A DNA stretch of 64,000 nucleotides from Podarcis cretensis (Eukaryota): positions 27,528,001 to 27,592,000 of the forward strand of contig OX638160.1 of NCBI GenBank assembly GCA_951804945.1, written 5' to 3'. Shown here piece after piece: positions 1-64,000 of the stretch (position 1 is the first letter of the stretch; the number at the start of each line of letters is the position of its first letter). The translations under genes were made by a program, and so were the position numbers. The notes beneath the pieces were generated by a model. It searched no databases and was not told the DNA's origin. It saw nothing but the letters and a program-made list of their open reading frames with translations.

Positions 1-2993
1 CTCCTATTTCTGTCAGCTTGCTTCTTATATTCTTCTTTGGCTTTCTCTAAGTTGAGTTGGAGCTGACGGTGGATCGCTTCCATCTCTTCAACAAAATTTT
101 CCGCTGCAGGTACACTCCACCTTCCCCCGCCCTCTCCTGGAAACGCCCGAGGATGACACCCATAATTGGCTAGAAAGGGACTCATCCCTGTGGACACGTT
201 CTCCGCGTTGTTGTAGGCAAATTCTGCCAGAGGTAACCAGTCCACCCAATCCGTTTCTCTGTCCTTTACATAACACCTCAGATATTGTTGCAAAACCCCG
301 TTTGCCCTTTCTGCTTGCCCATTTGTTTCTGGGTGCCTGGCGGTGGAAAAACTTACCTCCACATGCAACATGCTCATTAGTTTCCTCCAGAACCTAGAAG
401 TAAATTGTTTTCCTCTGTCGCTCAAAACCCTCAAGGGGGCGCCATGCAACCTAAAAATGTGCTCCACAAACAACCTTGCGGTTTCTTCCGCTGTCACTGC
501 ATGTGAACAAGCTATAAAGTGGCACATCTTAGTTAGTAGATCTACCACCACCATGACCGCGGTTTTCCCTTTGGATCTCGGTAGATCGGTCATGAAGTCT
601 ATGGATACCATCTCCCATGGCCTTTCTGGGGTGGGTAAGGGTTCTAATAACCCCGCTGGCGCCAACCTCTCTCCCTTTGCTCTTTGGCACCTGTCGCATC
701 CCCTGACATACTCCCGCACGTCCTCCCGCACCTTGGGCCACCAAAACTCCCTGGTAACCAACCACATGGTTTTGTGCTGCCCGAAGTGCCCCGCCGTGGG
801 ACTGTCATGCAACTGCTTAAGCACCCGCCCTCTTAGTTCCCCACCTGGTATGTAGAGCGCCCCTTTGTAATATAGTTTTCCGTTCTTTTCCTCAAACCCC
901 CCTGCGTTCTCACCTGTCTCCCTGAGTTCCCTAAGTTTCTCTTGGGCATATTCATCGTTTTCAATACCCTCTACCAGTTCTCTTTGCCCCACCAATGCCG
1001 CCCCACAAACCCAGTGGTCCTCTGAGATGATATGTCTTTCTTCCGCCCCTCCTTCCCCCTCCAAGTACTCAGGTTTTCTGGAGAGAGCGTCCGCCCTGAC
1101 ATTCTCAGCCCCTGGCACGTAGCGAATCTCAAAATTGAACTTGGAGAACTCTTGCGCCCATCTTACTTGTCTCTGGTTCAACACTCGGGCTGTTCTCCAG
1201 TATTCTAGATTTTTGTGGTCTGTCCGCACTTGAACCTTGTGTTGCGCTCCAATCAACAGGTGTCTCCATCTCTTGAACGCTTCGTGGACAGCGAGTAATT
1301 CTCTGTCGTACACTGTATAATTCCTCTCAGACTTGTTCAATTTCCTCGAGAAGAAGGCACACGGCCTCCATTCCGACGTATTCGCTCCTGGCTGCAGAAG
1401 CACGGCCCCCACCGCTCTGTCAGACGCGTCGGTTTCCACCCTCATCGGCTGCTGCAGATCCACGTGTAAGAGTTGTTCTTCCGAAGCAAACGCCCTCTTT
1501 AAACTTTCGAAAGCTCGCTGCGCTTCTTCCGTCCAGACAAATTTCTTCTTACTGCTGAGACAATCCGTGATGGGGGCTGTTAAATGGGCGAAGTTCTTGA
1601 TGAACTTCCGATAGAAGTTTCCGAACCCCAAAAACCTCTGCACATCTTTCTTAGTTTTCGGTGGCCTCCATTCCAGCACCGCTTGCACCTTGCTAGGATC
1701 CATGGCCAGCCCCTTGTCCGACAACCGGTACCCAAGGAATTCCACCTCCCTGGTGTGAAACTGACACTTCTCCAGTTTCACCCACAGCTGGTTTTCTTGC
1801 AGTTTGCTCAGTACTTCTCGCACATCTCGCACATGCTGCTCTTCATCCTCCGAGTACACCAGTACATCGTCCAAGAACGCAGCACAGTTCTTGTACAGCA
1901 ATGGTCCTAGTACGTGATTCATGAATGATTGAAATACTGCTGAACCCGCCTGGAGGCCGAAAGGCATAACGCAGTACTCAAATGCCCCCAAGGGGGTGAA
2001 CATAGTGGTTTTCCACTCATCTCCCTTTCTCATACGTATCAGGTTATACGCCCCCCTCAGGTCCAGCTTGGTAAAAATCTTCCCTTTTCTCACCCGGGTC
2101 AGAATGTCATCGATTCTGGGCATAGGGAAGCTCACGGGTTCGGACACTGCGTTTAGGGCCCTGAAATCCACAATTAATCTCGGTTTGTCCGAGTTTTTTT
2201 TGTCCACAAAGAACACTGGACTACCCCCCACCGCTCGTGACTCCCTGATGAACCCACGCTTGAGGTTTTTGTCAATAAACTCCCTTAGCTCCTGCATCTC
2301 TCTGTCAGACATTGCATACACCTTGCCCACTGGCAATTGCGCTCCTGGAAGTAAGTTGATTTGGCAGTCAAAGGGTCTGTGCGGGGGTAGTTTATCTGCT
2401 TCCCTTTCGCTGAAGACGTCGGCAAAATCTGCATATTGTCGTGGTACCCTACCTTGTTCCATTGCTTCTATCTTTGCTAACGTGGCCTGAGTGCCTACTT
2501 GGCCCCCTTTTTCTGTGCAGTGTCCCATACAATGCGCTGACCCAAAGGAAACCACTCTCTGATGCCATCCCACAAGCGGATCATGCAGCGCTAGCCAGCT
2601 CATCCCCAAAATGATGGGTGCTCCTCCCAACGTGGCTATATTAAACGCTATCCGTTCTGTGTGTCTTGCCACCCTCATTGTCATGGGGACAGTCTGCTGG
2701 TCTACTTCTCCCCCCAACAGCGCCCTCCCATCAATCGTGGTCACCTGCAGGGGATTTTTTAAAGGAATGGTTTGTATCTGATGGGCGGCTGCAAACTCCT
2801 TACTCATAAAGTTGCAGGAGCTGCCTGAGTCTAGTAACGCCTTCACTTTTAGTGGGTGTCCCTTTGCCAGCTCCAGCAATACCTCTATTACAAGAGCTGG
2901 TCTTGGGGGTTCTGGCGTGGGCACATTTACTGTTCCTTGGCCTGGCTGCTGTGCCCCGTCGGTGGCAGCCAGGCGTTGGCTTTTACTTGCTCC
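1..2993 (-). CDS. pol: Pol polyprotein (protease, RT, RNase H, integrase), in the -1 frame relative to gag, open to the window edge
   Basis: Manual translation gives ALLDSGSSCNF (protease), MPFGLQAGSAVFQ and AFLDD (RT), ETDASD...RELLAV...RTDHKNL (RNase H), and HDSPTAGH...CDRC, SIDF, LSDRG, QAER (integrase). It is absent from the ORF track, consistent with no stop before position 1. Confidence 0.92.
2919..2987 (-). promoter_or_regulatory. Predicted -1 ribosomal frameshift signal (heptamer + H-type pseudoknot)
   Basis: Minus strand: A_GUA_AAA (2987-2981), 6-nt spacer, stem 1 GCCUGGCUGC/GCAGCCAGGC (2974-2965 with 2949-2940), stem 2 GGGCACA/UGUGCCC (2956-2950 with 2925-2919). Confidence 0.72.
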
Positions 2994-3940
2994 TTAGCTG
3001 CTTCTCCCTCCTCCCCAACAGCTCCCGCCATTCCTTGCCATTCCTTTCTTTGCGGACAAACCCTGGCAAAATGACCTGGCTGTTGGCAGAGAAAACATTT
3101 CTTGGCGCCTTTTCCCTCCTTCTTCCGCCCTTCACTGGGGTTTGAAATTGCGCGCGCGCGCGCTGTTCCGATCTCCATCGGCTCTGCTGGCAGTGAAGGC
3201 TGCTCTGGCATCTCTGGAATGCGGAAATCCCTCCAACGCTCCCCTTTCCCTTCCCGCTTCTCCAAGGCTCTGGCCTCCTGGCGTGAGCCTATGGCCAGCG
3301 CTGATTTAGTCAGAAGGTCCATAGACTCCGCCCTGGGCCCCCGGGAAAGTTCGTCTTTCACTGCCGAAGATAGTCCTTCTTCGAACAGCATTTGTATCGG
3401 TTCCGCTGACAAATCCCATCCTAATTTATGGATCAACATGGTGAACTCAGTCCAGTACTCACGGACAGATCGGTTCCCTTGTTTACACGCCATTAACTGC
3501 CTGCGCGCCACTCCCTGCTCAATCTCGCTGGAAAACATCAGATCCATGGCGCGAAAAAACTTCCTTGTGTCCCTTAGGGCTTCATTATTGGCTGCCATTA
3601 GTGGTCTCACCCAATCTCTGGCCGGGCCTTCGAGATGCCCAATCACAAAAGCAACCCTCGAATCCTCATCAGGAAAATCATCAAACTGCAGATTGAGGGC
3701 ATATTGCATCTCAGTCCTGAAGGCTTGATAATTCCTGGGATCCCGCCCAAACTTCTGCACCAGTCCTGGCACTTTCCTCGAGAGCTGGGCGGCTTTCCCC
3801 TTTTCTGCATCATGAGCCCTCCTCTCCTCCAACCTCGCCGTTTGCAGAGCTAACTGTACCTCCAACACCCTGTACCTTTCTTCCAGGCTAGGACCGGCTG
3901 CAGCTGCTCCCCCATCTCCGGCTCCGGCTGGGTTGCTCAT
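2927..3940 (-). CDS. gag: Gag protein (337 aa), PEG10/RTL-like capsid + zinc knuckle
   Basis: ORF with capsid-like segments (VAFVIGHLEGPARDW; KQGNRSVREYWTEF; LFEEGLSSAVKDEL), an EPMEIG motif and CX2CX4HX4C (CFLCQQPGHFARVC). Confidence 0.93.
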   Translation of the reverse strand: MSNPAGAGDGGAAAAGPSLEERYRVLEVQLALQTARLEERRAHDAEKGKAAQLSRKVPGLVQKFGRDPRNYQAFRTEMQYALNLQFDDFPDEDSRVAFVIGHLEGPARDWVRPLMAANNEALRDTRKFFRAMDLMFSSEIEQGVARRQLMACKQGNRSVREYWTEFTMLIHKLGWDLSAEPIQMLFEEGLSSAVKDELSRGPRAESMDLLTKSALAIGSRQEARALEKREGKGERWRDFRIPEMPEQPSLPAEPMEIGTARARAISNPSEGRKKEGKGAKKCFLCQQPGHFARVCPQRKEWQGMAGAVGEEGEAAKEQVKANAWLPPTGHSSQAKEQ

Positions 3941-3985
3941 GATGCCTCTCTTTGCACAAGCTGCTTTCAGGCACTGTCAGATTGC

Positions 3986-4395
3986 TGTGGTGGGATAAGG
4001 AGCTGCTTGTGCGTTGAAACTCGATCCCTCAGAGCTCACTCAGTGTAGTGAAACCCTGCCTTGAGAGGAGCCCTTGAGCATGGCTCCCTCAGTCGCTGGT
4101 AGAATCTGACAGTGGGCGTTTGCGGAAGCGTTTCCAACATAAAAGCTGTTTCACAGACATGCGCCTCCTGGATTCCCTGCGTGACAGTTTCCGGCGGGGG
4201 GTGGGAGTCCTTAAGGGCTGTTCTGATACCTCCTCGCTGTTCCCACTGGAAGTATCCCAGAGCCTCCCCTCCGACTCCCTTTCCTTTGGAGCTCCCGCAC
4301 TCCCCCTACTGGTTCCCTCTTCTGCTGAAGAAGAGGCTCTCCTATTCTCCTGAAGCCTTCTCACCACCTGTCCTTCCGATGGCAGTTCCCTGACA
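3986..4395 (-). repeat. 5' LTR of the Gypsy element (~410 bp; TGT...ACA)
   Basis: Minus strand starts TGTCAGGG at 4395. The end is placed at ...CCACCACA (3986), just before the putative PBS; an alternative end is ...CTGACA at 3975. The 3' LTR is not in the window to confirm. Confidence 0.7.
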
Positions 4396-4725
4396 ATAAT
4401 GATATCTCCTGTAACAAGACGGATTGCAATACTTCATTTACTATGGGTTAAGCAAGATTAAATGTAGCAGAAATTACTTACAAGTCAAATGTGCATAGCA
4501 TTGATGTATTATATTAAATCAGAAAACTAAGGTCCTTATTTATTTGTTTCAGCAATTTTTACCTAGTATTGACCCCAAAGGGCTCCTAGAGCAGCTTTCT
4601 TAAATTCCATAATAAACGCTTAACACATACGTGTCATGTCATAATGTCCCTGAGTTTCTGTATCTACACCTTTTGACATGAAATTAAGAAATTCTTAAAT
4701 TATAATGTAAAGAGTTATTCTTATA

Positions 4726-5451
4726 GCACAGTGATCCATGTGACGGTCATCTCCAGGCTTGGCTACTGTAATTCGCTCTACACCCTTGAAGCTGTCCCAG
4801 AAACTCCAGCAGGTACAGAATGCTGCAGCGAGGCTCCTCACAGGGTCTCTGCCATGGGAGCATATTCACCCAGTGCTCTTCAAGCTGCACTGGCTCCCGG
4901 TGGAGTACAGGGTCAGATTTAAGGTGCTGCTTTTGACCTTTAAAGCCCTTCACGGCCTAGGACCCTCGTACCTACGGGACCGCCTCTCCTGGTATGCCCC
5001 ACGGAGAGCCTCAAGGTCCATAAATAACAACACCCTAGTGGTCCCAGGCCCTAAGGAAGTTATATTGGCTTCAACCAGAGCCAGGGCCTTTTCAACTCTG
5101 GCTCCGGCCTGGTGGAACGCTCTGCCTCATGAGACCAGGGCCCTGCAGGATCTGATTTCTTTCCGCAGGGCCTGTAAGACAGAGTTGTTCCGCCTGGCCT
5201 TTGGCTTGGAGCCAATTTGATTCCCTCTCTTTCTTTTTTCCTTTCCTTCTCCTCCTGCGATGAGGCTACATTTTAATATTTTAATGTTTCAATATTTTAA
5301 TGTTGTATTTTAATTTTGTTTTTAAGTTGTAATCATTCAACTTGTTTTTATTATTGCTTGTAAGCCGCTCTGAGCTCGGCCTTGGCTGGGAAGGGCGGGG
5401 TATAAATAACAATTATTATTATTATTATTATTACTATTATTATTATTATTA
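4726..5451 (+). mobile_element. 5'-truncated L2 LINE (ORF2 C-terminus, 3' UTR, (TTA)n tail)
   Basis: Peptide KLQQVQNAAARLLTG...LHWLPVEYRVRFKVLLLTFKALHGLGPSYLRDRL, typical of L2 ORF2. L2-like 3' end GTAAGCCGC...GGGCGGGGTATAAAT followed by (TTA)n. Confidence 0.88.
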
Positions 5452-6549
5452 TCTTTGGTAAAAGTAGGTGTTGGCTGTTCATGTAAGTCATACTGCAGAA
5501 TTGGCTAAACTGTGGCTTACCAGATGTTGTTCCCATCTGCTGTTGTCATGGTTGGGGGTGATGGGGATTGCAACCCAGCAACAACTAGAAGGCCACAGGA
5601 TAGCCATCACTAGTTTACTGGCTGATTCCAAAGGTTGGGCCAGTTTTGACACTATTAGTCTCCTTTTCAAAAGGCCAAAACTCCATTTTGGGAATATGCT
5701 ATACACTGTGCAGTAGGGATAAACAGATGTTTCTGGTTTTATAGTATAAACCCTCAGAGAAACCAAATAAACTTGAAATGTCTAGAAGACTAAGAAATCC
5801 GTTGGCACTTTCAGGCTGTTGACCAGAAGTAGCTTTCATTTTTTATTATTCCTCTTTTTAAAGAAACAACTGAGGCACTAAGAGCAGCAGGAGTTTACTG
5901 AAAAGAGCCACGGAATCCCCATGTTGCTATCTGTAGCTGTTGCCTTTCCCCCCACCCAAACCCATTTCTGCCACTTCTGTTCTTAAAATGTGTCTGGTCT
6001 TAGTTAGGGAATGGATGTGGAGGAGCCACTGAAAACATTCAAATATATCAAGGCAATGTTCCTTTTCAGTTTTCTTGAATGTTCTTCATTTCCCCCTAAG
6101 ATAAGGCCACTATTCATATTCAAAAGCTGTTCCTTTGAGACTGTTGGTCTCTTACAGTAGTTAATAGATTTATTCTTTAAATCACTGAATGGAATCAAGG
6201 TCTTAAATCAAGTCTGGACTCTTTCAGTCATCTAATATGTACGGAGTGATTGGTATGTACTGCTTGGAGATTGCAGCAACTGTTGCAGTACTTGCATACA
6301 TTTGCTTGTTTATAATTGGCTCCTATATGGAAAACACAGATGGTGTAGACTCTGGCTTTCCATATGTTTTTGGTTAGAGCAAATTGTGTTTAACTAGTAA
6401 TTTTAAATTCTTATTTAATTATGTGAACTGGACCTTTTTTTTGTAATAGGTGTCCAGTTTTTTTGTGTTTTTTTTGCATATTTAATAGATTTATAGCTTG
6501 CATTTCCACTATTTAGGTCTTTAAAGTGGGTCACACACATAGTTGAATA

Positions 6550-6679
6550 CCTGAAGAAGTGTGCATGCACACGAAAGCTCATACCAATAACAAACTTAGT
6601 TGGTCTCTAAGGTGCTACTGGAAGGATTTTTTTTATTTTGTTTCGACCACGACAGACCAACACGGCTACCTACCTGTAA
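6550..6679 (+). mobile_element. Penelope-like-element-derived ~130-bp insert with minimal hammerhead ribozyme core, copy 1
   Basis: CTGAAGA-A-GTGTG-CATG-CACAC-GAAA-GCTC core. 11-bp TSD ATAGTTGAATA at 6539-6549 and 6680-6690. Near-identical copies elsewhere in the window. Confidence 0.8.
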
Positions 6680-7444
6680 ATAGTTGAATAAAGTTTACCG
6701 TCTCAGCATGAGGCTGGCTTCCTCATGTAGGTCTTCCACTTGACAACAAAGCATGGATTGCTGTTGTTGAGAAAATGCAATTTTCATTCTTAATTTTCCA
6801 TTCTCCACCCAACCCAAAATAGTCAGCATTTTGTGCCAGCTGGGCATGCTCAGTTTTTATTGGATGGTTTTGTGGAGTTAGCAGTTTTTCTATATTAAAA
6901 AGTGCTTTTGAAATCTCAGGGTTGTCCCAAGTTGGAGAATTGAATTCGCTATTAGTCTATTCAGATGGGACACTGCAACAAAATGCTTCAGATATGTATG
7001 TTGACAGGGGCAGAGCTTTCAAAGCCAAGAGACTGCCTGGAGCAAGTGAGCAGGATGGTGCTGGCTGGTGAATGAACAGGCAGGTGCCCTTTTGTCTCAG
7101 TTTCTCCATTCTCAATTTCCAGCTGCTTCTATTCTCCCTCTCACTCAGCTTTTAGTTATAGTTGCGGAGCAGAACTGGAATTAGAATGCAGGATGATTGG
7201 TTAATCTGGAAGCCCTGTGGCCTTCTCATATTGATATTCATCAGTCCATAGAAATGTCTACGCTTTGTGTTGTTTCTTTAAAAAAACAACTTATGCATGC
7301 AATGCTACTACAGTATTTAGAAGGCGAGCTGACTTTGATTATGATTATTCACTATTTTCTTTGGTCTCAGTTGAATAAATCTAATAATTTGTGAGCTGCA
7401 TTTTTATAATTTGCTACCATACGAACCATACCATCCATATTTTG

Positions 7445-7572
7445 CAGGGGTAGGAAATGTCTGGCCACCCAGATGTTGTTGTACTCCAACTCACTTCGGC
7501 ACTAGCCTACGTGACCAATGGTGGGAGTTGTTGTTCAGCAACATCTGGAGGACCATATGCTCCCCAACCCTG
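7445..7572. mobile_element. Short palindromic hAT-type MITE (degenerate)
   Basis: CAGGGGTAGG...CCCCAACCCTG termini with internal inverted CCAGATGTTG/CAACATCTGG. Same family as 20118, 40963 and 50166. Confidence 0.6.
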
Positions 7573-8413
7573 TTCTGGAGGAGCTTCCAACAGATGGAAC
7601 ATCTGTATATCCAAACCATAGTTTTGTATGTAATGTTTGTTCTATTCATTTATTTAAAGTTGTGAGAACTGAGCACATAAAAAGCAGCATTAATAATAAT
7701 CATGGTTCATTAACCAATTAGTTAGAAATTGCAGGAATATTCGGAGCAAACAGAAATGCATCAATTGTATCATAACCAATCTGTGATGAAGTGGTACATC
7801 TTTCTCCTTAATCTAAAATACATAATAAATTAGACAGATAAGCATGCTAAGTCACTTAGGATTCTCTTCTATCCTCACAATAAAAGGATTTGCTCCAACG
7901 AATATTTTGCTGATTCTCAAGGATTTGGATTAGTCTACAAGAGAACAGAAAACCTGTGGCAGAGATGCATGGCATAGTGTATTCAGATGCTACAAAACAG
8001 GATTAAGAGGATTTCAGCAATTTAATTTTTCTTCCCCTTCAGAACCTAAGTCACCCTCTTATAAACTCCTTCCAAAATATGCTGTACACACTTTATCGTA
8101 GCCCTTTGTAGTTCAAGATTACAGTATATGAGTTTAAATTCCAGATTTGGCATGGTGTACCAAGCCAAAACATCATAAGACTGCCTGGGAAGGGGGAGAA
8201 ACATTTTATATAACCGAAAGAGTAATCCAATCATTTGTTTCTAGCAACAAATTTCTATGATATCTGCTGAATCCCTGTTTTATAATTTCTCAAAATGCTA
8301 GGTGGGGGGGAGTGCTCACATTAAAACATTTTATCTATTATTAGCAGAAAAAGACTGCTCCAGGAGCAGTGTTTTAATTGTAGTTTTAATTGCAGCTCAG
8401 GACAGCACTAGCC

Positions 8414-8681
8414 TAGGGTTGCCATACATCTGGGAACTCCCGGACATGTCCTCTTTTGGGGGGTCCTACATGCCCATTCGGGGAGAATTTCACCTTTTAA
8501 AGCTAATATCTTAGATTTTGGGTTTAAATTTTGTGTGTGCTTGCACGGACAAGTGGTTCTGGTTCAGGCTCTGGTGTGGGCGACCCGGGCTTTGGCTTCG
8601 GCGGCTTGGGCTCAGTGGCTCTAAAAAAGCTCAACAATTTTTTGTCTCCAGATTCTTACTTCTTGAAACATGGCAACCCTA
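8414..8681. mobile_element. hAT (Blackjack-like) non-autonomous DNA transposon
   Basis: TIRs TAGGGTTGCCAT/ATGGCAACCCTA and a perfect 8-bp TSD CACTAGCC (8406-8413, 8682-8689). Confidence 0.85.
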
Positions 8682-10838
8682 CACTAGCCTGTTTTCCAGT
8701 CAAGCATTGCCTAACACCCATGAAGATTCACCACTTCCAACATCTCTGTATACTCATGTTGGAATAGGAAGTGGAGGCTCACCATGCATGAGAGCCTGAA
8801 CTGAATTGCTAATAAAAAGACATGCATTCAGGACCATCTTCTCCCAGGTATACCCAGCTTCTTGTGATCTTCTGGAAAGGCTTTGCTTCATTTCTAATTA
8901 GCAAGGGCATTGCTAGGGATGCTCACTTTTATTTTGTGGTACCTGCATTGTAGAATTCAATTAGAGTTCCCCTTTCAAGTCCATAATTGTAGATTTTTAG
9001 GTTGCAATAGATGATTCTTTTTATACTGGCATTTTAGGTGCAACATGATTTTGATTTTTTAGCTCTCTTGAAATTAAACCAGTACACTTCTCCTTTGCAT
9101 CTTCTTCACTGCTCGTGTGTGGGCATTTCCTTCTGTTGACTCTCTGGCCATTATAGTACGTGACACTAAACTGTGGATCAGCACTTCTCCCACCTGGCAC
9201 ACAGACAGGAGAAGGACTTTGGCAGAGTAGGAGAAGGACTTTGGCAGAGTTTAGTTTCACTTTCATAGAATCCCAGTCTAGCAATATGAACCAGAGAACA
9301 TAGCTAAAAATAAGCACTGGTTAGCTTAACAAGCCATCTTTATAATTCATGGTTTGAAGTAAGCATGTTACAAAGCTTTTCTATTACAGTTCATTTTAAA
9401 ACACTATCCCTGGTTTGAACACAGTGCTAGGCTGCGATTTTGTGAAAGTGGAAGTAAACTTCCAAACTGTGTGGAAGGAGCAGTGGATGGAGTGTGTGAG
9501 CCTGGTGCTTTGCATGGGCTTGTTCAGGTTCATCCACATAGCACCAAACCATGGTTCAGCATTATGTGCAAATGTGGCCTCACTCTCCTTGTCAGCAGTG
9601 GAGTACAACTGCAGGTGCACAATGGGGAATGTAGTAATCTAACTAGATTGAGCCCAAACTTTAAAAAAAATGCTATTTGACTTTAAAATAGCTAACATAC
9701 AGCATTTTTGTGTGTGTATTGCTCTAGAAATACTACCCTACCGATGGGAGTGTTGGCAACACCAGTATAAGATATGTCTAACAGAGGAAGGGGAAGAGGC
9801 TAGAGAAGGGGAGAGAATGCAGCTGAAGGACCTTTTCCTGTTCTGCCCATTAGATTCCAAAGGCAATTACCCAGTGCTTGAATAAATCATTGATGCTTGG
9901 TTATATGAGCACCGATGCAGATAAATAATTCTATTGTCATTGGCTTAAAGATACGGCATGCTATCAGGCTAACAATTTACTCCTCATTTGCATTTGAGGA
10001 ACAAGGTTGTGTACACTCCTATTTAACCTGCTGCCACTGAACTCCCACTGCCGCATTGGGAAGCAGGGTCCACATGACATTAGCCGCAATCCATATCTAT
10101 CCAGTATCTGTCCTGTTGTTTCCCATAAAATACTGTGTTTTTATGTGTTTTTCTGCAAACCAGCTTTGATCTGAATTGAGAAAATGAACGGGTCTAGCCA
10201 GTAAATGTATACACAGACATAGTTTGTGTTGCTGTGGAAGCAAATTATCAACCCCATGCTGAATGGAAACTGAACGCTGCTCAGGCAGGGGCTTAAAGTG
10301 GTTAAATGTCCAGCAGATGAGTCGTGCCAACTGGACTTGCACCTGTTCCTCACAGCAGACATGAAGTGAAATAATTGCCCAAGCAGTGCTAGGACTGTCA
10401 ATAATTTTTCTTGTGACAAGAAGCTGGCATACTTAGTGACATTTCTGATTAACCTGGTGTGCGCCACGTTATAAACTGTGACACGTTATATTCAATATAT
10501 CACTATTTGTATTGATTCAAGCAGATTGCAAACATCTTTCATATTTAGTCTAATAACAATTTAACATCTTGGTGATATTTTCTCTTTATGCATTGTGGAA
10601 TATTATTAATAATCGATTCGTAAGGCTGAATTAAATTGATTGCTCTACATATGACTAAGTAGCGCCATTCTTTGGGATACTATTTAGCTTCACTGAATTC
10701 ATTTAAATTTTAATTCCTACTCGGATGCTCTTGAATTGTATATGTGGAAAGGCAGTGAGGTCACACACACCATCCCTCCAACCTGGACTTTCCTCTGTTG
10801 GGCAGAAACATCTGAAGGGGGATTATAACTGTATTTGG

Positions 10839-10964
10839 CTGAAGAAGTGTGCATGCACACGAAAGCTCATACCAAGAACTAACTTAGTTGGTCTTTAAGG
10901 TGCTACTGGAAGGAATTTTTTTATTTTGTTTTGACTATGGCAGACCAACACGGCTACCTATCTG
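10839..10964 (+). mobile_element. Penelope-derived hammerhead insert, copy 2
   Basis: Same core and body as copy 1. Flanking duplication TGGCTGAA (10836-10843, 10965-10972) overlaps the element start. Confidence 0.8.
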
Positions 10965-13900
10965 TGGCTGAACACTGTTACTGCCCCCCCCCCTACAATC
11001 AGGAACACTTCATGATCGATGCTTCTGATAGTCAAGGACTCTGCATTCAGCTAAACATACTGACAATACCCTCTTAGACCTTCCTGCTCAGCGCGGGATG
11101 GGTTGGGTGGAAGGAAGGATGAGGCCAGTGTGTGAAAGTCCTTCAGGCCCTCCTGAACACCTGAATAGTGCTGTAATACAGAAAAAATATCAGTAAACGA
11201 AATTCATTTTAGGCATATCCTGTTGATGCATGACCACCGGCAGGCAGGTCCTTTTGAACCCAGAAGAGGGAGGAATGAGACGAGGGCCAGATGGAATGGG
11301 GTGGAGCAGACTTATGCGCACTCCACTGACACACATGTTGACCTGGAACACAACCCCCATGGAAACGGAGAGTTGCCTGTACTTGACATATTAGAAATTC
11401 GTACCAACGATGCAACTCCTCTACAAATTGTAATACATGCATTTTTAGTTGTTTATACTTTTTTCTTCTGACTAAAACTCAGTTGGTGAGACTTGAGAAA
11501 GCAGAATGCAATCTAAATATATGAAGATTCATAGGAGATTTGACAATCGCTTTAGTGTCTGAATAGTGTTGTGTAATTAAAATCAAATACATAGTGTCTT
11601 TTGATTCTGATATTATTCCATAATGGAATATATTACTATTCCACTAAGTTCTTTCAGTTAAACGGTTAAGATGTAGTTAAATTGATGTTCATGTGGTCTT
11701 GGGTCCAAAAAGCTTGCTTTTTAGGCATGCCCAGTCAGATTTTTCACTTTCTCCCCCTTTAAGCCACCGGCCTTTGCATCATATGGCAAACTGCTCTTGC
11801 ATATCCCCTCAGTTTTAGAAATGGTTTATCCTGTGGCATGAAGAACTGCTGTTTGTGAAACATAATCCTGTAGCTCATTTGGGCACATGGAACTAGTTGT
11901 GCAGTTCACTGGCTCCCAGCCACTGTAAACGTTTGAGAAACGTCTTTGAGGAGGGTCTTTTACAGGATCTCCTTTGTTGACAAGCACCGAATATTTCATC
12001 AACATGATACATTTCCCTGTTCTTTTTTGACATACAAATAACCATGCTCATACATCATTTAATGATAAACTGATTTAAAAAACAATATCTTTTCAGATGT
12101 GATGTGTGAAACAAATGCCACACATTCAAAATTTTATAGTTTCTTACCAAAAAAAAAAACCCCATTATGGTCACTCATCAAAGTATTCAGTGAGTAAGAA
12201 GCCACTCCTTCTCCCTCCTTTGTTTCTGTTCATTGATTGCAGTTATGGAATATATTTCTGTATGGACAGAAAACCACACTGTCATCCATAGGATTTTTTA
12301 ATGCATGTAAGTGGGCAGATTTGCAGCTTTTAGTAAGTGTTGTATGTCAATATGGGCTGTGTAGAAGGCTAATGGAGCTGAAAGCCATTCTTTCCTCTGC
12401 TAAGAAGATAAGGCTCTTGCGCTTTCTATTGTTTACCTGAACTTGATGGGGATAGCAACAAATTAATTGGATAGTTGGAGAATCTCTAGTCAATGTGAGG
12501 TGTTGCATTTTTTTGTTTTGTTAGGATACTAATTAAATATTTACTTTCCTTTTTTTTAAAAAAAAGTTTGCTAATTTAAAAGTGGAAAAGGCTATGTTAA
12601 TTGGGTAAGCTAATTAAGCAGCCAAAGGAGAGCAGGAGGGAGGCAAGTGCTAAATACGTAGGTGAACATTTTTGGCTCAGCAAATCTCAAGGTCCTTCTG
12701 TGAGTGGAGCAGGAGCAGGAGCCATATGCCTGGTTGTCAGCAGTCTCATCAAGATCCAGAGACTGCAAAGTCCTGCTGGGGAAATGAAATATCTGTACTT
12801 GAAGGACAAAAGTAGCTACGTGCTGTGGCTGATTTGCAAGTACTGTTTCTCTTTTGCTAGTGGTATTTGCTGCTAGTTTGAGGTTGGCTGATATTTGGAA
12901 GAAACAGCTCATGTTCCAGCATACAGCAACTGGGATCTTTTTTTGTCAAAAGTCTGAATCCTTTTTTTTTTTATTCAGTTGGGTGTTGCGAAGAGCTTGA
13001 ATGGAGGCCTGGCTTTCTGGATTGGTGACTATCATGAGCATAGCATTCTTGTATTGTATAATCTGCTAATATTGTTTCTTGATATCTTTTTTCCAAAAGG
13101 AGCAATACTTTTGTATTTGTTAGTATATGAAATAGGTGTTTGCTTGTCTACTTTTATTACATACAAAATAACAAGGTTTGTCACAAAGAAAGGCTTCTTA
13201 AGGAACAAAAATGGATGTTGAATAGTTCATGGGGTTTTTAATATTTAATGCAAAGTAGGAAATTTGTCATTCTCTTACTAGAGCCTATATTTGGTTCCTG
13301 CTAAGAAAAATGTATTGTATTGGTTTAGTTGTGAAAATCCATTTCTATCTCATTAAAAGTGTTAAGCTGTGCAAAAGGTATTGACTTACAGTATTTGAAT
13401 AGCTTACGTACTAATTGGTTTTCAGCTGTTCTTTGTCTGACTCACCTGCGACTTTATGTTCATAGGCATGTTTTGCTACAAGGTAGGGTGTCTGGTCAAT
13501 TTCTTGCTGCCTTCTGTGACACTATTATGGGATTCCCTTTGAGGCTCTGAATTAAAAGGGACTTTATTATTTTAACATTATGACCTGTTTTTAAAAGTTG
13601 CATTTTAAACTAACGAAATGGCTTCATAGGATGTTACTAAGTTGATTAATAAAAGCTGTGAGTTTGTGGAAAGGGAGTTCAAAGCAAAAGAACATCACAT
13701 GCTTTAAAGGCTCAATATGCTTTTAAATGCAAGTTTACTGGTTTTTAGTCTTTTCTAAGTAGGTATGTCACTTGCTAGTGTGAAGTCTGCAAGTTATATA
13801 TATTAATCTGATCGTGCTTCATGTTGATGTGCTGATCATATTACACATTGCAGTTGTGATGATGATTTCATACTTTCTATCCAGAGATACTGTAGTATGT

Positions 13901-14031
13901 AGAACGTTATAACATTGAGCTTTGTTTTCACCTGCAATGATTCTGAAGGTTTATGTAGAGCACTACTAATCAGTGTCATTTGCAATAAAGAAGAAAACTT
14001 TCACTCTAACAGGATTTTCTTTTGTGTTCAG

Positions 14032-14286
14032 CTTGCACAGTTTAGACAAAGGAAAGCACACTCTGATGGGCAGCATGCACCCAAGAAGCAGAAGAAAAAG
14101 AAAAAGGTATCAAACACCAAAGATGAAGAATCGGTACAAGAAGGTCTGGATATTGACCAGTCTCAAGGAGAAGATGTAGCCCCACACAGCTGTCAAAGAG
14201 GAGCAGCTGCTGCATCTGACTTTGCCATTGTGAGGACTTTGCACAGTGATGAATTGATCAAGCATGATCAAATATATACCACAGAA
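14032..14286 (+). CDS. AKAP9: AKAP9 exon 2 (255 nt, phase 0/0)
   Basis: ttcag|CTTGCACAG...ACAGAA|gtaagt; [25 protein letters not shown]. Confidence 0.95.
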
Positions 14287-17200
14287 GTAAGTGTTTCTGA
14301 GATTAGAAAAACTTATTTTTATTACCATGCATTTTAAAGTCAGAATGAGGAGGTTCCACAGTAATGGTCAGTGGTGAAACTTTGCATTTGAATGTGTTCA
14401 TTAATGTAGTTTCCCAGGCACATTTTAAAAACTAAGCACTATTTGTAAAACTAATATTTTTCCTTACTTACAACTATAAATAAATTTCTAATCTAATTTG
14501 TAAGGGAAGGAAACTGAATGGTTTATGAAGTGCTGATAAATAATCTGCATTTTATTAGATGGAAAATAACTTTAGAGTGTAAAAGCATGTAACTGTTTGA
14601 AGATTATTCCATGACCTATGCAAAAGAATAATTGATCATAGACTAGTTTGGTATTTGGGGTTCCATTTGTAGTGTTTCATGGTCATATCCTCCAACATCT
14701 TGAGTCCCAAAACTGGGACTTGTGTCTTCTCATGTGAGATTATGGAGCCCAAAAGACATACTTTTTTCAGGGTGAGATACTTGTACAAAGTCACGCGAGA
14801 TCATGGCACCCAAGATGGTCACCGTGCTCTCACGTGAAGAAATTGGATGTCCTGTTTTCTCCTGGGCAATTCCAGGGTATGCACTGTTATTCATTTGAAA
14901 TGATGCTGGTAGGCAGGCAGTCTGCTTGCTGTATAAAATATCTCTCACAAGACCTCTATAGATCATGAAGGTGTATGCAAAAACTCCTCCACCAATGTAC
15001 TTGTGTAAGAGGCAAAGAAGGCTGTCTATATACGTGGAAAGTCAAGCAGTCAGCCAAGTAACTAGTTACCAGGAATATAACTAAATATAAACTTTAGATG
15101 ATAACGCTCCATCATGTTGTCCTCATATTCAGGTTTTTCATAGTAGTCTTTGAGGATGATGACACTGAGATATGCAGATTCTCATTAATGTAAGTTTGAA
15201 TATGAAATTTCCATTTCTCATGAAGCATAGGCACTATGTGAAGATCTGCTGCTATCTAGGTTGTCAGTCAGGTAACACATCTATTAATTTTCATTTATGC
15301 TTTCCTCAATCTAATGATAGAATTCCTGGAGCAGACTGCCACTTATATCACATGAATTATGAGTTTTAGATATGGAGCATTCAGATTATTACTTCATGAT
15401 TATTGTGCAAGCTAAGAATGCTTGTGCTAATTCTTCAAGAAGTGTTGCTACTATAAAGTGTAATTTGCACTCATTCATTTTTATTTTCTGATTTTCACTT
15501 TAGAACTTGTCTCTACTGTCAAATATTGTAATCATTCACTTAACATCCTTTGAGATGCTATATATAGGGAAATTTAGTACCTCTTCAGGAAAGTGTTTGA
15601 GAGTATTATCAGTGTTCTCATCTATCAGTACAGTGATATGAGTTGACCTCAAAGAGCTCTTCTGTATAATCTTTTTGAGATGAAGCAAATTCCAATTTCA
15701 CAGTCTGGGAAATTGAGAGACATGCAAAGGATGTTCTGGGCTGATGTTTGGGTTTGCAAATGGATATGAAACTAGGCCTCTTAAAAGAAAGGAATAATGT
15801 AGCACAGCTTGTGTTCTTTTGGACTGTCTCATCCTAACCAAATAAGCAGACAGCTCAGTGATTGGGATTCAAATACCGACTGTACCAAGAGTTTGGGCAT
15901 GTTCAGTCTTCCCATGTGAACCAACAGACCCTGCAGTCATCATCTGAGGCCCTTTGTGTGCCTCCATGAGAGGTCTGGAGGGTGGGAACACAAGAACAGG
16001 CCTTTTCTGTGGTGGCTCCCCACTCAGGGAGGCTTCTTCCCAGGGAGGCTTGCCTGGTGCTTTTGTTACATATCCTTAGGTGCCAGACAAAAATAATGAC
16101 GATAATCAGTGGAACTTCTAACTCTCTTTATTTGAACAGGGAAGGTTGGTTTGCTTCATGGAACTCAAGGAGTAGGAAAAAAACAAAAGAACAGAAGTAA
16201 TGAAAAGCACTGATATATCAGGCCCATGCAGCATGTATTTTATGTACACCACAGTAAAACAGAATGGGAAGAAAGGCTCAGATAGCTAGATTTCCCTGAG
16301 TAATGTAGTAGACTGGCATCTTATATGTACAGTACATACCTAACCATGCATGTATTAGATGACTGCATTATAATATCCTTTCAAAATATACTTTTACATT
16401 TTTACATCTCTGAGTAATTGTTCTTACTTACCATAAGGCTACAGAGGTAGGACAAAGTGAACATTTTTTAAAAAGGAAAAATGATATGCAAAAAGTTGGT
16501 TTGGTTTTAGTAAATCTGTAAAATGAAGATTTGCAAGGCAGTCTTTGGGATTTGCCTCTTCTTTCACCCTATCACTTTTTTGCACAGTATTCTGTAAAGC
16601 TCAAATCAAGAGGACACAAAAAGGGATTATATTGTTTTCTTCTTTTAAATATCCAGTTGTTACTTGCCTCATTTCTAGAAAGGAGTTTCCTTTTGAGTTA
16701 GCACACTTGGGCACACAGTTATTTGGATCTCAATCTCTGTGTTTATCTAATGGAATAAATCTAATTTGATCTGTTTGGCTAGGGTTTTAATGTTCAGTTA
16801 TATTTCTTGGCAGAGCAAATAGCCAGTTGTAGCCAAGCATTATGCCTGAAAGTTGACCTATTTTATTTTTTTAGAACATTTAAAACCAATAACGTGGTTC
16901 TCTGTGCAGTCTTGCAATTAGGTTCTATGCTTGTACAGAATGTCCTCAGAAAGTTGTAATGTTTTGCTTAGGGAGCTGGCACTCTCATGTAGAGAAAATA
17001 CTGTATACATGCCCCAAGAGATAGGATAAGTGCCTTTTTGCTCACTTATTTTCTGACTGTCTTACAACCAACATTGCTGAGAACTTTCTTGAATAGTTTT
17101 CTTTTTGGGGTTCTTAAAATTCCTATCTTGCCACCATTACTTGTAGTCAGGGAGACCTTTTCATAACTTTCTAGGTTGTGTGGTGTATCTATTTTCTAAA

Positions 17201-20200
17201 AATTATTTCACTCTTTCCGCCTGGGTATGCACTTAAAAAAAAAAATCTAAGATGGCCTACACAAAAAACATAGATTTCTAATTATCTAGGAATGAAGTTT
17301 AGCAGTTGTCTCTGTTAATAGCCTTAATGAGTGAGTGGAATGAAACTTCTTTTGAGGCTTTAAGACCAGCTTTTGCTCATTATGACTCCTGCTCACTTAC
17401 CATAATTTTGGCGTTTCTAAGATGGGTTTCCTCACAGCATAAAATAAAATAAAATCTGAAAACAATACAAAAAATACTTCTTATACTCTCTACAGCTTTC
17501 AGTACCGATAGCCATGCCATTCTGCTGGACTGGCTCCATGGAATGGGAACTGGGGGCACCTAAGGGACTGTGAGTCGAGGAAGTAGCATTGGGAGAGTTC
17601 TTTCAACTGCCTAGAAGTTATGATGTGGCATGCTGCAGAGCACATTCATCCCCAATGACTATACCATTGGGAATGGTCATTAGGAGTTTGGGAGCAAAGT
17701 ACCATCAATACATGAATGGCACTCATCTCTGTTTCTCTTATTGCATCTGAATCAGGAGAAGCCCTGGAGGCCCTGGGTCACAGTGGTGGGGTGGATGAGG
17801 GAACGTAAGCTGAGATTGAATCCTGGCAAGATGGAGGCGTCGTGGGTGAATGGTACCCGTGTGTAAGAAATTTGTCAATTGCTTATTGTGGACAGGGATG
17901 CATTTCCTTTGAAGTAGCAGGAGCAGATAGAGTTTTGGAGGTGTTTTGGATTCAGCTTTGTTATTGGAGGCCCAGATAGCCTCATTGGCTAAAAGCACCT
18001 TCTACCAGCTTCTCCTGGCATGACAGCTATGGCCATTCCTGGACTGGGAGAGCTTGACCACAACAATTTAGGCATTGGTGACTGACTTTGTGGGGATTGC
18101 CTTGCACTTAACCCTGCACTTAGAGAGAGGGGTATGTGTGTGTAGACAAAGACACACACACACACTCACACACATGTGCCAGTTCCAAATGGTATGTGGA
18201 TTTGGAAGAATCAGTGAAACAAAACAACTAATTGCTATAATCACCATTTAATTAGAGCCTATGCAACATATTTTCCGCAGAGAGCAACAAAGGTCTGTGT
18301 ACCCAGTTGTCTTCAGATTTGGTATCCCTGCTGTAAAGGACCTTAATTTTTGTACAGCACATTGTTAATTCTAGGTGCTCTTAGCAATAATAAATGGTGC
18401 TTTTTTATGCCTCTTGAAGTAATGACTGTTGCAGTTCCTCTCATGTGTTTTGAGTACTGCAGAGTGAAAGGGAAGGATAAAGATTTGGTCCTGTGGCTGG
18501 GGGTTGGGTGTTTGTTATGCTTTTCACTCCATTTGAAATACTTTCTGGAATCATAAAAATAAAAGGATTCGGTTGTTTGAAATGGGTGTGTTTATTTTTG
18601 TCCTTTTATTTTTTTATCTTCTTTTAGCTGGAAAGTGAGATTTCCACTACAGCGGATGATTATAGCTCTGAGGTAAGATCAAAATTGATGCTTCATGTGC
18701 TGCAGTGGGTTTTCATACTTGACTGTTTTTCTGTTTAAAGACAACAGTAAAATATTTAGTAACATTTAGTATTTTTTAAATGTTGTAAATGATACATTAA
18801 TGTTTGCTGAGAGAAAGTGAGTCATGTAAAATCTTTATAAATGAAAAGTAATGGTTGTGCTTTTTAAGTTCTGTGTTGTGCAGGTATGGCGGGTATGTAA
18901 AAATAAGAAATTAGAACCATGCTGAAATTTGAAAGGGAAATGTTTGTATCACAGCTTGTCCGTTACTGTTGCACCCTGTTATTTCATTATACTTTTTAGT
19001 GTTCTGGATATATCATTATTTCCTTTCTATAGCAGATTAAATGCCAAGGTGAGTAAGCTAAAATTATTAACAGGAAAGTTCTTTGGTGAGAAAATGTCTA
19101 TGAAGGAAACACTCAGCATGAGCAAGACTTATAGTGCCAATATTTATTTGCAAACTTGGTCAGCAACTCTGTTCAGTTGCCCGTGGAAAAGTCTGTCTGT
19201 GTTCAGTGCATAGATACAGAGAAATGTAATGTTTCCGATCTCTATAACTATAGTTAAGAGATTAGAATGGGTTGTGGGCTTGCAGATTTCCTCCCATCAT
19301 CTCCTGCTAATCATGATGTAGTGTTACAGCTGCAATGATGCTTCTAGTTTTGTATATATCCTAGGTATTTTATGTATAATGAGTTTCTGATTTATTTAAG
19401 TTAAATATATTTAGTTATGACTACCAAATGAACCATTTTCACTTAACAGCTATTACTTCTGTCTTGTTTCATGTACGTACCGTGCATATTAAGTGGAAAA
19501 TATACAGGCTGTGTGTCTGTCTGTGGCAAGCACCAGCAGAGAATAGCAGTGGCTGTCCCATTGTCAAAGAGGCTTTATTTTGTCTTTGTTATGGCAGTAG
19601 TCTAGCTCCTGTACTGGCTTGGTGCCAGTACGCCATTGCTTGGAAGAAGCCCCAGGCAAGTGCAGACTACGGAAGATTGCTCCCAAACCACTAAATCAAG
19701 TGGAGTAAAAAATCCAGATATTCTTACAGAACACTTAGCAGGAGTAGAAAACTCCTAGTAATTATTGCAATTTGATGGTGAACACAAATGTGTATTTCAA
19801 ACACGTGTAGTTTTACAGCTAAGGTTTGCAGAGGATACTTGTTCCAAAGTTTATAATTTTAGTAATAGCAACTGCATCCCAGCTCCCTAGATCTGCTTCC
19901 TCTACTCCCAGATCTATCTCCAATACAAGGTGTGCTTGAAGACTATATATTTGTGTTTTTACAATTCCCAGAACCTGAATATTTTCTGTAAATGGCAGAG
20001 ATTTAAGAAAAGCCATGCATGTGCATGTGTTAATATAGTTTGCAGGATTTCACATTATACTAAAACTTTCCCCCTATACTAGTATTCGTTTACAGAATGT
20101 ACTACCATCCTATAAACCAGGGGTGGAAAACCTATGGCCTTGCAGTTGTTGCTGAACTCTTAACTTCCATCAGTCCCAGCCTGCTTAACCAATAGTCAAT

Positions 20201-22793
20201 TATGAAAGCTGTAGTCTAGCCAGATCTGGAAGACTACAGGTTTCCCATCTGTGCTATAGAACTATAAAATAGGATAATGGTTAAAAAAAATATATCTTCC
20301 CATTTTCCTTGTGTTGTTAGCTCTAAGCCAGTGAATTGTTACAGCGTTCCTGTTCATTTGTTGGCTGTCTGCAGGAAGGGAAGCCTCCAGAACACAAGCC
20401 ACCCCAAAACTAACAAAAAGAAAAAACCCCAGCTGTATTTCCAATATCAGCTACTTATAAAGCTTGATTTAGGCTGCAATTCTATACCCACTTAACTTGG
20501 ATTAAGTCCTACTGAACTCAGTGAGGTTTATTTATGTGTAGACATGTATAGAATTGCACTGTGTGACAGTTGCATACCTTGAACTGTTTTGTTTTTGCAA
20601 TGGTGAATATATGCAAAAGTGAATATATTTTTGTACTGAGTTCATATAGCCACTGTAACAAAACAGGTGATTCCACCCCCCTGATAAATTATTACTACTA
20701 TATGGTCTAAGTGGATCCTACCTGGGAGAATCTAGAATGACAGCAGCTGGAATTTTTTTAAAGGAAAATATTATCTGCTTAAAGCACCACCTTTAGCAAA
20801 ACTGTCTGCCACTTTTGATAACATTAAGCTTTTGCTTAATTACTGGAGTCATGACAAATGTAAAATAATTATTGGAGCCCATGCTTGCGACCAAAGCAAG
20901 AGTGGAATAGCATTTGTGAGTTTCCTAGAGAGAATCATTCGGAGAATTTACAGCTTCAAGTAAGACTTTTACTGTATTGACATGGGACTAGTTGCTCTTT
21001 AAAACTGTGGTATGCTTTCAGAATTTTAGGAGATTGATACATTTTGGGGGCCAGTTATTTACTTAATTTAAAGTAAAAATGTGATACTGACCTCTTGTGG
21101 TAGAAGGTGTTACAGTCGTACCTTGGAAGCTGAATGGAATCCATTCCTGAAGTCCGTTCGACTTCCAAAATCTTTGGAAACTAAGGTGCAGCTTCTGATT
21201 GGCTGCAGAAAGCTCCTGCAGCAAATTGGAAGCTGAGCCAGAAATTTGGGTTCCAAATAACGTTCACAAACCGGAATACTCACTTCCGGGTTTGCAGAGT
21301 TCGGGAGCCAATATGTTCGACTCGCAAGGCGTTCGTCAACCAAGGTATGACTGTACTATATTTCATACGTTGAATTGTTTTGTTGCTTTTAAGTCTTGAG
21401 CATATATCTTGTATGCTGGATGATATGGTTGCCATACGTCCGGAATTTCCTGGACATATCCTGAATACTGTAGTCAGAAGCAGCACCTGGATGGAAATTT
21501 GGGGGGGGGGGGGTGTCCAGGAAAATCCAGACGTATGGCAACCCATGTTGGCAGTGTCTTTTTTGCCACCTTCCTTAAAAATAGCTCAAAAACATCAATT
21601 GTTTTGTGTTTTTGCCATAAAAGCGAAACAGCTTTGCTCGCTCTCCCCCCCCAAAAAAAAGCTTAACAATTTTTGTGTTGAATTTTCACTTTTTGAAACA
21701 TGACAACCCTATATAAAGGAAATGCGTTTCAAGCACATTTGCCTTAAACTTTTAACTTTCTGTTGTGCATCTGTAAGAAACACGCAGAACCATACTGAGA
21801 ATTACACAGAAGGTTTCCACATGGAAAGGTAGTGATAGTTTAGGAGGGCTGTGGGATCCTAGGCACCCACATTGGAGTTTAGGAGGACTTTTGTATCTAG
21901 AGGCCCCATCTGAACTATACATTTAAAGCAGCATTTAAAGCAGCACTTTAAGCTTTCATGGCTCCCCAGCCCCAAATAATCCTGGGAATCATAGTTTGTT
22001 AAGGGTGCTGAGAGTTATTAGGAGACCTCCTCTTTCCTTTCGCTGAGCAACAATTCCAGAGTTAGCACATGGGGCAAGTTTCAAGCACCCTCCTGCACAG
22101 GCGGAAAGTGGTTCTTGAACTCTTTAGAAGAGGAAGATGCAAAAATGCCTCCCAGAGGCATCACTTCGCAGTGCATGGTAGCCCACTCTGGATAACCTCA
22201 ATATTGGGACAAGTTTCTTCATGGAAACGTACCATCTATTTGTCTGAATCCCAACTGCTCTGAGACCTGCGGGTATAGGGCGGTATAAAATTCAATAAAT
22301 AATAATAATATAAGATGGACCTAGGGTAATATGGGAGGATGGAATTCACATATGAGATGAAAAGGATGGGGAATGTAGTATGTTCTGTCCTGATAGGGAA
22401 CTCATTTATATATTGTACCTTGGAGGGTTTTTAAAGAATTGGTATCTGCACATTCTGCAAAAGGTTTAATGCTCTGCTATATTCAAACCACCAGTTTATT
22501 TTCAGTAGCGCTTAATAATTCACATGCTTTCTGTGTGCCTTTACACCGTGGCGAAAATCTTCAGTACAAAATTGTTGAGTTAAAACAAAGTTTAAGTTGG
22601 AACGAGATGACCTGGAATAATAACGGACTAGTTCAGCAGACAAATTCTGCAGCTCTTTTTATTGAACACTAATGTTAACGACTTCTGTGTTTTGCTGTTC
22701 AGTGCTGTAAGCATAGACATTAGATTGCAGGTTACTTTATTTTAATAGTGTTCTATTCCTCAGCCCAGAGTCTGGCTTTCTGGGAGTGAATTA

Positions 22794-22826
<33 letters not shown>

Positions 22827-25800
22827 CTACTTACTTACCTGCTTACTTAGCTTTTATTTATTTTGTAACATTTATACACCGCTTGTTTGCAGAAAAAACC
22901 TCAAAGCGGTTTAGTAAAAAGGTAAAATAATGAAATTATCACACAAAATTTTACAGCAAAAAGTTAAAACAACAAAAGACTGTAACAAATTGAAACTCTC
23001 ATGAACTTTCTAAACATCTGCGTAGGTTTGTCTAAATAAGAATGTTTTTAGCAGGTGCCAAAAAGAATACAGTGAAGGTGCCTCATATCAGTAGTGTTGT
23101 GGGTGCTAAGATCCCCCCCATACACAATATTTTATGGGAATCATGGCAGAGTATTCTTTTCAAAATCATGTCACTTAAAATTTAGATATTTGGCCCTTTC
23201 ATGCACCTTCATTCTCATAAGGCAATAATTCATAGAATTAACTCCCAGTGAAACACCAAAAATACATTGATAACTTATTTCTGTCTTTTGGTGTATGTAT
23301 ATTACAGAAACTTTGATCTAGTTTCTGCTGATATGCACATCTTACTTTTGGACAGCGTATTAATATCATATCTTTTAAAATAAAAAGCTGCTACATGGCA
23401 AATTGGTATGTAAATCTGAACACTGAGGATTTGGAACCCTATAAATATACAAACTGTTTATCTGAACTGGTTCAGATTTTTGTATGGAAAACATGCTATG
23501 GAAAACGGCAGTGTTCTTTGTTATATCTTACTGTCCAAAAAGCTATGGACTTACTGGCTGTATTTGCATAATTTGAGGGAGGAATAAAATGTAAACAGGC
23601 AAAGCTAGAATCTGAGGCTGTAATCCTGTGTATGTTTGCTGAGGAATAAGCCCCTTTGAATTCCATGGGACTTAATTGTGAGTAAATATGTGCAGGGTTG
23701 CATTGTAAGTTACAATTTAAATTTATAATGCATCTAGAAATTCTTTTTATACAGGTAAATGGTTGCAGTTTTTTGACAAGAACAGAGGTACCTGCAGACT
23801 TTATTAGGGTATAGTATTTAAAATTAAATCATGGCACTCAATACTAAACACACTTGATGCTTTGCATTGGGGAATGTATCAGGATTGCTAACAGAAATTC
23901 ATTTGCTTGCATGCTATAAAAGTTTACTACCTTATGTAGTTTATACATGTATGCTATTGCTTCTTCAGTAATCTTTGGAAGACAAAATTCAGTTTATAAC
24001 TGATGTCACAGCAGTGCTGTATTGTTACTGCTCTCCTGGAGCAAATTATACTAACAAAACAGGTTTCCATAGCAATGTGCTAAAGTGCTATCTGATGAGA
24101 AGGAAATGTTTTAAGTATCCTCACCTTGAACAAATTTTATAAAATGCTGAGATGCTAAGGAACTTGGATTGGTTTAGGAAGAAGAATTTGGATTTGGAGA
24201 GAATTATTCTGAGCTTGGGATACAGCATTCTATAGCACGACTGGAGATGATGGAGAATGAATTGGCTGGAAAACAGCAAGAGATTGAAGAGCTAAACAGA
24301 GAGCTAGAAGAAATGAGGGCAGCATATGGTACAGAAGGATTGCAACAGGTATAATTACCTTACGTTGCTTTCTGCATGCTTTGTAGCCGTACACACAGTC
24401 TTTCAGTATTGCTTGTCATAATTCAAAGGCATTGAATGTGAGAGAGAAGAATGTCAGTGGTGTCCATGTTCATTATCATTTTGCTTTATGAAAGAATACC
24501 ATATGTCGTAACGCTTTCTATCTCTTTTGGTTTTGTGTTCATGAGTTTTGCTCTTGGCTCTGTGAGTTATAGCAGTAGAAAAATTGACCCTCTATTGAAA
24601 AGACATGGGGTTGTCCCATCCCCACCAATGCAGCCTATTTCTGTGTTTTTGTTCTTGTTTTTAAAAAGGACAGTGCCAAAATAGCACGCTCCTCCTATTA
24701 AACAAGAACCTTGTTACCCGAGTTGTACTACAAACAGAATGAAATCACCTGCCTAGTTCTTAAGTAAGGAAAATGACTGCTAAAATTATGTCTGCCCCAT
24801 ATTATTAAAGGTTCTCTGTATGTAATGTGTAGATGTGACTATAGTCCACATTGGTTTCTCATCTGTCCCTGCCCACGGTAAAGATGGGGGTGACCATGGG
24901 AACAGCATGGCTGAGCAATCTGCCCAGTCATGGAATTTTTGTGCAACCATACTGGAACAAGATTTCAGCCAGCCATGTAGATTCACTGCTGGGTAATTTG
25001 CATGCACACCATGCACATTTAGATAATTTACATGTGTGTCAATGGGCAATGTACACATGTGCATCTGATTTATAGATGTAGATGTATAGAGTGGCTGGGG
25101 CAACCCTGTCATACGGGTGGTGTACAAAAAATAAATTATTATAAATTGTTATTTGACCTTTGGCCTGGTGCTTCTGTGCATCAGCTGACAGAGGACAGTG
25201 CCAACTGCAAACCAAACAAAAATCTGAAGGAGAAATTCGAAACATGTTGAAGGAAATTATTGTGTCTATTTGCAAACCCACTCCATTCCAAAAAATGGTT
25301 TTCATAATGTGTTTTGAGTGTGACAAGTCTTTGTCAGTGGCAGTAGTCACTACTTGTTTCCTGAGTGAGGGGCTTCTTTATATTAGGAAGAGTGCTTTAT
25401 AGCCCAAGCTTTCTGTGCAACCCCTTTCCCTTTGTATCCCCCATAATCCCATCCCAAAAACTATTCCAGAAAGTGTAGAGATAACCTGATGCAGCAAGGA
25501 GCAGTGGAAGAAGAACCAGGAAATGGGGAGGGTATTCAAGCACTTGGAAGGTGGCACGTGATTCTTTGGTTCTTGGCCATTGTTTGTTCTGATAGGCCAG
25601 ATAATTCTTATTCTTACCAAGCATCTGGTTTTTTAAAAATACCTTAAATCAAGGAAATTGTATATGCTGCCTTGGCCCCATTGGAGTCAAAAGGTGGGAT
25701 AAATATTTGATTAAATAAAAATTAATAAATGAACAGCTATAGTTGTTTCCTGCATTTAATTGAAGCTGCTTTTGGACCAAATTCATTTAGCTTAGTAGTG

Positions 25801-28800
25801 TACCTTTTCATGAAGGTTGTCTTGTTTTTCCTTTGATACTTTGCTGTTTAGATTGTATGCGTGAGCATTCATTTGTGCTTTGCATTGTACATTGTCAATC
25901 TACATGGAGATTATTTGGAGAGGTTGTGAGCTTTTTGCTTGGTTCTGCAATCTTGAGTGAATGAATGAAAAAGGATCTACGTAGATTTTAAAAACACTGC
26001 ATACTGCTGTGCTAATTACTTATCTTAGACACTCCTTTAGACTGTACAACCTTGTACCAGTTTGACTTTCTTGATTTAATTCTACTCTTAGCATTTTTGC
26101 TTTTCAATGAGAGCTAACTGGTGCATGTTTTTTTGCTTTATATTGAAACAATTTTTGTTTGTCTAGAATTTAAAAAGTTCCCATTTTAATGCTAAAACTC
26201 AATCCTTTGGATTGGTTGAATAGTCTCAGAAGAGAATATTTACCTGAGATGTGTGGCACATGGATTCTTTTGCTTTCCTTTCGTTCACCTTCTGTCTTGT
26301 ATTACTTTTTCAGATGCTTTGCCCACATGTATGCCCATTTAGTATTCCATGTTTATTTTTATGGAATATTGCAGAAAAATCCTAAAATTGTGCTGTCGTT
26401 TGATTAAAGTGGTATTGTGTACCAGAATATACCTGAGTGGAACTACAGAGGTCAGGGATTTATAAATGCCAGACATTGCATCTTTTGCAACTGGTAGGAA
26501 CAGATTACAGACTTGGAAGAGCATTTGCTATGCTTTGGGTGTGGGTAGAAGCTTTTAAAAATGACTTGAATGTGGATTTTAATAGTGGCAACTACCGTAT
26601 TTTGTACAAAGTGGTAACTGTCAGCACTCCTTTGTTCAGAATTTTTAACTAGGTGAAGCTTGTTAGGTGTTTTTTTTTAAGATATGGCAGTATTTAATTG
26701 TTTGTAGACTCTAAATCTTATATTGAAGTGTAAGGTCCATCAAGTTTGACAGGAAGAGAGAGGCTTTGGATCTCTCCTGGAGAAGGTTCCAGTCCTTTCC
26801 CAAATCCATTACTGTTCAGTCACCATTACCTTCATCACTGAGGCCAGTGGAACTGGCAGAGCAAAGGGTTGCAACAAGGTCTGCTTTATTTCTGCAATAT
26901 TTCTAGTATTGTCTCTGAATTCTGCAGTCTGCTTATATATAGTCCAGTTTTTATTAAAACAGTTCCAAAATCTTCCTCTGGGGAAAAGCTTTAGAATGGG
27001 GGACAGGAGAGTTCAGTTTAAACCTCTTTAAAAATAGAACTTTTAAAGGGCCATCAAATATTCACCTTTTAAAGTGTTAATTAGGGAAACAATATTCCTG
27101 GTCAATAAATATGTATTCTTTTACACAATTGTACTTAGAAAGCTATGCTGGAAACACCAGGAGCAGAATGTATCTTTTAGTGTTTCTCCAGAATAGCTGC
27201 TGCTGATATGAACCATGTTAATACTACAATTTCACCTCCTTTAGTTACAAGAATTTGAGGCTGCTATCAAAAAAAGAGATGACATTATCACACAGCTCAC
27301 TGCTAATCTGCAACAAGCAAGGAAAGAAAAGGATGAAACAATGAGGGAATTTTTGGAATTGACTGAACAGAGTCAAAAACTGCAAATTCAGTTTCAACAT
27401 GTAAGTTATTGGTAACAAAATTTATTAGCCTTGAAGGCAGTGCCAAAATACATACAAGGCAGCCTGTCTCCTCTTCCATTGGGAAGTCCTGCTTCTGAAG
27501 GATCAGTGTGATATATTGATGTCTCCCACTGCCCACCCCCCACACTGTGCAGGGATTAGTCCCAGTGAATAAAGTGGGACTTACTTCAATGCATACTGTT
27601 TGCAATTCTGTTAAAGCTAATAAATTTTGTGGGCTTATTTATGAGGTTGTTCTGAAGGTGTGGCCAATAAATTGGCTTGCGTCATCACACTACAGGTTAA
27701 CTGCTACAGCTTGGCTTATACTTTTTGTTCCTTGTAATTTGGGCACTATGGAAAGAGAATGTATATCCGACATAATGCAACCTTTATTGGGACAAATAAT
27801 TTTGTCTCATTGCATCCAAGACAGTTTGCTTCACAAAAATGACCCACAAAAATACAGTGGCAGAAAGGCTGAGCGGGCCCATATTGTACTCCAGGCTTGC
27901 AGAGAGTAACAACATTAATTCTCTAGAATACAACGAATGTGCTGCTTTAATGGAAAAGAAATGAAGAATGCTAATTGGCTCCAACCACCATATAATTTGA
28001 TAATTGTTATTCAAGCAGTTGATCTTTAATAAGTAATTCTGTGTATAAGTTGCAGGCAAGTGAAGCTTTAAGGAACACTAGTCATAGCAGCACGGCTGCT
28101 GACTTACTGCAAGCAAAACAGCAGATCCTTGCATATCAGCAACAGCTAGAAGAACAGGAGCAGCTATTGAAGAATTATCAAGTGAAAAATGAAGACTTTG
28201 AACTGCAAGTTTCCCTTCTGCAACAGAGAGTCACTGCCTTCGAAATGGTATATTTCTCATTAAGCTTGTGTTTTTAGAGATACGTGGTGATGGTTGAAAA
28301 GAGATATAATCTCTTTGCCTCAAGTGTATAGGATTATCTAATTGTTACAGCATGCAAACACGGGAACACACTGCGTATTTGTGTGAGTGCTTCCTTTTAG
28401 AATTATTGAAAAATTGTTCTAAACCACTGTGATATATTTCTATGGTACTGCAGTATATAAATATGTTGACAACTAAATAAACAAATTAAATATATGCAAC
28501 CTCAAAAAAAACTGAAATGAATTTGGACCTCTCAGAATATCATATATGGAAGATACCTTGATGCCATATAAATGGTCGAGAATTTATCAGTTCTTATGCA
28601 AAATTTGACCAACTTCATTGACAACCATCAAAGCCAGTGTTGAACTAGATTTTCATGTTTTTGTGTCTTTTTGTAATATATTAATAATACATGTTGTTTG
28701 TGTGTGGGGGATCTTATAAGATAGATGTGATGGGTATAGTCATTCTAGTTAAATTGTGTGTTGCTCCCGAATACATATAAAAAAGGATGGTGGGGACCAA

Positions 28801-31800
28801 AGGGAGTCTAATGTTTACATTTAAATGGTTGTGTGGGTAGCTGAACCTTCCTCCACCTTACTTTCTCACCTCAGATACTATCACTACTGCTATTTTTCCT
28901 TCTCCTCCTTCTGCTCCCGCTCCCAATCTGTTCATCATAGGATTCCTAACCTGGGTCATTTCCAGTATGCTTATTCTTAATATTTATTGGTCATTTTCCT
29001 CACAAAAGTGACCCAGAGTGAGTTATCAAAACAAGTTGGGAGATGATTCAGGGAAAGGATTCTGCTCATTTCTCTCATTTCCCTTTTCGTGAAGTAAATA
29101 TTAGATTATCTCCCCACCACACACACACACATACATACATACACAATGGGACAGGCACATGAACAGTTAATGGCTTTAAGTTAAATTTGATAACGTAAAG
29201 TAAAAAGAAGCACATTGTACATACGGTAGGCATCTATTTAAAATAGTGTGTATATGCTTTGGAAATCACTCTATATGCTGTCCTCAGAACATGCAGAAAA
29301 TGGGCAATACCACTTGAAATCATTTTGTTTTGTTTTTATAAAGCAGTAAGTCAAATATGGTAATTCAAGAAATCAAAGCAACTTATTTCTATTACAGGAA
29401 AAATGCAAAACAGAGGAAGATTTTACTAAGAGAAAACTACGGGAAAAAGAAACAGCTATTGAAGAATTGGAGGCAAAAATTTTAGAAGAGGAAGAAAATA
29501 TATTTATTCTTCAGAAAAAACTGTCAGCTGCTGAGAACTCACTTGAAGAAGTAAAAGAAGAGATCTTGCAAAAGAATCAAGAAATACAGAATGTGAGAGT
29601 AGAATTAAGCAGCTCTAAACAAAAGGAAAGGCAATGTTCTGATGAAATAAAGCAATTAATGGGAACTGTGGAAGAGCTACAAAAACGATATCACAAAGAT
29701 AGCCAGCATGACAATGATATTGTAGAAAGAATGGAACTTGAAGCACAAAGGAGACTTGCAGACCTCAGAGCAGAATTGGAGGAAGTTCATGGGCAGCAGA
29801 TTGTGCAAATGAAGCAAGAGTTGGTTAGGGAACATACAATGGAGATTGAAAAGCTTCTAGCCCAACAAAAAGCAGATATGGAGAGAACGTTGAGTTTACA
29901 CTCTGCTAATACTAATGAAGACCAGTTGCATTTAATGAATATTGCAATTAACGAGTTGAACCTCATGCTTCAGGAAGCTACTTACCAGAAAGAAAAGGTG
30001 AGGCAAGATTTATCACAGCAGCTTGAAATATTATCCTCAGAAAAGTCTGCTCTGCAAAATAAAGTTGAAGATCTTTGTCAAGAGCTGGACTTTGCAAGAG
30101 AGCAAATTCAGAGAGCCAAGCAGACCATAAATGAGAGAGAATCAAAGTTACATGAAGTAGACCAGTTACAAATCACTACCGCAGAATTAAAAGCACAACT
30201 TGCTGCTGCATCTGAGATCAGGGAAGAATTAGAAGAGAAACATGAGGCAGAAGTTACAAATTACAAAATAAAACTTGAAATGCTAGAAAGAGAAAAGGAT
30301 GCAGTTTTGGGCAGGATGGCTGAATCTCAAGAAGCTGAACTAGAGAGACTGAGGACTCATCTTTTGTTCAGTCATGAAGAAGAGCTATCAAAACTTAGAG
30401 ATGATCTACAGCAAGAGCACAGAATAAACACTGAAAATCTTAAAGATAATATGATTATGCAATCGAAACAGCAGTTGGATGACTTACAAAATGAAATGAG
30501 CAAAAAGATGGAAGCTATGCAATTTGAAAATGAAAACTTAATAGCAAAGCAGAATGAGCTCACGTTAGAAATAGCAAGGCTAAAAGATTTGCAGGAGTCT
30601 ATTGTAAATTCTAAATCTGAAGAAATGATGCTTCAGATCCAAGACCTCCAAAAAGAGATAGAAGTGCTTAGACTAGGAGAAAAAGAAAAGGGTACACTGG
30701 AGCAGGAAGTTCAGGTGTTGCAGCTGAAAACAGAATTATTAGAAAAGCAAATGAAAGAACGAGAGGATAGTCTTCAAGAAAAATGTACCTTACTTGAAAC
30801 ACAAAAAAATTTTCTTGAAGACAAAAGCAATGCTCTGAAAGAGAAGCTAAAGAAGTATGCTATTAAGAATACAGAAGAAAGCTTCCCTGATGGCATTAGT
30901 TCCGAGTCAGAAGAATTTGATTTGCAAAACAGAATAGACAATCTGATAGCAGAAAATGAGAAGCTTGTAAAACAAGATATTGAACTTAAAGAAGAGATTG
31001 AGAGGCTACAGAATTCCTTTTCATTTGCTGAGCATAATTACCAGGAACTCCAAAAAACCCATGCTTCTCTACTAGAGGTAAAATTAGATTTAGAAGAGAG
31101 CAAGGACAAGCGAGAAGCAGAATATGAAGCCAAGCTCCGGGCTTTGACAGAAGAGATCCAACATTTACAAGGAGATACATCAGTTGTACTGAAAAGTCAA
31201 AGTACGATTGTTTGTGGTAAGAGAGAGAAGATCCTAAGATCAGAAACATTTGATGTTGAGGAGGTTGTTGAAAAAGACACAACAGAGCTTATGGAAAAGC
31301 TTGAGGTCACTCAGCGTGAGAAGCTAGAACTTTCACTGAGACTTTCTGATCTTTCCGAACAATTGAAATTAAAGAGTAGTCAGATATGCCAATTAAATGA
31401 AGAAGTTAGATCTCTAAAACAAGATAAAGAGCACATGTCAGTGAAATGTAAAGAACTAGAAGTGCTAGTCAGCCACAGACTGGAAGAGAATATGAACTCA
31501 TGTGAACATGAGACAAAATACCCCAATGGGGGGCTACAGACAGACCACCCCAGAGTTTGTGAACACATAGGCTTTGTTCCTGATTCATACAAAGACTATG
31601 ACAAAGCTATAAGAGAGGAGAAACTGATAGCAAACCAGAGTGTGGTTCATCATGTTCCAGTGGAAGAGACAATTGAACATTCAATATCAGAGCCAGAATC
31701 ACTGCTGGATAACTTTCACCAAATGAATGATGGGCTAGCAGGAGGCTCTTCGTGTCTGAACCATTTGCAAAGTGAAAGTGAGCTTCAGGAGCAGTTGGAT

Positions 31801-34800
31801 ATGCTGAAATCTGAACAGGTATTTATGGTAACCCACACAATTAACATTTCCGCTATGCTTGCGTCTCATCAGCTAATACGTCTCCGTGTAATCCTATGCA
31901 TATTTACCCATAAAAAAGTCCTGCTGAACTCATTAAAAAGAGTGGCTGTGCTTTGAAATTGAGAACGTTCCCTCTAAATCAATCCAGTCGCTATTAGGAC
32001 TAGTAAAGAGTCAGCATTTTCTGTCAAACGTTACAGCCTTGCGGATAAATGTGATTTGAATTTTTGCAAAGGAAACATGGTTTCTTAGTATGGTACATAG
32101 TGAACAACGGAGTGAACAGCAGAGAAGTGGGACTGGGAGTGGGAGAGATGTGGCAATGTTTGGTAAGAACTTTGGTATTCAGGTTTTCTTTTAATTTTGC
32201 ATGATTGATTGAAGTCTTGTAAAATAAGCTCAAATGCTGATTTGCCGACGTTTTGATGCTACGTTTAAAGCCATTCATTAGAAAAACGTTTATTGATATC
32301 CTCATACGATGCCCATCTCTACTTAGAGCGATTTAAAACTGCAGATGGAAGCCCAGCGCATTTGCCTGTCTTTGGTTTACTCGGCTCACGTGGACCAAGT
32401 GCGCGAATGCATGGAAAATGAAAAGGAGAATGCGCTCTCTGCTCTTAAAGAAGAGCTCCAGTCCCATCATGCACAAGAACTGAATGAACTTAAGAAAAGC
32501 CAACTAGATCTTCAGAACGTTAAAAATCAAAACTTAGGTAAAGTGGTGAAGGGGAGGAAAATTCTTTTTGAAGTTTTAAATATGAGGCAGTACTTTTGTA
32601 TTAGTAGTTGGTTTTAGTTTGGCAGCAGTAGACCATTGCATACATTATTATGGTGCTCATGATGTAGCACGTAAAGCAGGTTTTTGGTGTCTTCTTATTT
32701 TAATTTTGTGATTTCTGATTTAACATTTGTATCCGGTTTAAACAGATTCGACCTTAAAAAGCAATGCTGTAGTTTGTTTGTTTTTTACATAAGATGCTAA
32801 GGTATACAAATGCAGAACTCTGACTCCCAATCTGAGGCAGGCATTTGGTTTAGCAAATTCCAACCAGCAGATTATCTCAAGATTTTACTTTGTGCAAAGT
32901 GGTTGGTTTATTCTTTCTGCTTCCTCTCATGAGTGAGAAAGGTTATCATGTGGGATTTGGTTGCTCCTTAGGAAATGCCAAACTTCAGAAGAAGTAGCTA
33001 GGTGTCCAACGTTGATAGGCTTCAATTCATTTCCTGCCTTTGCTTGGAGGCATCTCTATGTTTCCTTGACCTTCCACTGTTGTCTTCTAATTTCACTGGT
33101 TGGTGGCTGTAATAAATAAATCATTCAACTGATTGCTCTGCTTTGTATTTTGAATTTTATTATAGTGTATAGATAAAACAGACCCAAATATCTGTCTTTA
33201 TTGTCCCCCTTTCTCAAATTGTTGGAAAGCATTCTAAAATAAATAATTTTCAGTGATGGTTTATCTTCACAGATGAAGAAGGCCAGTCTCCATGGGTGCA
33301 TCTAGAAAGGCTTAGCAAAACAGTAGCTGAAGAATGTTCTAAGCTCACTCAGGTGAGAAGCATTTTACCCATTTTACCACAAATCATTTGCAAATCCTGT
33401 GTTCTTTCATCTATTAAAATTAAACCAAAAGTTCCTTTATTGTGTGCACTTGTGGATTCCTACATCTCACATGAGAACGATATGGGCAAATCTCTTAGGA
33501 TTGTTGAATTGTGGATCTACCGCTTGCTAAATTCTCTTCATGCCCATTTTAGGAGGAAGAATCAAGATGTTATAATGGTTTTATTGACCTCATCCTGTTT
33601 GCTTGATACCGTCAGATGCAATAGGAATATGTTTAACTTTCTTCCTTTGTTTATAGTCCCTTTGCAGCGTTCAACTTGAAAATGTTTCACCTGCTGTTAA
33701 ATCTGGTGCTGGGGAGAGAGAACAATCGAACTCAATGTTAATATCAAGAGCAGAAGCTCAAGGTAACAAAAAACACAAATCTTAATTTTATAGCCCTGTC
33801 TTTTATCTCCTTGGTAGCAGTTGTAAACATAGAAATGCTGCTTTTATCTGAGGAGCAACTTGGAGCTGAAGCTAGCACTGGCTGGAACATAGCAAGGCTG
33901 GGAGTTTGCTATGTAAACAGCTAGAGAAATCTCTTTACCAGAGTTCAGCAGGCAGTGGATGGCACAGGAGCAATTGGAGCAGTGATATTCTAGCAGAATG
34001 TTAGCTTTCTAGATGGGATTCAGGAAGCCTTGGAGGCCATAGCTGTGGGCAAAGGGGCAGGAAAGAGGCTTGAGAAGTCTAAAGGGAGACTTTAGGAAAG
34101 GGTTCCGTGACCATGAGAATTCTACAGCAAGTTAAAAATTGTTATGATCCAATGGGAAAAGTAAGCAGCATAACTCCATGGTAAAATACTTGGGGTGAAT
34201 CATCAGAGCTGCTTGAGAGAATAAAAAAGGCAAGGTAAAAAGAATATACAGTGGTACCTCAGGTTACATACGCTTCAGGTTACATACGCTTCAGGTTACA
34301 GACTCCACTAACCCAGAATTATTACCTTGGGTTAAGAACTTTGCTTCAGGATAAGAACAGAAACCGTGCTCTGGCGGTGTGGCAGCAGCAGGAGGTCCCA
34401 TTAGCTAAAGTGGTGCTTCAGGTTAAGAACAGTTTCAGGTTAAGAACGGACCTCTGGAACGAATTAAGTACTTAACCTGGAACGAATTAAGTACAGGTAC
34501 CACTGTACTACATTTTCTAAAAACATAGCAGTAGAATGCCGTTTAATATAATGTTTATAGAAAGAAAAGAAATGAATACACTAGAGCAACACAATAATTG
34601 TGTTTGATTCATTCTCTGCCTTTAGCTTTGCAAGGAACCCTGCAAATTCTTCTGAGCAAGATAATGGAAGAGTATCACAGATTACTGGACTATCATTCAA
34701 AGTTTGTGAAAGACAGAAAAAAGGTAGGTTGCCTTTTGCTTGTATCCTAGACAGAATTAAGGAGCAAGCTGCTTTTCTGAGTTACACGTGCATAACACTG

Positions 34801-37800
34801 CATTGTAAATATCACTGATGGTAAGGGAAGTACTTATTCCCATAGTTCATAGTTAAACTATGGCACTTGCTTCCCAAAGCAGTGGTGATGGTCACCAGCT
34901 TGGATGGCTTTAAGGAGAATGAAACAAGGCAATTAATGGCTAATGCTGATGAATGCTACATTATATTTCCGTTAATGGAAGGCAGTATGCCTCTGTATAC
35001 CAGGTGCTGTGAACCACAAGTGGGGAAATGTGCTGTTGCACACAGGTGCTGCTTGCGGGATTCCCACAGGAATCTGGTTGACAACTGACAACAGGATGCT
35101 GAGCTAGATGCATCTTCTCTTATGTTATTTAAGGATAGAATATATATTTTTGGAAATTCAGTGGGGCTTGCTTCAGAGTATACATGCACAGAAATGAAGG
35201 CACCGAAGACTGTTGACATAATAACTTAAGGACAACCAAAGAGCTATTGAGTTACAGATAGGTAGCCGTGTTGGTCTGCCATAGTCAAAACAAAATAAAA
35301 AAATTCCTTCCAGTAGCACCTTAAAGACCAACTAAGTTAGTTCTTGGTATGAGCTTTCGTGTGCATGCACACTTCTTCAGATACCAAGAGCTATGAGTTA
35401 GATATATATACATTTCAGTGGCAATATAGTTTTATCACAACTTCGAAACTGTCCACATTTATGCAGAATTCAGCAAGATATACAAAAAGTAAAATGTTAG
35501 CAGCAATTTTAGAAAGAAAGTTAATGTTCCATGTCTCCCATTTGGTTCTATTTAATTTTCTCCAGCTTGAAGAGCAAGAGGCATCATTTGCAGAATACAA
35601 TGGAAAAGAAAGCGACTGTCTTCAACAGAGTGTAGAATGTTTACCTACTCCGTCACAGGATCTTGCTGGTAAAGATATACATTTAAAGTCAAATTAGAAG
35701 ATCTGTGTAATATAAGCAGACAAATCCATTTAAATCAGTTACAAAGCCACCGACCCTTCCCATATTGGGCAAGTCTCAAAATGTACATGGGGTGGGGGAG
35801 CACTGAAGAAATTCTAGAGTGAATAAACTTGCCTAGTGCTTTGAGGGTGTGGAATGAAAAAATAACGCTGACAACTCATGTGAAATATGGAGGTACCGTT
35901 TTGATCTGGGTACTGCATGTATGCTAGTTGAGGAGCAAGAATGGGGAGAAAAGAAAACTCTCACCACAGCTGACGACCAGGGGCCACTCTCTTCTGAAGG
36001 TACCTCTGTACCTGAATCTGGGCTTGATTCAGTATCTTTCTACCTTTAGAACATGCCCTGACACCGCTGGTAGTGCTGGCCCATCTTGATGAGGGCCCCA
36101 CTCAGTTGTCATTCTCGGGCTGAGAACCCTGAAAGTCGGATGCTACTGAGAAGCTCATGTGAATTCCTAAACCCTTTGGAGTGATTGCTAGTACCACCCC
36201 AAACAAATTGTATTTGTTGTAAAAGGAAATGTTGCTCTGGTATCATTGCTTCCCCACCCCCACCCCCACCCCGGTTTATGCATACGGTATGTTTAGAATT
36301 ATTGTTTGATTTGTTCATACATAGATCTTAAAGTGAGGTCACCCTGTTGGGAAGACATGGATAACTTTAAAACTCGACTTGAAGAACAACATGCTCAGGA
36401 AGTGAAGCGCCTCAGATCATATTTCCATCAGCAGTTGAAAGAAACTGAGGAAAGATATACTGCAGAGATAGTCCACTTACAAAGCAGACTCCAAGATGCC
36501 AGTGTGGCTTCCGATTGCTTCAGGTACCTATGATTTTGGCTTTCCCCTTTTTTTCAACAACAAAAGCTACAGCAGAGATCACACAAGCAATTTTGTTCCA
36601 TAGCTAAAAATGAGTTTGCTCCCCACCACCATTTTGGTATATGACGGGGGCGTTTTGCTTTCTCCTCAAGGATTTCCCCATTTGCAACCATATTGTCTTA
36701 TAAGCAAAAGAAAATGTGGTGGTTTCTTCACCTGTATAGGATCAGTGAACAGAGACTGCTGTTGGGAGAATGATGGTGCAGGTTGCCTCCACCACTTCAG
36801 ACCATGATTTCTGAATGATTTGTGAAGGGGTGTGTGCTATGACGTTGTTTGTAAAACAAAAGCTTTGCAGGCAGAAAGTCCCAGTTCAATCCCTGGCATC
36901 TCCTGTCTGAAACTCTGCTACCCTTCAATACCACTGCTGAGGACTTGGAAACAACTGGAATCAGATAAACCCAAACCCTGAAAAGTAAATCTTTCCAGTC
37001 TAAGATGCACTCAATATCATATTATTATCGTTATTACTTTAAATTTCTTACCCATCCTTCATCATGACGTCCTACAGGCCTGGTTACAATTTAGAACTAT
37101 GATATTAAAATCAGTTTCTAGTAGATTAGGAATAGAATCCCCAGGGGTCCAGGAACATCCTATTCAGGGAAACTACAGGGACAAAGAACACTGTTGAACA
37201 CCAAGGCAGAACATTAGTCCATCAAATTCAATGTTGTGCAATGCAAATTGAACACAAATTGTTGTAACCTGCCCTGTGAGACCTCACGGTAAAGGATGGG
37301 TAAGAAATTTAAAATGATGATGATGATGATGATGATGATATGATATTGAAAGTCTGGGTTTATCTGACTCCACTTGTTTTCAAATCCTCAGCAGTGGTAT
37401 TGCTTAGCCAGAGAATCAAGAAGGAACAAGAACATGAGGGAGATAATCATGGTTTCTCTGCTCCACAAAACAGCTGATAACCAGAACAAGTACAATGCCA
37501 TTATTATCATTGTTGCATGTTGATCATAGAGAACAGGAGCACTGGGGGAAAGATTGAATATCACTCCGACCCAGACTCTGAGCTTTTAAGAACTGCAGAG
37601 TGATAATGAATAGGGCATGAGAGAGATCATCTGCTGCAGTGTGAGTCCTGGCCCTGGGGAAATTGAAAACACCTGGTTTCCAGCTTCCGCAGGATCTAGA
37701 GAAACAGCAGGAACATAAAAGCACAAGGGATGGGGCTGAATATCAACAACAAACACCAGTCCCTCCCTTGTGTGTCTTTGCTGCTTGAGCGCTAAAGAGC

Positions 37801-40800
37801 TGCAGCAGAGAGTGTGGATGTGAGAGATCATCTGCAAAGCAGAATGCAGCAGTTGGGATAGCAGGGAAAACCTTCGTACTATCAAGCCCCTGGTATTCTA
37901 TTGGCGCCGCAGTATGAGACAAGGATGAGGGTACCATGTACTATTTTAGCATGAAGGGAGGAGAAGAGGCAAATATACTAGTGCCTCTCCTCCCGGTAAG
38001 AAAGGGGGAATTGGTTTGGTTAACTGGAGGCGCCCTGACAAGCATGAGAGCGGCTTGTTTATAAGGTCCCACCCAGTGTGCTTTTAGGTTTTGGAAACTC
38101 CCAGACTTGACACAGATCACCCTTCAGCTATCTTTCAGTGAAATTGTTTTGATACCTCTGATATTTATGTTCTGTAGTTGTAAGAATTATGGCCTCCTTT
38201 TCATGTACAGTTGTACCTTGGAAGTCAAATGGAATACGTTCTGGAAGTCCGTTCGACTTCCAAAATGTTTGGAAACCAAAGCGCAGTTTCTAATTGGCTA
38301 CAGTAAGCTCCTGCAGCCAATCAGAAGCCACAGAAGCCCCATCAGATGTTCGGCTTTCAAAAATAGTTTGCAAACCGCAGCAGTTACTTCCGGGTTTGCG
38401 GCATTCGGGAGCCAAAACGTTCGAGAACTCAGCTGTTTGAAAACCAAGGTATGACTGTACTTGCCACTTTTGAGAAACGATATTGATGATGTTATCTATT
38501 AATATTGGATTGCTTTGGAAAGTTTCATTGTATCTGTGACTCTGATGGGTGTTTTAACAATGGACACATCTTAGGAGAAGAAATGTCACCTAGTGCTTCA
38601 CCTTTTAAATTTTCTTTTTAGCATTTCTGTGGAATCACAGGAAAATGAAGTTAAGCAGAATGGGAAGAATGCTAAAAGTGATCATCAACAATGTACAGAA
38701 AACCCTGAAGAGGTACTGTAGATTACTCTGGATTTTTACTTTTTTCCAGCATACTTTTTAGTGTTTACAAATAAGAGATCCTCATCAACATAAACCACAC
38801 ACAAGCACACACAAAACTTGTAAACAGATTTCATCTGGGATTAACTGATTTGCAGTGATCTAACTACCTTCAGCTTTATTTAAGTAGATTTGGGCCTCTT
38901 GAGCAAATGATAATACTGTAAAGTGATTTCATACTTGGTCAGGAGATTCTCCTCACTCTTAATAACTTCTATTTGATTCCGAGATAGAACACTCAGCATG
39001 TGTTTCAAAAGGGTAATGTGCTGTGTTAATTCTGCTGCAGCAAAAAAACAGGGCTTTGTGGTATGGGCTGTTATTACCTACAATATGAGATGCAGGATGA
39101 GTCACTGCTGAGCCCCTACAAAAACCTGTGCTTTAGCCAGTAAAAGAGCTGCTATTATATTACTTGTAGAAATCAGTGTTGTATACTTTGAAAGTCTATG
39201 CCTGGCCATCACCTTGCTTCACGCTGAAGGCATAGCTTATAATATGTACAGTTAACCTTTTAGAATAGTCAAAAGTGATTTTCTTTTTTTTAAAAAAAAA
39301 TCTTTAAAAATGAATACATTTCCTGTTTCTGTTTGTTTGTTTTTTTAATGTATATATAGCTCACTAATGACATTGCTGTTACTGAATTTCTGGAAGAACA
39401 GTACCAAGAAAAATTACTGCAAGAAGTAGCAAAGGTACCATCTTTCTTGGGCAATATATTGGGGCTTAATTCAGAATCATGCCAAAACATGGTTAAGGAA
39501 GGTTTACTATAGTTTGGCATTACATCTAAACTGACAGACAGTGTATATAGGCCAACCAGAGAGCCAACTGCCTGTAAATACAGGAGTGCTGAGCAAACAA
39601 GACTGGCAAACAGTGTAAAGCATCATTTATGTGGTAGTTTAAAACAGGGTTGGGGAACCTAAGGCTGGGGGGTGGGTTGTCAAATGAATCCCTTCAAGCC
39701 TTTCTGTTCCACACTTGAGAGTCTCCCAGGGCCATACGCCTCATCAGCCCTGCACTCTCATCACAGCCTTTTGCCTAGCTTGAATGTCTCCTTGATCTGT
39801 GATGCCTAGATGAAGGAAGGAGTGATGGTAGTGGGTGATGGAGTATACAAACCTCTGGTTTTTGGGTGGCTGAAATGTGGCCAACTGTCCAAACATAAGA
39901 GTACCTCCATTACTTCACCCAGATTTGCCTTTGTGTCAGCTGACCATTGGCATGTGATTTCCTGTGCCCTACAAGTTGTCCGTGAGGAAATGCATCTCAT
40001 GGTCTGGAAAACTTTCTCCAGACATGATTCAGACTGTAGTTTGGCTTCTTAACTATGGTTAGCACAAATCATGGTTTGATATAAACTGAACTGAGTCAAG
40101 AAGTACTCCTGTCAGTGCTGTGTGTATTGTGGAATACTTTGAGGAGTATGTTTTGCCTTATAAGCAAGTCCTTATATAGATATTGCCCGTTGTACTACTT
40201 CAACATCCCTTTAGCTAATTCCTGTTAACCCATGTATATTTCTGCCATTTATCAAATGTTACAAATGATTAAAAATAAAAATCATTTGTTTTGTTGAATA
40301 CTTGTTATAATATGTATAATGCAAGCTTAATTTTACGCTGTCACTGATCATTCATTGATCTATATGGAAATCTAAAGTAGCTCCTCTCTTTCTCTCACTC
40401 TCAATTTGTTATTTATTAAGGTGGTGGTAACCATGAGCGTTGAGTTTGCACAGAAAAATGAACTAGCAAGGATTGCAAATCTAAAGGAAGAAGAAATGTT
40501 ATCGGTAGTACCAATAGAAACTCAGCAAGAAAATAATTTCACTAGAAAGGAATGTCTTGAAAAATTCGATAGTGCTTCTCTTCTCATTTCGATGCCTAAT
40601 TATGAAGAATCCAAATCACTTAGCAGAGAGATCAGTGAAGAATGTGGTGAAATTTCATCACTTGAAGGACAATTTCAACCAGATGTTAAGCCTGCTAAAA
40701 CATTTGGGTTACACAACTTTGATTCAACAATCTCTTCCTTAAATAATAGAGAGCTTATGCAGAATTCATCTCTGGTAAATACAGTCAAATATATTTCAAA

Positions 40801-42402
40801 AAATTACTTTGAAAATCATAATTTGGTAAATTTTCTTTGTTCCAGGTGCATGGTTAGCAAACCACTCATTCTGTTATGCAGTACGCAATAATGCTTGAGA
40901 ATGGGGGTAGGGTGGGTACCCTGTAATTGTGGGGGTTGATATTCAGCTTGTATAGTTCAAAGCAGGCTTCCTCAACTTTGGCCCTCTAGATGTTTTTGGC
41001 CTACAACTCCCATGATCCCTAGCTAGCAGGACCAGTGGTCAGGGATGCTGGGAATTGTAGTCTCAAAGCATCTGGAGGGCCGAGGTTGAGAAAGCCTGGT
41101 TCAAACACAATAATGTAAAAAAGGACATCAAAGACTAATTCACTAAGGTTGAATCCTTTACGCTTATTTTGGAGTAGGGTTTCTTGAACTTGATGGTTCC
41201 TACTTTGAGTATATATCTATAGGATGCATGGCTTTAAACTTCTTGAGTTTTAAAATCTGATGTTTCTCACTTAATAGGCCCGTGTATTTGGTGGTATACA
41301 TGTAAAGCTGTATCTATGTAAGGTAAAAATTTTACTTCATGGAACTCATGCCATTTTTAATACTTGCTAACAAAAATTACAGATTCAAAATGAAGTTTCA
41401 ACCTCCAGCATAGTATCTTCAAATCAGAGATCATTGTATGAAGAGCGTTTGGAAGATATGCGTCAAGAGCTTGTCCGTCAGCATCAGGAACATCAGCAGG
41501 CAACAGAAATATTGAAACAGGGTCACATGAAGCAGATGGAGCTGCAGAAAGAAAACCAAGAGATCCTCCTAGCAGAGCTTGATAGGCTTAAAGTACAATT
41601 AGCAGAGGTAATGTGAGCCCTGAGACAGGAAAGATCTGGAAATATGGGCCAAAAAACCACCCTCCCCTGCCCATGGTTTTCTATAAGACTTATGACATGC
41701 ACAAACAGATGCATATTGTCAAAATAAATTAAAAAATTATCCAGTAGCACTTTAGAGACCAACTAAATTTGTTCTGGGTTTAAGCTTTTGTGTGCATGCA
41801 CACTTCTTCAGATGGTATCTAAAGAATATGCTACTGGAAAATTTTCTAAATTTATTTCGACTGCTTCAGACCAACACGGCTACCTACCTGAATCTAGATG
41901 CATATTGTGTGAAGGATACATATTTCACTTGTTTGGCTTGAAATTTCCTTTATTACTTTTTTTAAAAAAATATATACAGATAAATTGAGTAGCTTTCTTG
42001 TCACTACCAATGCGGTATTGGCAATTCTCATAAACTCAAAGAGTCTTGAGGATATTTCATGAATTGAACAGTGGTCCTTGCCTTTTACAAGCATCAGTTC
42101 TGCGGCTGCTGCACTGTACTGAACCTAAGTCATGATTTGGTTTAGTTTGTCATCCGAATCCAGGCTCATGATTTAGCTCTCTCTAGGCAACCCATGAACA
42201 GAAATTATATAGATGTCTTTGATATGAGAATGAAAAGGTTCTACGTTTTGCCTGAGATTAAATAATACCACCCCATAAAAAATGCAAATAAAGGGGTGTT
42301 TGTGTCAATCTTATGGCAGAATTGATTAAGCAGAATGAATACATTTTGTTTGCCAATATATGTTAAAGACTCTTGTGTATGTACACAGAGAGAGAGAGAG
42401 CA

Positions 42403-42463
<61 letters not shown>

Positions 42464-42734
42464 CTATCCAGACTTGCGTTCAGTGGAGTTTTATTTGCAT
42501 AGAGGAAGGGGAGCCCCAATTTCTCCTTTGCCCTTGCAGCCACCTGGAAAGCTATTCCAGAGGGCTACAGAACCCTCAAGAACAGCATAGAAGGTGGATG
42601 CAAGGGAAAGGAATAATGGGAAAAAATCACTGTGGTCCTCCTGCAGCTGAGAGTGTCTGCTGGGTTCCTTCCATGAATGCAAGTCCAGAGCCAACCCATA
42701 TACACATAAAAATATTTGTGTGTGTGTGTGTGTG

Positions 42735-42771
<37 letters not shown>

Positions 42772-45700
42772 CTGAACTGTTTATCTTAGTGTCCTAATTT
42801 TAGACTGGTTTTCACTTTAATCCTGTGACCAAAATGAACAGAATTTTTAACGGTGTCATATCTGGGACCCAGCCTTATGATTGTCAGATACAGTATATAT
42901 CTGATTCCTTTTGTGGTATTTCTAATGTTAGTGGTGTGCTCTTCTTTTTTTAGAGTGACACACTGGATAGTGAAAGCATCATCGCAGAAAGAGAACAAAT
43001 GCTTTTAGAGGAACTAGAATCACTAAAGGAGCAGCTCCTGGCAGGGAGAGAGAAGCTACCCTGTGAGCTAAAAAACAGTGGTACTCAGACACAGGTAGTG
43101 TAGACTTTGGCTGTCTTTAGAAGCTGCGGAATGTAAATGAAGTAGCCTTGCTATTGTTGCTCTTTTCAGCACAGGACATTTTCCTATTAGGTGTCAGATT
43201 TACTTAAATGGGGTTTGATTGAATAAGAAGGTGGGGCATAGGCAGCTGACATGATATTGAAAGCAAACTCTAATTTTAATGTTGCTGTAGTAACGCCCAA
43301 CAAGGAACTAAGAAACTGTTTACTTAGCACAGCAAACTTGATTCTTATAGGCTGTGACTAAACTATTTCAATCTGTAGCTTGAGGTATCTGATAACAGGA
43401 TAGTTAACTATTACTTAAATCTATATAAAGCTTGTGGATTATGGTGTGGGGGTTTTCCCCCTCCCGTTTTCATAACATGACTGTGAAGCAGAAAAGCGTG
43501 CTGATTCCAATATGACGGGATTTTTGTATCTTTTTTCCTCTCTGCCATTGCCAAAACTTACCCAGGGTGAAAATGTAAGTCAAAATGAATCCAAAGAGGA
43601 AATTGGTGAAGGTGAAGGTGAAGGAAAGCATGAAGAAACTTCTCCGGATATCCTTTCCAAAGAAAGGTATGCTGTTAAGAAGACTGAGATATTTCAGCCT
43701 GAGAAACTTTATGCTAACAGCTGGAAGAAATTGCATAACTTTGAGGCTGATAGGTCAATGTCAATGATATGTTAGCACTTTGCTAGCAGTCAAGCTATGT
43801 AATGTGACTACAGATCTGTAGATGTTTTCATCTCAAGGCATTGCTTGACTAAAATGAGCCTGGATTGGATCCTTGTCTCTTTTTACTTTGAATGCTTACG
43901 CATTAAAAACTCAGGGTGGGGTGTTAAAATTTAATTACTGAATTAAATAAGTAGCCGTATTATCACTGGAATTTGTAGTGATCGTTAGTGCCTTGTGCCA
44001 CAACTATGGCTGTGTTCTATATGTGAAACTGATTTGTCCATATACATTAAGCTCCATGATATTATTATACATTTATTCTAACCTACATTTACAGTTTGGT
44101 TTTTCGTAACAGTGATTTTGCTGGATGACAGATACAAGCTGTGTGATTACAATAAAAAGAACCATGTAATGTCGCTTGTGCTTTTCTCTGCACGATTCTC
44201 AAAGTGGTTTAAAAGTCAATCTCTCCTCCCGAGGAACTCTCAGAACCCTTAAACTATAGTTCTCATGGTTCTTTAGGAGAAGCTGGGACTATTTAAACTG
44301 GTGTAATGTTACTTTAAATGTATAGTGCAGATGGGGCCTTGGTTCTGAGCAAACATGTCCTCAAAAGTGCCCCAAAAATCTCTTAAACATGCATAAGTTG
44401 GTGCTCAAAAGATCAGTTCTATGCATGATTATTTGGGGTAGGCTCCATTTAACATAGGGGAACTTAATATACACAGGATCAAACAACAGAAAATATTTTT
44501 TTTTTTAGCCATCAAAATACTGTAAGAGCCCTCCTGGATCAGATCAAAGTTTCATCTCATCCAACATCCTGTTCTCCTTGGGAGTTGGAACCATTGAGTA
44601 TGCTAGTAAACGCTTTTGCTTATTACACTACCTGGGGGAGTCATTTAGTTCTGATGTTCCATTATCCATGGCTTTGAGTCATTAACTTTATTCATGTGGA
44701 AGTAAGTGGTATTTGGTTCAGTTTGAGTTAATATGCCAATCGCTCAACTTTCTACCGTTTGTTGCTTACTTGGATTTCGTTAAGTTTTGTCTGCAGCTTT
44801 AAACCCTGCATCTAATATTTTTGTTACCGTTGTGTAATGTGTAATTCTCAATGCACAAATTTTGATTGAGTTCGCTTTCCGTTTTCTGTTTCCAGATGTG
44901 CCTTGCAGAAAGCCAATAACAGACTGTTGAAGATTCTGTTGGAAGTCGTGAAGACGACTGTAGCTGTAGAAGAAACAATTGGCCGCCATGTTGTAGGACT
45001 TCTGGATCGCTCATCTAAATGTCAGTTACCTTTTAAAAGTCTTGCATGGGAGACCAGAGCTGAGGATTCCACAAAATCAAGCATCTGTGTGGCATACGAA
45101 GCAGGTACTTGCAATGAGGCCATGCTCTCTGTTGCTTTTATGTGGAAGCTATTTGGAATCTGTACTGACAACAACAGGTGTGTGAAGGGAACTCTAAAAT
45201 TTGGCTCTAAAACTAATTCTGTAATAAGAAACCGAAAACTGAGTTTGGATTTATATAGTTTAGGGCTTTAATTTTTAATTGGATCTTTTCCATGGAATGG
45301 AGTGGGCTCCATGATGCCATTGGTTCCATGGGATGTAAATTTCTAAGAACTTAATTGTATCTTGCTGGTTCAGGCCAGTAGTCCATCTCTTCCAGTGTCT
45401 CGTTCTCACAATGGCCAGCCAGAAGCCTGTGGGAAATCCACAACAGGATCCAAACACAAGAGCATTCTCCCCTTCTGTAGTTTCCAGCAGCTGGTATTCA
45501 GAAGCATCACTACCACCAACTGGGGATGTAGAACACAGCTCTATGTTGAAGGATGTGCTTTTGTAGGTCCCAGACAAAGACAGGGAGCTGGATAAACAAA
45601 ACCCACTACCCCGCTGTGAGAATATTGATATTTGGCAGAAATTTTGTGTGTGTGTGTGTTTGAAGTAGTGTGCTTGAACAATATAATGATTTATGCTCAA

Positions 45701-48700
45701 CATTTTTAATTCTGCAGCAGGTAGACAATTAACTGGTATCAGGCAACAACTACCATATTTTTCGCCCTATAGGACGCACTTTTCCCCCTCCAAAAATGAA
45801 GGGGAAATGTGTGTGCGTCCTATGGGGCGAATGCAGGCTTTCAGTGAAGCCTGGAGAGCGAGGGGGGTCGGTGCACACCGACCCCTCTCGCTCTCCAGGC
45901 TTTGCGGACCTCTCCGCAAGCAGCGGGAGCGCTCCCGCTGCTTGTGGAGAGTTGCCTGCGTGCTGAAGCCTGCGCGCGCTGAGCTCAGCACGTCCAGGCT
46001 TCGCGGACCTCTCAGCAAGCAGCGGGTGCGCTCCCGCTGCTTGTGGAGAGTTGCTTGCATGCTGAAGCCTGCGCGCGCTGAGCTCAGTGCGTCCAGGCTT
46101 CGTGGACCTCTCAGCAAGCAGCGGGAGCCAGCGCTGGGCTCCCACAGCTTGCAGAGAGCTGCCTGTTTGGGGGCTGGAGTTGGGGGAAGCTCGGGCGGGG
46201 AAATTCCCTGGGGGGGGGGATTTCCCCCCCCCAAAAAAAACTAGGTGCGCCTTATGGGACGGTGCGTCCTATAGGGCGAAAAATACGGTACATCTTAGTA
46301 CAAGCTTGATGACAACTCCAGTGTCTCTCTTCTGTAAGCCGCAGCAATCTCAAAGTTTGTGCGGAGAGCTTCATTTGCTCAGCTTACTTTCAAGTAGACA
46401 GGACATTATGTTCAGCCATTAATATTGCAACCTGACTTAATCACAGTTTCTTGACCTATTCCATTCCATTGTAAAGATGATATTTCTGCATCAGTGAGGA
46501 TCTCCACATACTTCTGTGTTGAATTTGCAATAAATAAATACAGTCATACTTCGGGTTGTTGTAGCTTCAGCATAAGTATTTTCGGGTTGCGTGCTGTGGC
46601 AACCCGGAAGTAACTGAGTGTGTTACTTTGTGTTTCGCCGCTCGCGCATGTGCAGACGGTCAAACTGATGTTACACACATGCGCAGAAGTGGCGAATCGC
46701 GGTGTGCAGACGTGGGTTGTGTTCACTTCTGGATGCGAATGGGGCTCCGGGACAGATCCCATTCGCATCCAGAGGTACCACTGTAAGTAAAATAGAAAAC
46801 TGAATGTATTGGGCATCAGATTATTATATTCATTCCTGATTACCAGTGCTTGAAACTAGATGCTGAAGTAGATTTCCAGACCTTAGTTAAAGAAATCTGG
46901 CTGCATTGATGCTAGCCGTGGCTGATTTTAGACATAACACTAAATGCTAGTTAACAAGACCATGGAAGAAAGGGAATAATTTGTGCAGAAGAGGGAGTAT
47001 TCCAGGTCATAGCACACTCCCAGTCTCTTAACCATAATTAACAATACTGCAACCAAATGAGACCTTAGTAATGGCTAATCAAACAGACAAAATAAAACAA
47101 GCACACACATTACCAGAAGATGGGAGCACCAGTAGGTCTTAGAACTTTAGAACATGTATCCTTGTCTATATTTACTATGGTACTGTAAACATACAGAGAT
47201 TGGGAGTTAATGTTAAGCAATAGAGTATCCTTTGTTACACTTCAACATTAAAATTTCTTGTGTGAGCATTGTCAGAGACGGAACACTGTAATATGTTGAC
47301 CAGCGGTCTTACCTCATTCTTAGTTTTACATTATGAGTGCTTTTACAGGGCCACTAAGGAAATGTTCCTACCTACATTATTACTGAAATAAAGTGAAGTG
47401 TGTTGATAAAATGCTTCTGGAAATGAACTTGCATGCTTGGCTGCCGAATATTGAAGCTAAAACGTCTTACAATTTTAATTAAATGTTTTCTATGTAACTC
47501 ATGCTGATGAGATTTACAAATTACAGTGAAATAGGACTTATGAAAATGCCAATGAAGCAATTCCCAGAGGTTTTTTTCCTATTTAATAGCCTTTTTAAAA
47601 GCCTGGGACTGCTGTGGAATAGGTAGAGTGGAGGTTGCCGTCAAATGTATGAATCTTACTCCTGAGGTATGCAACAGTCCTCTCGAAGTTTAGGTGTTTG
47701 CAAATTGCTTTGGGGTTCTCTTGTTGTTAACGTTATCTCTGTTCTATGGCATTTCTACATTATTTAGTCTTCCTGTGCTAACGAGAAAGATCATGCTGTC
47801 TTTTGCTCTGTTGTTTTTCCTTCTTCTCTCCACTCAGTGTGGTCTGCTTGCTCATGTGGCAGAATGGTGATAGGAAATTTGCACGTTGTGCCTGGTTTCC
47901 TACTGGCAGACTGACCTAGTGCCTCTGGGGATATATCAATAGGCCACCAAGAAAGGAGGTGTGGGAAGAGATTGTGTAATCAAGAAGAAAAAATCAAAAG
48001 CCCTTTTTTAAAAAAAGAAAAAGGATACTAGGACATTGGAAGAGGGTGACATGGAAAGTTATTCAGAGAAGGTTCTAACACGTTTGTGAGGATTCATTTT
48101 CCTCAAGAACCCCTGGCTGACCAGCTTTCCTTGTACATAGTGTTTGGAGATGGGGTGGCTGTGTATTTTTGTTATGATTGGTGTTGCATTGAGAAGAACT
48201 GTATATGTTTGGTATGAGAGTTTGAGTAGGTAGATTTAGGCAGATTTAGGTCTGCAAGATTTTCTTTTGGCAGGGTGGGGTTGGGAGGAAGAGTAAGAAT
48301 CTTTCCATTGTCTATTTTACCTGCCTGTGTCTCTCCCTCCCCTTTTCCTAACCCCATAGCACAGGGGTCGGCAAGGTTTACCTTGCTTGGGCCGGTTCAC
48401 TCCAACGGAGATTACCCCGTGGGCTGGATCACGCACATGCCCGCAATTTCCAGCGTCTGTGTAGGCGCCATTTCCAGCATTGCAGAAGCGAGTCCCCGCG
48501 CTGTGCTGTTCCAGTTTAGCCCAGCACGCGGGGACTCGACAAGCAGGTGGCTTGGTTCAGGGGAGGCTTGGGGGCTGGTTAAACAACCCCCTGTGGGCTG
48601 CTTGTGGCCCATGGGCCTCAGGTTGCCATAGCAGGTCAGCGATGGCTTCCAGCCACCTCCAAAGCCTCTTAAGTGTGTTGCATTTGTTTCAACCGTTGTT

Positions 48701-51700
48701 TTGCTTAATTAACATGACAGGACTCCCCAGCAGATTTCTTTCTCAGGACTGAGGAACAGAATAAGTGTTAGATAGTTTCTACCCACCCCTTTCCTCCGCT
48801 GCTTTTCATAGCTACTACTCTAAGGACAATGACTGTGAAACCGCAAAGACTTTGCGGTTCACCTTGTTGGTACCACTGGAAGCTAAAACTCAAAGAGTAT
48901 GGTGTAAGTAATGCTGAGGTTGCATGCTTGTCTCTAACCAGAAATCACTGCAAACAGATGCTTGTGACAACAGGGGAATGAATGGAACATTATCTGGATT
49001 TTCAAAAGCAAATTAGTGCTTTAATTGTATCTCTGTAGTCTGACTACAGTGGGGAGACTTGTGTGAATAAAGAAGAAAATGTTTAGTATTGCTTAGTGTG
49101 GATGAATGGTTGTTGAAGTTAGTGGAGAAAAAATATTGCTGGCATTTGTTAATAATTACTTTTTGTGTGGAAGAAAAAATGAATGAACCTGAGACATTTG
49201 GGTCTGAAGATTGGGGAACTATTGCCTAGCAGAAGGTAGAACAGTTGGATGTCATCCTAGAGTGAATATTTTATATTTTTTACGTATATAACTGACAGAC
49301 GGAACATCGTAAGTCCTTTTTATGGATTTTTCTTTTTTCCTTTCTCCATTTTTTCTTCTATTCTTTTTTATATCCTTCCTTTTCTCTTTTTTCCTCTTTG
49401 GCGTTCCTTGGTGTCCTCTAATCTGGGACATTATTGGAATTATATACACATGAAGGTGATGGTTGGTTGGTGAATGACCCAGAGTGAGAGGCAGGGAAGC
49501 GAAGATCTCCCAATGTGGGAGACAGGGAGAAGAAAGGGAAGCTCCCAGGGGAGAGCTGGAAGGGTCCACCCCTTTCTGTGTAGGACGCAGATCTACCTTT
49601 GAGAGACAAAAATCTGCATTTTCTTTTCTCTTTCTCTTTATTTTCTTTTCCTGTTTTTGTTCTTATTTATGTTAGTTTTTTATTGTATTATATTATGAAA
49701 AAGCCTTAATAAAACCTTATGAGAAATAAAAAAGAATTGTGTCTATGCAGGAGAAAAAGCTAGTTTAGGATCACTCTACTTAGGCAGTATTATGTAGTTA
49801 ATACTGTATTGGCCGGAATATAAGCTGCACCCGAATATAAGCTGCATATTTAAAAGTCGGAGGGGGGGGGAGAAAAAAAGACAATACCTGAATATAAGCT
49901 GCTCCCTTCCTAGCCTTGGGGGAGAGGACGGGGGATTATGTGCGGGGCGGGCACCCCTTCGCTGTGCTCCTGGTGCTGTTTGCCCCGCGCTCCTGGCTGC
50001 ATACTGGATATTTTTCGTAGGGTCACAAATATAAGCCACACTTTACTTTTTCACAGTCGGAATTTGAGAGAAAAGTGCAGCTTATATTCAGGCCGATACG
50101 GTATATTATTTTATCAAAATGGTTTTGAAACTGTTTTGTGATTGTTGTTTGACATTACCATAGAGCAGGGATAGGCAACCTGGTACCCCTTCTAGTTGTT
50201 GGTAGTACCATAACTACTGGTCATGCTTGGTGTGGTTGATGGGAGTTGTAGTACAACAACTTCCAGCCCCGGACTCCCCATGTCTCATCTATGTTGGCCC
50301 TCAGTTAGTCATTTGTTGTAATTCTGCTCTTTGGAGCATAGGTAATGTGTGCAGTAAAATACAAGACTATACTTGCCTTCTTAAACTTGTACTAACTTGT
50401 CTCAGTATTTAAAAATAAACACTGATGAACCTTGTCATACTGATTTATAGAGCATAGAATTTAATGACATGACATTTTGTTCGCTACCTGTTTCAGCACA
50501 AAGGCTTCTAATTTTTATTATAAAAATGAATTGTTCATTCTGTGAACAGAAAGAGTAAGAGTGCATCATAGTTTAATATGAAGAAATCTACACCTTCCAT
50601 TCTCAGTATGAGAGGGGGGCTGCCTTTATCCTTGGCTCCAATTATGAGCCCTGCTTACTATTTGTTTGTATTATCATTATCATTATTATTTTACTTGCCC
50701 TTTGTCACAAGATCCTAGGGTAAGTTATAAGAATAAAATATACAATTATAAAAACAAATAAATCTGTTACAAAAAAGTGAGAAAAAACACACAATTTAAA
50801 ACAATTTCATATATGCCCTTATCACATGGCTCACTCAGTAGAGCCTGAGGCTCTGGATCAGGCACTTCCAACTCCCAAGACACTGTGATCTACTCATAGT
50901 TGATCGACCTGTTGAGCATGCATAGACTAGATGATCCTCGTGGTGCCTCCCAGCTCTATAATTCTATGATACTATGATTCTGTATAAAACAATACAAACT
51001 TTTTAAAACAGTTCCATGTATGCAAACAGTTAAAATAGTTCCAGTACAGATGCAGACTGGGATCTCCACTTAAAAGGCTTGTTGAACGAGTATGGTCTTC
51101 TGGAGGCACCAAAAGGACAACAGAGACAGGCTGTCTAATATGTGACCAGGGAGGGGGGGCGGATTCCAAAGGGTAGGTGCCATGACACTTAATGAATTTT
51201 AAACAAGAGTTATGCTAAAGTAGTGGATATATATTTAAGGCTGTTTTAGGTGTACCTTAAGTTTCTCTAATGTGTGAATTATAAATTCACTCTGATTTAA
51301 TGATATTTTTTTTAGATTAGAAAAATCGTGTTAGCCATAGTTGGTCTCACCAGATTACAAAGCTTGGTTAAGGAAAAGCAAAAGGCAAGTAAAAGCTTCC
51401 AATTCCTCCTGGCCATGTAGGAGTAAAAGAGTCTTGTGACTTGACCATGACACTTGTGGTTGGTGCTTATTACACTAAACCATGGTTTATTGTGATGGAC
51501 AAACACAGCCAGTATATGTTATAAGAAATGGTTTGGAATATTAAGTTAAATGCTGTTTCCTTGAATTGGCCAACTATGTCAGCTGAACTCACATAGTTAA
51601 AAACATCAGTTCCTATAAAATACCCTCTCAATTTTAAATGATACATAAGGCCAAAATACACATTTGGTGATAAATTGAGATAGCACAGCTGACTGGAATT

Positions 51701-54700
51701 TAGTAAGCAACTCTATTCTTTTGGTGTAGTATGTCAACCAAGCTAAACAAATAAATCCCAGTAGATTTGGGGGTTTAATGTTAGAGATGGTTATATAATC
51801 AAGGACTTGCTGTGCCTGCAAATAATTATCTACCACTGTGCTAGTGCAATAGTACAGAACTCCATGTGGTATTATACAAGAATGCTATCTGGTCTGGAAC
51901 TGAAGACTTTTTCAGATAAGAATCATAGAATCATAGAGTAGGAAGAGACCACGAGTCCAACCCCCTGCCAAGCAGGAAACACCATCAGAGCACTCCTGAC
52001 ATATGGTTGTCAAGCCTCTGCTTAAAGACCTCCAAAGAAGGAGACTCCACCACACTCCTTGGCAGCAAATTCCACTGTCAAACAGCTCTTACTGTCAGGA
52101 AGTTCTTCCTAATGTTTAGGTGGAATCTTCTTTCTTGTAGTTTGGAACCATTGCTCCGTGTCTGCTTCTCTGGAGCAGCAGAAAACAACCTTTCTCCCTC
52201 CTCTATGTGACATCCTTTTATATATTTGAACATGGCTATCATATCACCCCTTAACCTTCTCTTCTCCAGGCTAAACATGCCCAGCTCCCTTAGCCGTTCC
52301 TCATAAGGCATTGTTTCCAGGCCTTTGACCATTTTGGTTGCCCTCCTCTGGACACGTTCCAGTTTGTCAGTGTCCTTCTTGAACTGTGGTGCCCAGAACT
52401 GGACACAGTACTCCAGGTGAGGTCTGACCAGAGCAGAATACAGTGGCACTATTACTTCCCTTGATCTAGATGCTATACTCCTATTGATGCAGCCCAGAAT
52501 TGCATTGGCTTTTTTAGCTGCCGCGTCACACTGTTGGCTCATGTCAAGTTTGTGGTCAACCAAGACTCCTAGATCCTTTTCACATGTACTGCTCTCAAGC
52601 CAGGTGTCACCCATCTTGTATTTGTGCCTCTCATTTTTTTTGCCCAAGTGCAATACTTTACATTTCTCCCTGTTAAAATTCATCTTGTTTGTTTTGGCCC
52701 AGTTCTCTAATCTGTCAAGGTCGTTTTGAAGTGTGATCCTGTCCTCTGGGGTGTTAGCTACCCCTCCCAATTTGGTGTCATCTGCAAATTTGATCAGGAT
52801 GCCCTTGAGTCCATCATCCAAGTCGTTGATAAAGATGTTGAATAAGACCAGGCCCAAGACAGAACCCTGTGGCACCCCACTAGTCACTCTTCTCCAGGAT
52901 GAAGAGGAACTATTGATGAGCACCCTTTGGGTTCGGTCAGTCAGCCAGTTACAAATCCACTGAGTGGTAGCATAGTCAAGACTGCATTTTACCAGCTTCT
53001 TTACAAGAATATCATGGGGCACCTTGTCAAATGCCTTGCTGAAATCAAGGTAGGCTACATCCACTGCGTTCCCTTCATCTACCAGGGTTGTAATTCTGTC
53101 AAAAAACGAGATCAGGTTAGTCTGACATGACTTATTTTTCAGAAATCCATGCTGACTATTGGTGATCACAGTATTCCTTTCTAGGTGCTCACAGACTGTT
53201 TGCTTAATGATCTGCTCCAGAATCTTCCCTGGTATTAATGTCAGACTGACTAGGCGGTAATTATTTGGGTCCTCTCTTTCCCCCTTTTTGAAAATAGGGA
53301 CAACATTTGCCCTCCTCCAGTCTGCCGGGACTTCGCCTGTTCTCCAGGAATTCTCAAAGATGACTGCCAGTGGTTCTGAGATCACATCTGCCAGTTCTTT
53401 TAATACTCTTGGATGCAGTTCATCTGGCCCTGGAGACTTGAATACATCTAAACTAGCCAAGTATTCTTGTACTATCTCCTTAGTTATTCTGGGCTGTGTT
53501 TCCTCTGCTGAATCATTTGCTCCAAATTCTTCAGGTCTGGCATTGTTTTCTTTATCGGAGAAGACTGAGACAAAGAATGCATTGAGGAGTTCAGCCCTTT
53601 CTGTGTCCCCTGTTTGCATTTCACCATCTTCTCCTCTGAGTGACCCCACTGTTTCTTTGTTCTTCCTTTTGCTACAAACATACCCATAAAAGCCTTTTTT
53701 TGTTGCTTTTAACCTCTCTAGTAAGCCTGAGTTCATTCTGTGCTTTAGCTTTTCTGACTTTGTGTCTACATGTGCTGGCTGTTTGAATTCCTCTTTGGTG
53801 GTTTCCCCCCTTTTCCATTTTTTGTACACATCCTTTTTTAATCTTAACTCAGTTAAAATTTCTTTAGATAGCCACCCTGGCTTCTTTAGGCACCTTCCAT
53901 GTTTCCGTCTCATTGGTATTGCCTGAAGTTGTGCTTTTACTATCTCCCTCTTAACAAACTCCCAGCCATCATGAACTCCCTTTCCTTTTAGTATTACTGT
54001 CCATGGGATCTCACCCAGCACTTCCCTAAGTTTTATGAAGTCGGCTTTCTTAAAGTCAAGAAATTGAGTCCTAGTATGCTTGGCTGCTCCTTTCCGCTGT
54101 ATACTGGTTAGGACCAGATCTAAAATGGCTGTTCCTCTTGTTGCTTCTCCCACTTTCTGGACAATGAAGTTGTCTGCAAGGCCAGTGAGGAATCTGTTTG
54201 ACCTTATGCTCTTGGCTGAGTTTGACATCCAACAAATATCCGGGTAATTGAAGTCCCCCATTAGTACTATCTCCCTTCCTTTTGCATGCTTGGCCATCTG
54301 TTCCAGGAAGCCATCATCTATGTCCTCCGTTTGGCTTGGGGATCTATAGTAAACTCCCACAATGAGGTCCCTGTTATTCTTCTCTCCCATAATTTTGACC
54401 CAAATGCTCTCACTTTGGCTTTGAGGTTCTAAATCTTGGATCTCTTCACAGGTATACACATCCCTGACATATAACGCCACTCCTCCTCCTTTCTTGTCTG
54501 GTCTGTTTCTCTGAAATAGATTGTATCCCTCCATTATTACATTCCAGTCGTGGGACTTATCCCACCAGGTTTCAGTGATGCCTATTATGTCATATTTAGT
54601 GCTGTACCAAGAGCTCAAAATTCCAAGATAAGACAAAATTCCAATGCAGAAAGTGCCTCCATGTAAAACTAGGACACCCCAAAAGTTGAGCTTTTTTTAG

Positions 54701-57700
54701 GAAGACCCCAAATTGGGTAAAATACCAGTAAAACATAGCATATAAATCATATGCAGGTTACCATGATTTGTGTTGGTGCACCTACACAAACATTTGCTAT
54801 GTAACCATATTGTATTTATTCTTAACTATTGATATTTATTGCAGATCAATGCAAAATTCTTTGTTCAGGAGCAATCTAAGACTTTCTGAAGGAGCTTACA
54901 CCAGTGTTGCTGCCTGTTACGTATTCAGTAGTCTGTGTTTGCTTGAGCTTGAGTCTGGATTAAGGATTCTGAGCCTCTGTGTTCTGATTTGATATCCAAT
55001 CACAGAACAATTTAGGATTTGGGCCTCTGCCATTGGCCCTTAATCTCTGAGTTATGATTCACAGCTTGGAAGTTTAGATAGTCAATCATGTTGGGAGTGG
55101 GAGTGGCCCAGGCCTTCAGAAATGTATATAAGCAGTTGCTTTGCCCCTGTTGTCGAGTTCTGTTAGTGCAATAAGGATTGGAATAATTTTGGAATACGTC
55201 CAAGCCAAGTTAATGTGCCATGACTCTGCTTCCTAGAGGCACGGATGAATAAGAGGAAATGAGTAGCGCTGTTAAGATGGCAGCAGCATAAAAGTTACTG
55301 CACAGGAAGAGAGAAATCTCTAGCTTTTACAAAAATTGTGTGATTAATTAAACCTGCATCAAAATACAAAGAAACGCCCTCTCATATAAAACAGTTGTTA
55401 GGAATTGCGGATTTAAAATATAAGTCTTTAATCTTAAAAATTCATCTTAAGATGCAATCATATATTTAGCATAATCTGTCACTTCATGCTTTGTTTTGGT
55501 TTTATGTAACTCATTGAGATGCTTCTTTGAGAGGGTGTGTGAATGAAGGCCTTCTTTTGGACTCTTCAAGGAAGGCTTGCTTTTGGGTGTGGTCAGCAAC
55601 TATAGATGGCTAAAGAAACAGCTGTCTTCGTCACTAGTGTAGGGTGAAGCTGTATGTGTAAGCCAGAGTAAAGTATATATTGCAAAACTATTCTGAATTC
55701 ATGACAGGTAAATGGAAGTTTAGATAGCATAAGGACAGGATAGACGGAATGGCAAGGGAAAGGTTGGGATTTGGCTATGTCTGAGCACCAAACACAACAC
55801 AGAAAGGATCATTTTTGATAGGTTATATATGGGGACTATACCTTATGTAAATAGAAGTGACATTAATGTAAGACGTCCAGCAACTCATTCTTATTTATAG
55901 AGAGCTTATGTCATGGACTGCTGAAGCCTTCACGATGCATTCAATGATTCAGTTATTTTACAGTGTCCCTGTTCAGCTTTTCCTTTGTAAATGATAAAAG
56001 CTTGTAACACTCCACAGGTTTCGTTGGAATCAGTGTTATTCTCCCACAAATTAGCTAAATATTATGTATAAAAAAGAATAGAGTAGTTGGCCATCCAACA
56101 TGCATTATTCGGGTTTAATGTTTGTTAGTGCAGTGGATTAGACTGTGCATTATGAACAGTTAGGAATGGAAGGTAGCTTCTGGTGTTGAACCACCTAAAA
56201 TGGCATCCTTGACTCACAGCTCCTGTGAAATAGCAACCAGAATCAAACTGCAAAGGTGTGGAGGAGTGGGAAGTTGTTTTGGGTCTGTTGTCATACTGAC
56301 ACTTTCCCTGTTCACACCAAGGCATTCGCTCCCCTGTTGCTATTCAGCCTCCACTTGCATAGGCTTGCCAGAAACTGAGGCAAAGTCTACATCTCAGCCC
56401 CATAAGTATAGCCTGAGGTGAACCAAGGGAAATAATTCTCCCCTCTGTGTTGGCACCACTGTGTGGTACCAGATGGAGGAACAAGCATGATTGTATGAGC
56501 TCTTGGCCAGAGTTGAGCATCCCACCATTGGCTCAGCTTCCATTAGGACAGGGCATAAATGGGTCCCATCTAATCACAGAAGCTGCTCGTACCAATTGTC
56601 ACAATCTTAGAGCTGTTTGGTTAATAAATAGCTAGAGCCAACACAAGGCTTTAGAAATGTACCGTAACTTCAAAATATTTGTACAGTGGTGCCTCGCAAG
56701 ACGAAATTAATCCGTTCCGCGAGTCTCTTCGTCTAGCGGTTTTTTCGTCTTGCGAAGCAAGCCCATTGACGGCTTAGCGGATTAGCGCTATTAGCGGCTT
56801 AGCGGCTTTTAGCGGCTTAGCGGATCAGCTGATAAGCAGCTTAGCGGCTTAGAAAAAGGGGGGGAGGGGAAAAAACCCACAGGAACTCGCAAGACATTTT
56901 CGTCTTGCGAAGCAAGCCCACAGGGAAATTCGTTTTGCGAAGCGCCTCCAAAACGGAAAACCCTTTCGTCTGGTGGGTTTTCCGTCTTGTGAGGCGTTCG
57001 TCTTGCGGGGAACCACTGTAATCACTGTAAAAAGGCGGACATTCAGCCCTTGTATATCAAAGGGGAACGGGTGGAGAGGGTGGCGGAATTCAGGTTTTTG
57101 GGAGTGACTATCGATCAGGGCATGACTTGGAGCGCAAATACCACTGCTCTGGTGAAGAAGGCCCAGCAGAGAATTTATTTCCTCAGACTTTTAAAGAAGA
57201 ACAATCTGAGTGAGAGACTGCTGGTGTCCTTCTACCGAGGCTCCATAGAGAGCATTCTCACATACTGTATTTGTGCCTGGTTCTCCAGTTGTACAGCTAG
57301 GAAGAGGAAGGTGCTCCAGAAGGTCATAACCACAGCCCAAAGGATTATTGGTCATCCTCTCCCATCCTTGGAAGAACTGTACGGTTCCCGTTGTCTTAGG
57401 AAAGCAAACAACATCCTGCAGGATGCATCTCACCCGGGATACAGTCTGTTTGCACTACTGCCTTCTGGCAGGAGATATAGAAACATCAAGTCAAGGACAA
57501 ATAGACTGAAAAATAGTTTCTATCCAAGAGCTGTGGCCTTTTTAAATGCTGTAACTCGATAGTGTGACCTGGGAGTTTGATGGGTGTGGGTGTGGGTGTG
57601 GCTGGAATGTGGTTTGTTTGGTTGTTGTTGTTGTTTTGCTTTTGTTGTTTTTAAGGGATGGCATCCAATTTCGTTGCACTTGTGCAATGTTGCACTTGTG

Positions 57701-60700
57701 TAATGACAATAAAGAATCTATCTATCTATCTATCTAATCCTTTCACAGCCACTCTGCCACTGGAATACATAAGGGAGATTTACTTCATAATTGTACGTAT
57801 AAACACTTGAAAAAACACGAGCTGCTTAAAACAAAGGCTAAGTCAGCACAAAACCTGCTGATTTGATGCATGAAAACCTCATAGACCTTAAGAAGTTCAA
57901 ATGTTCTTGCACATCTGTGTAATTCTATGAAAATAGCATCCTGTATTCTAAAGTAGCTTACTGAAGCACAATACATCCAGCCATACAAGCTCAGCAAAAA
58001 TTTCCTGTCAGGACTTAGATTATAGGGTATGGTAGATTAATGTGAACTACATGCATTTTCCCTGCAAGGATAAGTTTAAAGGTTTTTTTTAGTTAGCAAC
58101 AGTTTTAAAATCTCATGTTACTTAAGGGGGGTTAGAAAAGCAAGCAAACCTACAATCTCTGCAACCTAAATGACAAGGGTGCATTTCTGTTTCCATGAAA
58201 AGCATGATATAGCTGGAAGACAAGAGTTAAACTGGCAACGGAGTCAGCTTTGCTGAACTGCATGGCACTGCTAGACTCTTAACCCACAACCATTCCTCAG
58301 GTCTACAGCTACTTGAGGCATGCTGTGATGCACCTTCTGAAGTTAATGCCCTACCCAGAAGGACTAATAGTGAGGACGCATGGCCAAAGCTGCAAGCTTG
58401 GGTGCCCTATTTCCTGGGTCAAAGGGGGCATTGTGCAATGGCATGCAGTGTAATGAAGTTGTGGATTGGGCCAGAGTAATATATACCCATTGGACTTTGC
58501 ACATAGCTTAGAATACGCAGTAACTAATATATCTTTGTAATTGACTGTATCTTTTCTGTAGCTCTGCTTACTGTACTCCAGGTTCTTATTTGTCAGAAGC
58601 TAAGCAGGGTCTCTTACCTGGTCAGTACTTAAAGATGGGTGAACTTCAAAGAGCATCCGTTGCGTCCGTAAGTGGTGTCGGTGGCTCAGTACGGGGTTAT
58701 GCTTCACCTCGACTCAGCCTTAACCAATGTATTAACATTGACCAAACAGTATCCTGGATGTGCATCTCAAAGGTCCTTTCTACTCTGAGGATATTAAAGC
58801 TCCTGCAGTAAATACGCTTTGACACCAGGAGGCTCTTCACCTCCTGATGGAATAGTAACACTTTGCATATTGTAAAAAGGGTGAGCGGTTACGTTTGTAG
58901 AAAGTTTTTGCTTTTGTTTTTGTTTTTAAGAAGGGTTTGGAAAGTTTTTAAACTCTTCCTTTCTCCAAATCCATCCTAAATGTTGCGCAATGAGTTGGCC
59001 GAAAACATTTGCCAGCAAATCCCTAAGGGAACTGCACGCTGATGGCTCTGAGTTTGAATCCTGCAGGGCATGTAAAGTGCTTTGACATCCTGTGCAGATG
59101 AAAGGTGCCATGTGAATGTAAACTTGACACTCATCCAGCTATTCATTCCATTCATATAAAAACTATGTTATTTTATTTTTGTTCATGGAGTGTTGCAGTT
59201 TTACGGAATTTTTCGTTGGCCTTACGAAAACTATAAAAGGAGATATGTAACAGTAATTCATATTAAGGAAAATATTTCATGGATGTTATAAAAAGTGGTA
59301 CACCAAGGCTCTGAAAGCCCAAGCAAGATGTGTTGGTGGTGCCTACTGCAATTCATACTGACTAGTTCACCAAAGAGGAAAGGGCACTATAAAGTTATTC
59401 CTATATAGACCTCTTGCCATGGTCCTGATTCAGACAGAGCTGAGAAAACTGCAGTCCTTAAAGGCCTGAGAAGAGTGTGCCTGTGCGTTCCCTTCTTGTC
59501 TCTTCCTACCCAGCTGCCTCCAGTTCTTCTTTTAATGGCAGGTTCACATTGCAACCTAATGGAGAAATTGTGCTTTAGTCCTTGACTATTATTGATGACA
59601 TGAAATCATAGTTTATTAATTTAAGATGACTCTTACATCTGAACCAGGACTTCCTTTTTGCTGCTTTGGACATGAAAGCTCTTGCAAAACTGCTGCTGCT
59701 GCTGGCTTCATTACTGACAGTGGATTTTAATTTTAAACTGGAAAATACTGATCAAAACTGAGATCTGAGAAAAAGGCAACATTGGGTAAACACAGAGGCA
59801 GGGTGCTCTTTTGTTTTGTTTTAATTTACACTAGTGGTGGAGACAGTATACTTCATTTGCTGGGAAATCTAAGGGAGTAGACTTCTCAGGAGGAGACTTA
59901 AGGAGAGATAAAGTTGGCCCCAAGCAGGCCAGTTGAGATCAGGAATAATTTTTCCCCAACCCATATATCCGTCCATAGAATTGCAGCCCACTTGGTATAT
60001 CTTTTTAAACAAACAAACACAAAAACAAACCCTGATGTCGACATGAATAGTTCCCTGATTTAATTGCCCAATAGTAATTTATTAAGGACATAATCTGAAT
60101 GTTATGGCTCAAAGTGGTACTGAAGTGCAGTCTGCTTACATTCTATATGCTTGCAATGTGCAGCTGCTTATTCCAAACTGGGACACACTAACAGAAGCCA
60201 ATAAGATCAGTTTCCAGTTATGCACCCACTATAAGAGGAATAGACTATAGCATGCTACAAAAATATTTTTCTTCTGTTAGTATCTCCTTTTCTATTGCCT
60301 GTTTCTGCTTGCTAACATTCTCTCTACCTTATTTGTGTAACTTTTAGTGCAAAATGTATTTTTTGTTGTTGCTGTGATGTCCTGCTTTTACAGTGTAAGT
60401 ATGGCCATATATTATTATATATGTTTATTTGTACTATTTATTTGATCATAATTCATTCTGTATATATATATATATGAACCTGTTTTACCATTTTTAATAC
60501 CAAAAAGCTTTACAGGACACCATTATTCATATTATTATTATCATTATTATTATTTTTGTGTAGAAAAGGCATCGTCTTCGTATCATGGCAGCGATGTAGA
60601 AGGTGATGGGCCTAGCATGTGGTCAGAAGTCACAGATGAAGGCCTTGAACTCTCACAGTACCTCACGGAGCATGGCTTTGCTGGAGTGGAAGTAGACCCC

Positions 60701-60790
60701 AAAAATGAAGAGCTGGTTTTAAATATCAGTTCTCGACTTCAGGCAGCCGTTGAAAAACTTCTGGAAACAATAAACGAAACCACCAATCAG
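14032..60790 (+). CDS. AKAP9: A-kinase anchor protein 9 (partial: 21 coding exons, ~exons 2-22, 1840 codons)
   Basis: Exon peptides match AKAP9 as I recall it ([13 protein letters not shown]; [14 protein letters not shown]; [19 protein letters not shown]; [15 protein letters not shown]; [17 protein letters not shown]; [14 protein letters not shown]). All introns are GT-AG with compatible phases. Confidence 0.97.
15870..16092 (+). mobile_element. Degenerate L2 3' fragment
   Basis: ...GGCCTTTTCTGTGGTGGCTCCC... (RAFSVVAP-like motif of the L2 ORF2 end); boundaries approximate. Confidence 0.55.
17760..18105 (+). mobile_element. Degenerate L2 ORF2 internal fragment
   Basis: ...GGTGTTTTGGATTCAGCTTTGTTATTGGAGGCCCAGATAGCC...AGCACCTTCTACCAGCTT resembles the L2 GV.LD..L..EAQ...AF.QL region; boundaries approximate. 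Confidence 0.5.
18628..18672 (+). CDS. AKAP9: AKAP9 exon 3 (45 nt)
   Basis: tttag|CTGGAAAGT...TCTGAG|gtaaga; [15 protein letters not shown]. Confidence 0.93.
20118..20253. mobile_element. Short palindromic hAT-type MITE (degenerate)
   Basis: CAGGGGTGGAAAACCTATGGCC...CTACAGGTTTCCCATCTGTG; same family as 40963. Confidence 0.55.
21113..21353. mobile_element. Tc1/mariner (Tigger/pogo-like) MITE
   Basis: TA|CAGTCGTACCTTGG...CCAAGGTATGACTG|TA; second copy at 38208-38457. Confidence 0.85.
21424..21546. mobile_element. hAT (Blackjack-like) MITE
   Basis: Inverted ends GGTTGCCATACGTC/GACGTATGGCAACC, related to the 8414 element. Confidence 0.7.
21902..22065 (+). mobile_element. Non-autonomous DNA-transposon end (Harbinger-like), with an inverted relative at ~44210-44338
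   Basis: GGCCCCATCTGAACTATACATTTAAAG here versus CTTTAAATGTATAGTGCAGATGGGGCC at ~44312-44338. Superfamily assignment is tentative. Confidence 0.5.
22795..22850. repeat. (TTAC)n microsatellite at the tail of a minus-strand L2-like 3' fragment (~22855-23095)
   Basis: Visible tandem TTAC units followed by ATTTATACACCGCTTG...CCTCAAAGCGGTTTA. Confidence 0.7.
23755..23808 (+). CDS. AKAP9: AKAP9 exon 4 (54 nt)
   Basis: tacag|GTAAATGGT...ATTAGG|gtatag; [18 protein letters not shown]. Confidence 0.9.
24178..24348 (+). CDS. AKAP9: AKAP9 exon 5 (171 nt)
   Basis: tttag|GAAGAAGAA...CAACAG|gtataa; EEEFG...[30 protein letters not shown]. Confidence 0.94.
27245..27400 (+). CDS. AKAP9: AKAP9 exon 6 (156 nt)
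   Basis: tttag|TTACAAGAA...CAACAT|gtaagt; [52 protein letters not shown]. Confidence 0.95.
28050..28247 (+). CDS. AKAP9: AKAP9 exon 7 (198 nt)
   Basis: ataag|TTGCAGGCA...GAAATG|gtatat; [27 protein letters not shown]. Confidence 0.93.
29398..31818 (+). CDS. AKAP9: AKAP9 exon 8 (2421 nt, large coiled-coil exon)
   Basis: tacag|GAAAAATGC...GAACAG|gtattt; in frame with ORF 29467..31956; [44 protein letters not shown]. Confidence 0.96.
32327..32537 (+). CDS. AKAP9: AKAP9 exon 9 (211 nt, phase 0/1)
   Basis: cttag|AGCGATTTA...TTAG|gtaaag; [27 protein letters not shown]. Confidence 0.94.
33273..33352 (+). CDS. AKAP9: AKAP9 exon 10 (80 nt, phase 1/0)
   Basis: cacag|ATGAAGAA...ACTCAG|gtgaga; ...[14 protein letters not shown]. 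Confidence 0.88.
33657..33762 (+). CDS. AKAP9: AKAP9 exon 11 (106 nt, phase 0/1)
   Basis: tatag|TCCCTTTGC...CAAG|gtaaca; [15 protein letters not shown]. Confidence 0.85.
34249..34505. mobile_element. Tc1/mariner (Tigger-like) MITE
   Basis: TA|CAGTGGTACCT...AGGTACCACTG|TA; internal short tandem duplications (TCAGGTTACATACGCT). Confidence 0.85.
34626..34723 (+). CDS. AKAP9: AKAP9 exon 12 (98 nt, phase 1/0)
   Basis: tttag|CTTTGCAAG...AAAAAG|gtaggt; [20 protein letters not shown]. Confidence 0.88.
34866..35128 (+). mobile_element. Old CR1-family 3' fragment
   Basis: GTGGTGATGGTCACCAGCTTGGATGGCTTTAA...AGGATGCTGAGCTAGATG...TCTTATGTT tail; inverted relatives at ~44520-44580 and ~45345-45535. Confidence 0.6.
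35255..35385 (-). mobile_element. Penelope-derived hammerhead insert, copy 3 (complete type I minimal hammerhead)
   Basis: Reverse complement of copy 2. TSD AAGAGCTA(T)TGAGTTA at 35239-35254 and 35386-35400. Stem I UCUUGGUAU/AUACCAAGA encloses the core. Confidence 0.85.
35566..35668 (+). CDS. AKAP9: AKAP9 exon 13 (103 nt, phase 0/1)
   Basis: tccag|CTTGAAGAG...GCTG|gtaaag; phases fit the neighbours; the peptide is diverged. Confidence 0.8.
36325..36523 (+). CDS. AKAP9: AKAP9 exon 14 (199 nt, phase 1/2)
   Basis: catag|ATCTTAAA...TTCAG|gtacct; [22 protein letters not shown]. Confidence 0.92.
36926..37402. repeat. Long imperfect inverted repeat (arms 36926-37089 and 37262-37402)
   Basis: CAATACCACTGCTGAGGA/TCCTCAGCAGTGGTATTG; TCAGATAAACCCA/TGGGTTTATCTGA; TTTAAATTTCTTACCCATCCTT/AAGGATGGGTAAGAAATTTAAA. 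Confidence 0.9.
38208..38457. mobile_element. Tc1/mariner (Tigger/pogo-like) MITE, second copy
   Basis: TA|CAGTTGTACCTTGG...CCAAGGTATGACTG|TA; co-linear with 21113-21353. Confidence 0.85.
38622..38712 (+). CDS. AKAP9: AKAP9 exon 15 (91 nt, phase 2/0)
   Basis: tttag|CATTTCTGTG...GAAGAG|gtactg; open frame with the required phases. Confidence 0.8.
39360..39434 (+). CDS. AKAP9: AKAP9 exon 16 (75 nt)
   Basis: tatag|CTCACTAAT...GCAAAG|gtacca; [16 protein letters not shown]. Confidence 0.9.
40421..40774 (+). CDS. AKAP9: AKAP9 exon 17 (354 nt)
   Basis: ttaag|GTGGTGGTA...TCTCTG|gtaaat; [18 protein letters not shown]. Confidence 0.9.
40963..41098. mobile_element. Palindromic hAT MITE
   Basis: CAGGCTTCCTCAAC...GTTGAGAAAGCCTG TIRs; 8-bp TSD GTTCAAAG/GTTCAAAC (7/8). 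Confidence 0.85.
41383..41607 (+). CDS. AKAP9: AKAP9 exon 18 (225 nt)
   Basis: tacag|ATTCAAAAT...GCAGAG|gtaatg; [23 protein letters not shown]. Confidence 0.95.
41720..41895. mobile_element. Penelope-derived insert, copy 4: inverted (head-to-head) composite with a mutated hammerhead
   Basis: Minus-strand part 41720-41811 plus an internally deleted plus-strand part to 41895. 13-bp TSD AGATGCATATTGT (41707-41719, 41896-41908). Confidence 0.78.
42386..42460. repeat. (GA)n/(GAAA)n microsatellite
   Basis: Direct reading. Confidence 0.95.
42717..42769. repeat. (TG)9(CG)3(CA)14 compound microsatellite
   Basis: Direct reading. Confidence 0.95.
42954..43094 (+). CDS. AKAP9: AKAP9 exon 19 (141 nt)
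   Basis: tttag|AGTGACACA...ACACAG|gtagtg; [31 protein letters not shown]. Confidence 0.94.
43566..43666 (+). CDS. AKAP9: AKAP9 exon 20 (101 nt, phase 0/2)
   Basis: cccag|GGTGAAAAT...GAAAG|gtatgc; ...SPDILSKER. Confidence 0.88.
44896..45104 (+). CDS. AKAP9: AKAP9 exon 21 (209 nt, phase 2/1)
   Basis: tccag|ATGTGCC...GCAG|gtactt; [40 protein letters not shown]. Confidence 0.95.
45753..46288. mobile_element. Tc1/mariner (Tc2/pogo-like) non-autonomous element with an internal 99-bp GC-rich tandem array
   Basis: TA|CCATATTTTTCGCCCTATAGGACGCAC...GTGCGTCCTATAGGGCGAAAAATACGG|TA (~27-bp TIRs); units start at 45894, 45993 and 46092. Confidence 0.88.
46541..46783. mobile_element. Tc1/mariner (Tigger-like) MITE
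   Basis: TA|CAGTCATACTTCGGGTTG...CATCCAGAGGTACCACTG|TA (imperfect TIRs). Confidence 0.72.
49804..50101. mobile_element. Tc1/mariner (Tc2/pogo-like) MITE
   Basis: TA|CTGTATTGGCCGGAATATAAGCTGCAC...GTGCAGCTTATATTCAGGCCGATACGG|TA. Confidence 0.82.
50827..50983 (+). mobile_element. tRNA-headed SINE with CR1-type 3' tail (degenerate)
   Basis: TGGCTCACTCAGTAGAGCCTGAGGCTCT resembles a tRNA 5' half. It ends GACTAGATGATCCTCGTGGT...(ATTCTATG)n like CR1. Confidence 0.55.
51922..54625 (-). mobile_element. 5'-truncated CR1 LINE (most of ORF2: APE endonuclease + RT), antisense in intron 21
   Basis: ORF 52078..54636 carries [47 protein letters not shown] and KFADD. (ATTCTATG)n tail at ~51919-51936; possible TSD AGATAAGA (51914-51921, 54626-54633). 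Confidence 0.96.
56684..57018. mobile_element. Tc1/mariner (Tigger-like) MITE with internal (TTAGCGGC)n array
   Basis: TA|CAGTGGTGCCTCGCAAGACGAA...TTCGTCTTGCGGGGAACCACTG|TA. Confidence 0.85.
57028..57736 (+). mobile_element. 5'-truncated Rex1/Babar LINE (ORF C-terminus, 3' UTR, (TCTA)n tail)
   Basis: [14 protein letters not shown]...[15 protein letters not shown]...[17 protein letters not shown]...[17 protein letters not shown]...[14 protein letters not shown]; AATAAAG followed by (TCTA)n. Confidence 0.88.
58575..58850 (+). mobile_element. Probable AmnSINE1 (5S rRNA-headed Deu-domain SINE), old copy
   Basis: 5S internal-promoter sequence GAAGCTAAGCAGGGTC (58596-58611) and CCTGGTCAGTACTT..GATGGG. 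This is followed by AAGTGGTGTCGGTGGCTCAGTA...TCAG..AACCAATG and AGGTCCT...ATTAAAG.TCC, which resemble the AmnSINE1 consensus as I recall it. Confidence 0.72.
60564..60790 (+). CDS. AKAP9: AKAP9 exon 22 (227 nt, phase 1/0)
   Basis: tgtag|AAAAGGCA...AATCAG|gtagca; [14 protein letters not shown]...[17 protein letters not shown]. Confidence 0.95.
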
Positions 60791-62664
60791 GTAGCACTCC
60801 TTAATTATATTCTTAGTAGATTATTGAGGAGCGGGTTGCAAAACACTATTGGAGACAGTATAGGTTTTGAAAATCTTCTCCTTTTGCGTATCATCGCAAC
60901 CTCCACTCCCCCTTCTCCTTAGAACTTGTCCCAACCACACCTTCTCCCTTAGACCCCCCTCCCCCCCTCTGCTTATACTCCCTGCCTCGCACTGACATGG
61001 TTGCCTTGGCCATGGCTGCAGAAGTTGAGGAGCAGCGAAGTGGTAGGATGGTTATGGACAGCTTTTCTTTGCTGTCCCGACTGTTCCTCAGCTGCCTGCT
61101 TGGAGTTCCCATGTTTCTCTGCTTACTTCCTTCTCTACTCCAATGCTGCTGAGGCCAAAGCAGCAATATTGGTGGGCGGTGGGCAGTGGCAGCAGAGCTG
61201 AATGGTTGCTGGGGAGCTGCCCTGGGTTTTCTTCTGCGGCTTGCCTAGGCTACCTGATACCTGTGTTCATCATCTGGGCCACCTGCTCACCTGCACTGTC
61301 ACCTGCCTGTTCACTCACTTGAGTGGGCTGCCCCCATCTCTATCTCCATCATCCTCATCTGCCAACACTGCTTTTCCTTCTTCACGTTGTAGTTCACAGA
61401 GCCATCTGTTGCTGGCGCCATGCAAACCACAGCATGATGACATCCTTATATATTATATAGTACTGTAGGATAGTTTTAGAAAAGTAAGCATTAGCATCTC
61501 TTAAAAAGGTATCTACAGCCCTGATACCTGTTTATCTGTTGAGCCAGGTGTATTGATTTTCCACCTCCATCTCCCCTTCTGGTGGTGGTACACCTACAAT
61601 AGTATATGATTTTTGGGGATTGTGTGGTAAGTTTTTCAGATCTTTTGAAATCTCTGTTATGTTTTCAGAGGTTTCTTTCATTTAAATGTATTTAAGACAA
61701 TGACATAAACAGTTCAAAGTTGTGATAAGCTAAATCAAATTGTTTGAAAGTTGTTTCTTTGGTTGCCATGACTTTGGTCATTCCTTCCTTGGGAGAGCAG
61801 ATATTTCTCGTTCTGTGGATTTAAACTCTTATAGGCTGGTGTGTGTATCAATTAGTTGAAGGGCCAATTCTTTGGGTACAGGGAAGCTGTGCACAAACAT
61901 TGTCTAGTACCTCAAAGCGAGGAAGTAAATTGGATTCCTTCAGACCTATATCATCGGTGCCCTCAAAGTGTGGAATGTGTAGTTGTTCCCAGTTTCAACT
62001 AGTGTTTATACAGTTCTTATTATTTCCAGAAGGATAGGTGTATGCCAGTGTAACTTGCAATAGGATTTCATTTGCAATGCAGTTTTTTCAGTGTTGGCTT
62101 TCCTAGAAAGGAAATACTTCATTTTAAAAACTAGTGAATCGTAGGATTGAATAGGTCTTGCATCCTAATGTTGTTTCATTGGAATTGTTTCAACCTGCTT
62201 ATCCTATTGGAAGCCTTTTATCTTTCCATCTCAATATTTTTCTGCAATATTTTGAGTCATCACACCTAGGTGTTTACCCATCTCTTCTCCCTCCTCCTCA
62301 AATACTTGGAACTTTTAGAATGGTGCCATGAATGTGCACACCAAGTTTAAGTCCGGTTTTTCAGTGCTGAATATTTCCCTATCAAAAAGGTCAGTTTTAA
62401 CCTGAAACCTAGAACGACTTTTGGAAAAAGCAATAAATTGTAGCATGCATAGTTTTAGTGTTCAAAGAAGAAATCACATTTCTTACATGCCTCAAAATGG
62501 TCTCACATTTGAACTTGGAACTTGCATCATAGTATTATAGCCTCAGTCTATTAAATGCATTTGAAATGAATCTCAGTGCTCAAATGAGAGCTCCTCCATC
62601 CCTCTTAGAAACAGGTGAATGGATCAGATACATCTTTGAATTTGAAATGTACTATTCTATTTCA

Positions 62665-63176
62665 ATGACAAACCTAGACAGCATCTTAAAAAGCAGAGAC
62701 ATCACCTTGCCAACAAAGGTCCGTATAGTTAAAGCTATGGTTTTCCCAGTAGTGGTGTATGGAAGTGAGAGCTGGACCATAAAGAAGGCTGATCGCCGAA
62801 GAATTGATGCTTGTGAATTATGGTGCTGGAGGAGACTCTGGAGAGTCCTGTGGACTGCAAGAAGATCAAACCTATCCATTCTTAAGGAAATCAGCCCTGA
62901 GTGCTCACTGGAAGCTGAGGCTCCAATACTTTGGCCACCTCATGAGAAGAGAAGAGAAGAGAAGACTCCCTGGAAAAGACCCTGATGCTGGGAAAGATTG
63001 AGGGCACAAGGAGGAGGGGACGACAGAGGACGAGATGGTTGGACAGTGTTCTTGAAGCTACCAACATGAATTTGACCAAACTGCAGGAGGCAGTGGAAGA
63101 CAGAAGTGCCTGGCATGCTCTGGTCCATGGGGTCACGAAGAGTCGGTCACGATTAAACGACTAAACAACAACAGCA
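62665..63176 (+). mobile_element. 5'-truncated RTE-BovB LINE
   Basis: MTNLDSILKSRDITLPTKVRIVKAMVFPVV.YGSESWTIKKADRRRIDA; 3' end CATGGGGTCACGAAGAGTCGG with a (CAA)n tail; 11-bp TSD ATTCTATTTCA (62654-62664, 63177-63187). Confidence 0.95.
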
Positions 63177-64000
63177 ATTCTATTTCATATCTGTCTATCA
63201 AGTTTAATTTTGTCAACTTAGTTTCTCAAGACACTCTTGCAAGAGAACAAGTAGAAAATGCCCAGCAAGTTAAATGGAATATTTATTTTCTAATGGACAA
63301 TAAGTGCATCATTTTACAACTTGTTTCTTCAAAGGATGTAATCAAAATCTTATTCTCCTTTCTATCTTCCCTCATCTCCCTTAAACTTCCAAAGGAACTA
63401 TGTTGTGATGATAAGGTGATCTTTGTGCCAAAAAAATCTAGAAACAGTATGAATTTGGCCTATCATCTAATTCATGAACTTCCACATTGATCCTAATAGA
63501 AAGAGAAACCTTGCTAGGAGTGTTTTTCAAGCTGTCAACATTAAAGATCTGGAGATGCAACTGTATTTTAGAAATGTTCTTTTTTATAAAGCATTGAAAA
63601 TAGTCTTTTAGTCTTGAAGCTATTGTTTTATTCCCTTATGAATACAGCTTCTCTGCTCTGACTTGGATTTTGAATCTTGTCGGGCAAGGTTTACTGTGGG
63701 TGTGCTAATTCAAATTCCATCGGCTTGTGTACCTGCAGTAAAGAAATTAAGCCACTCCCATTGTCCTGACCTCTTCCTCAACAGAGGCATTGAGAGAGAG
63801 AGCCTTTCACTTTGCACGGTGAAGTTTTATCTAACGTCAGGAGAATTCTTTCAAGAAAGTAATCAAAGCCAAATAGTGTGCCACTTTCTGTATGTTTGAC
63901 CTCACTGTAGCAGGTGTTTTGTTTTGTTTTTTCAATTGACAACTGCTGCAATTTTTTTTGCTGTAATGGATTGATTAACTGCCTGTTGCTTGTCGTTACA

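Follow-up and report, generated by a model that had tools for sequence, protein, structure and literature searches.

How does an LTR retrotransposon begin reverse transcription when no TGG-type tRNA site follows its 5′ LTR? The question is raised by a Ty3/gypsy element on the minus strand of the window, the stretch of 64,000 nt of Podarcis cretensis DNA analysed here (contig OX638160.1). An earlier note on this DNA proposed that the element self-primes in the manner of Tf1, using the 5′ end of its own RNA. That proposal is supported: where the LTR ends, the absence of any TGG site, the compensatory changes present in both duplexes, and mutation footprints are all consistent with it. The element is a young Ty3/gypsy chromovirus that very probably primes reverse transcription with an 11-base stretch of its own LTR, a stretch that would form the capped 5′ tip of its RNA.

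The element is 5,510 bp long and the putative primer and primer-binding site (PBS) are located at its 5′ end (Table 1). The 3′ LTR (G000:C12:27526886-27527295) lies outside the window, 706-1115 nt before window base 1. The sequence ATTAT is present at both flanks of the element, and the start and end positions of the LTR are the same in 31/31 other copies compared. The domain order between the LTRs (gag, protease, RT, RNase H and integrase), together with the 5-bp target duplication, is the Ty3/gypsy layout. The pol frame runs past the window through an SH3_Tf2-1 domain (PF24626, E 5e-19 in Pfam) and a chromodomain at the C-terminal end of the integrase (PF00385, E 3.5e-9), and then into the U3 of the 3′ LTR. 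The closest relative of solved structure is Ty3 RT, and the closest named proteins are from Podarcis muralis, with 93% identity in RT. A 27-row RT-RNase H tree, rooted on one plant row and including neither Tf1 nor sushi-ichi, places the element within a vertebrate clade of squamate, amphibian and fish elements (support 90), with fungal elements adjacent. A search for Gag homologues gave five proteins, none informative about priming. The family of the window element is young and large, with 324 matches to its junction pattern genome-wide; 90 of the 100 matches listed are family members. The overlap of gag and pol (~2993-2935) comprises a run of A followed by a GC-rich inverted repeat, and has the look of a −1 frameshift signal.

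Table 1. Features of the element and its putative priming region, in window coordinates.
Feature	Position	Strand	Remarks
Target site duplication, left copy (ATTAT, 5 bp)	4396..4400	-	Identical 5 bases follow the 3′ LTR
5′ LTR	3986..4395	-	410 bp, TG...CA; 409/410 bases identical to 3′ LTR
T-rich, TATA-like patch	4138..4145	-	−32 to −25 from A4113; putative promoter element, not a canonical TATA box
Predicted transcription starts, A4113 (main) and C4114 (minor)	4113, 4114	-	
Predicted self-primer, 11 nt	4103..4113	-	Exact complement of PBS; sister subfamilies show compensatory changes
Predicted cut between RNA bases 11 and 12	4102..4103	-	Variation at 4103 among 80 insertions
U5 arm of U5-leader stem	4001..4012	-	Inverted repeat; co-varies with leader arm across subfamilies
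Spacer, LTR end to PBS, 2 nt	3984..3985	-	PBS at +3 in all three families; unchanged in 80/80 insertions
PBS, 11 nt, without TGG	3973..3983	-	
Base after PBS	3972	-	G in window copy, C in almost every other copy; would mark the primer 5′ end
Leader arm of U5-leader stem	3954..3965	-	One A-A mismatch common to the family
gag ORF	2927..3940	-	Retrotrans_gag, Ty3 capsid, CCHC knuckle
pol ORF	1..2993	-	Overlaps gag in a different frame; protease, RT, RNase H, integrase

Comparison with the 3′ LTR and the ATTAT duplication place the end of the LTR at 3986. The 12-mer described in the earlier note therefore lies outside the LTR, as claimed, and begins at +3. Its inverted repeat (3972-3983 with 4103-4114) forms 12/12 pairs. 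Eleven of these pairs stand (4113-4103 with 3983-3973), while the twelfth, between C4114 and G3972, is a rare variant of the window copy. Position 3972 is C in 31/31 other copies and in 40/40 copies chosen by Gag alone, and among the 324 pattern matches only three junctions are non-C (two G, including the window copy, and one T). Since the twelfth pair is without family support, the primer is taken as 4113-4103. On the basis of these comparisons the primer is most likely 11 nt long and starts mainly at A4113, not at 4114, and the lineage of the window copy probably derives from a start one base earlier, at C4114. The predicted start is an A preceded by C, 31 nt downstream of the T-rich patch. 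An AT-rich patch is found at the same distance (near −30) upstream of the primer in three families, a likeness noted without a statistical test, and every primer of the matched sets described below has a purine first and a pyrimidine just before it.

Complements of this length are rare by chance. When the LTR was shuffled 20,000 times and a complement was allowed to start anywhere from +1 to +6, 10/20,000 shuffled LTRs contained one of at least 11 nt and 3/20,000 one of at least 12 nt. There is no TGG within the first 25 nt after the LTR, in agreement with the claim that a TGG-type PBS is lacking. Comparison of the post-LTR sequence with 13 host tRNA genes gave a longest complement of 7 nt and none at +3, the 13 genes being a partial host set with the tRNA halves of other genes outside the sample.

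Sister subfamilies and two other families, whose RT is about 70% and 53% identical to that of the window element, were gathered by Gag-domain searches. From 41 fetched regions, 30 contained an LTR pair and 27 were usable, with 11 regions lacking a pair and 3 partial pairs dropped; 20 further regions included 4 without an LTR pair and several with mis-set ends that were read by motif. A perfect 5-bp target duplication flanks 24/27 of the usable elements. A perfect LTR complement of 10-12 nt starts exactly at +3 in 25/27 elements with both LTRs, and the remaining two match at 10/11 positions there. At control offsets of +15 to +300 such a complement occurs in 4/7,722 cases; two elements account for all four, through their U5-leader stem. 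A duplex of 10-11 bp is kept at the same offset in the three chromovirus families of the genome (families 1, 2 and 3), with 11 different perfectly matched sets of primer and PBS letters (5, 4 and 2 per family). In one copy that is 98% identical to the window element (L197) the same position is altered on both sides of the duplex. These matched changes need not mean selection, because in Tf1 plus-strand synthesis copies the primer into the PBS (PMC11042837). Either way, whether selected or copied, they tie the LTR stretch to priming.

The second duplex is formed between U5 and the leader, where 11/12 bases pair at 4001-4012 and 3954-3965, exactly as the earlier note described. In 29/29 family-1 elements 9-11 of the 11 pairs are kept, with double changes at three positions, and the compensatory changes expected of self-priming are thus found in both duplexes. 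Tf1 has, and requires, a third duplex, an inverted repeat in U5 located just upstream of the PBS (10.1101/2022.12.06.519325). There is no room for such a hairpin in family 1, where the 16-18 nt from the U5 arm to the LTR end are without G, and constrained folds of this family gave no common stem in the sequence just upstream of the PBS; in family 3 a hairpin is possible at the end of U5. The folding z-score of 3940-4114 is only −2.0. A hairpin right after the primer (about 4091-4062) is predicted in all family-1 subfamilies that were folded, with differing letters.

The base following the PBS is C in most copies not chosen for it, in 55/57 of family 3, 49/51 of family 1 and 23/25 of family 2. 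Base −1, just before the primer, is C, C and T respectively, none of which pairs with the C after the PBS. The genome-wide exceptions to C are 24 G, 1 T and no A in family 3, 8 G, 4 T and no A in the sister subfamilies of family 1, and 2 G, 1 T and no A in the family of the window element. Where base −1 is C the exceptions total 34 G, 6 T and 0 A, so the prevalent variant is the complement of base −1. The 34 G rows include 2 fold-back rearrangements, 2 copies without the primer region and 4 duplicates; dropping the fold-backs and duplicates leaves 28 G, 6 T and 0 A. Background changes of C are 8 T, 3 A and 1 G (n = 12). The G variants recur with seven PBS types and on separate haplotypes; the nearest or tied-nearest neighbour of a family-3 G copy is a C copy in 14/22 cases, and the two G copies of the window element's family have different haplotypes.

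Some copies carry two-base extensions complementary to −1 and −2. In family 3 the next base is C in 7/7 of these, compared with 5/55 in the background, and one family-1 extension is likewise followed by C. In family 3 the base that comes next after the C following the PBS is A in 27 copies, C in 22, T in 6 and G in none. Opposite an m7G cap, MMLV RT inserts C first and after it chiefly A or C (PMC6885630). Most of the cDNA ends made by Tf1 RT gain untemplated bases (PMC3185545, PMC11042837). The simplest reading of these patterns is that a capped primer, from starts mostly at +1 and otherwise at −1 or −2, would be copied as far as its tip. Such scars are uncommon in the family of the window element, where 40/40 Gag-picked copies have no change at or after the PBS; hypervariability after the PBS is clear in family 3 and was not found in this family. 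The A variants predicted for family 2 from its base −1, a T, did not turn up there; its single variant is a T. One copy in which the PBS seemed wholly replaced is a chance match in another repeat with no LTR upstream, and the 30 of 37 follow-up pattern matches that were inspected are likewise chance matches in other repeats without an LTR upstream. Four copies from two families (L196, L424, L425 and L439) have A in place of T at the last base of the PBS (equivalent to 3973) with the LTR unchanged; these are possibly errors at the cap-adjacent base.

A further footprint is located at base 11 of the predicted RNA. In 80 distinct insertions of the window element's family, 4103 is the sole site of 495 at which all three alternative bases occur. 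It has the most rare changes in the LTR, four of them spread over four haplotypes where a non-CpG site has 0.158 on average, an excess with P 2e-5 per site and 0.01 over 463 non-CpG sites in a test made after the pattern was noticed. The peak rests on 4 copies, from one LTR of each (the 5′ side). By comparison, base −1 is changed once in the 80 insertions, and never to G. Four further cases at base 11 occur in sister subfamilies, and families 2 and 3 have no peak there. The hot spot fits what a cut after base 11 predicts and, since it lies at base 11 and not at −1, the template itself would have lost bases 1-11. Ty1 and retroviruses are known to have mutation peaks where their templates end, and a cap-templated C may be reported for Tf1 cDNA.

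The observations can be assembled into a single pathway. Transcription would start mainly at A4113 and occasionally one or two bases earlier. Bases 1-11 of the RNA would then anneal to the PBS, with U5 held to the leader at the same time in a pseudoknot, and RNase H would cleave after base 11, as in Tf1. RT is predicted to extend the 11-mer through the spacer and U5 up to base 12, the end of the minus-strand strong-stop DNA, where an occasional untemplated base could give rise to the later change at LTR base 11. Plus-strand synthesis would copy the primer RNA to its 5′ end and add C opposite the cap, whereby the bases just after the PBS may occasionally be overwritten. The twelfth pair of the window copy would be such an overwrite, from a transcript begun at C4114. 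On balance we favour the wider proposition that the genome keeps a record of self-priming, in which the bases after the PBS log the start and the cap, as C followed by an untemplated A or C, or as G or GA and then C where the start was earlier, and LTR base 11 logs the cut, and that this lineage also primes without the U5 hairpin of Tf1 and has a U3 promoter region that is coding throughout; it is held with clearly less confidence than self-priming itself.

Three other explanations have to be weighed. The primer might come from the second R, at the other end of the RNA, or be supplied by another RNA packaged alongside, and not from the tip of the template itself, which we regard as improbable. 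Two aberrant insertions could be read in this way, because in both the sequence after the PBS is U3 in reverse complement, 20 nt of it in L370 and the whole of U3 in L390, as though a molecule with U3 upstream of the primer is sometimes joined at the PBS. L390 (region of G000:C5:73262772) is a 434-bp insertion with a 5-bp target duplication, in which U3 and 11 primer bases are joined to inverted spacer and U5 and then to U5 again, with the joint exactly at primer base 11. In L370 (region of G000:C8:60321846) a complete LTR with its PBS is followed by 20 inverted bases from U3 and then by unrelated DNA, with no target duplication seen. Both are rare, and also fit fold-back of plus-strand DNA or template switching. 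In nearly all copies, however, the match ends sharply at the predicted start, about 30 nt past the AT-rich patch, and is followed by C, whereas a primer still joined to U3 would not end there; and the hot spot at base 11, rather than at −1, indicates a template that itself was without bases 1-11. A capped primer from a second RNA is still tenable.

It is less probable still that the duplex is merely structural or a DNA inverted repeat, maintained by hairpin-templated correction or plus-strand snap-back, with a tRNA half or another host RNA as primer. Fold-back products do occur, as L370 and L390 demonstrate, and the host tRNA set was sampled at 13 genes. Yet hairpin correction should hit both arms and their edges, while over 80 insertions base −1 never became G and the spacer is unchanged. 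Snap-back leaves the C after the two-base extensions (7/7) unexplained, and a host primer could not track 11 PBS sequences that each match their own LTR. There remains the reading in which the 12-mer is part of a terminal inverted repeat of an LTR ending at 3975, with the inner match arising by chance. The start of the LTR, TGTCAG, is indeed complementary to the CTGACA that ends at 3975, but an LTR end at this position is excluded, as the 3′ LTR stops at the equivalent of 3986 with the target duplication directly after it, and sister subfamilies without CTGACA there still keep the duplex. We give this reading almost no credence. Self-priming by the 5′ tip of the RNA is thus preferred to all three.

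The far end of the RNA has a second copy of the primer sequence, within the 3′ LTR. The pol frame stays open through all of U3 and over this copy (equivalents of 4395-4089 in the 3′ LTR; 4295-3989 in L031), reaching a stop 22 nt past the start of the primer copy in family 1; in family 3 the distance is 17-19 nt. Because pol reads through the 3′ primer copy, the natural 3′ end of the RNA is not the primer. Most of the U3 differences that separate subfamilies are at third codon positions; in one example 25 of 35 are, and of those 35 differences 23 are silent and 12 are not. In family 3 there are 203 codons without a stop in 4/5 copies, against 6-9 stops in each other frame; in family 2 pol stops early in the LTR. 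To judge from these frames, U3 seems to be promoter and coding sequence at once. In families 1 and 2 the sequence downstream of the primer (4102-3986) has neither AATAAA nor ATTAAA, and family 3 has AATAAA at +73.

Self-priming is established for Tf1, and is described as a common, predicted trait in the Tf1/sushi group of fungi, vertebrates and mosses (10.1101/2022.12.06.519325, PMC6317226, PMC4600332, PMC3601003, PMC5341516, PMC5006619, PMC2864245). The portion of PMC3035444 consulted has nothing further on self-priming. In the sources consulted, it is experimentally proven only in fission yeast, and the vertebrate Tf1/sushi case is described as a prediction from base pairing. Like the window element, Tf1 and Tf2 of Schizosaccharomyces pombe are Ty3/gypsy chromoviruses with no tRNA site and with a duplex flanking the PBS that involves U5. 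Tf1 uses an 11-nt primer (PMC7175516) from the 5′ end of the RNA, cut between bases 11 and 12, and both properties are predicted for the lizard element; the copying of the primer into DNA and the addition of untemplated bases by Tf1 RT are counted as a further likeness. The two differ in coding organization, the lizard element having gag and pol in different frames, and a CCHC knuckle, whereas Tf1 is a single ORF without a knuckle. The lizard element differs further in the 2-nt spacer that precedes its PBS, in leaving no room for the U5 hairpin and in a pol frame that passes through U3. Priming in Tf1 is proven by experiment, while the lizard element is known from sequence alone.

The element also resembles the vertebrate Tf1/sushi group (sushi-ichi and Amn elements; the V-clade of GyDB) in being a chromovirus with a CCHC gag, two frames, a chromodomain and a self-complementary PBS. 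Its RT groups with squamate, amphibian and fish elements in the tree. It is set apart from that group as a lacertid lineage. Butler et al. (2001) are said to have proposed self-priming, and a 'pretzel' structure, for vertebrate Tf1/sushi elements. The literature searched, which was without that paper and some primary Tf1 papers, has nothing on self-priming in squamates or on footprints in genomic copies. Plant chromoviruses of CRM group A differ in having a CR motif and a tRNA-type primer site (PMC3059260), whereas the lizard element has a classical chromodomain followed by a low-complexity tail in U3 with no Pfam match.

The architecture by itself is to be expected in the Tf1/sushi group and would not surprise a specialist. 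With the mechanism already known from Tf1, the new part is the pair of footprints at the start and cut sites. If they hold, the vertebrate case would advance beyond complementarity to imprints that the reaction itself left (primer 5′ end, cap and cut site), and would constitute direct, sequence-only evidence of self-priming in a vertebrate. Start and cut sites could then be mapped in any high-copy Tf1/sushi family without RNA data, and the same test could be applied to any genome with many young copies, including lineages in which self-priming is only suspected.

Some more distant relatives and neighbouring sequences were encountered. The generality of C after the PBS is weakened by distant relatives in metagenomes, where it is present in 2 and absent or ambiguous in the others with a readable duplex; 35/80 of these metagenome loci have a flanking repeat, mostly through overlaps at contig ends. 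Six of them with both LTRs and RT identities of 43-47% (L266, L276, L282, L318, L321 and L275) have an LTR complement of 8-13 nt right after the LTR, and another (L308) has a TGG-type site instead. A candidate fourth family in the genome (L186, G000:C5:96517700-96527200) was left out of all counts since the end of its 3′ LTR is disrupted. In this distant element an 11-bp duplex of its own lies at what would be +3, with C after it, and the U5-leader stem is long. Within the window, a plus-strand frame of 158 codons with a tail of short repeats lies at 4744-5460, 350 bp from the insertion site; it has no Pfam match, and looks like the 3′ end of a LINE.
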